A program made the position numbers and the translations under genes. 64,000 nt of DNA from a virus (lineage: Duplodnaviria; Caudoviricetes): the IMG/VR virus record IMGVR_UViG_3300043177_000122, positions 224,001 through 288,000 of that record; one strand, written 5' to 3'. The notes below the pieces were generated by a model. That model did not search any database, had not been told where the DNA came from, and saw only the letters and a program-made list of their open reading frames with translations. Positions 1 to 64,000 of the stretch are shown in pieces; the first letter of the stretch is position 1, and the number at the start of each line of letters is the position of its first letter.

Positions 1-2
1 GT

Positions 3-80
3 GAAGCTAAAGAGTTTACTAGTATGTTAAACGCACTGATTGCTGAAAATAAAGAGTTCAGAGAGGCATGGTTTCAATAA
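3..80 (+). CDS. 3' end of an upstream gene (partial, ...EAKEFTSMLNALIAENKEFREAWFQ*)
   Basis: Frame 3 is open from the window edge to TAA 78-80, which overlaps the next ATG (TAATG). Confidence 0.7.
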   Translation, partial: EAKEFTSMLNALIAENKEFREAWFQ

Positions 81-1231
81 TGAGTAACACTATATTTAAG
101 AAGGGGGCAGTACCAAAACCATCTGGTGGACCAATTGCCGCCCCAAAAACTGATACTCCTCCTCCAAAAACTGATGGAGATGCTACTACTCCACCTACTA
201 CCGCTGTACCAAAACCAGGCCAGTCTTCACAGTCAGCTAAGCCTACCGGTGGAGGAGGATATTACATTAATCCAGCTATCAAAGCAATGCAAGATGCAAT
301 GCAACGATTTGCTGCCGGTGTAACTAAGTATTCTTTCAAGAAAACTAAACCAGGTGAAAAGCCAGTTGTAGATGACTCAAAAAAGCCATTTAATGATTTC
401 ATTACCGAACAGTATATGGCAGATTCTCCTATCAAAGGCCAAGAGTACTCTACTGACCCAAATCGTCAAAAGTTACAAGAAAAACAGCCAACTGATTTAA
501 TTGAGATGAATAATGTTATTGATGGTCTCAAAAGAATTGGCTCTCCTGGCACACCACCAGGTAGTGAATTAAAGGCTGATAGTATTTGGGATTTTAGAAC
601 TAACAACGCACTCAAAAACATTTATGCCTTTGCTTATGCTTTAGTTAATCTATCTAAAGATTTTGGAAGGACTAATATACAATCTTTTAATGATGATGAT
701 TTAACAAAAATGTCGGAGCTTATTCCAAAAGAAGATAATCCTGCCAACTTACCTGCGGCTGAAAAAACTGCTAAAGCAAAAGAACTAACTACATTAATCA
801 ATAAACTATCTAATTTTTATTCTTACTATGTAGATGCTATTGCTCAACATCCAGCTTATGTAAGACATATTATTGGAGAAGAACCCCTAATTACTATCAA
901 GCCGGGTGGTGGAGACCCTATTGCATTTACGCCTGAAGAGCAGAAGATGATGCAAAATGTAGATCAATTGACAGTAAATTTTGGACAAGGTCCATTGCCG
1001 TTAAGCGCTCTCAAAAATCTCAATTTTTTTAGAGAATTTTTGACTGAGAATATGAAGTATCAACCAAATCAAACTAGCAATCCAAAAATACTATTAGCTT
1101 TTCTAAAATCATTTTCCGATTTTGCAGATCAAGCTATTCAAAAAGCTCAATTAAAGGCCACGCCACAACCTAAGCAGCAACTTGATGCAGGTACGCCACT
1201 TAGTGGTACCGGTCCAGTCAGACAAGTATAA
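80..1231 (+). CDS. Hypothetical virion/head-cargo protein, Pro/Thr-rich N-terminus
   Basis: Long ORF; start moved from 68 to ATG 80 because of TAATG coupling; lies in the operon leading to the capsid gene. Confidence 0.6.
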   Translation: MSNTIFKKGAVPKPSGGPIAAPKTDTPPPKTDGDATTPPTTAVPKPGQSSQSAKPTGGGGYYINPAIKAMQDAMQRFAAGVTKYSFKKTKPGEKPVVDDSKKPFNDFITEQYMADSPIKGQEYSTDPNRQKLQEKQPTDLIEMNNVIDGLKRIGSPGTPPGSELKADSIWDFRTNNALKNIYAFAYALVNLSKDFGRTNIQSFNDDDLTKMSELIPKEDNPANLPAAEKTAKAKELTTLINKLSNFYSYYVDAIAQHPAYVRHIIGEEPLITIKPGGGDPIAFTPEEQKMMQNVDQLTVNFGQGPLPLSALKNLNFFREFLTENMKYQPNQTSNPKILLAFLKSFSDFADQAIQKAQLKATPQPKQQLDAGTPLSGTGPVRQV

Positions 1232-1239
1232 GGATACCA

Positions 1240-2778
1240 ATGTCTTTTATTTATGACGATCTAAAATTACTAAAATCTCTAATAGTTGCTGGGGAGAAGT
1301 CTATCCAAAAGCGTGGTCAACAAACCGATCCACAACAACTAGCTACTCTTGTATTAGCTAAGAAGATGGCTCAGCAATTGATGCGTCAAGTAGATCCTAA
1401 TTCTGTACCAAAAGCTACGGCACCTATTGGAAGTGAGTTAGGTGAAGGAGCGACACCCGAATTAGATCGTAAAAATTTAGAAAGTCTTGGAGACTTTCTA
1501 AAATGGGCCTCTGATAATGCCATTACTTGGGATGGTAAGAGAGTTGCTTACGTTTATAACGATCCAAACCAACAAGGCCCGGTTGGTTATTGGAAATTCC
1601 TTACTTATAAAATTGATCGAGAGAGGGACCCTTATGATAGAACGGCCATTCAGGTTCCAGCTTATGCTGACAAAGATGCTCTTATCAAGCTTATTACTTA
1701 TTTAAGAGACTCTCAAGAGGCTAAGACTGAAAAAGTATTTGCTGTTATGTTGGGACGCCTTATTAATCAAACAAATCAGTTTTTGGAAAAGACTGAGCAA
1801 ATTGGTCCACGTACTGAACAAAAGCCAGCCGAAGCATTCAATGCAAATGATGTAGTTGATGGTTTTAAAGATACGACCATTAACATCAAAGATCCATATG
1901 CTGGAATTCAAGAATTTATGAAAGCAACTGACCCAAATATGATTCTCAATAGAATGACTTGGAGAGATGTTAGCTCTAAAGCTGGCTTAATAGATTGGCT
2001 TCGTGGTATGAAATTTATTGGAGAAGATGGTAAACCATATGATCCAACGGCCCCAGGAGTAGACCCATGTGGAGCAATTCATGTTCTTTACTTACGTGCT
2101 AAATATCTATCTCAGTATGCTACCGATAGACTACGTCCAGGTTTTTCTAAGCTTGAGCAAGCATACTTAAAACAGATTCAAACTCTGGGCCCACAGTTTG
2201 ATTTTAATGATCAAGCTTGTGCAGTAACCAAACCAGGAACTATTACTCCTCAACAGCCGGGTCAGCCGGGTCAGCCAGGCCAGCAAGGACAAAGTGGACA
2301 GCCTGGAAAGATTAGTCCGCAAGCACTTCAGCAATTAGCTGCGCTACGACCATTCCACACAAACAATATTGATTTTAGAGAAATTAAACTATTCTTAGAT
2401 CGATACAATCAACTAGCTAACAAGCCAGGTATTGATGCTATGATTGGTCAAATTAAGCACTCTATGGACATGGCTAATCGATTAATGGGAACTGCTGACG
2501 CTCCAATTCAGATTGATAACTTAACTGGCGATCAAGTGAAGGATTGGTCAAATCAACCAATTCCATTGTTGAATATTCTAAATACCATTATTTCATACTC
2601 TGGAAGAGTATACCAGGATTTCTTTAATGAGTTCAATACTATTCTTGGAGAAGATGTCGCGAGACCAGTTGAGCAACAACTTACTGTCCAACAAACTAAT
2701 CTTGGCACAATTTTACGTGTTAGAGATAATCTTATAAGAGAAATACCAACAAGCACTACCCCTAGAGGCAAACGATGA
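1240..2778 (+). CDS. Hypothetical virion/head-cargo protein with PGQ repeat linker
   Basis: 512 aa ORF; ATGA overlap with next gene; PQQPGQPGQPGQQGQSGQPG linker. Confidence 0.6.
   Translation: MSFIYDDLKLLKSLIVAGEKSIQKRGQQTDPQQLATLVLAKKMAQQLMRQVDPNSVPKATAPIGSELGEGATPELDRKNLESLGDFLKWASDNAITWDGKRVAYVYNDPNQQGPVGYWKFLTYKIDRERDPYDRTAIQVPAYADKDALIKLITYLRDSQEAKTEKVFAVMLGRLINQTNQFLEKTEQIGPRTEQKPAEAFNANDVVDGFKDTTINIKDPYAGIQEFMKATDPNMILNRMTWRDVSSKAGLIDWLRGMKFIGEDGKPYDPTAPGVDPCGAIHVLYLRAKYLSQYATDRLRPGFSKLEQAYLKQIQTLGPQFDFNDQACAVTKPGTITPQQPGQPGQPGQQGQSGQPGKISPQALQQLAALRPFHTNNIDFREIKLFLDRYNQLANKPGIDAMIGQIKHSMDMANRLMGTADAPIQIDNLTGDQVKDWSNQPIPLLNILNTIISYSGRVYQDFFNEFNTILGEDVARPVEQQLTVQQTNLGTILRVRDNLIREIPTSTTPRGKR
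2251..2307 (+). repeat. Short tandem repeat encoding (PGQ)n linker
   Basis: cagccgggt-cagccgggt-cagccaggc and further degenerate units. Confidence 0.7.
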
Positions 2779-3878
2779 TATCCAATAGTGAAGTTAGCTT
2801 TTGTGTTGACACACTACTTGTAGAGACCGTATTAGCGGAACCAAAACTCTACAAAAAGGCTGGCTTCGTCCAAGATCTGCTTGGCAAAGTAAAAGACTAT
2901 TTTAGTCGTCAGATTGATCCTAATAATCCAGTCAAAAGTGTAATTGACATTTTGGCACCTGGCGCATTATGGTTATTATTTCAATCTATTGGAATTGGTA
3001 AGTGGGGTTTTCTACTTGCTACACTTATGGATGTATTCCATGTTGACGTAAGTGGTATGTTAACATCTCTTTGGAACAAAGTCAAAGAAATGATCGGTGG
3101 AGGACAGAAGACTTCGTCAGCAGCAGTTGATGCAGCTACTGAGTCTACTGTACAACAATTTAATGATCCCGCCACTCCACAAGAAGAGCAGCAAGGTATG
3201 ACTATCTTAAAGCAGAAACAAAATCCTACTGAAAATTCAGCAAGTGATCATAAAGTCTATAGTTCACTTGAGCTATTAAAAGATGCTAGAATGTTTAGAC
3301 TAGCTATTATAAACTATGAAGCTCAAACACTTAGACTTACTTCAGAAGGTTTTGATAAAACTGCTGGATTTTTTGGTAGTACTAAATCTAAAGGTGTTAG
3401 TTTACTAGGTAAAATTTTTGGTTGGATTATCAAGTTGGCCTTAGCTTCTGCGGGTTTAATGGTAGCTGGTGATGTTGCCAATGAAGTATTGGGTCGACCA
3501 AGCGCGTTAAGCGGCACATATCAGCGAGGCCAAGAGTCTCAAAATGAAGGAACTAGATCATCTACTCCTCCTAGAGCTACACAAACTAAATTTCCTTTCA
3601 AAGGAGATAGTCCGTTACCACAATCTTTTCCTCTAGTAAATAATGATAGTAATATTGAAAATATGCTAGTTCAATTTACTAAAGACACATACTCTGGTCT
3701 AGATGGTAAAGAAATCTTCATCCGAAACAGTCCGGCTTTTCAGGCTGTTAAAGATGATATTTCTTTCTTTAATGTACATAATCCCAATAGTGCAGCTATC
3801 TTTTTACCAAAGCATTATAGAACTAGAAGAGCTTTAGTAGATTACTATATAGATGATGTGGCTAAAAGCGCCTCATAA
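2775..3878 (+). CDS. Putative head-cargo/ejection protein with hydrophobic helices
   Basis: 367 aa ORF; YKKA and FDKTA motifs each followed by hydrophobic or amphipathic segments. Function is inference. Confidence 0.5.
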   Translation: MISNSEVSFCVDTLLVETVLAEPKLYKKAGFVQDLLGKVKDYFSRQIDPNNPVKSVIDILAPGALWLLFQSIGIGKWGFLLATLMDVFHVDVSGMLTSLWNKVKEMIGGGQKTSSAAVDAATESTVQQFNDPATPQEEQQGMTILKQKQNPTENSASDHKVYSSLELLKDARMFRLAIINYEAQTLRLTSEGFDKTAGFFGSTKSKGVSLLGKIFGWIIKLALASAGLMVAGDVANEVLGRPSALSGTYQRGQESQNEGTRSSTPPRATQTKFPFKGDSPLPQSFPLVNNDSNIENMLVQFTKDTYSGLDGKEIFIRNSPAFQAVKDDISFFNVHNPNSAAIFLPKHYRTRRALVDYYIDDVAKSAS

Positions 3879-3928
3879 TTAAGGCATAACATGACATATC
3901 AATACAATTTCTTTTTAGGTGAAACCAC

Positions 3929-5194
3929 ATGAGAAAAAGCGAGATATTTGAAAGTTTTGTTAAGATTGCCCAAGAGAGGGGACTTGTGTCTCAAGCCGAT
4001 GAAAAATCAACTCGTGCTGAGCATACCGAAAAATCTTTTTCTGAGACCAATCCAAGAATGGACTCATTGAGTATTGAACAGATTAGTAAACTATATAATA
4101 CCAAACCACCAGCTCCAAAAGAGATGGAATACAAGCGCAATATTATCGAAAATGCGCATCCAGAGTCAGTTGTTGTTTCACCATCTTATGATAAATTAAA
4201 TGGTCTAGTTGAAAATGAAAATGAAGGTCAAGCTATCCGCGCCCGCATCGTCATGAAATATCCGGACGGTCATTTGACACAGCGTAAATATGCCAAGAAG
4301 AATTTGTTACTTTCTTTGGTTCGAGTTGGCAATGAGCTAGACGCTCGTGATAGTGAAGAACTTCGTAAATTAGCCGATGTTTGTTTAATGCAAGCTAGCG
4401 AAACTTGTTTTCATAAAAAAGCAGTTCCAGTAGTACCGATTGTTATTGGAATTGTGGGTTTAATAGGCGCAGTTTATGCTTATGAGCATATTACAGTGAG
4501 AGAAGGTTTGCAGTTTGATTATAAGGAATTGACAGATAAAATTGTGGCGCTACAAAAAGAAACTATGGAATATGGATTTGGTTATAAGTTTTCTGAAGAG
4601 TTCAATAGATTCTTAGCAGATCTTTCTAGTAAAGTTGTTATGCTTCATGATGCCGTTGTCAATTTTCAAAATGCTATGGCCAAAACATCGTTGCCAAAGA
4701 CTAGTGAAGAGCTTACTGGTCAAAATTTAATTAGTAATGCTTCTTCACCAGAAGGTAAAGCGGTGGAAGTTGCTTATGACAACCTTAAAAAGGTTATTGC
4801 AAATCTAGATCCATACTTTATAAAGGTACATCAAAATCTTAATGACCCAGGTTTTCGTGAAAGAGTGATTCAAGACCGTGGTTTTGTTACTGAATTGATT
4901 GATAGAATCCCAGGATTACGTGGCCAACAGAGAAATGAAGCACTTTTGGGCAATTTATTTAAGGATTTGAATGATTTGGTAGAGAATTACCAAAAAGATG
5001 TGGCTACGATTAAAGAAGGTACCGATAAAGCAACACAACAAGAGCAAAAAGCACAAGCTTTTATGAGTAGAACTCTAACAAATACGCCAGCTCCGACTCA
5101 ACAAGCCCCAGAAAAGTCTGTTCCTGAGAAAAAACCTGAAGATAAGGACGCATTTGATGCTTTAGAGGATGAGTTTAACAAGTTAGTCTCATAA
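3929..5194 (+). CDS. Putative head core/cargo protein with one predicted TM helix
   Basis: 421 aa ORF; AGGTG RBS; FVKIA and FHKKA motifs, the latter followed by VPVVPIVIGIVGLIGAVYAY. Confidence 0.5.
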   Translation: MRKSEIFESFVKIAQERGLVSQADEKSTRAEHTEKSFSETNPRMDSLSIEQISKLYNTKPPAPKEMEYKRNIIENAHPESVVVSPSYDKLNGLVENENEGQAIRARIVMKYPDGHLTQRKYAKKNLLLSLVRVGNELDARDSEELRKLADVCLMQASETCFHKKAVPVVPIVIGIVGLIGAVYAYEHITVREGLQFDYKELTDKIVALQKETMEYGFGYKFSEEFNRFLADLSSKVVMLHDAVVNFQNAMAKTSLPKTSEELTGQNLISNASSPEGKAVEVAYDNLKKVIANLDPYFIKVHQNLNDPGFRERVIQDRGFVTELIDRIPGLRGQQRNEALLGNLFKDLNDLVENYQKDVATIKEGTDKATQQEQKAQAFMSRTLTNTPAPTQQAPEKSVPEKKPEDKDAFDALEDEFNKLVS

Positions 5195-5251
5195 TTCTAG
5201 GCATAGGACTGTATTTTTAAGACTTAAGCTCTTTTTTATCGAAAAACATAT

Positions 5252-5265
5252 CAATAAAGAAGTAT
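5252..5265 (+). promoter_or_regulatory. Candidate late-promoter motif (CAAT-AAAGAA-GTAT)
   Basis: Intergenic match to the YAAT-N6-RYAT motif recurring upstream of structural genes. Confidence 0.4.
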
Positions 5266-5342
5266 GCTTTACAGATTTTGTAAGTAATAGGTGTAAGTAA
5301 CCATGCCCCTTGAGGCATTTGAAGATTAAATAGGAAAATACA

Positions 5343-6095
5343 ATGGCTCTAAAACTTTTACAACCAGGCATTCAGCCTTTAGGTCAGTTTGACGGTCTTG
5401 ACGCAGATGTTCTACAAACCAAGGGTGGCGAAATCGTTACTTTCACTTATGTGAACACTTCTGGTCAACCAGGCGTCTTTACCGCAGGTCAAGATCAGGC
5501 CGCATATGACCAATTTGACGGTTACGTCAACGTCTCTGGTACTTTTAAGCGTCCAGCAGTAACCAAGACCCATGCAGGCACTAACTTTGCCGCTCGTCCA
5601 TTAATGCTATCTGATGATGGTATTCAGGGATATGGCACTCTCTTCGGAGCAGTCGTTGGTGGTGCTGTTGGTCAACAGGTAAACGGTCCAAACAGCTACA
5701 CTGGTGCTGTACTTGGCCCTCACACTGCAACCGGCTCTGGCAAGACCACTTGCTGGGATAAGCCAGGTCTCTATGCAGTATCCTTGGACGCAACTCACTC
5801 CAGCCTGCAGCCAACCAACACTACCCTAACCGGCGGTGATGCTCTAGGCTTTACAACTGGTGGTCTTTTGACTCAGGCAACTAACGCTGCCACTGTTTCT
5901 TCCAACGGTTCTGCTGTTGGCTCTGGTGGTGTCGCTGTTGTTGTTGGTCGTCTAGTAGAGTTCAACACCAACCAGTCCTTGGTAACCACTCCAAATTACT
6001 TGGTTGCTGCTTTGAACAGCCCATCTGGAAACGTCTCCTCTGTACAACCAAGAGCATTCCAGTTCGCAACCATCTACTTTGCTCCACCAGCATAA
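5343..6095 (+). CDS. Capsid decoration/cement protein (putative)
   Basis: 250 aa Gly/Ala/Thr-rich ORF immediately upstream of the capsid gene, with the same biased codon usage. Positional call. Confidence 0.6.
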   Translation: MALKLLQPGIQPLGQFDGLDADVLQTKGGEIVTFTYVNTSGQPGVFTAGQDQAAYDQFDGYVNVSGTFKRPAVTKTHAGTNFAARPLMLSDDGIQGYGTLFGAVVGGAVGQQVNGPNSYTGAVLGPHTATGSGKTTCWDKPGLYAVSLDATHSSLQPTNTTLTGGDALGFTTGGLLTQATNAATVSSNGSAVGSGGVAVVVGRLVEFNTNQSLVTTPNYLVAALNSPSGNVSSVQPRAFQFATIYFAPPA

Positions 6096-6110
6096 GTAAC
6101 TGAATAAACT

Positions 6111-6171
6111 TCTCTAGCCGAGAGGCTGGGGGAGACGTAAGTCTCAAAGTCCTCACGGACTCCTCTCACCC
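6111..6171 (+). ncRNA. Candidate structured cis-regulatory RNA in the capsid leader
   Basis: Three adjacent hairpins (CTAGCC-GAGA-GGCTGG; GAGAC-GTAA-GTCTC; AGTCC-TCAC-GGACT), two with GNRA loops, plus an alternative pairing GAGAGG/CCTCTC. Confidence 0.5.
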
Positions 6172-6224
6172 TTTTAACTGTAAGATAAAGCTGGTAAGAC
6201 TGGCAAATTTTTCTAGGAGAACCT

Positions 6225-7238
6225 ATGAATATGTTTAGTGGTAAAGGCGAATTGAACGCCTCATCTTTAAAAGATGCATTGCAGGCATTGGTAAAGTATG
6301 CAGCCATTCTCGAAGAGAATGTTCCTGCCAACCAAGGTCTCGCCGGCCAACCAGCATTGAGCGATGAGAAACGCGATGAGTTAATCACTCGTGCTATCAT
6401 GACTCAGGACGGAAAGATTGCTTTAGCTCAGGCTATGGCAAACCCAATCCGTAGAAACCTAGACTACCACGGTATCGCTCGTCGTGCCTTGGTTGTTGAC
6501 CCACTACCACAGGGAGCAATTCCAACTTACGATAGAGATATCGATGTTGCCGCAGTTGTTATCTCTTCCAACGGTACAGGTCCAGAGTCCCGTGTATTCG
6601 GTGACCGTGTAGTTGTTCCTGAGTTTGAAATCTACGCCAACCCAACGGTTCGTATCGCTGAGGTAAAGCGTCGTAGATTCAACGTCATTGACCGTGCCGT
6701 TCAGAAGGCTCGTCAAGAGATTATGGCCCAAGAAGATGCTAACATCTTTGCCGCTCTTGATGCAGCTTCCTCTGTCGAGAACACTCTCACTGATATCGCC
6801 GATGCAGGTTTGATAAAGCGTGACTTGGTTGAAATCAAGTCACAGATTGAACGTTGGGACTTGGTAACCACCAAGTACTTTATGAACATCAACGAGTTCA
6901 CTGACATGCTCAAGTGGGGTTCTGGTGGTGGACAAGGTGTTGGCGGAGGAGACTTCGATCCAGTAACCATGCGTGAAGTTCTACAGACCGGTCTATATGC
7001 CCACATCTGGGGTACTGATATTATGGTATCCAAGATTGTACCTCCTGGTACGATATATGGCGTGGCAGATCCCGAATTCGTAGGAGTCATGCCAATCCGT
7101 CAGGACATTGAAGTGCTTCCTGCCGACGAACCAAAACAACTAAAATTGGGTTGGGTAGTTAGCGAAATCATCGGAATTGCTATAGTTAATCCAAGAGGCT
7201 GTGCCGCCGGAAGAAAAAGCGTAGTTATCGGGGCTTGA
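6225..7238 (+). CDS. Major capsid protein (HK97-fold, putative)
   Basis: 337 aa; AGGAGA RBS; strongly biased codons; capsid-like segments (RRNLDYHGIARRALVVDPLPQG; EFVGVMPIRQDIEV); followed by a terminator. Confidence 0.85.
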   Translation: MNMFSGKGELNASSLKDALQALVKYAAILEENVPANQGLAGQPALSDEKRDELITRAIMTQDGKIALAQAMANPIRRNLDYHGIARRALVVDPLPQGAIPTYDRDIDVAAVVISSNGTGPESRVFGDRVVVPEFEIYANPTVRIAEVKRRRFNVIDRAVQKARQEIMAQEDANIFAALDAASSVENTLTDIADAGLIKRDLVEIKSQIERWDLVTTKYFMNINEFTDMLKWGSGGGQGVGGGDFDPVTMREVLQTGLYAHIWGTDIMVSKIVPPGTIYGVADPEFVGVMPIRQDIEVLPADEPKQLKLGWVVSEIIGIAIVNPRGCAAGRKSVVIGA

Positions 7239-7278
7239 TCAATAATATCAAGTAGTTAGATAGCTAAAATGAGTTAAG

Positions 7279-7302
7279 AAAAAGCCGCTTTCGCGGCTTT
7301 TT
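7279..7302 (+). terminator. Rho-independent terminator (probably bidirectional)
   Basis: AAAAAGCCGC-TTTC-GCGGCTTTTT after the capsid stop. Confidence 0.85.
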
Positions 7303-7346
7303 CGTTGATATATAGCAGGTGTATATACATAATTTGGACTATAACT

Positions 7347-7490
7347 ATGAGTCTAACACCTATCAAACAACGAAACACTAAAAATAATGTTCTTATCGAC
7401 GCCAAAATTGATGAAATTAACCGTCTCTATCAGGAAGGTATTTCCCTAACAAAAATTGGTCAGCAACTTGGCATACACCATTTGGCCTGA
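7347..7490 (+). pseudogene. Truncated helix-turn-helix protein (likely N-terminus of a larger nuclease/regulator)
   Basis: INRLYQEGISLTKIGQQLGIHH is an HTH start that stops within the recognition helix. Confidence 0.5.
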
Positions 7491-7519
7491 TCAATATTTT
7501 TTGTTGCTGTCTTTTTCAT
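7460..7519 (-). pseudogene. 19-aa stub coupled to the CCA gene (MKKTATKNIDQAKWCMPSC*)
   Basis: ATG overlaps the CCA stop (TAATG), as for real coupled genes elsewhere in the window, then runs into the antisense of the HTH stub. Confidence 0.35.
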
Positions 7520-8754
7520 TAAAATCGACGTGCCATTTCTAGTAAACGATATTTTGTGTTCCGCTCTGGATTGCGTAGAATTTCCAGATAACACTCTTCT
7601 AGTATTTTTTTGATACGTGGGCCGGCGGGAATTCCCGCCGTCAATAGATCGTTACCATTAATTGCCATTTCTTTACGAGTTAAGACAACCAATCCTTTGT
7701 ATTCCTCCAACAATGCTCCAGCCGCCAAACCCATAGGCTCAGTCAACTGTAGAAATTGTTCTAGAGTCTCTTCCCAAGGGTCGGGGCTATGGTTCTTCAC
7801 GACCGCCATAAAGCTCTTATAAGCAAGAGCCGTATTCTTCTCTTGAAAAACCATAAATTTCTCGATAAGCTGAATTAAGAAGATAACTCGTTTGATTTCC
7901 TTATTAGAGAACTTCAAACCAATTAATTCTTCTTGCACCTGCTCAATCGGCAACTTGTTATACAAGAATGCTAATCTGACTTCCAAAGATCCTTGAACAT
8001 AATCTTGATGAGATAACAGTGGAAGTTGCTTGCCAGCAAGAAGCGGACAAGCAATATCCAAAGCGCCAGATTCTTTTAGAATTTGGAGACCATAAGAAGG
8101 GTATGCAGACAATAAAGTTTTTGACAATTCATCACTAATACGCTCCTTGGATACCTTTTTCAAAGTTTCAAGACTGCTTCTCATTCCTTGAAAAGTATTA
8201 TTATCAACTGGATAACCAAATCTGGCAGCAAATCGAGCCACTCGCATAATACGCAATCCGTCTTCTTGGAAGCGCACCAAAGGATTACCTACCGCTTTGA
8301 TCAAACCATTTTTAAGGTCTTCTACTCCTCCAAAAGGGTCTTCAAAACGATAGCTAATTGGATCATAAGCAATAGCATTGATGGTTAAATCTCGTCTAGC
8401 CAAATCTTTATTAACATCCATGATAAAGAAGACTTCATTGGGCCTACGGCCGTCAGAATATTCTCCTTCAATTCTAAATGTAGTAACTTCGAAATGGTTT
8501 TCAATACCTTCACCCATGCAAACCATCACGGTTCCATATTGTAGTCCAGAAGGAATGGTTTTTGAGAAAAGCTCCATAACTCTTTTGGGGCTAGCGTCAG
8601 TGGTAATATCCCAGTCCTTGGGCTTCTGCCCTAGAAGTAGGTCTCGCACACAACCGCCTACGATAAAAGCTTGGTAATTATGTTCTTGTAGTATTTTACA
8701 AATCTCAATTGCACGAGGGTGAATTAGATGTGTGGAAATAGGTTGATGTTCCAT
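7519..8754 (-). CDS. cca: tRNA nucleotidyltransferase (class II CCA-adding enzyme)
   Basis: VGGCVRDLLLG, DWDITT, RRDLTINAIA, EDGLRIMRVARF motifs and loop EGEYSDGRRP. Start placed at 8754 because ATG 8763 overlaps the -10 box. Confidence 0.9.
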   Translation of the reverse strand: MEHQPISTHLIHPRAIEICKILQEHNYQAFIVGGCVRDLLLGQKPKDWDITTDASPKRVMELFSKTIPSGLQYGTVMVCMGEGIENHFEVTTFRIEGEYSDGRRPNEVFFIMDVNKDLARRDLTINAIAYDPISYRFEDPFGGVEDLKNGLIKAVGNPLVRFQEDGLRIMRVARFAARFGYPVDNNTFQGMRSSLETLKKVSKERISDELSKTLLSAYPSYGLQILKESGALDIACPLLAGKQLPLLSHQDYVQGSLEVRLAFLYNKLPIEQVQEELIGLKFSNKEIKRVIFLIQLIEKFMVFQEKNTALAYKSFMAVVKNHSPDPWEETLEQFLQLTEPMGLAAGALLEEYKGLVVLTRKEMAINGNDLLTAGIPAGPRIKKILEECYLEILRNPERNTKYRLLEMARRF

Positions 8755-8761
8755 GAAAGGC

Positions 8762-8789
8762 ATTCTAAAACTTAAAAATTACGTGTCAA
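8762..8789 (-). promoter_or_regulatory. Sigma70-type promoter for cca
   Basis: Minus strand TTGACA-16 nt-TAGAAT, 7 nt before ATG 8754. Confidence 0.75.
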
Positions 8790-8802
8790 GCGGGCCGGCG
8801 TG

Positions 8803-8816
8803 TAATAAGTAGGCAT
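8803..8816 (+). promoter_or_regulatory. Candidate late-promoter motif (TAAT-AAGTAG-GCAT)
   Basis: Intergenic motif match upstream of 8849. Confidence 0.5.
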
Positions 8817-8848
8817 ATTAGAAGAGTTCTATCAAAAGACAGAGGCAA

Positions 8849-9559
8849 ATGAGTTTGTTAGGGGTTACCGAGCTTTACAATTTGATTTCCAGGGGTTCAC
8901 AAGATGTGTCAACCAGGAAACAATCCAGATTGCTACGTAAAGTGGCTTTGGAAACAGTAACGGCTGGTCAAGGGTTTACCAAAATGGCCTTTGATACTCG
9001 TCGTATTGATCAAGAAACAGAATACAATCCTCGTAGAGGTCTTCAGAATTATCAGCGTAGCGAACAGTTTATTTCCGAAGGTCTTGCTCAAAGAATTAAA
9101 AATTTTGCTAAACTTCGTAAAGTTCTTAATGGAATAAAAGAGGTTTATGGTAAAGATAATGATTGGCAAGATAGTAATGCCCGTATTCTTTTGACAGCTA
9201 TTGATAAAGGACTTCGCACTGGTCTGGATGATGGTGATTTTGGAGCACAGAATCAACCAGGTGTTGGTAGTTTTGACTACTTAGAAGAACTTATGAATGT
9301 TAGATATCGTTTAACTTATGACGATCTAATTAGAATGGGTGAATCCGAACTCAAGAATGTTATATTATCAAAGGATGAGGAGCTTGTGCGCAAAGATGTG
9401 AAACAAGCTTTGGAAATTACTAAAAACGATGTCGCCACTAAGGGTTATGACTCATTGATTGAAAAGCTTTTAGAAGGATGTAAGGCAAGTGCCGAGAATC
9501 CTGATGTTGAAAGAACAATCACCATAACTATTAGAGACAAATTTCATAAAGAGGGCTAA
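8849..9559 (+). CDS. Hypothetical protein (possible head-associated; carries K-x-A motifs)
   Basis: 236 aa ORF; GAGG RBS; LRKVA and FTKMA near the N-terminus. Confidence 0.6.
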   Translation: MSLLGVTELYNLISRGSQDVSTRKQSRLLRKVALETVTAGQGFTKMAFDTRRIDQETEYNPRRGLQNYQRSEQFISEGLAQRIKNFAKLRKVLNGIKEVYGKDNDWQDSNARILLTAIDKGLRTGLDDGDFGAQNQPGVGSFDYLEELMNVRYRLTYDDLIRMGESELKNVILSKDEELVRKDVKQALEITKNDVATKGYDSLIEKLLEGCKASAENPDVERTITITIRDKFHKEG

Positions 9560-9562
9560 GTC

Positions 9563-10252
9563 ATGGGAATGAATGTTTTCGCCCCGCATCAGCCTCAATG
9601 TGGACAATTCATAGTAAGAAATGTCTCGCCTCAGCGCAAGACTATTTTTATTTTCAATTATCCAATCAATCTAAACGAAACTAGAGATCTACTTAAAATA
9701 CCTGGAATATTTGAAGCAGAAATCAAATCATCTTTGATGAAAGGAACGCTCAGAAGAAAGTTTCTTAACAAAGATATTGAGCTAGTTATTAGTAATATTG
9801 ATTTGTTGCAATTTACTGATTGTGGCATTCAATACCTAGAAGGTTATGGGTTTACTACTGGTGTAAGAATTGGATTTGATCAATTAGATGGTTATGTTCA
9901 GAATTTGATTACTAGTAGTGGAGGGGGTGGACTTACTCCAAATGAGCATCGCACTTTAAGACACTTAATTCATTTTATTGATGAAGGCCCAGGTGATGGT
10001 TTTGCATCAGGAGCTTTCAAAGAGGTACTACCCCCTGGAAGTCCATTTCCAACATCTATCACTTGGTACTTAGATGTAGCGAAAACTAAAAAGTTAGTAG
10101 AAAAGTTTATTACTTATACCAATGTAGCATTTCCAACAACTATACATTGGAATATGTATGATTATGATGGTGTGACTATTGTACATACAGTCATTGATAC
10201 TATCACATATAATACTGCTTTTGAAGGCACAAGAACAAGGACGATACTCTAA
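9563..10252 (+). CDS. Hypothetical virion protein
   Basis: 229 aa ORF, TAATG-coupled to the next gene. Confidence 0.6.
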   Translation: MGMNVFAPHQPQCGQFIVRNVSPQRKTIFIFNYPINLNETRDLLKIPGIFEAEIKSSLMKGTLRRKFLNKDIELVISNIDLLQFTDCGIQYLEGYGFTTGVRIGFDQLDGYVQNLITSSGGGGLTPNEHRTLRHLIHFIDEGPGDGFASGAFKEVLPPGSPFPTSITWYLDVAKTKKLVEKFITYTNVAFPTTIHWNMYDYDGVTIVHTVIDTITYNTAFEGTRTRTIL

Positions 10253-10749
10253 TGTCTAATGAGTCACCAGCAGCGATTCTGTTTAATGACCTTGGGTTTC
10301 CGATTGGAGTCCTGTACGATGGATATGTTTATCGTCTTCAAACAGAAAGTGTATTAAATGACCCAGCCGGTCATGGTCCGGTAACTGTTAAGCCAAGCAA
10401 TCAAGCTGCCGTCTCGTCCGACCGAGCTTTGGTTGTTGCTATTTCACCAAATAACTCTTTTACTGTTTCTCAAGCCAAACCGGCTACTACGGCAACTTCC
10501 AGTGTTCCAGCCGCCATAACTGACACCACACTTTTATCAGCCAATAGTATACGATTAGGAGCGACAATATATAATAACTCCATGCATTTTTTGTATCTCA
10601 AACTTGGTTCATCAGTCTCGTTAGCTGATTTTACTATTAAGTTATTTCCTTTAAGTTACTATGAAGTACCTTACGGATACACTGGTCAAATAAATGGAAT
10701 TTGGTCTCAAGCAAATGGGTCAGCAAAAATAACCGAATTGACTCCATAA
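10252..10749 (+). CDS. Virion appendage protein, paralogue of 10811
   Basis: C-terminal ~90 aa (RLGATIYN...LYLKLG...YTG...ITELTP) clearly matches the C-terminus of 10811. Confidence 0.6.
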   Translation: MSNESPAAILFNDLGFPIGVLYDGYVYRLQTESVLNDPAGHGPVTVKPSNQAAVSSDRALVVAISPNNSFTVSQAKPATTATSSVPAAITDTTLLSANSIRLGATIYNNSMHFLYLKLGSSVSLADFTIKLFPLSYYEVPYGYTGQINGIWSQANGSAKITELTP

Positions 10750-10810
10750 ATATACTACTAAACCCATATTTAAAGTAGTAAGTTAAATTATATTAACTTA
10801 AGGAACAACT

Positions 10811-11869
10811 ATGTCAGGAATATCTCCATCATCAGTTTTGTTTAGTTCAGACGGCTATGAATTAGCAGTAGTTCATAACGATCCATTTGTACCTGGTACT
10901 CGTAGTATTCTATTTGCAGGTAATGATGGCACCAATACTCGTACAATTCTAATTGACTCTTCAGCACGTCAGATAGTGGCTGGTGCAGGCACTGCAGGAT
11001 CTCCTGCTGGCGGCGTAATCACCATCCAGGGTGATCCGTCAATGACTCCAGTCATTGTTAATCAGGGAACTAATCCTTGGACTGTTAGCGGTACAGTAGC
11101 TGTAAGCTCCGTATCTGGTACAGTAGCTGTTACCCAGTCTACCTCTCCTTGGGTAGTAAGCGGAACAGTTACCTCTAACCAGGGTACACCAAACTCTCTA
11201 GCCAACGCTTGGCCAATTACTATTACAGATGGTTATGGTAATATTCAAGGCTCTGCTGTAAACCCAGTATATGTAGCTGGTACTATCAGTGCAACTAACC
11301 CATCTGTAGGTTCTAACAATGCAGCCGCTCTTGGATTCGATACTCAAGTAGGTGGTATTGTAGCTACAGCCGCTCCTACATTAACCAACGGTAACTTGAG
11401 CGCACTATCTCTTACTACTCTTGGTGGTTTGAGAATTGACGGTGTTTATGCTGGTGCAACAGCAACTTCCACTGCAACTGATATGATGGTTAACGGTGGT
11501 TATGTAACAACTGCTGCCCCATCTTACACTAACAATACTCTAAATGCGCTATCTCTTGATACTGCTGGTAGTTTGAGAGTAGTTAGCAAGAAAGCAGGAG
11601 CATCTACTGTAACTGCTGTTAATGCTGTAGCAAACTCTAGCTATACTGCATTGGCTGCCAATGCTAGCAGACTAGGAGCTTTCATCTTTAATGACACTAA
11701 TAAAACTTTGTACGTTAAACTTGGAGCTACTGCAAGTACAACTAGTTTTACTACTGTACTTTTCAGCAAAGCTTACTGGGAAACTCCAGCAGATTATACC
11801 GGTATCATCGATGTATTCTCCCCAAGTGGTACCTCTGGAAATGTTTTGGTTACCGAAATCACTCCATAA
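10811..11869 (+). CDS. Fibre/appendage protein (Gly/Ser/Thr-rich repeats, C-terminal beta domain)
   Basis: AAGGA RBS; repeated GG.V.T.AP..TN..L..LSL modules; shares modules with 10252 and 11977. Confidence 0.6.
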   Translation: MSGISPSSVLFSSDGYELAVVHNDPFVPGTRSILFAGNDGTNTRTILIDSSARQIVAGAGTAGSPAGGVITIQGDPSMTPVIVNQGTNPWTVSGTVAVSSVSGTVAVTQSTSPWVVSGTVTSNQGTPNSLANAWPITITDGYGNIQGSAVNPVYVAGTISATNPSVGSNNAAALGFDTQVGGIVATAAPTLTNGNLSALSLTTLGGLRIDGVYAGATATSTATDMMVNGGYVTTAAPSYTNNTLNALSLDTAGSLRVVSKKAGASTVTAVNAVANSSYTALAANASRLGAFIFNDTNKTLYVKLGATASTTSFTTVLFSKAYWETPADYTGIIDVFSPSGTSGNVLVTEITP

Positions 11870-11907
11870 TTTAAGTAATTGATAGTTAGTCAATATAAAT
11901 AAATTCT

Positions 11908-11937
11908 GAAAAGCTCGTTAGTGATGGCGGGCTTTTC
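11908..11937 (+). terminator. Rho-independent terminator
   Basis: GAAAAGCTCG-N10-CGGGCTTTTC followed by a T-rich tract. Confidence 0.7.
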
Positions 11938-11976
11938 TATTTTGTTCATAATAGTGCATAAGTAAGAAGAGGAAAT

Positions 11977-13443
11977 ATGTCATCAGGCTCAGAAGCAGTA
12001 TTATATGATATTTTTGGCGACCCAATGGCTGTGGAAGTTGACACTGCCATACCGGCAGGGACAGCTTTGCTTATTGGGGGAGGTTCTGATGGTACCAATG
12101 CTAGATACATTAAAGTAGATTCTTCCGGAAATCAAGTAATGATTGGTCTTGGTGCTGCAGGATCACCTGCTGGTGGTGTTCTTTCTATTCAAGGAGTAGG
12201 AGGAGGAACACCTGTTCCTGTTTCAGGGACCGTAACAGCAAATGCAGGATCTGGAAATTTTTCAGTAGTACAGGCTACGGCTGCAAACTTAAATGCAACA
12301 GTAATTGGAACTGTAACTTCTAATATAGGTACAACTGGTGGTTTAGCTCTTGAAACAACATTATCTAAACTAACTATTACCCCAGGAGCTGCAATTGGCT
12401 CAAATACATTAGCTATGATTGGTGGACATGTTACTACTACCTCCCCAACATATACTAATGGAAATATCAATCCATTATCTTTAACTACAGCAGGAGCTTT
12501 AAGAGTTGATGCTTCAAATGTAGTACATCCAGTTTCGCAAAGTGGAACTTGGACAGTTCAGCAAGGAACTCCACCTTGGTCAGTTATTGGCCCTGCTGCT
12601 AATGGCGACGCATTATCAGGTAATCCTGTTAGAGTTGCAGGATCAGACGGAGCAAATACTAGAAATATATTAACAGATACTTCTGGGCGAATAGTTATTA
12701 TAGGGGCGGGTGCAGCTAATGCTGCATTAACAGGCAATCCAGTTTTAATTGGGGAATCAGATGGTACTAATTTACAAATTCCAAGAGTATTTGATTTAGA
12801 TACTGGTGCCGGCTCACAATATGTTAGTGGAGTAAATTTGAGATTCTCTGCCTCAGGAGGATCTGTAGAGGCTGGAACATCTTTAAATCCAATTAACATT
12901 ACTGGAACTGTAATTACATCAGAAACTGGCGGAACATCACCAACTTTTTATGTAATATTTGATAGAATAATACCTGGAAATAATAAATACATGGCTACTC
13001 TTTTTAATACTAGTTCCACTAAGAAAATTGTCGTGTATAAAATAAGTCGTTATAATTGGCAAGTTGCTGCTGTAAACGGGCAAACATTAGAGCAATATTT
13101 AACTAAAATATCTGCAAGAACTGCAGGGACTGCTGCTACTATTTATCCTTCTGATAGTTCTGATATATTGCCTGCTGGAATTACAGCCCATACTAATTCT
13201 ACAGGTGTTACAGAAACTAATTTAATTAGAAGATTTTTTGCTTCATCTGAAGAAGCTAATTTATCTAACTCTAATTTTTATAATGCTTTAAGCTTAGATT
13301 ATTCTGTAGCCATCTATGAAAGAGTTGTTGGTACAAGAGGGTTAGTTTTAAGACAAAATGAAGGTATTGCTATAAGAAATGTAACTAATTCAACAGTTGG
13401 AACAGTATCATATGCTTTTGAATTTGTTGTTGAGGACGTATAA
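11977..13443 (+). CDS. Fibre/appendage protein, paralogue of 10811
   Basis: Shared GSDGTN.R.I..DSSG and AGSPAGGV..IQG modules; GAGG RBS. Confidence 0.6.
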   Translation: MSSGSEAVLYDIFGDPMAVEVDTAIPAGTALLIGGGSDGTNARYIKVDSSGNQVMIGLGAAGSPAGGVLSIQGVGGGTPVPVSGTVTANAGSGNFSVVQATAANLNATVIGTVTSNIGTTGGLALETTLSKLTITPGAAIGSNTLAMIGGHVTTTSPTYTNGNINPLSLTTAGALRVDASNVVHPVSQSGTWTVQQGTPPWSVIGPAANGDALSGNPVRVAGSDGANTRNILTDTSGRIVIIGAGAANAALTGNPVLIGESDGTNLQIPRVFDLDTGAGSQYVSGVNLRFSASGGSVEAGTSLNPINITGTVITSETGGTSPTFYVIFDRIIPGNNKYMATLFNTSSTKKIVVYKISRYNWQVAAVNGQTLEQYLTKISARTAGTAATIYPSDSSDILPAGITAHTNSTGVTETNLIRRFFASSEEANLSNSNFYNALSLDYSVAIYERVVGTRGLVLRQNEGIAIRNVTNSTVGTVSYAFEFVVEDV

Positions 13444-14411
13444 TGCATTTAACAATTGGTAGTGGATTAATTTCTGTATATAAAACATGGAGTGATATGA
13501 AAGCCATTATTTCTCAGAAGAGGCTTTCTTTGCAATATGATGAAGATAATGAATTATATAAGCTATTTTTATTGGATGACAAAATAGTTTATTTATGTAT
13601 AATATACAAGGGAACCGTTCCAGTAGAATCTGGTATTACACAAGTAGATAATGATAATGATAAAACTGATTTTGAAACAAATTACAAAAATTATTGTAAT
13701 TATCCAATCAATTTTAATCCTCTTTTAGATCCTAGGATTATTCACAAATTTGGTAATATCACTACAACAGCAGTTACTGAGGTATTATGCTCAACTAGAA
13801 CATACAATGAGCAAGCAGCGCAAGCTCAACGTTCCGTTAAATCAAGCAGTGCTCAAGATGCAGACGCAGGATCTGGCGCCAAAGCTGTTCGTTTAGTATA
13901 TTTAGATTCTAACTATGTGAAAAAATCAGAAATAATAACATTAAATGGTACAACCGCCGTTGCGACGGTAGCAACGGATATAAGATTTGTTGAGTCATTT
14001 GATGTTGTTCAGGGCGCTGCTGCTGCTGGAGCTATAGAATTATGGACAAATACTAATGGTACTGGTACTGCTATTTGCGGAATTGCCTCTGCAACTACTA
14101 GTGCATTTTTATGTCATCATTATGTTCCTGCTGGAATGATATGTATTGTGTATAACTGGGGAGGCACCTGTAGTGATGATGTTAGTTTTAAACTATGGGG
14201 ACAGCAGATTGTAAATAATAACAGAACAAATCAGATTATTGATTTAGATAATTTGACCGGTTTAACTGCAGGCACAAGATCATCATTTAATAGAAATCTA
14301 GGAGGTGTTGTTATAGGAGAGAAATGTTATATAAGAGTAACAATTGTTCCAGGACAAACGGGAAGCACAATTACTAGAGCTACTTTAGACTTATATGAAG
14401 ATAAAGCTTAA
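13443..14411 (+). CDS. Hypothetical virion protein
   Basis: 322 aa ORF with TAATG coupling; beta-rich. Confidence 0.55.
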   Translation: MHLTIGSGLISVYKTWSDMKAIISQKRLSLQYDEDNELYKLFLLDDKIVYLCIIYKGTVPVESGITQVDNDNDKTDFETNYKNYCNYPINFNPLLDPRIIHKFGNITTTAVTEVLCSTRTYNEQAAQAQRSVKSSSAQDADAGSGAKAVRLVYLDSNYVKKSEIITLNGTTAVATVATDIRFVESFDVVQGAAAAGAIELWTNTNGTGTAICGIASATTSAFLCHHYVPAGMICIVYNWGGTCSDDVSFKLWGQQIVNNNRTNQIIDLDNLTGLTAGTRSSFNRNLGGVVIGEKCYIRVTIVPGQTGSTITRATLDLYEDKA

Positions 14412-14423
14412 TTAGGAGATTGC

Positions 14424-15626
14424 ATGAAGAATATTTTAATTTTATTAGGTTGTTTGTTAGCTGTTTTAGTATCAAGTTGCGCAGCATCTAATACAGAATC
14501 ATGCATTGAATCATCAAATGTTTTAGAATCTCAGACATCTAATATTTCAGTATGTTTAACTCCTTCGCAATTAGTAACAGATTTAACAAATGCAAGCCAA
14601 TCTAATGTAATAAGTTTAAGCGGCGTAAATCCACTTAACTGTCCAGAGGTTTCTATGACTGAAACTTGGACGGGTGGCAAATTAGTTTTCTCTGATTCTC
14701 CAGAAAGCCCATCTGTTAGGGCAAAACTATATGAAGATCCGAATTTGCCAGCAACTTCTGGAACAAATTATCATAGATTATTTGTTTATCATGTCAATGG
14801 CAAATCATCAGGCAATATGAGATTTACTGTTTTAGTAAAAAACACCAGCGCTTCTAGTGCAACTTTAACTGTACAAAAGAAAGGTACTGCAGGACCTTCT
14901 ACAAGTTATTTATATACTGGTAAACTTGGATTTAATAGATGGACAACATCAACTGCAAGCTCTCCAGTTACTGTTAATCCAGGATCAACTGTTAGATTAG
15001 ATACTACATTTGATAGTACTAATGTTGGACCAGGTAACTTACTACATGGAATTTGGGATTATTCTATGACTCAATCTCATCAGGTAACAATTTGTGCATT
15101 AAATCAAAATGATAATCCATTAAGTGTTTGTCCGGGCTTATCTGTGACTGCAAGAGACACTCATAATCGTGGAACTTTTCCATTTGCAGACAAAGTCTAT
15201 GACACTTCTGTTGGTGTCACTGTAGATACTGCTGATGGTATTCAGCAATTTGCCTTAGCAAGTGGCATGGTTTATGATACATGGGCAGTAGGAACTGATG
15301 TAACTGACGGATCTACGCAAACTCTAAATGGTAATTATGGCGTTTTGTATCGTATGCATCTTAATACTTCTAATTCAGATGGCCAAAAATTTGGGTTCTT
15401 ACTTAATCCAAGAGGTGGTCAATGGGGCGGGGCTGTATGGGCAGCACCGGGAATTACACCAGGTGGTAAATTCTTAATTCCGGCAGCTAGCGGATCAACT
15501 GGTGATAATACTAAAGGCGCTGTAGAGGGGAAATATAATCCTACTAGTGTTCCATCACCATGGCTTCAGTTTATGCCAACTGGTGGAGCTTCTTTCCCAT
15601 TAAGATTTGTTATGGTTCCTCACTAA
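14424..15626 (+). CDS. Predicted lipoprotein with a large extracytoplasmic beta domain
   Basis: AGGAG RBS; MKNILILLGCLLAVL-VSSC signal peptide with lipobox (Cys19). Confidence 0.7.
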   Translation: MKNILILLGCLLAVLVSSCAASNTESCIESSNVLESQTSNISVCLTPSQLVTDLTNASQSNVISLSGVNPLNCPEVSMTETWTGGKLVFSDSPESPSVRAKLYEDPNLPATSGTNYHRLFVYHVNGKSSGNMRFTVLVKNTSASSATLTVQKKGTAGPSTSYLYTGKLGFNRWTTSTASSPVTVNPGSTVRLDTTFDSTNVGPGNLLHGIWDYSMTQSHQVTICALNQNDNPLSVCPGLSVTARDTHNRGTFPFADKVYDTSVGVTVDTADGIQQFALASGMVYDTWAVGTDVTDGSTQTLNGNYGVLYRMHLNTSNSDGQKFGFLLNPRGGQWGGAVWAAPGITPGGKFLIPAASGSTGDNTKGAVEGKYNPTSVPSPWLQFMPTGGASFPLRFVMVPH

Positions 15627-15647
15627 AAATATCTTAATTTAATAATG

Positions 15648-15685
15648 AAAGCTCGGTGATAATATCACCGAGCTTTTCTTTTTTT
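15648..15685 (+). terminator. Rho-independent terminator
   Basis: Perfect AAAGCTCGGTGAT-AAT-ATCACCGAGCTTT followed by a long T run. Confidence 0.9.
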
Positions 15686-15701
15686 CATCTGGTTAATTTG
15701 A

Positions 15702-16262
15702 TATATCCTTCAAACACTTGATCCAACCAGAAATTTTGATGGCGTTATGTTGGATGTTGAGTACTGGACTGATGGTGGTTTGGACGTTAAAGATAACTGC
15801 TCTGGTCTTTGTGATTTAATGAGACTATTTAGAACTACCCTAAATATTCCAGTTGGCTGTTTCGCGGGATTCTTCCTTAAAGATAATACCGCCACTCGCG
15901 CCTCCTTTACTTATAATGGTAAGTCTGCTCAAGATGGTGAGCACTTGATGGACAACTCTGACTTAACTGTCGTAGGCGCTTATCGTGATCATGCAAATGA
16001 TAACAGTACTGATGGTCATGGACAAATTACTTTGTTCCAACCATGGTATGACTATGCTAGCCAGCATGGTAAGAACCTTCCTCTAATGTGTGGCTCTGAG
16101 ACTATTGATGTTTCTCCAGCATACATTACTTACTTCGGTGCTTCTAAGGCTTCTATGGAAACCGAACACACTACTATCTCTAACACTTTCAGAGTTGCAA
16201 CTAACTCTTGTTTTGTTGGTCAAGCCGTTCACAGCTATGACGGCTGGAAGGCTATGTCCTAA
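15702..16262 (+). pseudogene. N-terminally truncated TIM-barrel glycoside-hydrolase-like protein
   Basis: Frame is open from 15702 and reads ...RNFDGVMLDVEYW; ATG 15747 has no RBS and lies inside that motif; later AYRD, GSET and AVHSYDGW segments fit a barrel C-terminal half. Confidence 0.5.
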
Positions 16263-16287
16263 TTAAGATATCAATTTAATTAAGCAA

Positions 16288-16315
16288 GAAAACGGCGTCA
16301 AAAGACGCCGTTTTC
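16288..16315 (+). terminator. Rho-independent terminator (bidirectional type)
   Basis: GAAAACGGCGTC-AAAA-GACGCCGTTTTC. Confidence 0.85.
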
Positions 16316-16375
16316 ATTTGTATCTTACTAATCTGATATATCTTTTAAGAGGACTAATCAGAGAAGTGAGGCGAT

Positions 16376-17120
16376 ATGAGCAAGTATTACGTTTACCTGA
16401 TTACTAACTTTGTAAACGGAAAAGTTTATATTGGCAAAAGTAACAATCCTCAAGTTCGATGGGGAGATCATAGAAAAGTCGCACTCGGGGGAAAAGAAAA
16501 GTATCCATTAGAGTTTTTTGCTATACATGCCGCTATTCACAAGTACGGATTGAATAATTTCAAATTTGAAATTATCGATGAGTTTGATAACGAAAATGAG
16601 GCCTATAAAGCTGAAACTCAATATATTTTGTTAGCTTGTTCTAATTTGAAAGATTTTGGATATAACTGCAATCTTGGTGGTGAAGGTGGTATTAAACCTA
16701 CTGAAGAAACCAGGCAAAAATTGATTGCTGCTGCTAATAGGCCAGAAAAGATTAAACTGTCTTCAGATATGATGAAGAAGAGGCATCTAGAAAATCCAGG
16801 ATTTTTATCTGTTGTCCATAAAGGCAATCAATATACTAAAGGTAGGAAATTGTCACAACAAGAAAAAGATCACCTGTCCGAAGTATTTGCTGGGCGTGCG
16901 GTATCAGAAGAAACTAAGCAAAAAAATGTCTAAAGCCCAGTCCGGTGAAAAACATTCACAAGCCAGACTGACTGAAAAAGATGTATTACAAATAAGATCA
17001 GATTTCGCCCTATTAACATCTGGTAAGAAGCAGTTCATGCAAACGATGGGTATCAAATACGGTGTGGGACCCAAGACTATTGAGAATGTAGTTTATAGAT
17101 TATCTTGGAGCCATATATGA
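16376..17120 (+). mobile_element. GIY-YIG homing endonuclease gene split by a frameshift in an A7 run
   Basis: YYVYLITNFVNGKVYIG motif and NUMOD3-like EETRQK/EETKQK repeats; continues as MSKAQSGEKHSQARLTEKDV in the +1 frame after A7 at 16920-16926. Confidence 0.85.
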
Positions 17121-17977
17121 GAGCCTTAGTGCTCAGTGGAGGAGGATCGAAAGGTGCTTACCGGTGTGGCGCCTTACAATATATACTTGGAGAACTAGAA
17201 GTTCAGTATGATGCTTTATGTGGGGTATCAGTTGGTGCTATTAATGTTGCTTTTCTTGCAATGTATAAACATGGAGAAGAAAAGCGGTCAGCAAGCGTGC
17301 TCAAAAGTATGTGGAGGAGCTTAGACAACAGTAAAATATACAAGAGACACTTTCCGTTTGGCAGGTGGCACGCTATCTGGAAGAAGAGTTTTTTTGATAG
17401 TTCACCATTACACAACCTGTTAAAAACTAATATCTCTCTCGAAAAAATTAGAGCAAGTGGCAAACAGGTTAATGTTGGAACTGTTTCTTTGAGTTCTGGT
17501 AAGTATACCACTTTTGATCAAACATCAGATCATTTTATAGATGCAGTTATTGCCTCTGCTTCATTCCCTGGTATGCTGACGCCAGTTGAATTTCTAGGAC
17601 AGTTATGGACTGATGGTGGAATTAAAGAAATATCTCCAATCAAAAAGGCCGTTGAGCTTGGAGCAGATATCATTGATGTTATTATTTGTAATCCTAAAAC
17701 AAGAATCAAAAAATTTATCCCTAATCCAACCACCGTAGATGTTTTAAAGCGTAGTATGGATCTATCTACTGATAAAATCATGGCAAATGATATTGAAAAA
17801 GTAGAAATGTACAATTTATTAGCTAAAAATGGATTAACCGAAAAGAAATACGTTCAACTTAATATTGTGCGCCCGGACCTTAATTTGATTGAAGATTTAC
17901 TTGATTTTAGACCAGAAAAGATAAAGGAAATGATGGAGAAGGGTTATTTAGACGCTAAAAAATCATACACCTATTGA
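17117..17977 (+). CDS. Patatin-like phospholipase
   Basis: LSGGGSKG oxyanion loop, GVSVG nucleophile elbow, DGG catalytic Asp; start set at the ATGA overlap 17117. Confidence 0.9.
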   Translation: MRALVLSGGGSKGAYRCGALQYILGELEVQYDALCGVSVGAINVAFLAMYKHGEEKRSASVLKSMWRSLDNSKIYKRHFPFGRWHAIWKKSFFDSSPLHNLLKTNISLEKIRASGKQVNVGTVSLSSGKYTTFDQTSDHFIDAVIASASFPGMLTPVEFLGQLWTDGGIKEISPIKKAVELGADIIDVIICNPKTRIKKFIPNPTTVDVLKRSMDLSTDKIMANDIEKVEMYNLLAKNGLTEKKYVQLNIVRPDLNLIEDLLDFRPEKIKEMMEKGYLDAKKSYTY

Positions 17978-18712
17978 TTGTTGGCGTTGTTTTCTACTGG
18001 ATTCATATTTATTATAGCATTCTTTACAATACGTATCTAATCCTGATGTAGTTTTCTTATTTGGTTTAAATAGGGTTCCATTTTTGATTTGATGACAAAT
18101 ACCACACTCTTTGGTGTTTGCTTCAGAATCATAAAATAGATCTTTTCTTACAGGAGCTTTGGGTCTTGTTTTGTAATGTTTATTATCTTCAGATAAAGAC
18201 TTTTTTCGATGACATATCGAACACAGCACCTGACATTTTTTCAATTCTTCTAGCAAGATACTAAGTTTACGATTTTTTAGCCTACATATATCATATAATT
18301 TTGTTTGCGGATCAATATGATCAGCTTGCATATTGAATAAATCATATTGCTTACCACATATAGCACAAGGTTTATTTTTAAACTCATTAATTATATTGAT
18401 ATTACGCCGTTGATTTGGTTCATACTTACGTTTATCTCCTAGTTTTTCCGTAATACGAATATGTGTTCTTTTTTGATGACATAAAATACAAACCAGATCA
18501 CATTTAGCAATCTCTTCTATAATTTTTGCCTTAGGAGAATTAGTTATTACCATTGCACTTACATTCTTGATTTTATCGCCACGACTAACTATATGATCAT
18601 AATCCATACAGTATGACTCATAAATTTGACCACAATCAGTGCATGGTTTATTAGATTTTAACTCTTGAAACCATTTAATACGCGCATCGCGCCATTCTTT
18701 TTTAAATGCCAT
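17963..18712 (-). CDS. Tandem HNH/Zn-finger endonuclease-like protein
   Basis: Two copies of KPCxxCG...DH...KC..(V/L)CxxCH plus a C-terminal CxxC...CKEC finger. Confidence 0.75.
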   Translation of the reverse strand: MAFKKEWRDARIKWFQELKSNKPCTDCGQIYESYCMDYDHIVSRGDKIKNVSAMVITNSPKAKIIEEIAKCDLVCILCHQKRTHIRITEKLGDKRKYEPNQRRNINIINEFKNKPCAICGKQYDLFNMQADHIDPQTKLYDICRLKNRKLSILLEELKKCQVLCSICHRKKSLSEDNKHYKTRPKAPVRKDLFYDSEANTKECGICHQIKNGTLFKPNKKTTSGLDTYCKECYNKYESSRKQRQQSIGV

Positions 18713-18771
18713 GCATAAAATATATCGCGCATCCGCAACTCATTCTCTTTCTCCAAATGAAAACATTAATG

Positions 18772-18785
18772 TAATAATTCTACAT
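18772..18785 (+). promoter_or_regulatory. Candidate late-promoter motif (TAAT-AATTCT-ACAT)
   Basis: Intergenic motif match upstream of 18804. Confidence 0.5.
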
Positions 18786-18803
18786 AGTAGTAGAGGTATT
18801 TCA

Positions 18804-19136
18804 ATGGCTTTTCCTTATGACCGCACTAATAATCCAAGAGGCCCAATTCAATACGGTAAAGACTTCAATTTCTACAGGAAATTGACTGTTGCCAACAGTA
18901 ATTTCAATACAGATGCTGATGTTTGGATTACTTTTCCAACATACACGGTAAATTTCTCGCTTGAGAGCACTGGTGTAGTTCAATATTCTTTCAATGGAAC
19001 GGATATTCATGGAGAAATGGACTCTACCAAATCTAGCAAAGATTTAAGCTTTGTAAATAGATCAGTTTGTAAAATTTGGTTCAAATTAATTTCGGGAGCC
19101 GGAACCGTTCGTATTGAAGCTTGGGGAACCCGCTAA
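18804..19136 (+). CDS. Small beta-rich hypothetical (likely virion) protein
   Basis: Start reassigned to ATG 18804 (GAGGT RBS). Confidence 0.6.
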   Translation: MAFPYDRTNNPRGPIQYGKDFNFYRKLTVANSNFNTDADVWITFPTYTVNFSLESTGVVQYSFNGTDIHGEMDSTKSSKDLSFVNRSVCKIWFKLISGAGTVRIEAWGTR

Positions 19137-19154
19137 TCTGATATAAGTAAGTGC

Positions 19155-19481
19155 ATGAGTAAGCTGATTAAAAATAAATGCGAAATAGAATCATGTAATG
19201 TCACGGATCCTAAGCTACTAGAACTGCATCACATTATAGAAAGAACAGAGATTAACACGACCAATCATGATTTTAACCTAGCAATTCTATGCGCTAATTG
19301 TCACGCTATGACGCATACAGGTCGCCTTAAAATTATCGGCATCTATCCCTCTACATTGCCTCCAAACGGAAGAACTCTTATCTACGAATTGGATGGAAAG
19401 CAAAACATCGAGGGTATCGATAAACCTTATATAGAGTTTAAAAACAAGTCTTTCAAAATCGGGAGAAAGTTACATGAGTAA
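19155..19481 (+). CDS. HNH endonuclease-like protein
   Basis: CEIESC...LELHHI...NLAILCANCHAMTH. Confidence 0.75.
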   Translation: MSKLIKNKCEIESCNVTDPKLLELHHIIERTEINTTNHDFNLAILCANCHAMTHTGRLKIIGIYPSTLPPNGRTLIYELDGKQNIEGIDKPYIEFKNKSFKIGRKLHE

Positions 19482-19833
19482 GTTAATTGGTTCATCTGGT
19501 TTTCATATGGATAGCACAAATCCAGATGATGTCAGCAATAAAGTCACTGATGAGAAAGAAACTCGTAGAAAATTTTTAACAGTTTCTAGGTGGGCTGGGC
19601 GAGAGCGAGATATGTTAATACTCTTTGCAAAATTTGACAAGCTTCAAAAAGGGACTAATGATCCGGAGAAACAAAAGGATATTGCTAAGGTTGGAGCAAT
19701 AGAAGTGTACAAACTATTGGGCGAATGTTTTGCTTCTTTGAAGTCAAGCGGCGCTCTTGCTATTCCAGGTTTGGACTCTCATATGGGAGAACTTTGGGTG
19801 GATGGTGAGTTAGTATATAAGGATAAGAAATGA
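19474..19833 (+). CDS. Hypothetical protein
   Basis: 119 aa ORF overlapping both neighbours. Confidence 0.6.
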   Translation: MSKLIGSSGFHMDSTNPDDVSNKVTDEKETRRKFLTVSRWAGRERDMLILFAKFDKLQKGTNDPEKQKDIAKVGAIEVYKLLGECFASLKSSGALAIPGLDSHMGELWVDGELVYKDKK

Positions 19834-20063
19834 CCGACGAAAAGTTTTATGGTGAAGTATTATGGTTCGATCCTAAAAGAGGATTTGGATTTATTGGCTG
19901 GGAAAAAGAAGGCGTTAAACAAAAAGACATGTTTGTACACTTCTCTGACGTTGCCTGTGAAGGTTTCAAAACACTCTACAAACATCAGAAGGTATCTTTT
20001 GGAATTGGCGCTAATAAACATGGCACACCAAAAGCTATTAATGTAGAAGTGATGAAGAACTAA
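19830..20063 (+). CDS. Cold-shock domain protein
   Basis: GEVLWFDPKRGFGFI (RNP1) and DMFVHFS (RNP2). Confidence 0.9.
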   Translation: MTDEKFYGEVLWFDPKRGFGFIGWEKEGVKQKDMFVHFSDVACEGFKTLYKHQKVSFGIGANKHGTPKAINVEVMKN

Positions 20064-20064
20064 T

Positions 20065-20373
20065 TTACTTCTTGATGAAAATTTGAATAATCTGAGCAAC
20101 TAAAGCTAGTAGCCCAGTGACGAATAGCACTTGAATTTTAAAAAGATCTTTGGATGCTTCTTCGGATTTCTCTAAGATTTTATTAAGCTTTTCTTCGATT
20201 TGTTCTTGGGATCTTTGGTTATCATTAAGTAGACTAATAATCTCTTCATTTTGATCAGCAACAGCAGTTTCAATCTCAACAACTTTTCTGTTTACTTCTA
20301 AAATGATCTGTAGATCCCTCTTGTTTATTTGACTAGTAAGAGGTACTGTTTTGTCCTTGTCTCTATCAGGCAT
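20065..20373 (-). CDS. Coiled-coil protein with a single C-terminal TM helix (holin-like candidate)
   Basis: Heptad-rich N-terminus then IQVLFVTGLLALVAQIIQIFIKK. Confidence 0.5.
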   Translation of the reverse strand: MPDRDKDKTVPLTSQINKRDLQIILEVNRKVVEIETAVADQNEEIISLLNDNQRSQEQIEEKLNKILEKSEEASKDLFKIQVLFVTGLLALVAQIIQIFIKK

Positions 20374-20555
20374 TATTCCCCAGATTTTTGAGTTTTGTTA
20401 CGCTTCTTCCTCTTCCGAAATTTGCTCATAACTTCATCTTGTTTGTCACTGAGTTTTTTATACTCTTCTACAATAACTGGCTCAATATCCGCTTCAATTG
20501 TTGGATCAGTATCTATAATTTGATTAATGACTATAGCAAGTTGTTTGCGTGACAT
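20373..20555 (-). CDS. Hypothetical protein
   Basis: 60 aa; TAATG-coupled within the minus-strand operon. Confidence 0.55.
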   Translation of the reverse strand: MSRKQLAIVINQIIDTDPTIEADIEPVIVEEYKKLSDKQDEVMSKFRKRKKRNKTQKSGE

Positions 20556-20557
20556 GA

Positions 20558-20986
20558 TTATACCTTTTTAGGTGGATTAATGACGCTTCTTTGAAGATCA
20601 ATTTCAACAAGATCGGCATTTTCTTTTGCAAAAAGTTCATCTTGCTTCTTTTGGTCTTCATCAGAAACTTTTAACTCGTCATATTCTTGTTCCTCGATTT
20701 GAAAGAGTGAACGAGTTCTGTCTGGGATAATAGTGCCATATACAACTGGTACCTTATTTTTCTCCGGATCAGGAGGTGGTACATGTCTTACTATAATTCT
20801 ATCTCTTTTTTTAAATAAAGAGCCAGATTCTTTAGATTTTAATAGTTCTTCTAATGTATATTTGTAGTGTCTTTTATCCAATAGATTAACAGTGGAGAAT
20901 GCTTTAATATTCAAAGCCAAATCTGCCAATGTTACATTCATTGGTGATACATTAGTGACCCAAAAGGTTTGTTCTTTGGTTTTCAT
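20558..20986 (-). CDS. Hypothetical protein
   Basis: 142 aa; first gene of the minus-strand operon. Confidence 0.65.
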   Translation of the reverse strand: MKTKEQTFWVTNVSPMNVTLADLALNIKAFSTVNLLDKRHYKYTLEELLKSKESGSLFKKRDRIIVRHVPPPDPEKNKVPVVYGTIIPDRTRSLFQIEEQEYDELKVSDEDQKKQDELFAKENADLVEIDLQRSVINPPKKV

Positions 20987-20999
20987 GGTTTACCCTTTA

Positions 21000-21013
21000 A
21001 TGCTTTCATATTG
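21000..21013 (-). promoter_or_regulatory. Candidate late-promoter motif on the minus strand (CAAT-ATGAAA-GCAT)
   Basis: Motif is inverted exactly where the downstream operon is on the minus strand. Confidence 0.5.
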
Positions 21014-21075
21014 ATAAATTGGACTCATACTACTATTTGAGTATTTATATAGCGTTAGCAAATTAGGGAGAAAAT

Positions 21076-21531
21076 ATGAGTAAAACCAATGTTTGGGAGA
21101 GCGACCTGTTAAAGCTTGTATTTAACAATACTACTGCGTCTTTAATTGGTGACGCTACTGGATTGGTTGGATCAAGCACTACTGGTGTTCTTTACGTAAG
21201 TTTACATACTGCCGATCCTACAGAAGGTGGCAGTCAAACTAGCTCTGAGGCAACTTATACTGGATATGCCAGAGTTGCAGTTGCGCGTACAACAGGAGGA
21301 TGGACAGTTGTTGAAGTAGATTCTGGACCATCCACAGTAACCAATGCAGCACAAGTAAATTTTCCACAATGTACTGCTGGTTCTAGCACTATTACACATG
21401 TGGGCGTAGGTACAAACTCAACAGGTGCCGGTAAATTGTTATACAAAGGAGCTTTAGCATCTTCTTTGGCTGTATCTCAAAATATCACTCCAAGTTTTGC
21501 GGTAGGTACTTTGGTAATTACCGAACAATAA
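21076..21531 (+). CDS. Virion structural protein heading the fibre cluster
   Basis: GGGAGA RBS; LYVSLHTADPTE...YARVAV...FPQCT is typical of phage tail/head accessory proteins. Confidence 0.6.
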   Translation: MSKTNVWESDLLKLVFNNTTASLIGDATGLVGSSTTGVLYVSLHTADPTEGGSQTSSEATYTGYARVAVARTTGGWTVVEVDSGPSTVTNAAQVNFPQCTAGSSTITHVGVGTNSTGAGKLLYKGALASSLAVSQNITPSFAVGTLVITEQ

Positions 21532-21551
21532 TAAATTAGTGTGGAGATGAG

Positions 21552-23048
21552 ATGGCTGAACAGTTTGCAAATAATGCAGCCTCCACATTAAATGGAGCAA
21601 TTAATAATTCTACAACCACCATTGTCGTAGCTACTGGTGAAGGGTCTCGCTTTCCTTCTGTTGGTAACTTTAGACTAATGATTGGTCTTGATCCATTTAC
21701 TGCGGAAATAGTTTTAGCTACTGCTCGTACTGGTGATACTATAACCGTTACTCGTGGGCAAGAAGGTACCACAGCTCAATCTTGGGGTAATGGAACTTCA
21801 GTTACTCATATATTAACAGCAGGGGCCATCAATGCTATCACGTTTTCGCCAGGTGGTGATCTTGCTGGCACACAAACTTCTCAACAAGTTATTTCTATAA
21901 CTGGAGATTCAGGTACACTTAATATCTCATCAACTGGCGCATCAATTGTTTGGAATGCGTCTGCTAGTGCTCCAACGTTAAGACAAGCTAATCAAACTGC
22001 TAGCTCAACTAATGGCCAACTATTAACGATTCAAGCTCAGAATGCTGTTGGCGGAACCAGCGCAGGCGGCCATATATCTATTACCTCTGGAACAGGAACC
22101 ACTATTCCAGGAGAAGTTAGATTTAATGTTGGCTCTAATCTATCAGGATATTTTGATTCAAATAGAATATTTAGATTTGGAACAAATCCGGCTACAACAG
22201 CATCTGCATTTGCAACTTCTTATCCACTATCATCATCCGATATAGGATTTGGACATAATTCATCTGGTAGTGCTTGGTTTAATATTTTTTCTGGCGGAAC
22301 AACCACTAGGGCTGCCGTTAGCGCCTGGAATACTTCTGGAGGCGCTTCAAATACTGCCGGTATTAGTATTCAAGGGGCAGGCTCATCTCACGCAACTGCC
22401 GGCTATGCTCTAAATGGTATTATTGAGCATAGTGGTTCCTCTAACTCTGCCATAGTTTTTTCTAGTACTGATGGCGCAGGAGAAAACACTCAAATAAAAG
22501 GTAGAATTTGGAGATCTGGGGCCTGGAGTATTGGAGATAGTACTCAAAATGACACCTCTTCAGAAGCTCAAGCCGGACTAACTGGCCCTCTTATCAATTT
22601 GACACAAATTACTGGAGGAACACTTACATCTACTTCTAATCAGTCATTATTGTATAATAATGCCGGTACGACAACCCTGCAAGGCCATGTCGGTCATACA
22701 TTAATTGCAAATACTACTACTATTGCCTCAACTTCAACTAGTAAATTTATTACAAATGTAGGTAGGCGTATTGCTACTAACGTCAAAACAGCAAATTATA
22801 CCGTAACAACTTCTGATGAGGTAATTATTGTTGGAACCTTAACAGGAAGCATTACTATCACTCTCCCTACAAGTCCAACCGCGGGGGACACTTATACAAT
22901 AAAAGATCAGGCAGGAGGCTCAGCCACCAACAATATTATTGTATCAGGTAACGGAAATGATATTGATGGCGCCGGTTCTTATACTATAAATACTAATTAT
23001 GAAAGCATAACTGTAGTGTTTGCTAATGGTTCTTGGAGTATAATCTAA
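21552..23048 (+). CDS. Tail fibre/appendage protein
   Basis: GGAG RBS; N-terminal LNGAIN..TTTIVV...EIV..TARTGDTITVTRGQEGT; shared C-terminal module (KTANYTV...ITLP...WSII). Confidence 0.65.
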   Translation: MAEQFANNAASTLNGAINNSTTTIVVATGEGSRFPSVGNFRLMIGLDPFTAEIVLATARTGDTITVTRGQEGTTAQSWGNGTSVTHILTAGAINAITFSPGGDLAGTQTSQQVISITGDSGTLNISSTGASIVWNASASAPTLRQANQTASSTNGQLLTIQAQNAVGGTSAGGHISITSGTGTTIPGEVRFNVGSNLSGYFDSNRIFRFGTNPATTASAFATSYPLSSSDIGFGHNSSGSAWFNIFSGGTTTRAAVSAWNTSGGASNTAGISIQGAGSSHATAGYALNGIIEHSGSSNSAIVFSSTDGAGENTQIKGRIWRSGAWSIGDSTQNDTSSEAQAGLTGPLINLTQITGGTLTSTSNQSLLYNNAGTTTLQGHVGHTLIANTTTIASTSTSKFITNVGRRIATNVKTANYTVTTSDEVIIVGTLTGSITITLPTSPTAGDTYTIKDQAGGSATNNIIVSGNGNDIDGAGSYTINTNYESITVVFANGSWSII

Positions 23049-25090
23049 TGTCTCACCAATCTTTTCCTAAAGCTGTAGGATCAATAACAGATGGATATGT
23101 TCTAACTTATGTTGGTTCTGATGGATATTGGAAACCTAAAGCTCCGCCAACTGGCGGCTGGCAAACTGTCTACGAAGTAGATTTTTCTGCACTTACAACT
23201 CAATCTTTTGTAGGAAATGGTACTGTTACTATTGATGGCAAATCTTGGACTGTGGAAAATTTCGCAGCCGCAACTTCGTTTGGAATAGTAAATGGTACAG
23301 GATTACAATTTGTATGTAATACTTCTAATACCGATTATAATAATTCCACAAGAAATGGCCTTTTAATTGGAACAAAGATTACTAATTTATATCCACAATT
23401 TTCTCTTACTAATCATAAAGTTAGAGTAACGGGACGTGTAGCATCTTCAAACGCAGATCAGAACTCTGAATTTCTTGTTTTTGGTTTAGAGGATAGCGAT
23501 TCTCCAACTAGCTTGAATTATACTTTATTTAAAGGCTACCAAAACGGTGCTATGTTAGCTCAAAAAGCAACTATAGCGGCATCTTCAAATGCTTTTTTGG
23601 ATACTACTAATACCTCTGATGATGTATTACAAGTCACATTAGATTTGCCAACAAATGCATTCATGAATACTGGCGTTTATTCTTCTGGTTTTCCTACTCA
23701 GGATAATATGAGACCACGTAGAGTTTTCATGCGTTCTGGAGATTTTACTCCCAGCGTTTCCAATTCCCAAGACGTAAATATTGTTATTAGTGCAATCACC
23801 AATAATACTAATGGCAACTTGACTGTTGTAGTTGATAAAGTTAAAGTTGAAATTTTTATTCCTTCAAGCGCCTCTACATTAGTAGTTGGTGGAGATTTAT
23901 CTGGAACGCTACCTAACCCAACTGTAGCTAAAATTCAAGGTAGAAATATTAGTACCACTCCACCTACTGACGGATATGTATTAACTTGGGATAATTTGAA
24001 TAGTCAGTGGAAACCTAAAGAGCCGGTAGGAGCAGTAGACCCTGCTAAGAGTAGTTGGCAGACAGCTTTAGATCTTGATTTAACCGCTCAAGGTACACAA
24101 ACTTTATCTTCGGATACTTCATATTCTATTGGCGGTATTAGTTTTACCAAAATAAATTCTGCCAATGAAGCAACTGCCGCTACATTAGATAGTAATGGGC
24201 TAACCTTTCAACCTAACTCATCTACTGATTATAATGGCGCTACAAGAACTTTACCTAGTGTTTTTGCTTTGTTAAAAAATATAATTCCTAATTTTGATTT
24301 AGGAATGGATGTCAGACTAACTGTTTATAATTCTTCATTAAATAATACAGCAAACTATGATAACTCAGTTATTGCTATTGATACTAATAGTACTACTTTT
24401 GGTGTTGTCTTAAAAAGAGGGCATGGAACAACAGGGCAAGTATTTCAAAGTTTTCTCAATAGATCGGCAACAAACGTTTCAGGATTTATTAGCAGTGGCT
24501 CAGCGCCATCATCAACAAATGATACTATGATTATTGAAATTCCAGCCATAGGATCATTTTCTGGATACAAAACATATGATGGTGACTATAATAATGGATT
24601 CCCTCTTGCTACGGCTTTTAATCCACACAAAAGTTATTTGGTAAGTGCAGGCACTCAAAATACTGATAATTTAACCGTGAACAATTTAGGAATCCTCTTA
24701 GGCGCTCAAAGAGCTGGAAGTGGAACTGCACTAGTTGTTAGATACGCACGACTTAAGGTTGAATATAGAGGAGGCTCTGCAACCGTACCAGATATCACGG
24801 CTGTTAGTTGGTTGTCAACTAAAACATCTAACTATACTGTCACAGATTTAGATACATATATTCCGGTAGATACAACTAGTAATGCAGTTACTATTACATT
24901 ACCAGCATCACCTAAAAATGGCCAACGTTATGTTATTGCAGACGTTGGAGGTGTTACTGCTACTAACAATATTATAGTTGATGGAAATGGTCATAATATA
25001 GTAGGATTATCTACTTATATAATAACTGGTCCTTATAATGTTTTAGAGGTTGCATATCATACTGGAAAAGCAATTTGGGTGGTCATATGA
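23048..25090 (+). CDS. Tail fibre protein with two tandem lectin-like domains (putative)
   Basis: Duplicated TDGYVLT...WKPK...WQT units, a GGDLSGTLPNPTV repeat and the shared C-terminal module; start at the TAATG overlap. Confidence 0.65.
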   Translation: MSHQSFPKAVGSITDGYVLTYVGSDGYWKPKAPPTGGWQTVYEVDFSALTTQSFVGNGTVTIDGKSWTVENFAAATSFGIVNGTGLQFVCNTSNTDYNNSTRNGLLIGTKITNLYPQFSLTNHKVRVTGRVASSNADQNSEFLVFGLEDSDSPTSLNYTLFKGYQNGAMLAQKATIAASSNAFLDTTNTSDDVLQVTLDLPTNAFMNTGVYSSGFPTQDNMRPRRVFMRSGDFTPSVSNSQDVNIVISAITNNTNGNLTVVVDKVKVEIFIPSSASTLVVGGDLSGTLPNPTVAKIQGRNISTTPPTDGYVLTWDNLNSQWKPKEPVGAVDPAKSSWQTALDLDLTAQGTQTLSSDTSYSIGGISFTKINSANEATAATLDSNGLTFQPNSSTDYNGATRTLPSVFALLKNIIPNFDLGMDVRLTVYNSSLNNTANYDNSVIAIDTNSTTFGVVLKRGHGTTGQVFQSFLNRSATNVSGFISSGSAPSSTNDTMIIEIPAIGSFSGYKTYDGDYNNGFPLATAFNPHKSYLVSAGTQNTDNLTVNNLGILLGAQRAGSGTALVVRYARLKVEYRGGSATVPDITAVSWLSTKTSNYTVTDLDTYIPVDTTSNAVTITLPASPKNGQRYVIADVGGVTATNNIIVDGNGHNIVGLSTYIITGPYNVLEVAYHTGKAIWVVI

Positions 25091-25860
25091 GTTATCTTAC
25101 AGATTCAATACGTAGAGGAACTTTTGCTAATAGGCCATCTAATGCGCCGGATGGCACAGTTTACGTATGTACAGACGGCCCTCTCCAATTTGTTAGAAAA
25201 AATGGTACATGGAATCCTTATTTGGGGTCGACCCCACTTAAAACTCCACCAGCAGCAAATACTTGGTCTTTGATTAATGCAACTTCCGGATCTGATTTTT
25301 CAGACTATAGAGGCGGATTATTGTTTAATGGATCATACGCTGCCGGAGTTATGCATGTAGCTAAGGTAACAGCACCAGCAACTCCATATTCAATAACTGC
25401 CCATTATATACCTCTTTGGACCGGTGTAGATAATGCGGCGACCTTTAATTTCGCAACTACTGGTATTTGTTGGAGACAAACATCAAATGGTAACTTACAT
25501 GTTTTTGGGCCAACATATGCTACTACTGTTTCTGGTATTTACACTCATTGTTATCGTTTGCTTTCAGCTAGTGGAGCCGGATCTACAGATATTACTTATA
25601 CAAACAGTACAGACTCATTAAATTTTTCAGCAATTTTACACAATCTTTCATCGCATGGCATTTGGATAAGAGGCACAGATGATGGCACTAATAGATCAAT
25701 TTGGTATTCAAGTGATGGTAATAATTTCCAGAGAATTCACTCTGTCACCCGCACTACCTCAATAACACCAAACGAAGTTGGAATTTATACTGGAAATTTT
25801 GCAACATCTGGACAGACAGTAAATTCATCAGCTTTTTTCACTAGCATAGAGATAGCCTAA
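25087..25860 (+). CDS. Fibre-associated beta-sandwich protein
   Basis: ATGA overlap; N-terminal GTFANRPS motif; beta-rich. Confidence 0.55.
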   Translation: MSYLTDSIRRGTFANRPSNAPDGTVYVCTDGPLQFVRKNGTWNPYLGSTPLKTPPAANTWSLINATSGSDFSDYRGGLLFNGSYAAGVMHVAKVTAPATPYSITAHYIPLWTGVDNAATFNFATTGICWRQTSNGNLHVFGPTYATTVSGIYTHCYRLLSASGAGSTDITYTNSTDSLNFSAILHNLSSHGIWIRGTDDGTNRSIWYSSDGNNFQRIHSVTRTTSITPNEVGIYTGNFATSGQTVNSSAFFTSIEIA

Positions 25861-27137
25861 TGTCGTTTGTTGGTCAACTAGGTTTACCAGAGAGTCGACC
25901 AGGTAATATTGAATTAGGTGTCGTATCCTCTGTATCACAGATTAGTGCAACTATTAATTGCGTATCTGCGGTTACAGCGTCTTTATTAGGGGCTGGTACC
26001 ATGGCCGCTCAATCAGATGGTATAGCAGCTATTATTGCGCCTATTATCGGATATATTCCTGCTAGTTCTATAATTGATGGAGCATCAACTGTTTCTGGTG
26101 CTATTTTAGGTACAGCTCCAATTTCTAGTTCAATAAATGGTGAGTCAACCTTTTCTTCTAATATTGTTGCTAGTGGTTTATTATCTTCTACAATAGATGG
26201 CTTATCTACTTATACAGCCGCCATTGCTGGTCTTGTTTTAATATCAAGCTCTATTGATAGTACATCTACTTTTAATGGAACATTGGTAGCTAGTGGGTCA
26301 CTAACTAGTACTATTATTGGAATTGCTAATTTGACGGCTTCCATTTTAGCGGCCGGCGATTTATCATCTTCACAAATTGATGGCGTATCGAACATAAATG
26401 CCAATGTAAATGGTATTGGCGAAATTTTTTCTACCACCAATAGTATTTCAACTGTTTCTGGCTCAATAGTTGCAACTGGCAATTTGCAGTCTACATCAAG
26501 TGGTATATCGACCATAACTGCTGCTATTTTAGCGGCAGGCGATTTATCATCAGCACAAATTAATGGCGTAGCAAATATAATTGCCCCTATAAATGGAATT
26601 GCATCAGCATCATCATCTATTTCTGGAGATTCGGCATTAATATCTAGTGTGGTGGGGTTGGCACCAATAATTTCAAATATCAATGGTACGTCTACAATCA
26701 ATGCATTGCTGGCAGGATTTGCACCAATATCTGCTCAAATTGATGGTACATCTAACTTTACTGCTGGATATCTGTATGGCGCTGCACTAGTTACAGGAAC
26801 ATCTACAGTATTTGCTAGATTAGTTAATTTCTTACAGGACAAAACAATACTTGATCCTATTGATTTAACAAAAAGTAATGAACATCAAAATCCATTTTGT
26901 CCACCAGTAACAGTTACTTTATGTCCGACTCAGCCATTTCCATTAGTAAAAGAAATACCACTACCATCTCTTCCACAAGAACCAGAAGAGCCTACCATAC
27001 TCATTCCGTCACCTCTGGTTGATTCGAATGTTCCAGCGACAGCAGCAACAATACAAGCTTTTCCTTTGGTCAAAGTAAAGCCGCTGCCGCCATCCCCCAG
27101 CACCAGAAGATGTTCCTATAGTAAGTTCCGGCATTAA
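25860..27137 (+). CDS. Ser/Ile/Ala/Gly-rich repeat protein with Pro-rich tail
   Basis: Quasi-periodic I.G.S...A...G repeats; internal duplication 26343/26526. Confidence 0.6.
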   Translation: MSFVGQLGLPESRPGNIELGVVSSVSQISATINCVSAVTASLLGAGTMAAQSDGIAAIIAPIIGYIPASSIIDGASTVSGAILGTAPISSSINGESTFSSNIVASGLLSSTIDGLSTYTAAIAGLVLISSSIDSTSTFNGTLVASGSLTSTIIGIANLTASILAAGDLSSSQIDGVSNINANVNGIGEIFSTTNSISTVSGSIVATGNLQSTSSGISTITAAILAAGDLSSAQINGVANIIAPINGIASASSSISGDSALISSVVGLAPIISNINGTSTINALLAGFAPISAQIDGTSNFTAGYLYGAALVTGTSTVFARLVNFLQDKTILDPIDLTKSNEHQNPFCPPVTVTLCPTQPFPLVKEIPLPSLPQEPEEPTILIPSPLVDSNVPATAATIQAFPLVKVKPLPPSPSTRRCSYSKFRH

Positions 27138-27173
27138 ACTTCTGCATTAAATTGTATAGGATTAAGGAATACT

Positions 27174-27542
27174 ATGTCAACTCTACTCTATTATTTCCCA
27201 GGACAAAAAGCTACTATTTTCCTTGAGACCAAGGATGGTTATGGTCAGCGTGGAGATAACAATACATCATTTGATGGATATTTAACTCCTGTTATTACAA
27301 GAGTAATATTCCCCGACTTATCTTTGGCAGCCGGTTTCCCACAACCTATGATTAAATTAGATACTGGTCTTTATTTCTTCCAATTTACTGTTCCAGTAGG
27401 CGGTAAATCAGTTGGTAGTTTCTTGATAGATGTAACATATAATAATCCTGGTAATCCTCTTGATTTGACACAAACATATCAATTGGTGGTAACTGCTCCA
27501 TTTGGTAATTATGGAGTTACAACCTTTGGGAGCGCAACGTGA
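27174..27542 (+). CDS. Hypothetical virion protein (Ig-like candidate)
   Basis: AAGGA RBS; beta-rich 122 aa; resembles the N-terminus of the next gene. Confidence 0.55.
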   Translation: MSTLLYYFPGQKATIFLETKDGYGQRGDNNTSFDGYLTPVITRVIFPDLSLAAGFPQPMIKLDTGLYFFQFTVPVGGKSVGSFLIDVTYNNPGNPLDLTQTYQLVVTAPFGNYGVTTFGSAT

Positions 27543-28438
27543 CCATTAAGGCCCGTGGTGAGTTAATTGACGTTACCGATCAAGTTAATCTAACCGTACA
27601 ATTTAAAGATCAGTTTGGGAACCCCATCGACACAGATTCGTTTCCAACAATTTCTATTGTTCAGCCAAGCGGTTTGGTGGCACTAGCTCCAACCTCTGCT
27701 GGAGTTACGCGCGTCTCAACTGGCAAATATTCTTTTATCTTTACGGTCCCCATCAATGGTCCATATGGAGTTTTTAATGATATTTGGGTTGGGTTCATCA
27801 ATGGATTTCGTATTGAAACTACCTTTAGTTTTGTCGTAGATCATACACAACTTCCAAGTATCAACTCTGATGGTTATGTTCATTTAGGAGATGATCCTGG
27901 GTTTAGCTATTCTCAATGTGCCACGATCAACATTAACAAGCTTATCAAATCTTTAAAAGCAAGACTTAACAGTGCTGGCAAAGCTAAAGCAGCCGATGCT
28001 TATGGAAACACGATCTATGTCGATTGCGATATTTTCTCTATTGCTATGCTCACAACTTTTCTCGCTACTGCTCTATGGGATTTCAACCAAGTACCTTACT
28101 TCACATTCTTTAAATTCGACGATGATGATTTCGTTGATCAGTTTGGTGAAATTCTAGTAGAAGGTGCAACCTTATATGCTTTATCATCAAAAGCACTAAT
28201 CGAGCGAGGCCGCGAATTTCAAATTACAGATAATGGGTTGAGTTTTAACCCTCCAACTGTGTCAGAGCTATTACAAACTCAATATAGTACTTTACTTTCT
28301 CATTATTGGGAAAAGTTAAAGTATATTAAGAATAGCTTACGTCCATCTCCAAGAGGATTAGGCGTATTCAGTATGAATAGTGGCCTTAATCCGGCTTTTG
28401 CTAGAATGCGACATTTAAGAGCGAGGCGCATCATTTAA
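27539..28438 (+). CDS. Putative head-tail connector/neck protein
   Basis: GTG start overlapping the upstream stop; beta-rich N-terminus and helical C-terminus. Positional inference. Confidence 0.5.
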   Translation: MTIKARGELIDVTDQVNLTVQFKDQFGNPIDTDSFPTISIVQPSGLVALAPTSAGVTRVSTGKYSFIFTVPINGPYGVFNDIWVGFINGFRIETTFSFVVDHTQLPSINSDGYVHLGDDPGFSYSQCATININKLIKSLKARLNSAGKAKAADAYGNTIYVDCDIFSIAMLTTFLATALWDFNQVPYFTFFKFDDDDFVDQFGEILVEGATLYALSSKALIERGREFQITDNGLSFNPPTVSELLQTQYSTLLSHYWEKLKYIKNSLRPSPRGLGVFSMNSGLNPAFARMRHLRARRII

Positions 28439-28491
28439 GGGCACGAAGAATAATCTACAGCTCGTGTTATATGTTCTTTAGGAGAACAAAT

Positions 28492-28731
28492 ATGAGTCGC
28501 CCTGAATATTTAGACAAAATTTTAACCAAAGAAATTTTAAAGCAATCATACGATAAATTAGGTAGTCTTAATGCGGTCGCCCGCCAATTCGGCGTTGATC
28601 CTGGCTCTATTAAAAAATACATGACACGCTATGGTCTTGATTTCAAGAAACAGATCATTTACAATTGTGATCATAAATTATTTTCAAGAGATGATGAGGT
28701 TACCTTATTAATTGAGACTAAAAATGGATGA
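28492..28731 (+). pseudogene. Truncated HTH + LAGLIDADG-type endonuclease N-terminus
   Basis: AGGAGA RBS; HTH then YNCDHKLFSRDDE, matching the YYDQKFFEKDTEE that precedes YWAGFIAADG in the intact neighbour, then breaks off. Confidence 0.6.
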
Positions 28732-28913
28732 TACTTAGCAACAATATCATATGTTGCTTCAATAGATTTAGTTAATTCAGAGATCGGCCACTCATTTTTG
28801 AAGTGTAAAAGAGTAATATGCATCTCAGATGTGCTAATTTTATCGCCAGGAACGTCAATTTGATTTAGTAAACGTCCCGTTTCATGGGGGATGCGAATTC
28901 CAAGGAAGGCCAT
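28671..28913 (-). pseudogene. Truncated 2H phosphoesterase (2'-5' RNA ligase family)
   Basis: MAFLGIRIP...MHITLLHF has only the first HxT motif; the second is missing and the ORF runs into the antisense of the neighbour. Confidence 0.65.
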
Positions 28914-29734
28914 TATATCGCTCCTGTTAAATGAAGTTTCTTCATATATTTAGCAATTGTGCTTTTGGCACATCCAAATTCTTTTGCCATTAACTGATAC
29001 GATTTTAATCTACTATAAGATTCAATCAATTGTTCTTTGGTTAAATTAAGAATGATAGTATTTTCATTAAATTGATTTGATAACTTCGCTAATTCATATT
29101 TTCTGTCTAGAAAAATTGTGGAGTTACTATACAGATAATCCGATATTCTATGAACATCATATTGATTTTGGAATTCAAATTTGAAAATGTTTTTCTGGCT
29201 ATATATAGAAGGTAAACTTTCTATTTGGCACTGTTTTTGTAAAAATTTTTGTATGTTTTGTAGTACTGATTGATTTCCACAAAGCCCCCAACATAGTCTT
29301 TGTTTTTGGCGTCTATTCTTAATTGAAAACCATCCATCACCATCAAAATATCCACGAATGAAGTGTTTAAAGTTTATATTACTGATTATTTCTTCTGGTA
29401 TACTATAGGTAGCAGTTTTATTGGGCACGATTCCAAATCTTTGAAGAGAATTTATCCAATATTTTGCTCTAAATCTAATTATAGCACTTCCAGATGTTTT
29501 AGTTGTAATACCATTTATTGTTTTCTCTTTTGGTGGTAGTAAAACTATATTAGCATTAGATAATATAGCTGTTTTAAACTTCTCTATATGATGTAAGTCG
29601 CTAGATTTTAGAGATAGAGTAAAATCGCCTTTCTGGCTAATATTGCCATCTGCCGCAATAAAACCTGCCCAATAGAAACTTTCTTCAGTATCTTTTTCAA
29701 AAAACTTTTGATCGTAATAATATTTCTGTTTCAT
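28913..29734 (-). mobile_element. Double-motif LAGLIDADG homing endonuclease with C-terminal HTH
   Basis: YWAGFIAADG and FIRGYFDGDG motifs; TAATG-coupled to the 2H gene. Start could be 29758. Confidence 0.85.
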
Positions 29735-29786
29735 GATTTCACTATAAGCATACAACACTGCTATATCGATTTATTGGTATGTCTGT

Positions 29787-30305
29787 ATGTCTTCCGATGA
29801 AAAAATACCTTTGAAAGTTGTTAAGAAAATGCCATACCGTACACTTATGCGCATGATTAATAAGGCGAAAAAGTATCTCAAAAATAATGAAGTTATGCAA
29901 GGCGTATTCAAAGAATATAATGTAGACATTAATGAGATCGACCTTATTCCTACTTACTTTAAAGACTTGGATGTTTCTGCAAAAACAGATCATGGTATTG
30001 TGTATTTGAATTACAAACTTCTTTGTGATGGAGACTTTTTTAAGGACTATTCTTACCTAATACATGAGTATTCTCATTGGCTACAGCAAACAACTGGCAC
30101 CAAAGCTACCAAAAGCTCTGATGATGGCAGTTATTTAGATAACCCATATGAACAAGAAGGCTTTCAGAATCAAGTTGAATACATTGCAGACCAATTTGGC
30201 GATGAAGAGGCAGAACAATACGTTGATGACTTACTAGAACATCACGAAGTTGAAGATAAAAAGGAAATCAAGGATAAAAAAGAGACCTTGATGGCAAAAG
30301 TTTAA
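29787..30305 (+). CDS. Putative zincin-like metallopeptidase
   Basis: LIHEYSHWLQQ (HExxH) with a downstream NPYEQE glutamate. Confidence 0.55.
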   Translation: MSSDEKIPLKVVKKMPYRTLMRMINKAKKYLKNNEVMQGVFKEYNVDINEIDLIPTYFKDLDVSAKTDHGIVYLNYKLLCDGDFFKDYSYLIHEYSHWLQQTTGTKATKSSDDGSYLDNPYEQEGFQNQVEYIADQFGDEEAEQYVDDLLEHHEVEDKKEIKDKKETLMAKV

Positions 30306-30359
30306 TCATTCCGTTATTGCTTGTCTAGCCCGCAGCTAATAAAATTGAATTAGAGTATC

Positions 30360-31937
30360 ATGGTTCATTACTCTAATCCTATCATGTCTGGTTTGGATGC
30401 CGTTACCTCTTTGGGTGACGGTTATACCATTAATATGGCTTGGTTCCCAGCTCAGCCAGATTCTCCAGCTAACAGGATTGCTTATCATCTTTATTTTTCC
30501 ACAGATAGGCGAACTGTCTTTTCTGAAGGAGTTAAATTTGTTATTATTGATGGTTCAACCTCGGCGAACATTATTGATTTAACTCCGGGGCAGGATTATT
30601 GGTTCTCTATGAGACCAGTTGAATATAATCCTTTATCTATGGGATTCTTGCAAAATCTTCCTATTGCGCATGATAATGTTAGATTTTATCCAAGCAGCAT
30701 GTTACGTAGTAACATTAGCGCTACTGATTTAGTTATTCCTTTAATTGATGTTGACGGCTTCCCTAATAGTGGAATTATTAAAATCGGAGTAGAACTAATT
30801 CAATATTTAGCAGTTGATCCTGTTAACAGAAATTTGATTGCAGCATCTACTGGAAGGGGGTACAATTTAACACCAGTAACCTTGCACACTGTTTCTGGTT
30901 TTGATGGATATGCAACATGGAACCCAATCGTAAGTATGTTTGCTATTGAAGAAGATAGTGGTTGGGATGCTATTTTTGCATGTCAATCTCGTTTTGAATA
31001 TCCTAATTTTCCATTTACTATCATTGATGGATATCATCAAGTAGCCAAAGATCTTTTATCAACTGATTTAAGTGCCGCAGATGCAGCTAATGTTCAATTC
31101 CCAGCTTACGATTATGCAGGGTATCATAGAACGGACCCCGTTCAGCTTCTAAATGGAACTTGTGTTGGAAGTTACATTGGAGGAGAAATGGGCTGTATTG
31201 ATGCATACGGTAATTTTAACATCTTCCGTGGCATGTCACTACAAGATCAAAATACACAACGTCAAGATATTTTATTATCAGTAACTGGACGTCCAGCGGT
31301 TGTGATTAAAAGAGTTCATACTGGAATTACTTGTACTTGTTACTTAGCATCTAGCGAATATCCAGATGATAGATGCCCATTCTGTTATGGTACCAAATTT
31401 GTTTTTGGTTATGAGCAATATTTCAATCCACGCAGATCAGATGGAAGAATTTTGGTTCGTCCAGGTCCAACCGCTGAAAATCTAAAAATGCATGAAGCTG
31501 GTTTAGAATCAGAATTCCCTCTTGATCTATGGACGCTTACTGTTCCGACTATCAAGACTAGAGACATTATTATCCTATTTGATCAAGATGATAATGAAGA
31601 GTTTAGATATGAAGTTTCAGATGTTACCCGCAATAATACAATCAATGGTTTAAATGGAGGTCAACACTTGAAGACTTTCAGAATCCGTAAGTTCGATCCG
31701 GCTTACCAGATTAGAATCTTTAGAAATACGTCAGAATTTCCTTCAAAACTCAATACCAGCCTTGGATTTACACCAGGAATTCCTCCTCACAGCCATGAAA
31801 TCGTTATAAATGAAAAAGTTTTGTCTGTTTCTCAGATAAACCAGACTACAGGAATATCTCAAGGACATAATCACCCAATTGTAAATGGTCAAATAATAGA
31901 AGTTTTAGGCCACACCCACACAATCATCTTGCCATAA
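30360..31937 (+). CDS. Putative neck/head-closure protein with FN3-like N-terminus, Zn finger and HxH tail
   Basis: MAWFPA...YHLYFS...YWFSMRPV (FN3-like); CTCY...CPFCYGT; C-terminal HSH/HNH/HTH. Confidence 0.5.
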   Translation: MVHYSNPIMSGLDAVTSLGDGYTINMAWFPAQPDSPANRIAYHLYFSTDRRTVFSEGVKFVIIDGSTSANIIDLTPGQDYWFSMRPVEYNPLSMGFLQNLPIAHDNVRFYPSSMLRSNISATDLVIPLIDVDGFPNSGIIKIGVELIQYLAVDPVNRNLIAASTGRGYNLTPVTLHTVSGFDGYATWNPIVSMFAIEEDSGWDAIFACQSRFEYPNFPFTIIDGYHQVAKDLLSTDLSAADAANVQFPAYDYAGYHRTDPVQLLNGTCVGSYIGGEMGCIDAYGNFNIFRGMSLQDQNTQRQDILLSVTGRPAVVIKRVHTGITCTCYLASSEYPDDRCPFCYGTKFVFGYEQYFNPRRSDGRILVRPGPTAENLKMHEAGLESEFPLDLWTLTVPTIKTRDIIILFDQDDNEEFRYEVSDVTRNNTINGLNGGQHLKTFRIRKFDPAYQIRIFRNTSEFPSKLNTSLGFTPGIPPHSHEIVINEKVLSVSQINQTTGISQGHNHPIVNGQIIEVLGHTHTIILP

Positions 31938-31939
31938 TG

Positions 31940-31953
31940 CAATAAGTCGGCAT
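31940..31953 (+). promoter_or_regulatory. Candidate late-promoter motif (CAAT-AAGTCG-GCAT)
   Basis: Intergenic motif match upstream of 31978. Confidence 0.5.
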
Positions 31954-31977
31954 AATATAGAAATTTAAGGGAAATGC

Positions 31978-33732
31978 ATGAGTCCAATAAACCCTAACTT
32001 TAAACCTGGCGTGGGCCACCTTGTAACTGATCGATATGATTTTCAAAAACATATCGACGGTACAGATTTTAGGCAAGATGCGGATACAGTTGATTTAAAT
32101 CCATCTATTACAATTGGTTCAACTGTAATTACTGATGTCCAAACTGCTATTGCTGCTTTAGCAGGTTCTATTATTGTTCCTTCAGTTCCAGATGCAACTA
32201 CAGTTAGTAAGGGTGTTATTCAATTAGGTGGGGATTTATTTGGGTCCGGAACAACAGCTACTGCTCCTAAAGTAAGTGGTTTACAGGGGTTTCCAATTAG
32301 CTCAACTACACCAGCTACAAACCAGGTTTTGACTTGGAACGGTGCTACATGGGCTCCGTCTGTTATCGTTAATGCTACATCTGCTGTTTTTGGAACTATT
32401 AAACTATTAGGAGATTTGAATGGTGGAACAGCCTCATCTCCAGTAGTAACTGGAATTCAAACACGCCCCGTTAGTGCTGTAGCTCCCCTTACTGGACAAG
32501 CACTAGTTTGGAATGGTTCTGTATGGATTCCTACTGGTATTCCAGCTACTCCCACTGGTACTGGATTTGCTACTTTAACCTCTGGTATATATGATGCTGC
32601 TGCCACAGCTAATATCAGATATTTTGGTGGCAAGCTACAAACCGATGTTAACATTCAGTACAAAAATGGCGCTATAACTGGTGATTTATCTTGGACTCCA
32701 ACTGGTGTGAACAAGACTATTACATTGCCAGATATCACTGACACTATTGTTACACTAACATCTACAGATACTTTAACTAATAAAACTATCAATGCAACTA
32801 CCAACACTATAACTGATACGAGTGCTACTATTGGAGATATTTTAGCAGTAGTTGCTGGTACTAAATTTACCAGGCTTGCTAAGGGAGCTAATGGAACCTT
32901 TCTAGGCGTTTCTGGTGGTGTTTTAGGGTATTATACACCATCTGGAAGTACTCCCACTGGTACTGGATTTGCTACAGTTACTGGTGGTGTGTTTGATGCT
33001 GCCGCTACAGCCAACATTAGATATACTGGCGGCAAGTTCCAAAGTGATGTTGCAGTACAATTTAAAAATGGCGGTGTTACTGGAGATTTATCTTGGGCGC
33101 CTACGATTTCTAATAAAACTCTAACACTACCAAATGCTAACGATACATTAGTAGCTCAAAATACAACAGAAGCGCTTACTAATAAAACTATTGTTGCGTC
33201 CTCAAATACTATCACTGATACTGGTACTGCGGTTGGTGATTTACTTATAAGTAATGGTACAAACTTTGTACGTTTTGCTAGAGGTTCAGCTTTACAAGTT
33301 TTGAGAACAAATACTGGTGGTACCGATTTAGAATGGGCTACCGTATCATTCCCAGCTTCAGAAGTGGTTATTTCTCAATCTGGAGCCGGTCAATTAAATA
33401 ACGTAGCTACTACTGATGGATCAGGTAATCCGGCCGCTATCATTAGGTTTACTGGTGATGGTGCTGCTACTGATATTCTCCTCAGTGGTTTAGTTGCTCC
33501 AAGTAATCCAAGCTCGGCCACTACAATTAGAAAAATTACTTTAGTTGCAACAAGTACTTCAAGGTTAATCTTGTCTAACGAAGATGCCAATAGCACCTCC
33601 ACTAATAGATTGCATTTTGGTGCCGCTATTTCACAATATATTGTAGGAGATGATGGATACGGAATTAATGTAATTTGGGACACAAGCACTCAAAGATGGA
33701 GACCAGTCATTCATTCCCAATCACTACCATAA
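31978..33732 (+). CDS. Tail fibre protein
   Basis: GDL.G...P.V.GLQG...QVLTWNG repeats and a 134-aa internal duplication. Confidence 0.7.
   Translation: MSPINPNFKPGVGHLVTDRYDFQKHIDGTDFRQDADTVDLNPSITIGSTVITDVQTAIAALAGSIIVPSVPDATTVSKGVIQLGGDLFGSGTTATAPKVSGLQGFPISSTTPATNQVLTWNGATWAPSVIVNATSAVFGTIKLLGDLNGGTASSPVVTGIQTRPVSAVAPLTGQALVWNGSVWIPTGIPATPTGTGFATLTSGIYDAAATANIRYFGGKLQTDVNIQYKNGAITGDLSWTPTGVNKTITLPDITDTIVTLTSTDTLTNKTINATTNTITDTSATIGDILAVVAGTKFTRLAKGANGTFLGVSGGVLGYYTPSGSTPTGTGFATVTGGVFDAAATANIRYTGGKFQSDVAVQFKNGGVTGDLSWAPTISNKTLTLPNANDTLVAQNTTEALTNKTIVASSNTITDTGTAVGDLLISNGTNFVRFARGSALQVLRTNTGGTDLEWATVSFPASEVVISQSGAGQLNNVATTDGSGNPAAIIRFTGDGAATDILLSGLVAPSNPSSATTIRKITLVATSTSRLILSNEDANSTSTNRLHFGAAISQYIVGDDGYGINVIWDTSTQRWRPVIHSQSLP
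32548..33345 (+). repeat. 402-nt-period internal duplication in the fibre gene
   Basis: actcccactggtactggatttgctac is identical at 32548 and 32950; protein similarity continues for about 130 aa. Confidence 0.8.
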
Positions 33733-33759
33733 TATTGTTTAAGTTTCTGTTTTCCATAT

Positions 33760-33773
33760 CAATTCTTCCACAT
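33760..33773 (+). promoter_or_regulatory. Candidate late-promoter motif (CAAT-TCTTCC-ACAT)
   Basis: Intergenic motif match upstream of 33807. Confidence 0.4.
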
Positions 33774-33806
33774 ATCATAAAGAGTTTTACTCTTGTAAGG
33801 AGTACT

Positions 33807-34259
33807 ATGGATACGTTACTACAGGCCTTTTTAAGTTGGCAATTTCTATTTTTCTGTCTTGCAATTGGTGCCGTTGTATTTGTTGTAAGACAAGTAGTTG
33901 AATATGGTATGGAAAATTGGTGGCCATTGAAACAGTGGAAAGCCGCTAATAGAGATGCAAAGCTCTGGAGAAGCTTAATCCTTCCAATTCTACCAATCCT
34001 TCTAGGACAAGTAGGCGCCCTCTTAGCTAAAGGATATCCTTATCCTGAAGGATTTTCTTCTACTAGCGGAAGAGTGGTTTTTGGTCTAGTAGCTGGATTT
34101 ACATCTGGTTTAGTTGTTAGATTGTTTAGATCTTTCTTGGGTGATAAGATTTCGGAATTTAAAAATAATATTACAAATAGAATGAAGCAAAATAGTACTG
34201 AAGAACAATATAATTCAGATGTTCCACAAGAAGAAGTTCCACAAAGAGGTCAACCATAA
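33807..34259 (+). CDS. Multi-pass membrane protein, holin candidate
   Basis: Start reassigned to ATG 33807 (AAGGAG RBS); three hydrophobic segments and a charged C-terminal tail. Confidence 0.55.
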   Translation: MDTLLQAFLSWQFLFFCLAIGAVVFVVRQVVEYGMENWWPLKQWKAANRDAKLWRSLILPILPILLGQVGALLAKGYPYPEGFSSTSGRVVFGLVAGFTSGLVVRLFRSFLGDKISEFKNNITNRMKQNSTEEQYNSDVPQEEVPQRGQP

Positions 34260-34288
34260 CTAAGATTTAGTTATATAATTGGTGAAAT

Positions 34289-37200
34289 ATGAGTAACTAT
34301 CCAAACGGTTTTGATGATGACTCAACCTTACCGGTTGTAAATGACAATCTTACAGAAATTGGTGGCGATGCCATCAATGCTTTGCGAGATGCTGTCTTTC
34401 AAATAGAGCAAGCACTAGGTCTAAATATTGCTGGAGTTGCTCCATCATTAGCCGCACGTTTAGGTGTATTTATTAATCCAGATGGTACACCAAACGCATC
34501 AGTTCTAACTAGCTTAGGATTGGTTACTCTACCAATTAGAAATGACCAAATTGTTGAAGCAGCCGGTATTCCAGAATCTAAACTACGTCTTGATTTTAGA
34601 ACTCAAGACTTGTTCAACTATATTAGAGATTTATCATTAGATATTAATGCTACACTTGGTTGGATTAATACTCAAGGCATCAAACTTGAACCACATCTTA
34701 TTGGTGCAATTTATCGTCATACGATGGATCAAATTGATGTAAGTGCTAGTACTTCTGGGTTTTTGTCAAATGTGTTCCGTACACTTAGAGATAATACCCA
34801 ATCATATACTCTCGTAAAAGATATAAATGCAGAACTTCTAGCACATCAATGGGCTGACGGATCTCCGTTTGGTGTTGAAAAGAATATTGTAACCAACAAT
34901 GGTTCTATTTACACAACAGATTTTGCTCACGTTGGTAGTGGTATTTTTATCAATCCAAGTAGATTTAATAACATACCACAAACTCTAGATAACTTACAGT
35001 TATTTGCTGAATTTATTGATAGTGCAAGTATTTTCTTGTTAGGTACTAGAATTCAGAATTTATATTCTGCAGGCATCTCTAGAGTATCAGAGTCTTCCAA
35101 TTTAACTGTAGATGGATACGGACAATTCTTAGTACCACCCACTGCTGCTAGTGCATTTTTACTGAACGTTGGAAATGCAAGCGGTCCATTTGATGATATC
35201 AATACTGGTGATGACATCGTAGTATTCAATCCATCATCTGCATTACAGGCTAACAATTATTTTGATTCTTTATTTGCGTTGGTTAAACCGGGTGATATTA
35301 TCAGGGTACATTATGGTGATGGTTATAATATTGAAGTTCCATATGTAATTAGAGAAAAGAAGTATAATCCGACTGTTGGTAATAAAAAGTATGCAGTTAG
35401 AATTGCTGGCAAGAATCAAGCTTATTCACCAAATGCTATTGCTAGAATTGATAAACCTTTAGCGAACAATAATAAGTATGGAGAATTATCTATTTCTCCA
35501 GTTAATAATCAATTCAGCGCCACACCAAGCTTGATTATTAACAACCCGCGTGGAGCGCAGGCTACTGGTGTTGGATTTGCTCCAGATCAATTTGATGAGA
35601 CGCACTATTTACTATACTTAGCATTTTACCCAACTGGTCATGCTGTTGATGGTTATGTTTTCTTGCCAGGAATTGATGTAACTGGAAATCAAGGCACTAC
35701 ACCAGGAGCGTATACTCTTGAATCAATTGTTCAGGCTACAAATAATGCCTTCCGCAAAGTAGGATACAATTACAGATTTACTGCCTTTTCTTCAGGTGGT
35801 GAATTTGGTATTTGTCTGGCTGATTCTTATAACAATAGCGCATTTTCTATCATAAGCACAGCTATTGCTCCAGATGGCTCAATTGATACATTAAGTAACA
35901 ATATTAATTTCCCGAAGAATGTTATTTCCATTGTGCCAACAGTAGGAACTGTGGCTGCTGATCCATTAGGGTTTGGACCAACTGGCTCTGGTGTAGCAAG
36001 CCCTCCATTTATGACTTCTTACGGCTCATCTGCTGCCGCGTTGAACCCAACTAAATTGTTTATTCCTCTTAGAAGAAATAACTATTATGTCAATGGTTCT
36101 GAAACAGAAAGATTAGCAAAAGAAGACTCACAAGCCTTGGATGGATATGGAGATGGTTATTGGGTGGCCACCGTACAAGATATTCAGGTACAACCTGGTA
36201 GAGTACAAACTACTTATCGTATTCCTCTTAATTTAGATACCTCTGGGTTAAAAATTGGAAAAACTATCGTTGTTCAATCTCTAGGGGCTGGCAACTTAGT
36301 GGATTTTGGGCGCTATATTATTCAGTCAGTTAATATAAATTGTGCTACTAACGTTTATACAGATATTACTGTTTATGACTCTGTCCATGCTAAAGGATTT
36401 TCACCCACATCTACTTTACAGCCGTTTTCCCAAGTTGCTGTCTATTTTGGATCTGATTCTGTTTCGTTCAGCACTGAATCTTCGACCGATTACACGGTTG
36501 TTACTCCATTCAAGAGACATTTTGAAGTATATGTAGACCAGAATGGTAAAACATTTACTCATGAACGTGGCAGATTAACTCTTGCCGGTGGTAACATAAC
36601 CGTTAATGGCACTACTTTATATGGATATTCACAGCTTAACAAACTAGATATTGTAACTATCTCTCCTAAATTAAGAGGATATCAGTTCGGCTCAGTAAAC
36701 AAAATTTCTTTGAGAATGTTTAGTTTCTCAAGCACTACTGGTGTGTTTGATGGATATCTAGCATCTTATGATGGAACTAATTTTACTCATTTTGGTCCGC
36801 GTACACAGGGTAAGAAGGGTGATGTCATTAGATTTTATGATGAGACTCATGTTGACTATATTGATGTTGTTATGGACCCAAATACAGTCATTACTGATTT
36901 CTCTGATCAAATAATAGATTTCCAACTGTTCCCAACTCTTCAATTAGATACTGAATTAATGTTAATTGGAACGTGTCAAGTTAACGATACTACACAGACA
37001 GTTAGCAAAATTGTAGATAGACGACAATTTGGAAATACTAGTGAAAAAGACCTTAGTGATTCAGTGTTTGACTACATGGCAGTGCCAGAAAAACTACTAC
37101 ACTCTAATGGAGTTATTCGTGGTTTTGATATTTTCAACGTATATGATGGCGCTGCCGGTATCATTAATTTCACAGGAGGTGTAGTTCTAGTTGATGGGAA

Positions 37201-38827
37201 AATTATTGACATCAATAATGATTCACTCTCAATACCTTTTGTTCAGGAACAGTATAATTTTAACAACTATGATGTAAACTGGGCAGTCTGTATAAATAAG
37301 AGTGGTGATTATGATGCTATTCCATTATTGGACTTTGACGCCAGCCTTGGAAATCCAAGCAACACTGCCAGAACATTTACTGCATTTGATGTAGTAAGCT
37401 CTACTTCATATGTAATACCAGCAACTACATTCTCAGATTTAATTAACAAAAGAACAGATTTAACTATTCTATACATAGTATCTTCATTTGTTTCTGGTTC
37501 TGGTACATCTGCTACCATCTCATTACAATCTGTAGATGCTAGAAAGTTCATCTATAAAAAAGATTGGGGCGAGATTGCTACATTTTGTGTTGATGCAAAT
37601 AATGGTGAGTTTAGAACATTTGATGCTTTAGAAACATGGATTAACTTTAATTCAAAATACAATAGTTTAATACATGTCAAAGGTACATTTACTGATATAC
37701 CAACTTCACTTACATACAATAATCCAGTAAGATTTGTTGGTGACGGTACAACGGTATTTAGCCCAATTAACTCTCTCTCGGTTCTAAATGTTGAGTTTAG
37801 AAATATTACATTAAATGTTAACACATTTGATTTTAATGGTGCCCCAATGGATAGATGCATCATTAATTTCAATCCAACTCCAAGTGGACATTTAGTTACA
37901 TTAAACACATTAATTACTAATACCACAATTAATTTTTCTGGTAGTGGTGGCCCAATCAATTTCTTAGCTAATACTAGACTAGAGAATGTAACGATCAATA
38001 TTACGGGCTCTAATGAAATGGTTACACTAAGTGGTTGTATAGCTAAAGACTGTACATTTAATGTAACTGGTACCAACTGTACGCTAACAATTGATTCTAA
38101 TGCTATTGTTGATGCATGTACATTTAATTTGAATGTAAGTAGTACAACTTGGAGTGTTCTAGGCACCATGACTAACAGTACTGTAAACTTCAATGCTGTT
38201 GGTACTCAGCTTCCTATTACTGCAAGCAGCTCTTCTACTACAGGATTTAATTTCTCTGGGAATAGACTTATTGTTAACTCTGCCTCCACACCACCAAGCT
38301 CTATTGTATCTGTAGTAAATGGATCTAACGGCAATATAGTTGATAACTTTTTCTTTAGATCTGGAACAACGCTTACCAATGGATATATTTTAGCACCGGC
38401 AACAGGAACGGTATCTGTTGTTGGAAACTTCTTTGATAGCACCACCTATAATGGTACTGACCTTAATTTAGTTAAGAATCTACCATTAACATGGGTTTAT
38501 AGAAGTAATTTAAATACTCCAACTATGGTAAATCTACGTAGAATTACCGGTGGTAGCACATATACTGTCGTTCCAGTTGATCATGTTTTGTCTTTTGATT
38601 TAACAAGCAGTGCTATGACAGTTAATTTACCGTCAGTTAGTTTGGGCCCACCAGGTCGTACACTAGTTATTAAAGATGCTACAGGTAACGCAGATATTAG
38701 GCCAATTACATTAGTTAGAGCTAATTCAGACGAAACTATCGAAGGTTTAGCAGCAAATTATGTGTATAATATTCCATTCGGATCTATTACATTAGTAGCA
38801 GATTCTGGTGGATGGGTTATAATATGA
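34289..38827 (+). CDS. Large tailspike/appendage protein with C-terminal beta-helix-like region
   Basis: 1512 aa; Asn/Cys-ladder repeats (NVTINITG, DCTFNVTG, ACTFNLNV) and the shared C-terminal fibre module. Confidence 0.65.
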   Translation: MSNYPNGFDDDSTLPVVNDNLTEIGGDAINALRDAVFQIEQALGLNIAGVAPSLAARLGVFINPDGTPNASVLTSLGLVTLPIRNDQIVEAAGIPESKLRLDFRTQDLFNYIRDLSLDINATLGWINTQGIKLEPHLIGAIYRHTMDQIDVSASTSGFLSNVFRTLRDNTQSYTLVKDINAELLAHQWADGSPFGVEKNIVTNNGSIYTTDFAHVGSGIFINPSRFNNIPQTLDNLQLFAEFIDSASIFLLGTRIQNLYSAGISRVSESSNLTVDGYGQFLVPPTAASAFLLNVGNASGPFDDINTGDDIVVFNPSSALQANNYFDSLFALVKPGDIIRVHYGDGYNIEVPYVIREKKYNPTVGNKKYAVRIAGKNQAYSPNAIARIDKPLANNNKYGELSISPVNNQFSATPSLIINNPRGAQATGVGFAPDQFDETHYLLYLAFYPTGHAVDGYVFLPGIDVTGNQGTTPGAYTLESIVQATNNAFRKVGYNYRFTAFSSGGEFGICLADSYNNSAFSIISTAIAPDGSIDTLSNNINFPKNVISIVPTVGTVAADPLGFGPTGSGVASPPFMTSYGSSAAALNPTKLFIPLRRNNYYVNGSETERLAKEDSQALDGYGDGYWVATVQDIQVQPGRVQTTYRIPLNLDTSGLKIGKTIVVQSLGAGNLVDFGRYIIQSVNINCATNVYTDITVYDSVHAKGFSPTSTLQPFSQVAVYFGSDSVSFSTESSTDYTVVTPFKRHFEVYVDQNGKTFTHERGRLTLAGGNITVNGTTLYGYSQLNKLDIVTISPKLRGYQFGSVNKISLRMFSFSSTTGVFDGYLASYDGTNFTHFGPRTQGKKGDVIRFYDETHVDYIDVVMDPNTVITDFSDQIIDFQLFPTLQLDTELMLIGTCQVNDTTQTVSKIVDRRQFGNTSEKDLSDSVFDYMAVPEKLLHSNGVIRGFDIFNVYDGAAGIINFTGGVVLVDGKIIDINNDSLSIPFVQEQYNFNNYDVNWAVCINKSGDYDAIPLLDFDASLGNPSNTARTFTAFDVVSSTSYVIPATTFSDLINKRTDLTILYIVSSFVSGSGTSATISLQSVDARKFIYKKDWGEIATFCVDANNGEFRTFDALETWINFNSKYNSLIHVKGTFTDIPTSLTYNNPVRFVGDGTTVFSPINSLSVLNVEFRNITLNVNTFDFNGAPMDRCIINFNPTPSGHLVTLNTLITNTTINFSGSGGPINFLANTRLENVTINITGSNEMVTLSGCIAKDCTFNVTGTNCTLTIDSNAIVDACTFNLNVSSTTWSVLGTMTNSTVNFNAVGTQLPITASSSSTTGFNFSGNRLIVNSASTPPSSIVSVVNGSNGNIVDNFFFRSGTTLTNGYILAPATGTVSVVGNFFDSTTYNGTDLNLVKNLPLTWVYRSNLNTPTMVNLRRITGGSTYTVVPVDHVLSFDLTSSAMTVNLPSVSLGPPGRTLVIKDATGNADIRPITLVRANSDETIEGLAANYVYNIPFGSITLVADSGGWVII

Positions 38828-38837
38828 AAGGTATAAA

Positions 38838-39932
38838 ATGAGTAGCCCTAGACTTTTCAAACAATTTTTCAGCACACCAACCTCTGTATTAGGGGCAGGG
38901 GGAATTCTTTACACAACAGTAACGTCAGCATCAAATAACGTTGTATTGCCAACTGGAACAATTAATGTTACTTCTACCTCTGGATTTCCAACTAGTGGAC
39001 AGATAGGCGTACAAGTTATCATTAATTTTTCTTATGCTTATGTGACAGTTAGTTACACTGGAATTACAGCTACTAGTTTTACGGGTTGTACAGGTGGTAC
39101 TGGTACTATGGTTACTGGTTCTCAAATTGGTGCAATTGGTTCAATTATAACTGGTACATGGACTTGTCCAGCGGGTATTAAGTATGCTATTGTTACTGGG
39201 TGTGGCGGTGGTGGAGGTGGAGGCGGTGGTGCTAGCTCATCTGGAAGAAGCATTACTTATTTTGCAGGTGGAGGCAGTGGAGGACACCCAGCACCTACGT
39301 TAACCCAAATAATTTCTGTAACACCCGGTGTTACTTATACAATTTCTGTAGGTCAGGGAGGTATCGGGGGAACTTCCAACTGTGTAGCTAATATTGTAAG
39401 CCCATCTGGTGGTGGTACAAAACCAGGAAATCCTGGTTCAGACGGATCTTCTAGTATATTCGGCTCTACTATTTTCCCTGGTGGGAAAGGTGGTAGAGAA
39501 GGTCAATTGATTTCAATCAATACTCTTACATTTCCAGTAGGGGCTGACTGTGCTAATGCGGCTTTCTCTGGTGCTACGAACCCAACTCCACAAAATATCC
39601 AAATGGCAGCAGAACGTGCACCTTTTACTCCATTCAATGCTGTACAGGGTATAGCTCATGCTGTTAACCGCGCCCCTAACCAGTATTCGTTGTCTGGCGG
39701 AGGAACTGCTGGAGGGGTATCTAACAATGTTTTGTCAACTGCTGGAAGTGGCGGACAAGGCGCACAAGGATTTGATGGATATCCATTCGCTGGCTATGGA
39801 GGTAATGGTACCTATGGTGGCGGTGGCGGTGGTGCAGGTGGTGGTGAAAACTGGGACTATAATAACACCCATGATGGTGGTCTCGGTGGCTGGGGAGGAT
39901 CCGGCTTTATTGAAGTTGCATGGATGGCATAA
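38838..39932 (+). CDS. Glycine-rich tail fibre protein
   Basis: TWTCPAG...GCGGGGGGGG and further poly-Gly blocks. Confidence 0.65.
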   Translation: MSSPRLFKQFFSTPTSVLGAGGILYTTVTSASNNVVLPTGTINVTSTSGFPTSGQIGVQVIINFSYAYVTVSYTGITATSFTGCTGGTGTMVTGSQIGAIGSIITGTWTCPAGIKYAIVTGCGGGGGGGGGASSSGRSITYFAGGGSGGHPAPTLTQIISVTPGVTYTISVGQGGIGGTSNCVANIVSPSGGGTKPGNPGSDGSSSIFGSTIFPGGKGGREGQLISINTLTFPVGADCANAAFSGATNPTPQNIQMAAERAPFTPFNAVQGIAHAVNRAPNQYSLSGGGTAGGVSNNVLSTAGSGGQGAQGFDGYPFAGYGGNGTYGGGGGGAGGGENWDYNNTHDGGLGGWGGSGFIEVAWMA

Positions 39933-40312
39933 TGAAATACATTGCATATAAAACGGCACAAAACGACCCTAATTTACCAAACGGGTTTATTACTGAGCAT
40001 TTTGAAACAGATCAAGAAACTTTAGAAGGATATAATGTTGTTTCTTTAGAAGTTTTTAATGCAATATACCAAAATAATGTTGCTCTTGTTAGAGCCGCGG
40101 AAGCAGCTAGAGGAATTGTCCCTCAGCATCCGGGCCTACCAACTCCATTAATTAGACCAGCTTCTGATGTTGAACAAGTCCCTGCAAATTTTGTTCCGCC
40201 ACCTACTCAAGCTCCAGGATTACCACAATCAGTTGATCCAAACAATCAAGAACTATTTAATCAGTTTTTGGCCTGGGTAGCTGCTGGAAAGCCTTCAGCT
40301 AGTAACACATAA
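39932..40312 (+). CDS. Small fibre-associated protein (possible chaperone)
   Basis: TAATG overlap gives start 39932; Pro-rich C-terminus. Confidence 0.5.
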   Translation: MKYIAYKTAQNDPNLPNGFITEHFETDQETLEGYNVVSLEVFNAIYQNNVALVRAAEAARGIVPQHPGLPTPLIRPASDVEQVPANFVPPPTQAPGLPQSVDPNNQELFNQFLAWVAAGKPSASNT

Positions 40313-40326
40313 TTTGACATTTATAT

Positions 40327-41154
40327 ATGTCCTCTAATAATTTCTTTAGATCAGATCTCTTTGGAATATACAATATCATCCAAGCTTCGATGATTGTTTA
40401 TCCTAAAGAAATCATCATTGCAACATTGCGTGATTTCTTTTCTAAGGATAGCTATTATCACTTCTCAAAGGATCAATGGGGATTTCCTAATACAGTAGAT
40501 CACACAGATCTGCCTCCAGGAGCAGATTTACCACACGGTCCCGGTGCCCACCCGGAACTAAACCCTAATCCGATTCTACCAACTCGTCTTTTTATTGGTG
40601 AGAATTATCGTTATGACGGTATTTTTTATCCAGCAATTTTAGTTAAGAGTGGTGGCAGTCGTTATGTTCCTATTTCTATTAATCGCGATCAGGGTATGGT
40701 CAAATATGATAATATCTTATATGTTGATGGATATGGTAATGAAACAATTGTCAGAAAACCAATTGCCTTTTGTACCTCTGGTGTTTGGGAAGGGTCGATA
40801 ATTATTGATGTAATGAGTCGCAGTTTAAGAGCTAGAGATGACTTAGTAGAATTGATTGGAATGTGCTTTACAGAAGTACATTTTGATACTCTTCATGAAA
40901 TAGGAATTGTAGTCAAACCAATTTCAATTGGTGCCCCATCTGAAACAGATGACCGAGTTGATAAGTTATTTAGGCAAAGTCTAACGTTAGATATAAGAAC
41001 TGAATGGGCAAGAGAAATACCGATTTCAAATACAATCGATGCCATTCTCTTTACAGCTAGTTTTGGTGATTTGTCAGCGCCAAACAGTCCATTAGCCGCT
41101 AACTTGACGGTGAATACAGAAGTAAACACCTCAGATATGCTACTAAAACTGTAA
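40327..41154 (+). CDS. Putative tail terminator/completion protein
   Basis: Immediately upstream of the sheath; YPAILVK...IDVMSRSLRARDDLVELI pattern. Confidence 0.55.
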   Translation: MSSNNFFRSDLFGIYNIIQASMIVYPKEIIIATLRDFFSKDSYYHFSKDQWGFPNTVDHTDLPPGADLPHGPGAHPELNPNPILPTRLFIGENYRYDGIFYPAILVKSGGSRYVPISINRDQGMVKYDNILYVDGYGNETIVRKPIAFCTSGVWEGSIIIDVMSRSLRARDDLVELIGMCFTEVHFDTLHEIGIVVKPISIGAPSETDDRVDKLFRQSLTLDIRTEWAREIPISNTIDAILFTASFGDLSAPNSPLAANLTVNTEVNTSDMLLKL

Positions 41155-41237
41155 AATACTGTGGCTGAATAGGGTCAAATTGAAAAGTTTAAGACACCGT
41201 AAGTCAACAAAATGTGCTAATATAGCGTCAAGGATAG

Positions 41238-41251
41238 TAATATTACTACAT
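41238..41251 (+). promoter_or_regulatory. Candidate late-promoter motif (TAAT-ATTACT-ACAT)
   Basis: Intergenic motif match upstream of the sheath gene. Confidence 0.5.
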
Positions 41252-41293
41252 TTTAGTGATACAATCCACAAAACCGAGTGAGAAGGATTTAAC

Positions 41294-44119
41294 ATGGCAA
41301 ATATACCAGGCGCAACAAATGCCTTACCAGGAGTATTCACCGACGTAATTACCCAGTCAAGTGGTGTTGCGATCCCTGGAGGTTCCCGTGTCGTAGCTAT
41401 GATCGGTCAAGGCTCGACTAGCGAAATTCTAGTTTCTCAAGCTTTAGGCAGTGGTCAAGATGGACTCAATGCTACATACACCTCAAGTTCGGGTTCTGAT
41501 GGCAGACACTTTGCTCTTGCAAATTTTCCAGTAATACAGAACCGTACAACTCTATTTAAGAATGGAGTTCCATTAGTTGGATTAGAGCTAGGCCCAATTG
41601 CTGCAAATACAACTTTTAGCTTCAAGTACGATTATCAATTAGACCCAACTACTGGACATATTCTGCTACAAGCAGCACATCTCCAAGATCAAGGTGGTTC
41701 TTTCTATACTCCGCTCAGCACAAACGTCGGTTTAGGATCAATTAATAGCTTAACTCTACAAGATAACAATTCTCCTCCTGAGACTTGGACTATCCGTTGT
41801 ATTTCTGTTCAAAGAAATCCAATGAACCAACCAATTGCTGGAACTGCAAAGTTCTTGGCTTTCGGTTCTGTATCCGGTGCTAAGTTAGATGCAAATGGTA
41901 ATCCAATTGTTTGGATTGCTAACGGCCAAACTGTAAGCAACGGTGTACTAAGCTTTAATATCACTGAAACTGCCGTATCCAACGTAGTAGTATCTCCATT
42001 CCGTGAGGGTGATGCTTTCACTATCATCGTTGCTAGTGGAGTTCTAGTTCGTGGAGACTCTCTCACTGCCACCGTTATCCCGCTACAAAATATCAACAAC
42101 CCAACTTTAGTTCAGGGCATTTCTGATATCACAAATTTCAGTGGTCCAGCCAGTTTAACCAATAACCTAAGCTTAGGTGGTCAGTTACTATTCGCTAACG
42201 GCGCATCTTCTATGATTGCTGTTCAGGCCGCTCCTCCACTACCAAGAAGAACTTCTTACGTAATGGATCCTTCTGTTGATGCTCTATCAACTAACGTAGA
42301 TGAATTTATCTTTCCATTCCCAATTGGTGTCGCTCCAGATTTGAATGCTAACATTCATTTCTTTGTAACTAATCCAACTACTCAAGTTGAAACTCAGTTA
42401 CTACCTAATAAGCACCCATATTATACTCTAGGAACCGCCGGAAATCCAACTACAACTCAGTTTGTTTTCAGCGATCTACAACCTCCTTCTGGTTACTCCT
42501 TCGGTTATAGCGTTATCCAAAGTTTTGAAACTGTGGTTACTGGGTTTGATGGTTATGTTGGTAGATTGCCTGCTTTCGGCACACAAGCAGTTTTCCATGC
42601 TGAGAGTGGAAATTTTGATTCTACTTTCGTTGGCAAATTGCTAAAGATTATTGAATCCAATAATAAAGCAAACATTGGAACTTTCCAGATTACTGGAGTT
42701 TCTAATGGTCAACTGAGTATTCAAACCATTACAACAGGTCAGCCGGGATATCCAACTCCATTTCCAAGCTCAACTGGATTCCCAGACTTTGTTTCACAAA
42801 CGAGCACAGCTTTTGAATTAATTCAAATTTCAACCGGATTACCAGTTGCTGGAAAATCTGGAACTGATGGTACTTTAGTTGCTCTATTGAATACTGCCCA
42901 GGGCACTTTAACTAGCACTGCGATAAATTTCAATATTCCTAACTTGATTACCAATTATAGGTTAAAGATTAATGGATCATCTGTTGGGAATGATGGGCTT
43001 TATGATATCATTGGATATGATGCATTTACCAATACACTTACATTGCAAATGGCTTTCGTAAGTGAGAGTAATACTAGATACGAAGTTATCGATCCTCTTG
43101 ATGTCAGCACCTACTTAGTAGTCAACCATAACGTTGTTCCAAACGGATATCAACTAAGAGTTACTATAGTAGACGCAAGAGATGCTTCCTTCTTTGATGC
43201 TGGATGGTTAAATGCTCTAGAAGTTCTAGAAACTGTTGAATGTGATATTTTAGTTCCACTACCGAACCAAACTATGTCAGTTATCTTCCAGAATTGCTTA
43301 AGCCACTGTATTACAATGAGCAATATCGCTAATAGAAAAGAGCGTGTTTTGTTCATCGGAGCAATTCAAGGGTTGACTCCAGCTAACCTCACTGGTGCAC
43401 AACCAGCAGCAGTAGAAGATATTGGTGTTCTAGAGGGAATTCAAGGAGATAACATTACCGATATTTTGGCCGGTAACGTTGAAGACCTTGCAAACTACTC
43501 TGTATCTAATTCTTATGGCTCAACATTCCGCTGTGTATACTTCTATCCAGATCAGATTGTTGTTCAAGCAGGAGCTGAAAATGTCTTGGTTGACGGCTTC
43601 TACATCGCAGCCGCTGCAGCAGGTTATGCAAACGCAGATTTAGCTCTACAGAATCCATTTACCAATAAGGTATTTAGCGGATTTACTATCTTGAGAAACA
43701 AGACCTTCTCTTCACTAACTCTAACTCAACTAGCAGAAGCTGGTGTAACAACATTACAACCAGTAGCAGGTGGTGGAAGGGTTGTTTGGGGTATCACAAC
43801 CAGCCAGTCTGGATTCCCAGAAGAACAAGAAATCTCTATTGTCTTCATCAGAGATAGAGTTGCCAAGGTTCTACGTGCTGGATTTGCTGGATTTATCGGT
43901 ACTCCAGAAAGAGTCGATACAGCAACTCAGTTGAGCACAGAAGCAGTTATCTTGTTGAATTCTTTGATCTCACAAGGACTCATTACAGCCTTCAGAGGAT
44001 TAGCAGTTCAGAGAGACTCAGTAGATCCTCGTCAGTGGAATGTTGCAGTAAGTGTACAGCCAGTTTACCCAATTAACTGGATCTATATTAAGGTAACAGT
44101 TACTAATTTGGGAGCTTGA
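41294..44119 (+). CDS. Contractile tail sheath protein
   Basis: N-terminal LPGVFT; C-terminal EISIVFIRDRV...VQPVYPINWIYI; precedes the tube gene. Confidence 0.85.
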   Translation: MANIPGATNALPGVFTDVITQSSGVAIPGGSRVVAMIGQGSTSEILVSQALGSGQDGLNATYTSSSGSDGRHFALANFPVIQNRTTLFKNGVPLVGLELGPIAANTTFSFKYDYQLDPTTGHILLQAAHLQDQGGSFYTPLSTNVGLGSINSLTLQDNNSPPETWTIRCISVQRNPMNQPIAGTAKFLAFGSVSGAKLDANGNPIVWIANGQTVSNGVLSFNITETAVSNVVVSPFREGDAFTIIVASGVLVRGDSLTATVIPLQNINNPTLVQGISDITNFSGPASLTNNLSLGGQLLFANGASSMIAVQAAPPLPRRTSYVMDPSVDALSTNVDEFIFPFPIGVAPDLNANIHFFVTNPTTQVETQLLPNKHPYYTLGTAGNPTTTQFVFSDLQPPSGYSFGYSVIQSFETVVTGFDGYVGRLPAFGTQAVFHAESGNFDSTFVGKLLKIIESNNKANIGTFQITGVSNGQLSIQTITTGQPGYPTPFPSSTGFPDFVSQTSTAFELIQISTGLPVAGKSGTDGTLVALLNTAQGTLTSTAINFNIPNLITNYRLKINGSSVGNDGLYDIIGYDAFTNTLTLQMAFVSESNTRYEVIDPLDVSTYLVVNHNVVPNGYQLRVTIVDARDASFFDAGWLNALEVLETVECDILVPLPNQTMSVIFQNCLSHCITMSNIANRKERVLFIGAIQGLTPANLTGAQPAAVEDIGVLEGIQGDNITDILAGNVEDLANYSVSNSYGSTFRCVYFYPDQIVVQAGAENVLVDGFYIAAAAAGYANADLALQNPFTNKVFSGFTILRNKTFSSLTLTQLAEAGVTTLQPVAGGGRVVWGITTSQSGFPEEQEISIVFIRDRVAKVLRAGFAGFIGTPERVDTATQLSTEAVILLNSLISQGLITAFRGLAVQRDSVDPRQWNVAVSVQPVYPINWIYIKVTVTNLGA

Positions 44120-44147
44120 TATATAATATCTTAGGGAGTTAAATAAT

Positions 44148-44831
44148 ATGGTTACAGGCTATCCACAAACAGGTTCACTACTTAATCTAGGTGACGGATT
44201 TGGTACTAATACTACCAATACTGCAATTTCAACTAACATCTTATTAGCTGTTAGAACTCCAAGCGGTTATCAACCAATTGGTGCAGTTCAATCTATGGCA
44301 ATCTCTGAGAAGAGAGCAATTAAGATGATTGATGAAGTTGGAACTGATGGTCATATTGATTCTGTACCACACCAATCAACTAACGTATCTGGAACTTGCC
44401 AAAGAGTAAGATTCCAAAAGCTAAGAGTAGCAGAAGCTTTTGATAGAGGCTTTTTGCATGTCGCATCTCAAGTTTATCCTTTTGATATTATCATTTTTGA
44501 TAAACAAAAGTTTCAGGTAAATGCTCAAGTAACTACAATTATCAAGAACGTATGGATCTCTGGTATTGATTATACTTATCAAGTAAGTGATTGGGTAATT
44601 ACTGACAGCTTAACTTGGGAAGCAGAGCACATTTACAGCACAGTAAACGGTGGCCCCGCTGCTGTTGGTGGACAGAACAACTTGTACAAGCCATTTGGTG
44701 GTGCATCCAATCCAAACTGGATTGAATCTCAGACTGATACTGGTGCAGGTGGTAGAAGAGGATCTCTTGATGCTGCTGGTCTAATTGATATTGGATCTGG
44801 TCAATATCCAGGTTCTACCGGAATCTTCTAA
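44148..44831 (+). CDS. Tail tube protein
   Basis: Follows the sheath; IGAVQSMAISEKR...EVG; IKNVWISGIDYTY pattern. Confidence 0.75.
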   Translation: MVTGYPQTGSLLNLGDGFGTNTTNTAISTNILLAVRTPSGYQPIGAVQSMAISEKRAIKMIDEVGTDGHIDSVPHQSTNVSGTCQRVRFQKLRVAEAFDRGFLHVASQVYPFDIIIFDKQKFQVNAQVTTIIKNVWISGIDYTYQVSDWVITDSLTWEAEHIYSTVNGGPAAVGGQNNLYKPFGGASNPNWIESQTDTGAGGRRGSLDAAGLIDIGSGQYPGSTGIF

Positions 44832-44860
44832 TCCTTTCTAATATCTCAAAACTCTTCATA

Positions 44861-44902
44861 AAGTACCCTGCTTGATATATAATCATAGCAGGGTATTTAT
44901 TT
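44861..44902 (+). terminator. Terminator hairpin with the TGATATAT motif in its apical part
   Basis: AAGTACCCTGCT-TGAT-ATATA-ATCA-T-AGCAGGGTATTT followed by a T-rich tract. Confidence 0.7.
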
Positions 44903-44915
44903 TGTGGAGTTAATT

Positions 44916-45599
44916 ATGCCAAAGTTTGATAGTCCAATTGGAAGTAAACAGTTTTCAGGTCCCCCAATGAGGGAATTTAATGTGCCAGATGATAGTGGTT
45001 ATGATCAACCATCTCCAATGCCACAGCGCCCCCAACGTCATATGCATGAAACGCCTACATTTGATGAAACCTCTATGAGAGAATTCCAGGCTCAAATGCA
45101 ACCTAATTTCCCGCAACCAGTTAGAGATTTAACTGATGTAGAGAAAGATATTCTAGCTGTTAAAAAGGCCAAGAGAGAGGGCAAAGAACGATTGTCTGAT
45201 GGCGCTAGAAGACGTATTGAGATATTAATTGGTATGACGCGCCTGTCTAAAGATGTTGAAATTGGTGGGCAGATGTACAAATTACAAACATTAACATCAC
45301 AAGAGTTGCGAGATGCCGTTGTGGCCACTGCCGAATTCGATGGGTCAGTGCAATTTATCTTTGAAAATCGTAAACAGTTACTAGCTCGTTCACTAGTGGT
45401 AGTAGCAGGAGTTCGAATTGAAGAGTTTTTACATTCCTACGATTTAGAGGCTCGTTTAGAGTTCATTGAGCTGATGGACCATGCTCTGCTCCTCCGTCTC
45501 TTTACAGAATATAATAATTTAGCTATGGAAGCGCAAAATAAGTATAACCCAAAGACCGAGGAGCAGGTTAAGGAGGTTGTTGACGACTTAAAAAAATAA
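44916..45599 (+). CDS. Tail assembly chaperone (G-like)
   Basis: GGAG RBS gives start 44916; lies between tube and tape measure; ends at a slippery A7. Confidence 0.75.
   Translation: MPKFDSPIGSKQFSGPPMREFNVPDDSGYDQPSPMPQRPQRHMHETPTFDETSMREFQAQMQPNFPQPVRDLTDVEKDILAVKKAKREGKERLSDGARRRIEILIGMTRLSKDVEIGGQMYKLQTLTSQELRDAVVATAEFDGSVQFIFENRKQLLARSLVVVAGVRIEEFLHSYDLEARLEFIELMDHALLLRLFTEYNNLAMEAQNKYNPKTEEQVKEVVDDLKK
45571..45596 (+). promoter_or_regulatory. Programmed -1 ribosomal frameshift signal
   Basis: A-AAA-AAA at 45590-45596 with AGGAGG 13 nt upstream; the -1 frame reads K-I-M-N-E-P into the next ORF. Confidence 0.75.
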
Positions 45600-45958
45600 T
45601 GAATGAACCGGAGCATCGTTTCATATGGCATCTATGTAAGATGTATCATAAGTTACCGATTGACCCGTTCATTACAGAGATGGACCCGGTTCTAAAATTA
45701 TGGCTTTATTATAACTGGCTGGGCGACCATCGAGATGATGCGGAACTAGCTAAAAATCACGCATATCTATTGGGGTCATTCTGGAATTCAGAAGCAGTAC
45801 AACAGCTTATAAATGATAATGTTCATGAATCCAGCGATGAAGATATGGAAGAGTCTATGAGAATGGTTACGGAAGGCTTACCTGGTGTATTTGAAGTGCA
45901 GGAAGATAAACCGCCCCCAAGAAGAAAACGCAGAGCAACTTTAAAGGAAACAAGGTAA
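45599..45958 (+). CDS. Tail assembly chaperone C-terminal extension (T-like)
   Basis: In the -1 frame relative to the upstream chaperone, directly before the tape measure gene. Confidence 0.7.
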   Translation: MNEPEHRFIWHLCKMYHKLPIDPFITEMDPVLKLWLYYNWLGDHRDDAELAKNHAYLLGSFWNSEAVQQLINDNVHESSDEDMEESMRMVTEGLPGVFEVQEDKPPPRRKRRATLKETR

Positions 45959-45963
45959 ATTAA

Positions 45964-48357
45964 ATGGCTGATCCAGTAGATCCAAATACATCGACAGATC
46001 CAAATATTGAACCATTGGATCCAGCAGTACTAAAATCATTGAATGATTTTAATGCGACTGCTGATAAATCTAGAGAAAGTATGTCTGCCTTAGAAGTTAC
46101 ATTTACAGGATCTACCAGTGCTTTAAAAACCCTATCTGAAGGATTTGTTATTGCTGGTGGAAAATTAGAAAATATTGGTAACTTGGCTTCTCAGGATGCC
46201 ACTAAATTTGGGGCGCTAACAGCCGCGGTTCTTGGCGCAAAAGAATCTTTTAATTCTTTTGCAAATGTAGATACTTCTAGATTGTCTACATTTGCTTCCC
46301 AAATAGGCGATATGCAAAATATATTAGAAAAAAGTCCAGCTTATAGCCTAGCAAAGAAGGAATTTGATGAGACGGCTAGTGCAGTTCGAAATCTTATGAT
46401 GTCTGGAGATGCTGCAAAAAAGTCACTGGGCGCAGAAATGCTAGCATCTGCTACTAAAGTATTTGCAGAAGCAAAAAATAAAATAGTCGAGTCTTCTAAG
46501 GCTATGTTAGTGGGTGCTGATAATGCACTTAAACTACAAAATGCTTTTATACAACTTACTGCTCAAGCAGGAGACACCGAAACCTTGTTTCGAGGGATCG
46601 GTAAGACTTTTGGTGGTGTCGGTAATGATTTTAAGAATCTAAATAATATTACTGCTAAATACCAAGATGTTATGTATAATGCTATGCAGGCTACTGGCAT
46701 AGAAAGTGAAGAAGTAATGGCCGGTTATATGGCCACCATTGTTAAGATGCCTGGGGGATTCAAAGAACTTATGGGCAGCATGGAGGTAGCTGGACGTTCT
46801 ACCAATATATTGACTGCTGCTGTACAATATGCAACTGGTGCTGGAAGAAATCAAAACGAAGTATTTGAAGATATGAGGAAAGCTATTTCTCAATATGGTG
46901 TATCAGTTCAAGATGCTCTTAAGTTTACAGCAAACATCACGGCCGTTTCCGAAACATTGCACGCCCAAATTGATGACGTTAGATCTGCTTTGATGGGGGC
47001 TGCGGATGCTTTTAAGTTTTTTGCTATGGGAGAAGATGGTGCTAAAAAGATGACACAAGGCATGACTGAATCTTTGAACCAGTATGTTGCTTCCCTAAGT
47101 AATGTTGGTGTCCCCGTACAAAATGCTCTGGAGATGTTTAAGAATTATACGTCCCAGATAAAAGATATGAATCAAGCTCAACAGGCTTTTGTTTCCAGAA
47201 TGTCTGGAGGGCCTGGTGGACTAATGGGTGGTTTTCAAATAGATGCCATGATTAAACGTGGAGATTTTGCCGGATTACAGAAGAAAGTAGAAGAGACAAT
47301 TAAGAAAATGACTGGTCCAATTGTGTCATTTGAAGATGCACAAAAAAGCCAAACTGCAGCCGCTCAGTATACTCGTCAAATTCAAATTTTACAACAAGGC
47401 CCACTAGGTAAAATGGCCAGAAGCAGAGAAGAGGCTGAGTCATTATTAGAATCAATGCGCGTTGGCAAAGTTGCAGAGAAAGTTAAAGATCCAACCACAA
47501 TATTAGCAGAAAATATAGAGAAGGGCGCTAAGATAGAGCAGTTATCATATACTGAGCTAAAAGAGATCAACATCAATACAAAAAGAATGCGCGGTCAAGC
47601 AGACTTAGCAAATTTGACTACCATTCAAAGAACATTTGCCGCTCGCACAGGAGACGCAGGTGGCGTGGACAAACAAGGTAGAGCAGTTAATTTACCTAAT
47701 CAGGAGGCACTACGAGATGTACAAAGAAGAGGCATGAATCCCACAGAAGGAACTCCAGCAGAAAGGGCGCTGAAAGAATTAGGTATAACTATCAGAAACT
47801 TACCAATGTCTATTCAAAGTGACATTATCAGTTTACAAGAAAGTATTTCGTCTCGTAATAAAGAAAAAACTCAACAAAGTCATGAAAAATTGATGAAATC
47901 AATTAGTGATTGGAAAACTCAAGTCGCCAATTTACCAGAGGATCAAAAAGAATCTATGGGAAGAGTAATAGCTGGAGTGCAAGCTCGCGCTAACTCTATG
48001 GTTCAAAATAGCTTGGCCCCTGTATTATTTAGGCCACCTGGTCCAACTACTACAACTTCGAATACAATGGCTGTAAATCAGAATGTTAGAGATTATAGGC
48101 CAGCAGGCAGACAGGTAGCAGCATCAGTACCAACTGGTACGACTGGAACAACCACAAATGTTCCAGGTACAGCAAATCGTGGTCCACTTGCTGCTGCCAC
48201 TAATCAACATCAAGGAGCAATTCCTGTTGCATTAGCTCCGGGGTCTGCAATTACGGTTAACATTACTGGTGTATGTCCTCACTGTGGAAGGGCTGTACAC
48301 CAAAGTCCACAAGCTAGAATTGGAAGCGCAGCAAGCACGGCAACTAACGAAGGATAA
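45964..48357 (+). CDS. Tape measure protein
   Basis: 797 aa, Ala/Gln/Met-rich and helical; follows the G/GT chaperones. Confidence 0.8.
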   Translation: MADPVDPNTSTDPNIEPLDPAVLKSLNDFNATADKSRESMSALEVTFTGSTSALKTLSEGFVIAGGKLENIGNLASQDATKFGALTAAVLGAKESFNSFANVDTSRLSTFASQIGDMQNILEKSPAYSLAKKEFDETASAVRNLMMSGDAAKKSLGAEMLASATKVFAEAKNKIVESSKAMLVGADNALKLQNAFIQLTAQAGDTETLFRGIGKTFGGVGNDFKNLNNITAKYQDVMYNAMQATGIESEEVMAGYMATIVKMPGGFKELMGSMEVAGRSTNILTAAVQYATGAGRNQNEVFEDMRKAISQYGVSVQDALKFTANITAVSETLHAQIDDVRSALMGAADAFKFFAMGEDGAKKMTQGMTESLNQYVASLSNVGVPVQNALEMFKNYTSQIKDMNQAQQAFVSRMSGGPGGLMGGFQIDAMIKRGDFAGLQKKVEETIKKMTGPIVSFEDAQKSQTAAAQYTRQIQILQQGPLGKMARSREEAESLLESMRVGKVAEKVKDPTTILAENIEKGAKIEQLSYTELKEININTKRMRGQADLANLTTIQRTFAARTGDAGGVDKQGRAVNLPNQEALRDVQRRGMNPTEGTPAERALKELGITIRNLPMSIQSDIISLQESISSRNKEKTQQSHEKLMKSISDWKTQVANLPEDQKESMGRVIAGVQARANSMVQNSLAPVLFRPPGPTTTTSNTMAVNQNVRDYRPAGRQVAASVPTGTTGTTTNVPGTANRGPLAAATNQHQGAIPVALAPGSAITVNITGVCPHCGRAVHQSPQARIGSAASTATNEG

Positions 48358-48360
48358 TAT

Positions 48361-49332
48361 ATGGCAAAATTTTCATTAGATGATGCAATTAGTGATATTG
48401 ACCAAGCACAAGCCACGCTTAATAGCTTAAATCCATTAACACAAAGTCAGTTAGCTTCCTTCCAGTCAAATGGATTTTTGGTAGCCTCCACACCATCTGC
48501 CGATGGTAATGGATTACCATATACCAAAATTAATACTGGTATCAATGGTACTATTGGTAGAAATATTATAACTTGGTTCGTACCTCAGTTTGGTACTGTG
48601 CGTATGTTTATAAATCCGCAGAACATCACATACAATCATAGAAAATTAATTACTAAAGAGAGAACTAAAGGCGGATTTACTTTACAATATTGGGGAGAAG
48701 ATTTAAGCACTTTGAATATTTCAGGAACTACCGGCAGTTCTGGTATTGAGGGCATAAATATGCTCTATGAAATTTATCGTGCAGAGCAATATGCATTTGA
48801 TGCTACAGGTCTTACGTTAGCAGCCAATAATGCAGCGGCTGATTTGGCTAATAATATTGTTCAAGGTGTTGGAGGAGCATTAGGTCAACTAATTGGTGGA
48901 AATAATGCTACTGCGGCTGCCGGTGGAGCCGGACTACTTGGAGGAATTCTAGGCATGAGTTCTCCAAACAATAATCTATCTGCTAGAAATATTCCTTCGC
49001 TTGCATCTTTGGCCTTTGCCGTTGAAATGTATTATAATGGTTGGGTTTATAGAGGATATTTTGAAAATATGACTATCACTGAAAGAGCAGATAACTTTTT
49101 ATTTGACTATCAGATGGTATTCGTAGTTACACAAAGAAGAGGATACAGAACCAACTATTTCCCATGGCACAACAACCCAAAGACGGGGCCAACTGCCAAC
49201 CATGCATTTTATCCTAATGCAGCTAACTCTTTTAATGGTAATACTCGACTAAGTACTGACAGTCCGATTAGCAATATCGGAAATCCTGGCAACGCAGGTG
49301 GTATAGTAGGAGCATTAGCAGGACTTCTATGA
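48361..49332 (+). CDS. Tail tube initiator/baseplate protein (putative)
   Basis: MFINPQNITY...TKGG...YWGEDL..LNISGTTG tube-like fold pattern; follows the tape measure gene. Confidence 0.6.
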   Translation: MAKFSLDDAISDIDQAQATLNSLNPLTQSQLASFQSNGFLVASTPSADGNGLPYTKINTGINGTIGRNIITWFVPQFGTVRMFINPQNITYNHRKLITKERTKGGFTLQYWGEDLSTLNISGTTGSSGIEGINMLYEIYRAEQYAFDATGLTLAANNAAADLANNIVQGVGGALGQLIGGNNATAAAGGAGLLGGILGMSSPNNNLSARNIPSLASLAFAVEMYYNGWVYRGYFENMTITERADNFLFDYQMVFVVTQRRGYRTNYFPWHNNPKTGPTANHAFYPNAANSFNGNTRLSTDSPISNIGNPGNAGGIVGALAGLL

Positions 49333-52300
49333 GTTTTTTAGGCGATTTAGCAGATCAAATTAGCAGCCAATTTAATTTTGGCGAAAATACCACTACTACT
49401 TTAGACACATTTGCAAATGAAGAGCAAACAGAAGTAATAAAGTATGGTGCTTTAGGTGATTTTGCGTCTAAATTTGACCAATCTGCTGAGCGTAAATATG
49501 TAGAAGAAGGATATCTGAGAAGAGATCCTTATAATACTGATCCAAAACAGTTTGAAATTTTGTGGCAAGAGCCAAGTGCAACTGTTCTTCTTAAGAAAAG
49601 AATGTTTTCATCAATTGCTGAAAACTATCGTCCTGATTTTATGGATGCAGATGAAAAGCTTTATTATAAAGCCATTAATATCTTATTCAAAAATAAATGT
49701 AACCAAATTTCAGCCTTAGAAAAGTTGAGTAAAATACAACAAGTAACTGCTGCTGTTGGAAATGTAACTGATCAATTAATTCCATTAATCATAACATTAG
49801 GAGACATTGCTAAAGGTACGGTATTTGATAGTGGTAGTGGTGGTATTTTTGGTGGCGGTAATAATTTATTTGGAGCACTTGGTGGAAATACAAATCCATT
49901 TAATACACCAGATGGTAATAGTTTTATCAAAACCACTGATAGATTAAAAGTTCTTTACGGGTTTAACCAAACAAATCCTACTACAACTTGGATTACTGAT
50001 ACTACCAATCTACTACAGTCTACTTTTGGTGGTGGTACTGGAGTTATTGAGTTAACTAACTTCATAAATATTAATACTAGTACTAGTGTTGATTTGAAAT
50101 CACCAGGCACATTTAATATTAGTATTGCAGACCCTTATGAAGCAATGTTGATTACAGATTATGATATTGAAGTGGCTTTAAGTGATGCTACTAACTTGTT
50201 TTACAATAAAAAAATCTTTCAGTTTGGTGTTACCAGCGCTAATGAAGTTATTACAAGACAACAGAATCAATTAAATGCCATTAGAAGTGCTAGAAATGCT
50301 AGCCCAATTACTTTTAAGATTGATCGTGATACCTTACTTGGTAAACGAGTAAGAGCCATTATTGACCGTCAAGGCGTAGAGATTCAATTTAAGTACGACC
50401 CATTAGATTCACTTAGTTTGGGCGGTAACAATGGAGTAGAGGTCAATGATGATTTCTTAAGAGACGGAGCTATTGCTGGATATGATGGTTTAGATACTGG
50501 TCCTGGATATACCGGTTTTCCATGGACAAGTAATGCAAGAAGTAAGAGCCACGGTAATTCAGAGTTGCAAGCATTTCAAATAATCATTGCCACTATTTTC
50601 CAACAACTAACTTTATTAGCAAATTCTGCTGGTAATTTTACAGCTAATAACAAATCTTACAACTACGCCCGTAAAAAGCTTCGTTTCAATTTCTCTGGTA
50701 AACTGATTGTTCAGCCTATGGATGTTATTCATATCTACATGAACTCCAAAAGTCAATTTGATAATAAGATATTAGCTGGATTGACTCAAATGTTTAGTGG
50801 CTTTGGTATTCTACAAAACATTAACAACACAATTACGTCTATTACCAATGCTAGTGACATATTGTTTAATCCTTCAGCTAACATTTCTGTAATGGCAGAA
50901 AAGGCTATGTTTGTTGGGCCTGATTTTCCTAGCTCTCTATGGGCTATGGTTAGAAAACAATTTGTGGGAGAACACGAAGGAACTCATGTTTTTGCAGGGG
51001 TAGTAGAATCAGCAGTTGATAATTGGTCAGCCGGCAGATTTGTAGTTGATGTAAGTGGCAAAGACAATACTATCTATTTCGATCAAGGCAAAGTGAATTT
51101 TAAACCGGGAGTAGATGCTTTCAATGGTTTGATTTTCGATCCATTAACTCCGTTTCAATCTAACTATGATGTAATTACTCTTAACAATTCTCCTCCTAAC
51201 AGCATCCCGCAACTACTAGAAGAAAATATGTATTTACTTTCTCAAACTGGTTCTGGCTCTATGGTTAAATATAAATTGGGAGCACTGGCTGGCGAGAAAG
51301 CTACACAGGGCAATTATATTCAAGACCAGAGTATCGATCCATTTACAGGATTACTAACGCGCGTATTCTATGCTCCTGATGGTTTAGTCTATAAGTGGAA
51401 ACAGGGAATTGGAATATTTACACAGTTTGGATCATCAAATCAAATTAATGATCCAAACTTAGTTGGTAATCCTAATATTTATGCAGAACCTTTCGCCGGC
51501 CTAGATGTAATGAATGTGCTTTCTTTACTTATCACGGGTGTCCCATATAATTTCGCTACTTATTACAAAGCTACATCAAACTTGTATGGATTTAGTGGCG
51601 ATCCACAAAGCCGTCAAGCATCTTCACATTCATTCATTCAATCATTGAAAAATGATCTTTCTAAGAATAATAGCCTTTGGGGCAATTTTATTCCGTTCAA
51701 AAACTTAGTAATGAACGAATCTGCAATTGCACAGGCTATGCAAGCGCAGTTGACAGTTGCTAATGCTAATGCTGATTTAGATAGCAAATTGAAAAAGCTG
51801 GCTGATTTACAAAATGTTGCTACCGCAATAGGCGCTGTAAATGCTTTGTCTTCAAAAATATCTAATACAGATGATCCAACACAAGCTCGCCAAGTTACCG
51901 AAGTACAAAGCCAAATAAATAATTTGGTAAATGATATTAATAGCTCCATTTCTACAATTCAAAAAAATACCAAATATTTCTATAGTCAAGTGGATAATTC
52001 TGCTGCCTATGATAGTAACCATTTTATTAATGGTAAAAATAACCCAAGTGATAGTAGTAATAGGAAGCAATTACGCAAGCAAACTAATTATTTAACACGT
52101 CGCATGTCATATGATGTCCGTGCTAATAAGGACAAAAACTTATTCATTGTTGATGATTACTATGATATCGATTATGATATTGCTGCTTTTAACAAGTCAC
52201 TTGCTGATGGTGTTAAGATGTACAGCAACGAATTTACATCAGTACGTGAAAAGATTTTAAACGTAGCTGACTTATTAAATTTGGAAGTATTTTGTGATAC

Positions 52301-54404
52301 TCAAGGTCATATTCGTGTCAGACCTCCACAGTATAATAGAATGCCTAGTTCAGTTTTTCACAGAATGATCTATTTGAAACAAGCGCTAGGAGTACAAATT
52401 TTCCCACAGTTCCTTAATTCTTTATTTACAGACCAGTTAACTACTCTTAGAACTCGTATAGAGATTATTGAAGATCAAATTAGATTAGATTGTGCCATTT
52501 TAAACAAATATTCAAGCATAGATCTATCAGGAGATCAAGAAGCTCAAAAATTTCTTACCTCAGCAAATATTACTGGCGGTATGTCTTCTACTTTCAGTTT
52601 TATTTCAGATTCTAGTGGTAGAATTACAGATATACCAAACTTGATTGATCAAGCAAACCAAGAGGCATCAGGTAATGCTCTTGGTTTAGATTTAGCTTCT
52701 TTTAAAAAAATTTCGGCTGCAGGCACATCCACTAAGCAACTATTTGCTAACTCTGAAAGATATAGTGTTCTATTTAATGCACTCCAATCTCAAAATCAAA
52801 ATCAAGATGGTATTAACGTTTCCTTAACAGCAGGTACTACTATTTTCCAAAGTACCGTTGTTCAAGACCTCATTGATAGAATTAATACAAAATCCGGGCA
52901 GCATATTGTAAGTAAAGATTATTTAACCCCAGCCCAAGCTAATCAACCAATAGAGATAGATACTGGTGAAACTATAGATCTGTTTAAGGTTACAAATGAG
53001 CTTGCTACCTATATGCAAGAATGGCAGTTTGCTGTAAAACTTTTCTATCATACTATTAAAAATTCAGCAGAATCTAGATCGCTAGATGATGGTACAACCA
53101 CTAGTAATAGTTTATTAAATCCCGGACTATTTGGTAACTCTTATATACCAGAAGTATATGAACATATGATTGAAGATGAGTCATATGATGACTATGGTCC
53201 CGGCTCTGGTAAAAGATATGTTATTAAGCGCAGCCAAATTAGAAATATAAGTATATCTGAAAATCCTCCACCTTGGACATCTGTAGAAGTACAAGGCACG
53301 CTAGAATTCTTTAAAGAAAATGAAGGCCCACCAGGATTAGATTCTTTCCCAGGTGGTGGTAATGCATTAGTGACTGCTATTGCAGTAGATTATGATATGT
53401 GGAGAAACTATGGATTCAAAAGTCCAGCAGTTGTAAAAGTTCCATTTCTAAGCGATCCGGCTTCACAATGTGGACCATACGCAAGTATGATTTTGACCCG
53501 CAATCGTTCTAATATTCTGAGAGGATCAGTTACTATTTCTGGGAATGAATATATGCAGCCGGGCGAAGTAGTCTTCATAGAAGATCGCAATTTACTATTC
53601 TATGTGAACAGTGTAAGACACTCTATGACTCAGGGATCCGGATTCACAACTACATTAGAGTTAACATATGGTCATAGTATTGGAGAATATATTCCAACTT
53701 ATATGGATACAATTGGTAAGTTAATATACAAGAATAGAGAAGTTGTAGCTACTATTATTCAAAGACAAGATTCATCTGCCCCAGAACAAAATATTGGAGT
53801 TGTACAACTAGACCCAAAAAATAAAGGCGCACCAATTACTTTTACTGGTAACAAAGGTGATTTCGTTAGTAGTTTTTCAGAATCTAATACCACAGTTATT
53901 AACAATATTTTGTATAACACAGCTTATTTAATTAGAGCTAATGGTACTAAAGGAAATAATATTAAAACTAAAGTTGAGCTTAGAGTATATCATGATTCGA
54001 AAACTGGTGTTGATAGTCAGCTACTCAAGCAAGCTAATGGTGTTATGCAAATGTTAACTGGTGTTTCACAGGGACCAGTTAATTTCTTTGGACAGAATCA
54101 GCCAGTCCAAAATTTTACACTGGATAAAAAATGGGTAGAAATAGTGAAAGTTAATATTGATGATGAAGAAGATAGACGCTCTCCATCTCAAAAAGCTATT
54201 GATGCAGCTAGAAATCAAATGGCAGGCGCGAGTACGAATACTGGTTCTATTAGTTCATCTAATCCAGTTGGTAATGATGATGGAACTAATACAAATACTA
54301 TATCTCCAGATAATAGATCATTAAGAAAAGTACTGTTTAGTTATATTATTGATTGTTGGATTACATTTACTCAAGTTTCAGATGAGGAAGCTAATTCAAT
54401 TTAA
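49329..54404 (+). CDS. Baseplate hub protein (gp27/VgrG-like, enlarged)
   Basis: 1691 aa; GSVTISGNEYMQPGEVV...YVNSVRHSM...FTTTLELT hub signature. Confidence 0.7.
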   Translation: MSFLGDLADQISSQFNFGENTTTTLDTFANEEQTEVIKYGALGDFASKFDQSAERKYVEEGYLRRDPYNTDPKQFEILWQEPSATVLLKKRMFSSIAENYRPDFMDADEKLYYKAINILFKNKCNQISALEKLSKIQQVTAAVGNVTDQLIPLIITLGDIAKGTVFDSGSGGIFGGGNNLFGALGGNTNPFNTPDGNSFIKTTDRLKVLYGFNQTNPTTTWITDTTNLLQSTFGGGTGVIELTNFININTSTSVDLKSPGTFNISIADPYEAMLITDYDIEVALSDATNLFYNKKIFQFGVTSANEVITRQQNQLNAIRSARNASPITFKIDRDTLLGKRVRAIIDRQGVEIQFKYDPLDSLSLGGNNGVEVNDDFLRDGAIAGYDGLDTGPGYTGFPWTSNARSKSHGNSELQAFQIIIATIFQQLTLLANSAGNFTANNKSYNYARKKLRFNFSGKLIVQPMDVIHIYMNSKSQFDNKILAGLTQMFSGFGILQNINNTITSITNASDILFNPSANISVMAEKAMFVGPDFPSSLWAMVRKQFVGEHEGTHVFAGVVESAVDNWSAGRFVVDVSGKDNTIYFDQGKVNFKPGVDAFNGLIFDPLTPFQSNYDVITLNNSPPNSIPQLLEENMYLLSQTGSGSMVKYKLGALAGEKATQGNYIQDQSIDPFTGLLTRVFYAPDGLVYKWKQGIGIFTQFGSSNQINDPNLVGNPNIYAEPFAGLDVMNVLSLLITGVPYNFATYYKATSNLYGFSGDPQSRQASSHSFIQSLKNDLSKNNSLWGNFIPFKNLVMNESAIAQAMQAQLTVANANADLDSKLKKLADLQNVATAIGAVNALSSKISNTDDPTQARQVTEVQSQINNLVNDINSSISTIQKNTKYFYSQVDNSAAYDSNHFINGKNNPSDSSNRKQLRKQTNYLTRRMSYDVRANKDKNLFIVDDYYDIDYDIAAFNKSLADGVKMYSNEFTSVREKILNVADLLNLEVFCDTQGHIRVRPPQYNRMPSSVFHRMIYLKQALGVQIFPQFLNSLFTDQLTTLRTRIEIIEDQIRLDCAILNKYSSIDLSGDQEAQKFLTSANITGGMSSTFSFISDSSGRITDIPNLIDQANQEASGNALGLDLASFKKISAAGTSTKQLFANSERYSVLFNALQSQNQNQDGINVSLTAGTTIFQSTVVQDLIDRINTKSGQHIVSKDYLTPAQANQPIEIDTGETIDLFKVTNELATYMQEWQFAVKLFYHTIKNSAESRSLDDGTTTSNSLLNPGLFGNSYIPEVYEHMIEDESYDDYGPGSGKRYVIKRSQIRNISISENPPPWTSVEVQGTLEFFKENEGPPGLDSFPGGGNALVTAIAVDYDMWRNYGFKSPAVVKVPFLSDPASQCGPYASMILTRNRSNILRGSVTISGNEYMQPGEVVFIEDRNLLFYVNSVRHSMTQGSGFTTTLELTYGHSIGEYIPTYMDTIGKLIYKNREVVATIIQRQDSSAPEQNIGVVQLDPKNKGAPITFTGNKGDFVSSFSESNTTVINNILYNTAYLIRANGTKGNNIKTKVELRVYHDSKTGVDSQLLKQANGVMQMLTGVSQGPVNFFGQNQPVQNFTLDKKWVEIVKVNIDDEEDRRSPSQKAIDAARNQMAGASTNTGSISSSNPVGNDDGTNTNTISPDNRSLRKVLFSYIIDCWITFTQVSDEEANSI

Positions 54405-54412
54405 AGGATAAT

Positions 54413-56530
54413 ATGGTAGTTGGTAAACCACAGACCGGTATAAACTCATTAGATCCACCTCCAGGAATGATAAGGGACGGATCTATTGTTGGTTATAATG
54501 CCAGTACAAATACATTACAAGTACAGTTAACGGAAACACCATCTTTTAAGCCGGCCCTTCCTGTACCAGTAGTTGGATACTTTCCATTATTAGATAGTAA
54601 TGGTTTGTTTATTGGGTCTCTACCAGCAAAAAATACTCCCGTTACTGTAGCACAAGGTACCGGAGGGCAGTATCATATTGTTAATTATAAAACACAAAAC
54701 GTAGATCTTATTCCAGATCTAAAATTAGGAGAATTATTACTACATACTACTGACACCTCACGTATCAAAATGGATATGGATAGTAATATCAAAATAGGGT
54801 CTGACGTTAATAACATACATGTATTTCCGGGTAGCCAAGATTTTCCACAGAGTAATTATGTCACTATTAACATGGAGAATGAAAATCATTTTACACAAGG
54901 TTTTCGTTCCGTAGCTGGGATTGTTAAAAGAGATATCAATCCTAAACCACAAGCTGCTTCATTTAGTGGGCGCACAAAATTAGATGATGATAATTATGAT
55001 AGTGTTCTAATTCCTATTGGCTTAGACCCTAGAACAACTGCTAATAATACTCCAATTGGCCCAACCAAGAATCCAGCATTTGTAGAACACAGAGAGTTAG
55101 TGTATGAGTTTCAATATAAATCAAGAATTGACGATGATGCTTCAGAAGCTAATAAATATTTAACTACCTCTCAAGGCTCCAAGATTTTCACTACGCCTAA
55201 TCGTCGTATGAGTCGTGCCGATACGATGAGTTTAAGTTTGGTAGCCCCAAACTATTTGATGGAATCTATTAAAGGAACTGTAGTAGATATTTTTGGTAAC
55301 ATTTTAGATATCAATAGGCTTCCACTTCCAGTAGGTTTAACAGCAGATAATACTTTACGCACTACTGGTACAGTAGCAACTACCGACGCAAAAAAGTCCT
55401 TTATGAATATTAAGGCTCTTGAGAGAAAGAGCGTAGCTTTTCATTTTGAAATTAATGCTAGAAAAGACCCAAAGCCAACCAATCAAGGCACTAAGCTTAC
55501 TATCAATGATGATAACTATAATGCCAAAATTCAGCGAAGCAGATTTTCATTTGATGTTGATAAAGAGGGGCAGTTCAAATTAAATGTACCAGCATCCAGT
55601 GAGGCGGGTAATGTTCCTCTATTAGTAAGAGCAGAAAATTATTCTACCTTTGGAACTACAGATGGTGGTAATCCTAATCAACTTTGGTTTGCACCAAGTG
55701 GTCAACCAATTAGTCAAGATATTTTTGTTGATTCTTTTGCAGCTCCACAGTTAGATCCTAGTTCTGCTGAATATAATAGTACCTTTGCATTCAAACACGG
55801 ATCAATTCAGCTAATTGATGGCTCTGATAACCATGATGCTGGTCCACCAGATCGTATTAGTCAATTTGTAGAAAATAGTGTTTACAACATTAGACATGGT
55901 ACTGCTTATCATGATATTCTAAGAACATGCTCTCTACACCAAGATACAGATTCTATTCAGAGATACCAACTTGGTACTGTTGAAGATCCTATTGATACTA
56001 GCTATATTGAAAAGCTTGAAGATTTAGTTAGCACGAAAATTAAAGTATCTGGACAAGGTGCTAATGCAGGTGGTCGTAGCGGATCTATTAATTTAGATGG
56101 TTCTCTTGAAATGAATATTGGTGCTAATACTATTGATAGACAATCTTTTTGGTTAGATACTGCTGGAGGAGTAGTAGCTAATATCGGCAGGGATCGTAAT
56201 AATAGAAGTGCCATGGTTAATTTTGATGGTGATGTATATATTCAAGTTGGTGGATTTGGTATTGCCGCAAGTGATGAAAGATTTAAGAATAAAGATGGTG
56301 CATGGATTTCTACTTTAGACCTTAGGGTATTTGCTGGTGGTTTTGCTCATATGTTTAGAGTTGATCCTTTTGGAGTCACCGTGCTAACTCCTCAGTCTAT
56401 TAATCTATACGCAGCTCAAGGAATTAATATGAAGAGTGATGGGCCTATTTATATTGATTCTGATATGCTGTATCTAAATCATAGGCTAGTAAATCCACCA
56501 GGCGCACCTGGAGTTTCCACATCTATTTGA
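54413..56530 (+). CDS. Baseplate central spike (gp5/gpV-like, putative)
   Basis: N-terminal OB-fold-like G.IVGYN..TNTLQVQL; C-terminal beta-strand repeats; follows the hub. Confidence 0.6.
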   Translation: MVVGKPQTGINSLDPPPGMIRDGSIVGYNASTNTLQVQLTETPSFKPALPVPVVGYFPLLDSNGLFIGSLPAKNTPVTVAQGTGGQYHIVNYKTQNVDLIPDLKLGELLLHTTDTSRIKMDMDSNIKIGSDVNNIHVFPGSQDFPQSNYVTINMENENHFTQGFRSVAGIVKRDINPKPQAASFSGRTKLDDDNYDSVLIPIGLDPRTTANNTPIGPTKNPAFVEHRELVYEFQYKSRIDDDASEANKYLTTSQGSKIFTTPNRRMSRADTMSLSLVAPNYLMESIKGTVVDIFGNILDINRLPLPVGLTADNTLRTTGTVATTDAKKSFMNIKALERKSVAFHFEINARKDPKPTNQGTKLTINDDNYNAKIQRSRFSFDVDKEGQFKLNVPASSEAGNVPLLVRAENYSTFGTTDGGNPNQLWFAPSGQPISQDIFVDSFAAPQLDPSSAEYNSTFAFKHGSIQLIDGSDNHDAGPPDRISQFVENSVYNIRHGTAYHDILRTCSLHQDTDSIQRYQLGTVEDPIDTSYIEKLEDLVSTKIKVSGQGANAGGRSGSINLDGSLEMNIGANTIDRQSFWLDTAGGVVANIGRDRNNRSAMVNFDGDVYIQVGGFGIAASDERFKNKDGAWISTLDLRVFAGGFAHMFRVDPFGVTVLTPQSINLYAAQGINMKSDGPIYIDSDMLYLNHRLVNPPGAPGVSTSI

Positions 56531-56554
56531 TATAGCTGGATATATAAATAGACA

Positions 56555-58750
56555 ATGTGTCCCTGCAATCCGAATAATGTCTCATTACCATCACCATCTG
56601 GCCCTAGTGGCCCATCTATGCCAGGATTTGGTATACCTTCTTCTTTACCAATCCCAGCCATTCCATATCCTGATGGATTCCCAGAAGATTTACTAGACAT
56701 TATGAATAAGCTACAAATGCTTATTCCACCCGGAGCATTAAAGCCTCAGCTAAATCCTAATTTTTGCAAAGACATTTATGATGGCATTATGAAACTACTT
56801 GATCAGTTTATGCCATTCTTAATGTTATACAAGTTCTTTTTGCCAATTTTAAATCTTATTATTTGTATTATTGAGGTGCTATGTGCGCTAATGAATCCAT
56901 TTGCGCTAATTTCTGCTTTAAACAGATTATTCACTCAATGTATTCCAGAATTCTTGAACCTGTTCCCCATATTTGCTCTTATCTTAATGATAATTTCACT
57001 GCTATTATTGTTATTAGCTTTAATTTCATATATCATTAATCAAATTCTAAAGCTCATTAAGTCAATTTTAAGAAACATCAATGCATTATTTAAAGCCTTT
57101 AATGCGGCTAATGCTACTAGCGTATTAACTATTGCTAAAAAGCTTGGCGCCCTACTGTGTATCTTCCAAAACCTTTTTGTTCTATTAGCTCTGTTTGCGA
57201 TTATTATCCAAGTCATTAAAGATATTTTAAGCTTAATCTTCTCTATTCCTCCATGTGATGGCGGAGGCCCAGGAAGCACCGATGGTTGTTGTGCTGCAAC
57301 ATACTGCCCAACTATTGTACAAGGACAAATTAACAACAAAACGGGCACATTACAGTATTTGCCACAAGCTGGATATCAAACTAGTGTTGCACTTGGCTCT
57401 CTATTTCTAACTTCTGATTTACGAACAGAAAGTTGGCAATTATTTGATGCTCAACAAAGTCAAGCACAAGCGTTTTACAACATTGTGGATGCTTTTGATG
57501 TGTCACCAACAGTTATACCAAAGCCAGTATACTTTCCAACAGATGCCAGTTATTCTGCCACTACTCCACCAGGTCAAGCCGCTTATACAGTTGATTTAAG
57601 AATGTTCTATAATCCCGCACAATGGGGTCGCGATGGGGATCCTCAGTACATTAGATTTAAAGACTGTATAGTTTTGAAGGTTCCATCACAAACCTTAAAT
57701 ACTTACGATAATGGAACTTCCAACAGAACAACCGGAGTATTGGCTATTGCTGGAGGACTAGGATATCTAGATGATGGTAAAACAAAACTAACTGGTTTTG
57801 CACCAGATGGGATTACTCCAATTGCTGACCAAGCTACTCTGAATAATTTTATTCACAAAGAAGCTCAATTCTCTACAAATCCAGTTTTGACTCCAAATGA
57901 TGGTTACACATTCTTTGATATGGAATATACATTCAAACCAAATCTTCCGGTGCTATTACAGAAGAATTTAGTTAATGCTAGATGTATGCCATCTATTGCT
58001 CAAAATCAACAATTTTTAAGCACTGTAGTATTTTCTCAAGTAGGATTCCAAGCTGCCGCACTCGCAGACCAAGTAAATGGAAGGAATGGAAGAACATTCC
58101 CTGATCCTAATGCAGCATTGGAGTGTTTGAACACTGCAACATCTAATTTGCGTTCTAATTTAACGGTTCAAGGTGTTGCGGACTTTCAAACTAGTTGTTT
58201 AACATGTTTAGGGAAATTGGAACAAGATACAAAGGATGCTATATTTGGATTGATTGGCATTGGGTTTAATCCGTGCAAAAGTACATTTAGCATGACTCCA
58301 TTAACACAGTTTACTACGGCTCCAATTGTAGTTACTGTTAATATTAATGAAAATGGCGGATTACCAATTACCAATGGTATACCTACTGATGTCGCAGAAA
58401 ATATTGCAAGAAACATTGTGGCTACGCCAACTGTTGGTACTGTGAGCGCATTCTCATATGATGGATATCAGGCATTTACCGCCAATCTAACAAGTCCAAA
58501 TCCTGGTAAAGGAGAAATTATGGTTTCTTTCTTAAACCAAGTATTCTGTACCAATACATTTGGCACATTAAATGATGCTACAGGTGAACTAACTACGGCG
58601 CCATCTCACGTTCTTCAAAAATTGAACTATGAATTCGTCTTCTCTCCACAAGCTCCAGACAATATTCCACTCACTGGCGAAGGCGATACCACTGGTACAC
58701 AGCCACGTCGTGATGCTGGTGATTTACTTAGAGATAAGGATAATAGCTAA
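56555..58750 (+). CDS. Cys-rich baseplate-region protein with several long hydrophobic helices
   Basis: Three hydrophobic stretches in the first ~230 aa; function unknown. Confidence 0.55.
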   Translation: MCPCNPNNVSLPSPSGPSGPSMPGFGIPSSLPIPAIPYPDGFPEDLLDIMNKLQMLIPPGALKPQLNPNFCKDIYDGIMKLLDQFMPFLMLYKFFLPILNLIICIIEVLCALMNPFALISALNRLFTQCIPEFLNLFPIFALILMIISLLLLLLALISYIINQILKLIKSILRNINALFKAFNAANATSVLTIAKKLGALLCIFQNLFVLLALFAIIIQVIKDILSLIFSIPPCDGGGPGSTDGCCAATYCPTIVQGQINNKTGTLQYLPQAGYQTSVALGSLFLTSDLRTESWQLFDAQQSQAQAFYNIVDAFDVSPTVIPKPVYFPTDASYSATTPPGQAAYTVDLRMFYNPAQWGRDGDPQYIRFKDCIVLKVPSQTLNTYDNGTSNRTTGVLAIAGGLGYLDDGKTKLTGFAPDGITPIADQATLNNFIHKEAQFSTNPVLTPNDGYTFFDMEYTFKPNLPVLLQKNLVNARCMPSIAQNQQFLSTVVFSQVGFQAAALADQVNGRNGRTFPDPNAALECLNTATSNLRSNLTVQGVADFQTSCLTCLGKLEQDTKDAIFGLIGIGFNPCKSTFSMTPLTQFTTAPIVVTVNINENGGLPITNGIPTDVAENIARNIVATPTVGTVSAFSYDGYQAFTANLTSPNPGKGEIMVSFLNQVFCTNTFGTLNDATGELTTAPSHVLQKLNYEFVFSPQAPDNIPLTGEGDTTGTQPRRDAGDLLRDKDNS

Positions 58751-60567
58751 TGGCTGAAAGACCACAGAGTGCATTTCAAAATAACTCAAATTTTGATCCT
58801 GACATCCCAAAAATGTATAAGCACTTTGTAACTGGTGGTAGTACACCGGGTGACAATGAGGCTGGTGAGAATGTTGGTATTGATGATTTGAGAGGACAGA
58901 TTAGTATTGGTGTTACCGGCCAAACCACTAAAAATCTTATTGCCTCTCTAAATATCAGTCCAACTTCTAAGACGCCTGCACCTAGTGCTAATACTTCTAC
59001 TCCAGTACAGCTAGTACAAGAAAGTAGATGCCACACATTTTTCCGTATTTTAGGATTTCCAGTTATCAATAAAGATAAAAGCGCATTCTACAATCCTGGA
59101 CTGGACGTAGTTAAAATACCTGGTGTTACTAGAAAAATTTCCTTAGCCACTAAAATTCAAATTGCTAGTAACATAGACCCTAAGTTTGAGGCACTATCAC
59201 AAGTTAGAGAATCCTACGCTAACAATACTTTACGTGTGTTTAATGTGCCCACTTCAGTGGAAGCCGGAGTTTTATCACTAATGTCTGGTACGTATGGCGA
59301 AAATGGTGCACCTAATCTACGTAAGTTTACATCAGATTCATTTAAGAATGGGGATGATTCGTTTGATTTTGAAGTTAATAATCAAGTCAACAATATAAGT
59401 ATTTTTTCTACCTATAGTTTAGTAGGAGATAATAAGATACTATTAGCGGATTATCAAGATTCTAGCGGTAGAAAACCTAACGCTTCCATTACTAATCCTA
59501 GTGTATTTCAACAACATTTTCATATTATAAAACCATTCATGGTGGATCCTCGTATTGACTTTAGCATTTGGTCTAACGAGTCCAAAACTTCTACTGGTCT
59601 ATCAAAAAGAGTAGCAGTTCCATTTGTTCCAAATGCTAAATATCTAAAAGCAAATAGTACGTCATTTTGTGAGCGCCCGCTTCTAGAAAAAATTATTACT
59701 GAGAGATTCTCTCAGTTTAACAGTATAGATTCTGGAACGGCCACTACTAACATCGTCAATTATGTTAAAGAGGTTAAGAGTATTCAAACTATTAATATTG
59801 GTGATGTAACCATTAGTCAACTATTCAGTAATAGTATTTATAAGCTGTCTGAACAAGCCGCTTTTGCACAATACTTATCTATTATTAGGGCGATGATGTA
59901 CAAGCTGTCTAAAGCCATTCACACAATATACGCTGTACAAGGAGATTATTATTGGTTACCAGTACCATCTACACTGGGCCCTGAGAATGGTTCAGGTGCT
60001 CGCGCTGTACCACTTAATGAAAATGTATCCTTAGATTTAGTGACATCATATGATTTTGATATTGCTTTTAATCAAGCACGAGTCTTAATGTCTAATATAA
60101 ATGCTAATGTATTTCAAGCCAATACTAAACCGGACCGTGGTGGGTTTGCTTTTAACGCCTTCTTTAACCATAAGTTACCGTTTGATAGCAGCGCATCAGA
60201 TGCCCAAGGCAATGTTAGTGCGCAAACTCAAGAAACATTAGACTCTATAAGACTAAAACATCTTGATAATGCTTCTAAGGCATTGCAGGTAGTAGAAATG
60301 ATTATGGGCGAGTTTAGTGGGTTTGGCCTTTGTGATATTATTGCGATTATGGGTGCTTTATATGTAATGCCTAAAGAAGATTTATTAGGTTTTTTGGATG
60401 ATGATGCAATTGTTCGTGCTGAAAATTCTCTTAAACAACCTTTAGCGGGCCAGAGGCCTAATATTCAAGACGCTCTAGACTCTTTAACTAAGACAGTCAA
60501 AGGGTTCTATCAGATTATGGACCAGGTTTTTCAAGACCAATTTCATAATAACGGCCCAGAGATTTAA
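58750..60567 (+). CDS. Hypothetical baseplate-region protein
   Basis: 605 aa ORF, TAATG-coupled. Confidence 0.6.
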   Translation: MAERPQSAFQNNSNFDPDIPKMYKHFVTGGSTPGDNEAGENVGIDDLRGQISIGVTGQTTKNLIASLNISPTSKTPAPSANTSTPVQLVQESRCHTFFRILGFPVINKDKSAFYNPGLDVVKIPGVTRKISLATKIQIASNIDPKFEALSQVRESYANNTLRVFNVPTSVEAGVLSLMSGTYGENGAPNLRKFTSDSFKNGDDSFDFEVNNQVNNISIFSTYSLVGDNKILLADYQDSSGRKPNASITNPSVFQQHFHIIKPFMVDPRIDFSIWSNESKTSTGLSKRVAVPFVPNAKYLKANSTSFCERPLLEKIITERFSQFNSIDSGTATTNIVNYVKEVKSIQTINIGDVTISQLFSNSIYKLSEQAAFAQYLSIIRAMMYKLSKAIHTIYAVQGDYYWLPVPSTLGPENGSGARAVPLNENVSLDLVTSYDFDIAFNQARVLMSNINANVFQANTKPDRGGFAFNAFFNHKLPFDSSASDAQGNVSAQTQETLDSIRLKHLDNASKALQVVEMIMGEFSGFGLCDIIAIMGALYVMPKEDLLGFLDDDAIVRAENSLKQPLAGQRPNIQDALDSLTKTVKGFYQIMDQVFQDQFHNNGPEI

Positions 60568-60581
60568 TTGGGCGATTTGCT

Positions 60582-60595
60582 TAATAATTTCACAT
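60582..60595 (+). promoter_or_regulatory. Candidate late-promoter motif (TAAT-AATTTC-ACAT)
   Basis: Intergenic motif match upstream of the gp25-like gene. Confidence 0.5.
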
Positions 60596-60614
60596 CATAG
60601 AGTGGAGTATAGAT

Positions 60615-61046
60615 ATGTCTTTTGATCTGAAAATAGTGAATGGCGATTTGGTTATTAATCAGGGCGCCCTCCGGACTGTAGTGGATAGCGAAAAGCTTAT
60701 TCAAGACATTCTTAAGATTTGTTTGACTGATGTTGGAGCTAATCCATTACATCCATCCTATGGTTCATTTTTGTCCAGATCTGTTGTTGGAAATCCACTT
60801 CAGACAAATGTAGTAGTGCAAATTGCTAAATCACAATTAAATAATTGTCTTACAAATCTTCAACAATTACAACAACTACAAGTTAAATCGTTCCAAAAAG
60901 TAAGTGCGGATGAACAACTTGCAGCAATTACAGGTATATCTATAGTAAAGAGCGCTTTTGATCCTAGACTCTTTACTGTTAAGATAAGTTGTTTAACTAA
61001 GGGGTTTCAGCCAATTACCACCGCTTTTACTATCTCAACAATCTGA
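60615..61046 (+). CDS. Baseplate wedge / sheath initiator (gp25-like)
   Basis: DLKIVNGDLVI...KLIQDILKICLT..G.NPLHPSYGS pattern; GTGGAG RBS. Confidence 0.8.
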   Translation: MSFDLKIVNGDLVINQGALRTVVDSEKLIQDILKICLTDVGANPLHPSYGSFLSRSVVGNPLQTNVVVQIAKSQLNNCLTNLQQLQQLQVKSFQKVSADEQLAAITGISIVKSAFDPRLFTVKISCLTKGFQPITTAFTISTI

Positions 61047-61055
61047 GGATAATTT

Positions 61056-64000
61056 ATGGTTACGATTCGCTCTGTCAATGAAATTATCGCCAGTCTAATC
61101 GATTTTTTTAGATTGGCTCAGCCCGATTTAGATACCAAGCCTGGTACAGTGGCTAGAGATTTATTCATTGAAGGTCCATCATCCCAATTATCATTACTTT
61201 ATGACCAATTACAAGGCGTTTCCAATAAGCAATCTCTTAGACTTTCTATTGGCACGGATTTAGATAACCTAGGTAAAAATTTTGGTTTGATTAGAAAACA
61301 GTCTACTCCATCGACTGGAGTGGCTTTACTTACATTCCCTTCTTTAAATTCAGTAATTAATATTAACAAAGGCGCCCCAATTTACACATTAGGCGGCTTA
61401 AGTTTTAGTGTTGTAAATGGTACTTCACTAGTTCCATCAAATATCAATTTCTATAGATCTGTAGCTACTAAGTTTGCTGCTCAATTAGCATTTGTAGGAA
61501 TTACAGATCAGTATGCTGTTCAGGTTACTGTTACTGCAAACTCTCCAGGCTCTTCTGGTAATATCGGCCAGTACAGTTTATCTAAAGTGGCTATACCTGG
61601 CATTAGCAATGTCACAAATATTGCTAGCTTCGCAGGTGGTACTGATCAAGAAACAGATGCTGCATTTAGAAATCGTATTCTTTCTACATTTAGTGGCTCT
61701 AGCGTGGGAACACAACTTGGATATTTGAATGCGGCTCTAAGTGTAACTGGAGTTCAGGATGCTGTAGTTATTGAACCAGGTAATCCACTAATGACTCGTG
61801 ACGGGTCTGTTGTAGAAACTATCAATGGAACTTTGACAATTATTCAGGAGGGTGCCGGCGGGAAAGTAGATGTAGTTGTATTAGGAACAAATGATGTAGC
61901 TAATACAGATACTTTTATCTATCAAGACAAAAGTAACAATAACGATCCAACAAGCTCTAAAAACAATTTCGTGTTAGGACAAATTGATGCAGATGCTAAT
62001 TTAAGCATTTCTCAAAAGAGAGTTAAAGACATCAAAAATGGACAATTACCTGCACAGCCAGTAAGTACTATTAATCAGGTCACAGGCTCTAGTAGTGGTT
62101 CAAATTTTATACCATATACTGTAGATCAATTTGGTCGTGGTTCCGGAAATTATTTGCTGGTTAAAGACACCGGAGTATATGGTGGTAGTTGTTTTGGATT
62201 TGATACTTTCGTATGGAAGAGCAACCAAATTGAATTTCAAGAAGATGTAATTAAGGGCCAGTCTAATGGACAAGACCCAACCACTTTTACTGAAGTACAA
62301 CAAATTTCTAATACTCAGCAGCAGTTGAGTGTAACTAACGAGAATAGTATTGTTACTAGCGATCGAACCATAATTCAACTTTTACATTATCCGGCAACTA
62401 ATGTTACAAGAGTATTTAATACGAATACTGGCGAGAGATATTTGATTGTTGATCAGAACGTTGATGATACTTCTCCAAATAATACAACTGGAAGAATTAA
62501 AATATCAGGAAATACTTTACCGGCACCAAGCGATATTTTGCAAGTAGATTATACTTGGGTAGTTGATTATGATCGATATTCTGATTTTGATGGTCTGCAA
62601 AATACACAAAATCCTAGAGCTGTTACAGATAGTGTTGATTGGGGATATCCTTCCGCTATTAAAAATGAAGTAGTTGAATTTGTTTTGAGTCCTGGAAACA
62701 ATTATTATATCGGAACTACATCACATCCGGTTGATACTATTATCTCTACAAACACATTTACACAAGTAGATGGGTATGTTCAAATTATTGGATCTGGTGT
62801 GTTCGTTAATAGGCTATCTGTTGCTCTAAATAATCTTGAAACACCATCAACCTCTGTTGACTCTATTGTTTGGAAGAACAACGGAACAGAACTTTATAAA
62901 ACAGACCAGCTAGACGGATCATTTTCCAATGTGGCCACGGTGGTTGGAATTAATATTTTATACAATACGACCGTTATTTTACCAACAGACACTCCAGCGC
63001 AAGTGGGAGATAGAGTTTCTGCTATTTTGAATGCCACTAATATTTTTCAGTCAAATACGCTTCAAGGAAGTAGTAACGGCACACAAGTTACCATTCCATC
63101 ATCATTGGTTAATTCATCTGCTGATAGAATTAATTTGCTAGTAAATTATATTGCAAATGTCAATGACTTATTCTCTTCAGCAATAATAAATTTGCCAACA
63201 AGCAGGTTGGGTAATGGATTTTCTCTTTCCAACAACAGTGGATTTAATAACTTTAGTATCGCTAACATTTCTAGAAGAGAAAACCGGATTGTTCGGTTAA
63301 ATCTAAGCAACCAATTCTTTGTTGAGTTAAATCTCCCCAACACTGATTATACCTTATTGACTGACAATATTCTTTCAGTTGTTAGATTATCTGATGGCAA
63401 AGAATTATGGAATCCAGATAATAAAGGAACAGTTACTGTAGGAGTAAGTGGTAATTATCAACTTATTCTAACTGGATTTAATACTCCATTAACTGCCGAT
63501 CGTGTATTAGTTATCTACTATGCAACGGATATTAGAAGATTCCAGCCATTTAGTTTTAGTAATAGAATCATCAAGACTCGCATTAATAGTTTAGGCGAAG
63601 ACCCTATTACAAAAAACTTTACTGTTCCACTCGTTGAGTTTACGGCCCAATCAAGCGGATTAAAATTTGATGTAGTTGAACAAAACAGTGACACAGTTTT
63701 GTTTAGCGTCACTGATGGGTACTTAACCCCAATAAATAGTACGCAAGCATTTATAAATAGTTTATCTGTTAATTTTTCTAGTTTACCAGATTTAACAAAT
63801 AAGCGTATCAAAATTACAGGCGCAGTTGCTCCAAATAATGATGGCTACTTTGATATTGTATCGTACAGTATTGGCACAAATAATATTACTATCACTAGTA
63901 TGTTAAACCACATTACTGCAAATAATATTTCTATAGTCAGATTATTAGATGGTAAAGAATTATGGAATTATTCTGGAACTATAGATCAAGCCAATAACAG
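61056..64000 (+). CDS. Baseplate J-like (gp6-type) wedge protein, runs off the window end
   Basis: Not in the ORF track, consistent with no stop inside the window; GAGG RBS; MVTIRSVNEII...GTDLDNLG.NFGLIRK and GGTDQETDAAFRNRIL signatures. Confidence 0.8.
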   Translation, partial: MVTIRSVNEIIASLIDFFRLAQPDLDTKPGTVARDLFIEGPSSQLSLLYDQLQGVSNKQSLRLSIGTDLDNLGKNFGLIRKQSTPSTGVALLTFPSLNSVININKGAPIYTLGGLSFSVVNGTSLVPSNINFYRSVATKFAAQLAFVGITDQYAVQVTVTANSPGSSGNIGQYSLSKVAIPGISNVTNIASFAGGTDQETDAAFRNRILSTFSGSSVGTQLGYLNAALSVTGVQDAVVIEPGNPLMTRDGSVVETINGTLTIIQEGAGGKVDVVVLGTNDVANTDTFIYQDKSNNNDPTSSKNNFVLGQIDADANLSISQKRVKDIKNGQLPAQPVSTINQVTGSSSGSNFIPYTVDQFGRGSGNYLLVKDTGVYGGSCFGFDTFVWKSNQIEFQEDVIKGQSNGQDPTTFTEVQQISNTQQQLSVTNENSIVTSDRTIIQLLHYPATNVTRVFNTNTGERYLIVDQNVDDTSPNNTTGRIKISGNTLPAPSDILQVDYTWVVDYDRYSDFDGLQNTQNPRAVTDSVDWGYPSAIKNEVVEFVLSPGNNYYIGTTSHPVDTIISTNTFTQVDGYVQIIGSGVFVNRLSVALNNLETPSTSVDSIVWKNNGTELYKTDQLDGSFSNVATVVGINILYNTTVILPTDTPAQVGDRVSAILNATNIFQSNTLQGSSNGTQVTIPSSLVNSSADRINLLVNYIANVNDLFSSAIINLPTSRLGNGFSLSNNSGFNNFSIANISRRENRIVRLNLSNQFFVELNLPNTDYTLLTDNILSVVRLSDGKELWNPDNKGTVTVGVSGNYQLILTGFNTPLTADRVLVIYYATDIRRFQPFSFSNRIIKTRINSLGEDPITKNFTVPLVEFTAQSSGLKFDVVEQNSDTVLFSVTDGYLTPINSTQAFINSLSVNFSSLPDLTNKRIKITGAVAPNNDGYFDIVSYSIGTNNITITSMLNHITANNISIVRLLDGKELWNYSGTIDQANN

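Follow-up and report, generated by a model that had tools for sequence, protein, structure and literature searches.

A conserved RNA pseudoknot upstream of the capsid gene

Comparison with related phages establishes that positions 6109-6177 of the 64,000-nucleotide stretch of DNA analyzed here (the window) encode a conserved RNA that is predicted to fold as an H-type pseudoknot. The general kind of element is known, both as an intercistronic cis-acting structure and as an H-type mRNA pseudoknot, but this family is uncatalogued. The window belongs to a virus contig of 359 kb (G000:C1:224001-288000) from an uncultured phage, and the folded element is housed in the 129-nt gap between a cement-like ORF (5343-6095) and the capsid ORF (6225-7238). 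What emerges is a well-supported RNA fold, known in 40 distinct natural variants and located at the head-module junction with the highest expression.

All parts of the element lie on the + strand. Stem S1 is formed by 6112-6117 and 6126-6131 and could be extended in the window on its 5' side to 6109. Between its strands are loop 1, two C's at 6118-6119 (C in 34/40 and 33/40 sequences), and the 5' strand of stem S2 (6120-6125), which consists of the P1 loop plus two G's and pairs with 6162-6167. The S2 5' strand and the S1 3' strand abut with zero bases between them, and the S2 partner strand is 37 nt downstream. Loop 1 has 2 nt to span the 6-bp stem 2, while loop 3, at more than 25 nt, holds the hairpin P2 (6132-6145, GUAA loop), which is length-variable and dispensable, the P2-P3 junction (6146-6148) with its two near-invariant A's (6147-6148; 38/40 and 39/40), and the hairpin P3 (6148-6161, UCAC loop), with its core at 6149-6160. 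Under Pleij's rules and the usual steric rules, such loop lengths would let both helices of an H-type pseudoknot form together. Beyond S2 lies a conserved single-stranded tail (6168-6177) composed of a purine (A/G in 37/40), a pyrimidine run, UU(U) (two U's in 39/40 and 40/40), and AA; in the window it reads A-CCC-UUUU-AA, and it shows no covariation with S2. The tail is followed by an A/U-rich spacer with a GUAAG motif (6178-6189), of which GUAAGU is kept in closer relatives.

The first-pass annotation had drawn three hairpins, P1 (6114-6129, GAGA loop), P2, and P3, all of which are present in the sequence; as tandem hairpins, with P1 extended to 6112-6131, they constitute the minimum free energy fold (-26.9 kcal/mol, z = -2.5, with 2/200 shuffles as good). 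It had also recognized the complementarity of GAGAGG (6120-6125) and CCUCUC (6162-6167), correctly, but had taken the resulting long-range helix to be incompatible with P1. That exclusivity does not hold, as the helix competes only for G6124 and G6125 and at least six outer P1 pairs can coexist with it. Because both helices share only these two G's, the structure is best read as an H-type pseudoknot rather than as two exclusive states. Full P1 could alternatively be completed by pairing of the loop 1 CC with G6124 and G6125, an option available in most, though not all, sequences. The junction fold was calculated at -20.9 kcal/mol before the addition of about -6 to -9 for S1, which makes it roughly isoenergetic with the tandem-hairpin fold in the window.

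Covariation among relatives

A capsid-protein scan of IMG/VR gave 316 related stretches, of which the best 80 (88-99% identity) were kept; when the 140 nt before each capsid start was read, the element was found in about 40% of these best 80 of 316 relatives. A MAFFT alignment of 27 distinct copies (A1) was scored against the pseudoknot model, and a covariance model (R1) was built with S2, P2, and P3, with S1 left out. Loci that a scan of viral and metagenome contigs for a hairpin pattern had turned up were then added for an alignment of 40 distinct copies (A3); unrelated coding matches, which the hairpin pattern (GCUGG) also gave, were discarded. A search with R1 detected a single copy in the window (75 bits) and a single copy in the whole 359-kb contig, and in loci that have the element its position is always directly 5' of the capsid gene.

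Stem S2 was paired in 100% of cells in both the 27 and the 40 sequences, with compensatory changes at 5/6 pairs and variants including GAGUGG/CCACUC, GAGGGG/CCCCUC, GGGGGA/UCCCCC, and GGAAGG/CCUUCC. S1 was paired in 95.1% of cells in the 27 sequences and in 93.7% in the 40, though it was unmodelled in the latter alignment; three of its pairs had changed on both sides, and a U.G wobble (the alignment pair matching U6115-G6128) was retained in 32/40. P2 was 89-96% paired with 3-4 compensatory pairs, and ranges from up to about 16 bp in some relatives to complete absence in four (L073, L077, L142, and L186). P3 was paired in 76-77% overall, its outermost and innermost pairs often being open, and its three central pairs were formed in 38-40 of the 40 sequences with 2-17 double changes per pair. 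Double-sided changes were found at 16/21 pairs of the 27-sequence alignment, values that 0/500 shuffles matched, and controls in which the partner strand was slid lowered pairing to 39-55% in the same alignment. The first-pass annotation had named covariation among capsid-leader homologues as the check on its fold, and S1, S2, P2, and P3 all covary.

The conserved unpaired positions in the 40 sequences were limited to the CC, the AA, one A, and the tail (purine-pyrimidines-UU-A). Two further pairings were tested, between the junction AA and the UU of the tail and between loop 1 and the tail, but neither partner varies in sequence and covariation therefore cannot inform on them. RNAalifold applied to wider flanks returned P1 and the GCUGG hairpin only, as it cannot draw pseudoknots, and gave no helix closing the 5' flank on the 3' tail. 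Triple-helix formation by the pyrimidine tail on the purine strand of S2 was rejected by eye, since the tail does not covary with S2.

These data also bear on the proposal that the element is a two-state switch, in which full P1 with a closed tetraloop would alternate with the long-range helix and thereby tune capsid expression, the cue being a ligand, a protein, temperature, or the upstream ribosome. The tandem-hairpin and junction folds are roughly isoenergetic in the window, the conserved CC of loop 1 is able to pair with both shared G's in about 85% of sequences, and S1, 11-19 nt past the upstream gene's stop codon, is near enough to be perturbed by a ribosome that terminates there. Since the energies in the window are close, an equilibrium of two states is conceivable, though evolution has kept both helices. 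However, the helices that the first-pass annotation supposed to be exclusive are conserved together, and several relatives are unable to form the closed tetraloop: L049, L055, and L063 cannot close that of full P1 and yet keep S2, with an 8-nt loop of which 6-7 bases pair downstream, while at least one of the pairs C6118-G6125 and C6119-G6124 is impossible in about 4/27 relatives. The 3' strand covaries with the P1 loop and not with the invariant Shine-Dalgarno sequence, which is about 50 nt away and with which pairing is not conserved, leaving the switch without an expression platform; conserved unpaired bases are few and unlike a ligand pocket, P2 is dispensable, and close relatives substitute a terminator and a promoter-like motif for the element. 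The switch of the first-pass annotation is therefore not upheld, and we regard such a mechanism as unlikely. An anti-Shine-Dalgarno switch in particular was rejected, as the duplex had a median of -5.2 kcal/mol and reached -8 in 5/27, the 3' strand following S2 while GGAG is invariant. A riboswitch was rejected on this same anti-Shine-Dalgarno test for an expression platform and on the few conserved unpaired bases, which do not resemble a ligand pocket.

Genomic setting

The first-pass annotation had placed the element between decoration and capsid genes, and the second half of this description was confirmed: the downstream ORF (6225-7238, + strand) encodes a major capsid protein (phrog_2522, E = 5e-80) with 53% amino-acid identity to gp27 of Bacillus phage G. 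The first half stands only as a candidate assignment. The upstream gene (5343-6095, + strand), defined by its ORF and translation, encodes a 250-aa protein to which no PHROG or Pfam family was assigned and whose sequence shows no resemblance to that of phage G gp26 (annotated 'capsid decoration'), although by synteny it occupies the position of gp26. Its 1276 homologues are all unnamed and come from huge-phage-sized contigs of up to 511 kb. Its look-alikes in the ESM Atlas carry Phage_cement Pfam families (feature score 0.96, TM about 0.5), and an AlphaFold2 model built from a 30-sequence alignment was unusable (pLDDT 46). The product is accordingly treated as a candidate cement or decoration protein, a lead drawn from synteny and the ESM Atlas look-alikes only. 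The capsid:decoration ratio that the first-pass annotation suggested the element may set is a conjecture.

Between this gene and the knot there is a cluster of stop codons in all three frames (6093-6107, + strand; TAA 6093, TAA 6097, TGA 6101, TAA 6105), part of which sits in a weak hairpin where 6088-6090 pairs with 6100-6102. Within 6088-6107 the upstream gene's own stop codon is in the loop of this small hairpin and is followed by stops in the two remaining frames (TAAGTAACTGAATAA); the hairpin arms vary in sequence among relatives, as judged by an unscored reading by eye. A frameshift or readthrough pseudoknot, which would need a slippery site or leaky stop 5-9 nt upstream in a frame left open through the knot, was rejected on the stops at 6093-6107 and on further stops inside the element: because all three frames stop between the upstream ORF and the knot, the element is not a recoding signal.

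On the capsid side, the Shine-Dalgarno sequence AGGAG is at 6215-6219 (+ strand), and its GGAG is kept in every leader listed. In base composition the element (GC 0.47-0.51) is matched by both flanking genes (0.47-0.56), the rest of that stretch of the window being about 0.3-0.4, so the GC-rich island of the first-pass annotation dissolves once its neighbors are considered. A canonical intrinsic terminator was read by eye at 7279-7303, 40 nt past the capsid gene, consisting of an A run and GCCGC, a UUUC loop, and GCGGC and a U run; it was missed by a simple terminator scan, probably as the A-U pairs absorb the U tract.

Alternative leaders at the same site

Sorting of 72 distinct capsid leaders yielded three types. 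Type A leaders contain the knot and have neither a terminator nor a promoter-like motif. In type B leaders, a hairpin of 10-11 bp whose loop is conserved is followed by CUAUC and a small GNRA hairpin. Type C leaders contain an intrinsic terminator, then a promoter-like motif of the extended -10 type (TCTGGTAATAAT-N5-TTATT), then a small hairpin. In every type, a stable structure (knot, long hairpin, or terminator hairpin) occurs within about 10-45 nt after the cement-like gene. Relatives whose capsid proteins are 94-96% identical to that of the window carry a type B or type C replacement at the site of the knot, and capsid proteins 94-99% identical to it occur with all three leader types, from which it follows that the cassettes have been swapped among close relatives. 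This interchange at one site puts the knot in the place of a 3'-end hairpin and the sequence after the knot in the place of a fresh 5' end. Knot and type B cassette are not plain substitutes for each other, as in one relative (L041) the former is followed by the latter.

The type B cassette was seen just before the capsid start in L011 (2470-2535), L022, L031, L047, L048, L052, and L053; the loop is GAUUrAnnUU, CUAUC is invariant, and the cassette of L011 gave no Rfam match. The type C gap between cement-like and capsid genes was seen in L009, L017, L023, L028, L046, L054, L074, L075, and L087, and the cement-like gene is itself preceded by a similar motif (ATATCAATAA-N5-GTATG), with TCTGGGCATAG-N5-ATAT farther upstream. 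Some type C leaders have an extra reverse-strand ORF inserted. A reverse-strand ORF immediately 5' of the capsid gene, which may be a mobile (homing-endonuclease-like) insertion, occurs in the relatives L025 (~2165-3000), L013, L021, L038, L050, L056, L059, L069, L071, L080, L105, and L159; in L025 it is inside an 838-nt gap past the cement-like gene.

The type C leaders raise the question of whether the knot, together with the short U tract behind it, is a leaky terminator or pause site for the upstream gene. It sits where type C relatives have a canonical terminator, and two U's of the tail are invariant. The first-pass annotation had stated that there is no U-tract and that the element is not a terminator; the former was inaccurate, as a short run (U6172-6175) exists 4 bases after S2, and the latter stands. 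A canonical intrinsic terminator was rejected, as a scan for a GC-rich hairpin with at least 5 U in 8 nt starting 0-2 nt behind it gave no site at 6109-6180; 4-5 non-U bases lie between the helix and only three or four U's. Moreover, type A leaders have no promoter-like motif downstream even though strong expression of the capsid gene is required; the element is crossed by RNA-library contigs, and textbook terminators are used elsewhere by the phage, as at 7279-7303. A leaky terminator is for these reasons very doubtful.

Whichever cassette is present, almost every distinct leader examined (L001-L194) ends in a GCYRN-loop-NYYGGC hairpin, a AAAUAAUUC-like sequence, and then the Shine-Dalgarno sequence. 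In the window this universal leader hairpin is GCUGG-UAAGA-CUGGC followed by AA (6190-6204, + strand), and it was found once as a leader element. In a comparison of 30 variants, its first five pairs always form, pairs 4-6 are compensatory, and pair 3 is U.G in 29/30; the compensatory changes and the near-invariant U.G wobble are sensible only for a hairpin that pairs as RNA of the + strand. The module at 6190-6213 is a candidate 5' stabilizer or protein operator of the capsid message. The order of U-run, GUAAGU, and hairpin that follows the knot recurs in the leader of the cement-like gene itself (5276-5325), where a U-run, two GUAAGU copies 11 nt apart, and an AUGCC/GGCAU hairpin were seen, conserved in relatives. 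A promoter in the tail, with GUAAGU as its -10 element, was rejected as unconvincing, the motif being upstream of 24/429 crude genes versus about 16 expected, and a scan for a promoter motif of the TCAATAA/GGTAATAA type gave few sites.

The knot itself could instead be the operator, bound by a protein that either represses or activates translation of the capsid gene, as with the pseudoknot of the T4 gene 32 leader. Its helix sequence is conserved beyond the needs of pairing (a G-C pair is invariant in 40/40 and the U.G wobble is kept in 32/40), and from the knot on, in the direction of the ribosome-binding site, there is a stretch of A/U-rich, unstructured RNA. On the other hand, no candidate binding protein was identified, and the element is wholly absent in relatives with 94-96% identical capsids, which implies that no tightly co-evolving partner is needed for capsid expression. 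An operator function of the knot is thus decidedly doubtful, and the GCUGG hairpin, which all three leader types have, is for that reason the better candidate for an operator.

Classes considered and rejected

A search of Rfam 15 gave zero matches in 6096-6224 at E up to 10 and zero in the leaders of eight diverse relatives at E up to 1, in agreement with the first-pass annotation, which had not recognized a known RNA family. Small self-cleaving ribozymes (HDV-like, pistol, twister, hatchet, and hammerhead) were rejected on the lack of an Rfam match and on the few conserved unpaired bases, and the helix order here differs from that of the HDV-like and pistol ribozymes. A tRNA-like structure was rejected as well: ARAGORN finds none, the P3 loops are 4-8 nt without a T-loop consensus, and the tail has no CCA. 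The topology of a pseudoknot with hairpins, the 11-bp minihelix that S2 stacked on P3 would form ahead of a purine, and the CCA-adding enzyme gene that adjoins the capsid gene could all be cited in favor of a self-cleaving ribozyme or of a tRNA-like signal for processing by RNase P or RNase Z. With no Rfam match to either class, a negative ARAGORN result, no unpaired bases resembling a catalytic core, no T-loop, and no CCA, this explanation is extremely improbable.

RNA-library contigs

The RNA data are limited to a single assembled contig per site, each from a relative with 85-95% identity to the window, and RNA libraries can contain DNA; depth and uncovered stretches were given no weight. 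A 1198-nt contig spans 6095-7159, with an Illumina adapter directly at its 5' side, and a 155-nt contig bridges 6053-6208. A 309-nt contig, with no loose end, starts at 6191, the second base of the GCUGG hairpin, and an 820-nt contig ends at 6083. These contigs give weak hints that read-through RNA and ends near the element's edges both exist. Short contigs of the upstream gene were also considered as transcript-shaped assemblies and rejected as uninformative on RNA ends, as one ends inside P2 and two 5' ends include the promoter-like motif.

Proposed function

Huge phages need thousands of capsid and cement subunits per particle. Almost none of these phages has been cultured. The first-pass annotation had offered an mRNA stabilizer or processing site among its suggestions, and we infer that such a role is the best-fitting reading of the comparative data. 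In the version that we tentatively favor and consider quite possible, judging from the position of the knot and from what replaces it, the element would be an intercistronic nuclease barrier and processing element. S1 starts 11-19 nt past the cement-like gene's stop codon, which is just out of reach of a ribosome terminating there, and the knot would thus stay folded. RNase E, RNase Y, or a similar endonuclease could attack A/U-rich single strands of the type that flank it. Once the RNA is cut, the 3' end of the upstream (cement) message would be capped by the knot, which could also block 5'-to-3' decay arriving from upstream, and the capsid message would begin with the GCUGG hairpin. In this way, each message would gain a lifetime of its own without a second promoter.

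Several observations are consistent with a barrier. The knot occupies the place of a 3'-end hairpin and the sequence after it that of a fresh 5' end; the element is single-copy and always directly 5' of the capsid gene; the U-run and GUAAGU after the knot recur before the leader hairpin of the upstream gene; and the RNA-library contigs add their weak hints. Against it, phage G does without the element, having only a 25-nt gap at the corresponding site, and L041 has the knot plus a type B cassette. In addition, the barrier leaves the pseudoknot, the conserved CC and AA, and the invariant UU unexplained, because a plain hairpin suffices as a 3' cap. Indeed, no reading, barrier or rival, accounts for a pseudoknot over a hairpin, nor for the invariant UU and AA.

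A more specific version of the barrier, suggested by analogy, is that the knot might be a phage counterpart of the exoribonuclease-resistant RNAs of eukaryotic viruses, a protein-independent stop for processive exonucleases. Enzymes of the RNase J1 type would be halted from the 5' side and those of the PNPase or RNase R type from the 3' side, and a stable capsid message headed by the fold would survive whatever befalls the upstream cistron. We consider this version something of a long shot; if true, it would be the first such element described in a phage.

The presence of a terminator-promoter unit or another hairpin cassette in close relatives amounts to a natural cassette-swap experiment. 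If the nuclease barrier is true, the knot would offer synthetic operons a compact insulator and would parallel, in prokaryotes, the nuclease-resistant RNAs of viruses. If it is false, the element would still be a clean candidate for a new cis-regulatory RNA family.

Comparison with known systems

The pseudoknots of the T4 gene 32 leader and of the tRNA-like acceptor arm of TYMV are classical H-type pseudoknots, and the fold predicted here shares their main features: a hairpin loop pairs with a downstream strand, a loop 1 of 1-2 nt crosses a 6-bp stem 2, the stems abut, and loop 3 contains adenines. Like the T4 gene 32 pseudoknot, it is in an mRNA leader upstream of an A/U-rich stretch. It differs from the classical type in that its loop 3 carries one or two whole hairpins and in its location between two cistrons rather than at a 5' end, and it has no sequence or Rfam relationship to the T4 gene 32 or TYMV pseudoknots. 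The preQ1-II riboswitch (Rfam RF01054) is likewise an H-type pseudoknot with a hairpin in loop 3, found in mRNA leaders. Similar as it is in these three respects, the element here has no Rfam match to it, no conserved pocket, and a Shine-Dalgarno sequence that lies outside the knot.

In its proposed role, the element can be compared with intercistronic elements for stabilization or processing such as E. coli papBA, the malEFG REP hairpins, and the RNase III sites of T7. The plastid intercistronic expression element is another of this kind (PMC2230500). Similar to all of these, the knot is structured, intercistronic within one transcript, and flanked by A/U-rich single strands, and it is proposed to give stable monocistronic products with different lifetimes. 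The plastid, papBA, REP, and T7 elements are simple hairpins or protein-binding sites at which cleavage has been mapped, whereas the element here is a pseudoknot known from sequence comparison. A pseudoknot in the role of an intercistronic barrier would be new.

The exoribonuclease-resistant RNAs of flaviviruses also stop bacterial RNase J1 in vitro (PMC5760640). Compared on its predicted fold, the element resembles them in that a strand of a three-way junction pairs with RNA just 5' of the closing helix and so encloses the 5' strand, in a structure that would be compact and protein-independent. The element does not have the second pseudoknot, from a hairpin loop to the 3' tail, that the flavivirus RNAs have. 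A different junction strand is used here, and the 5' pairing is a stem of 6-9 bp in place of 2-3 bp.
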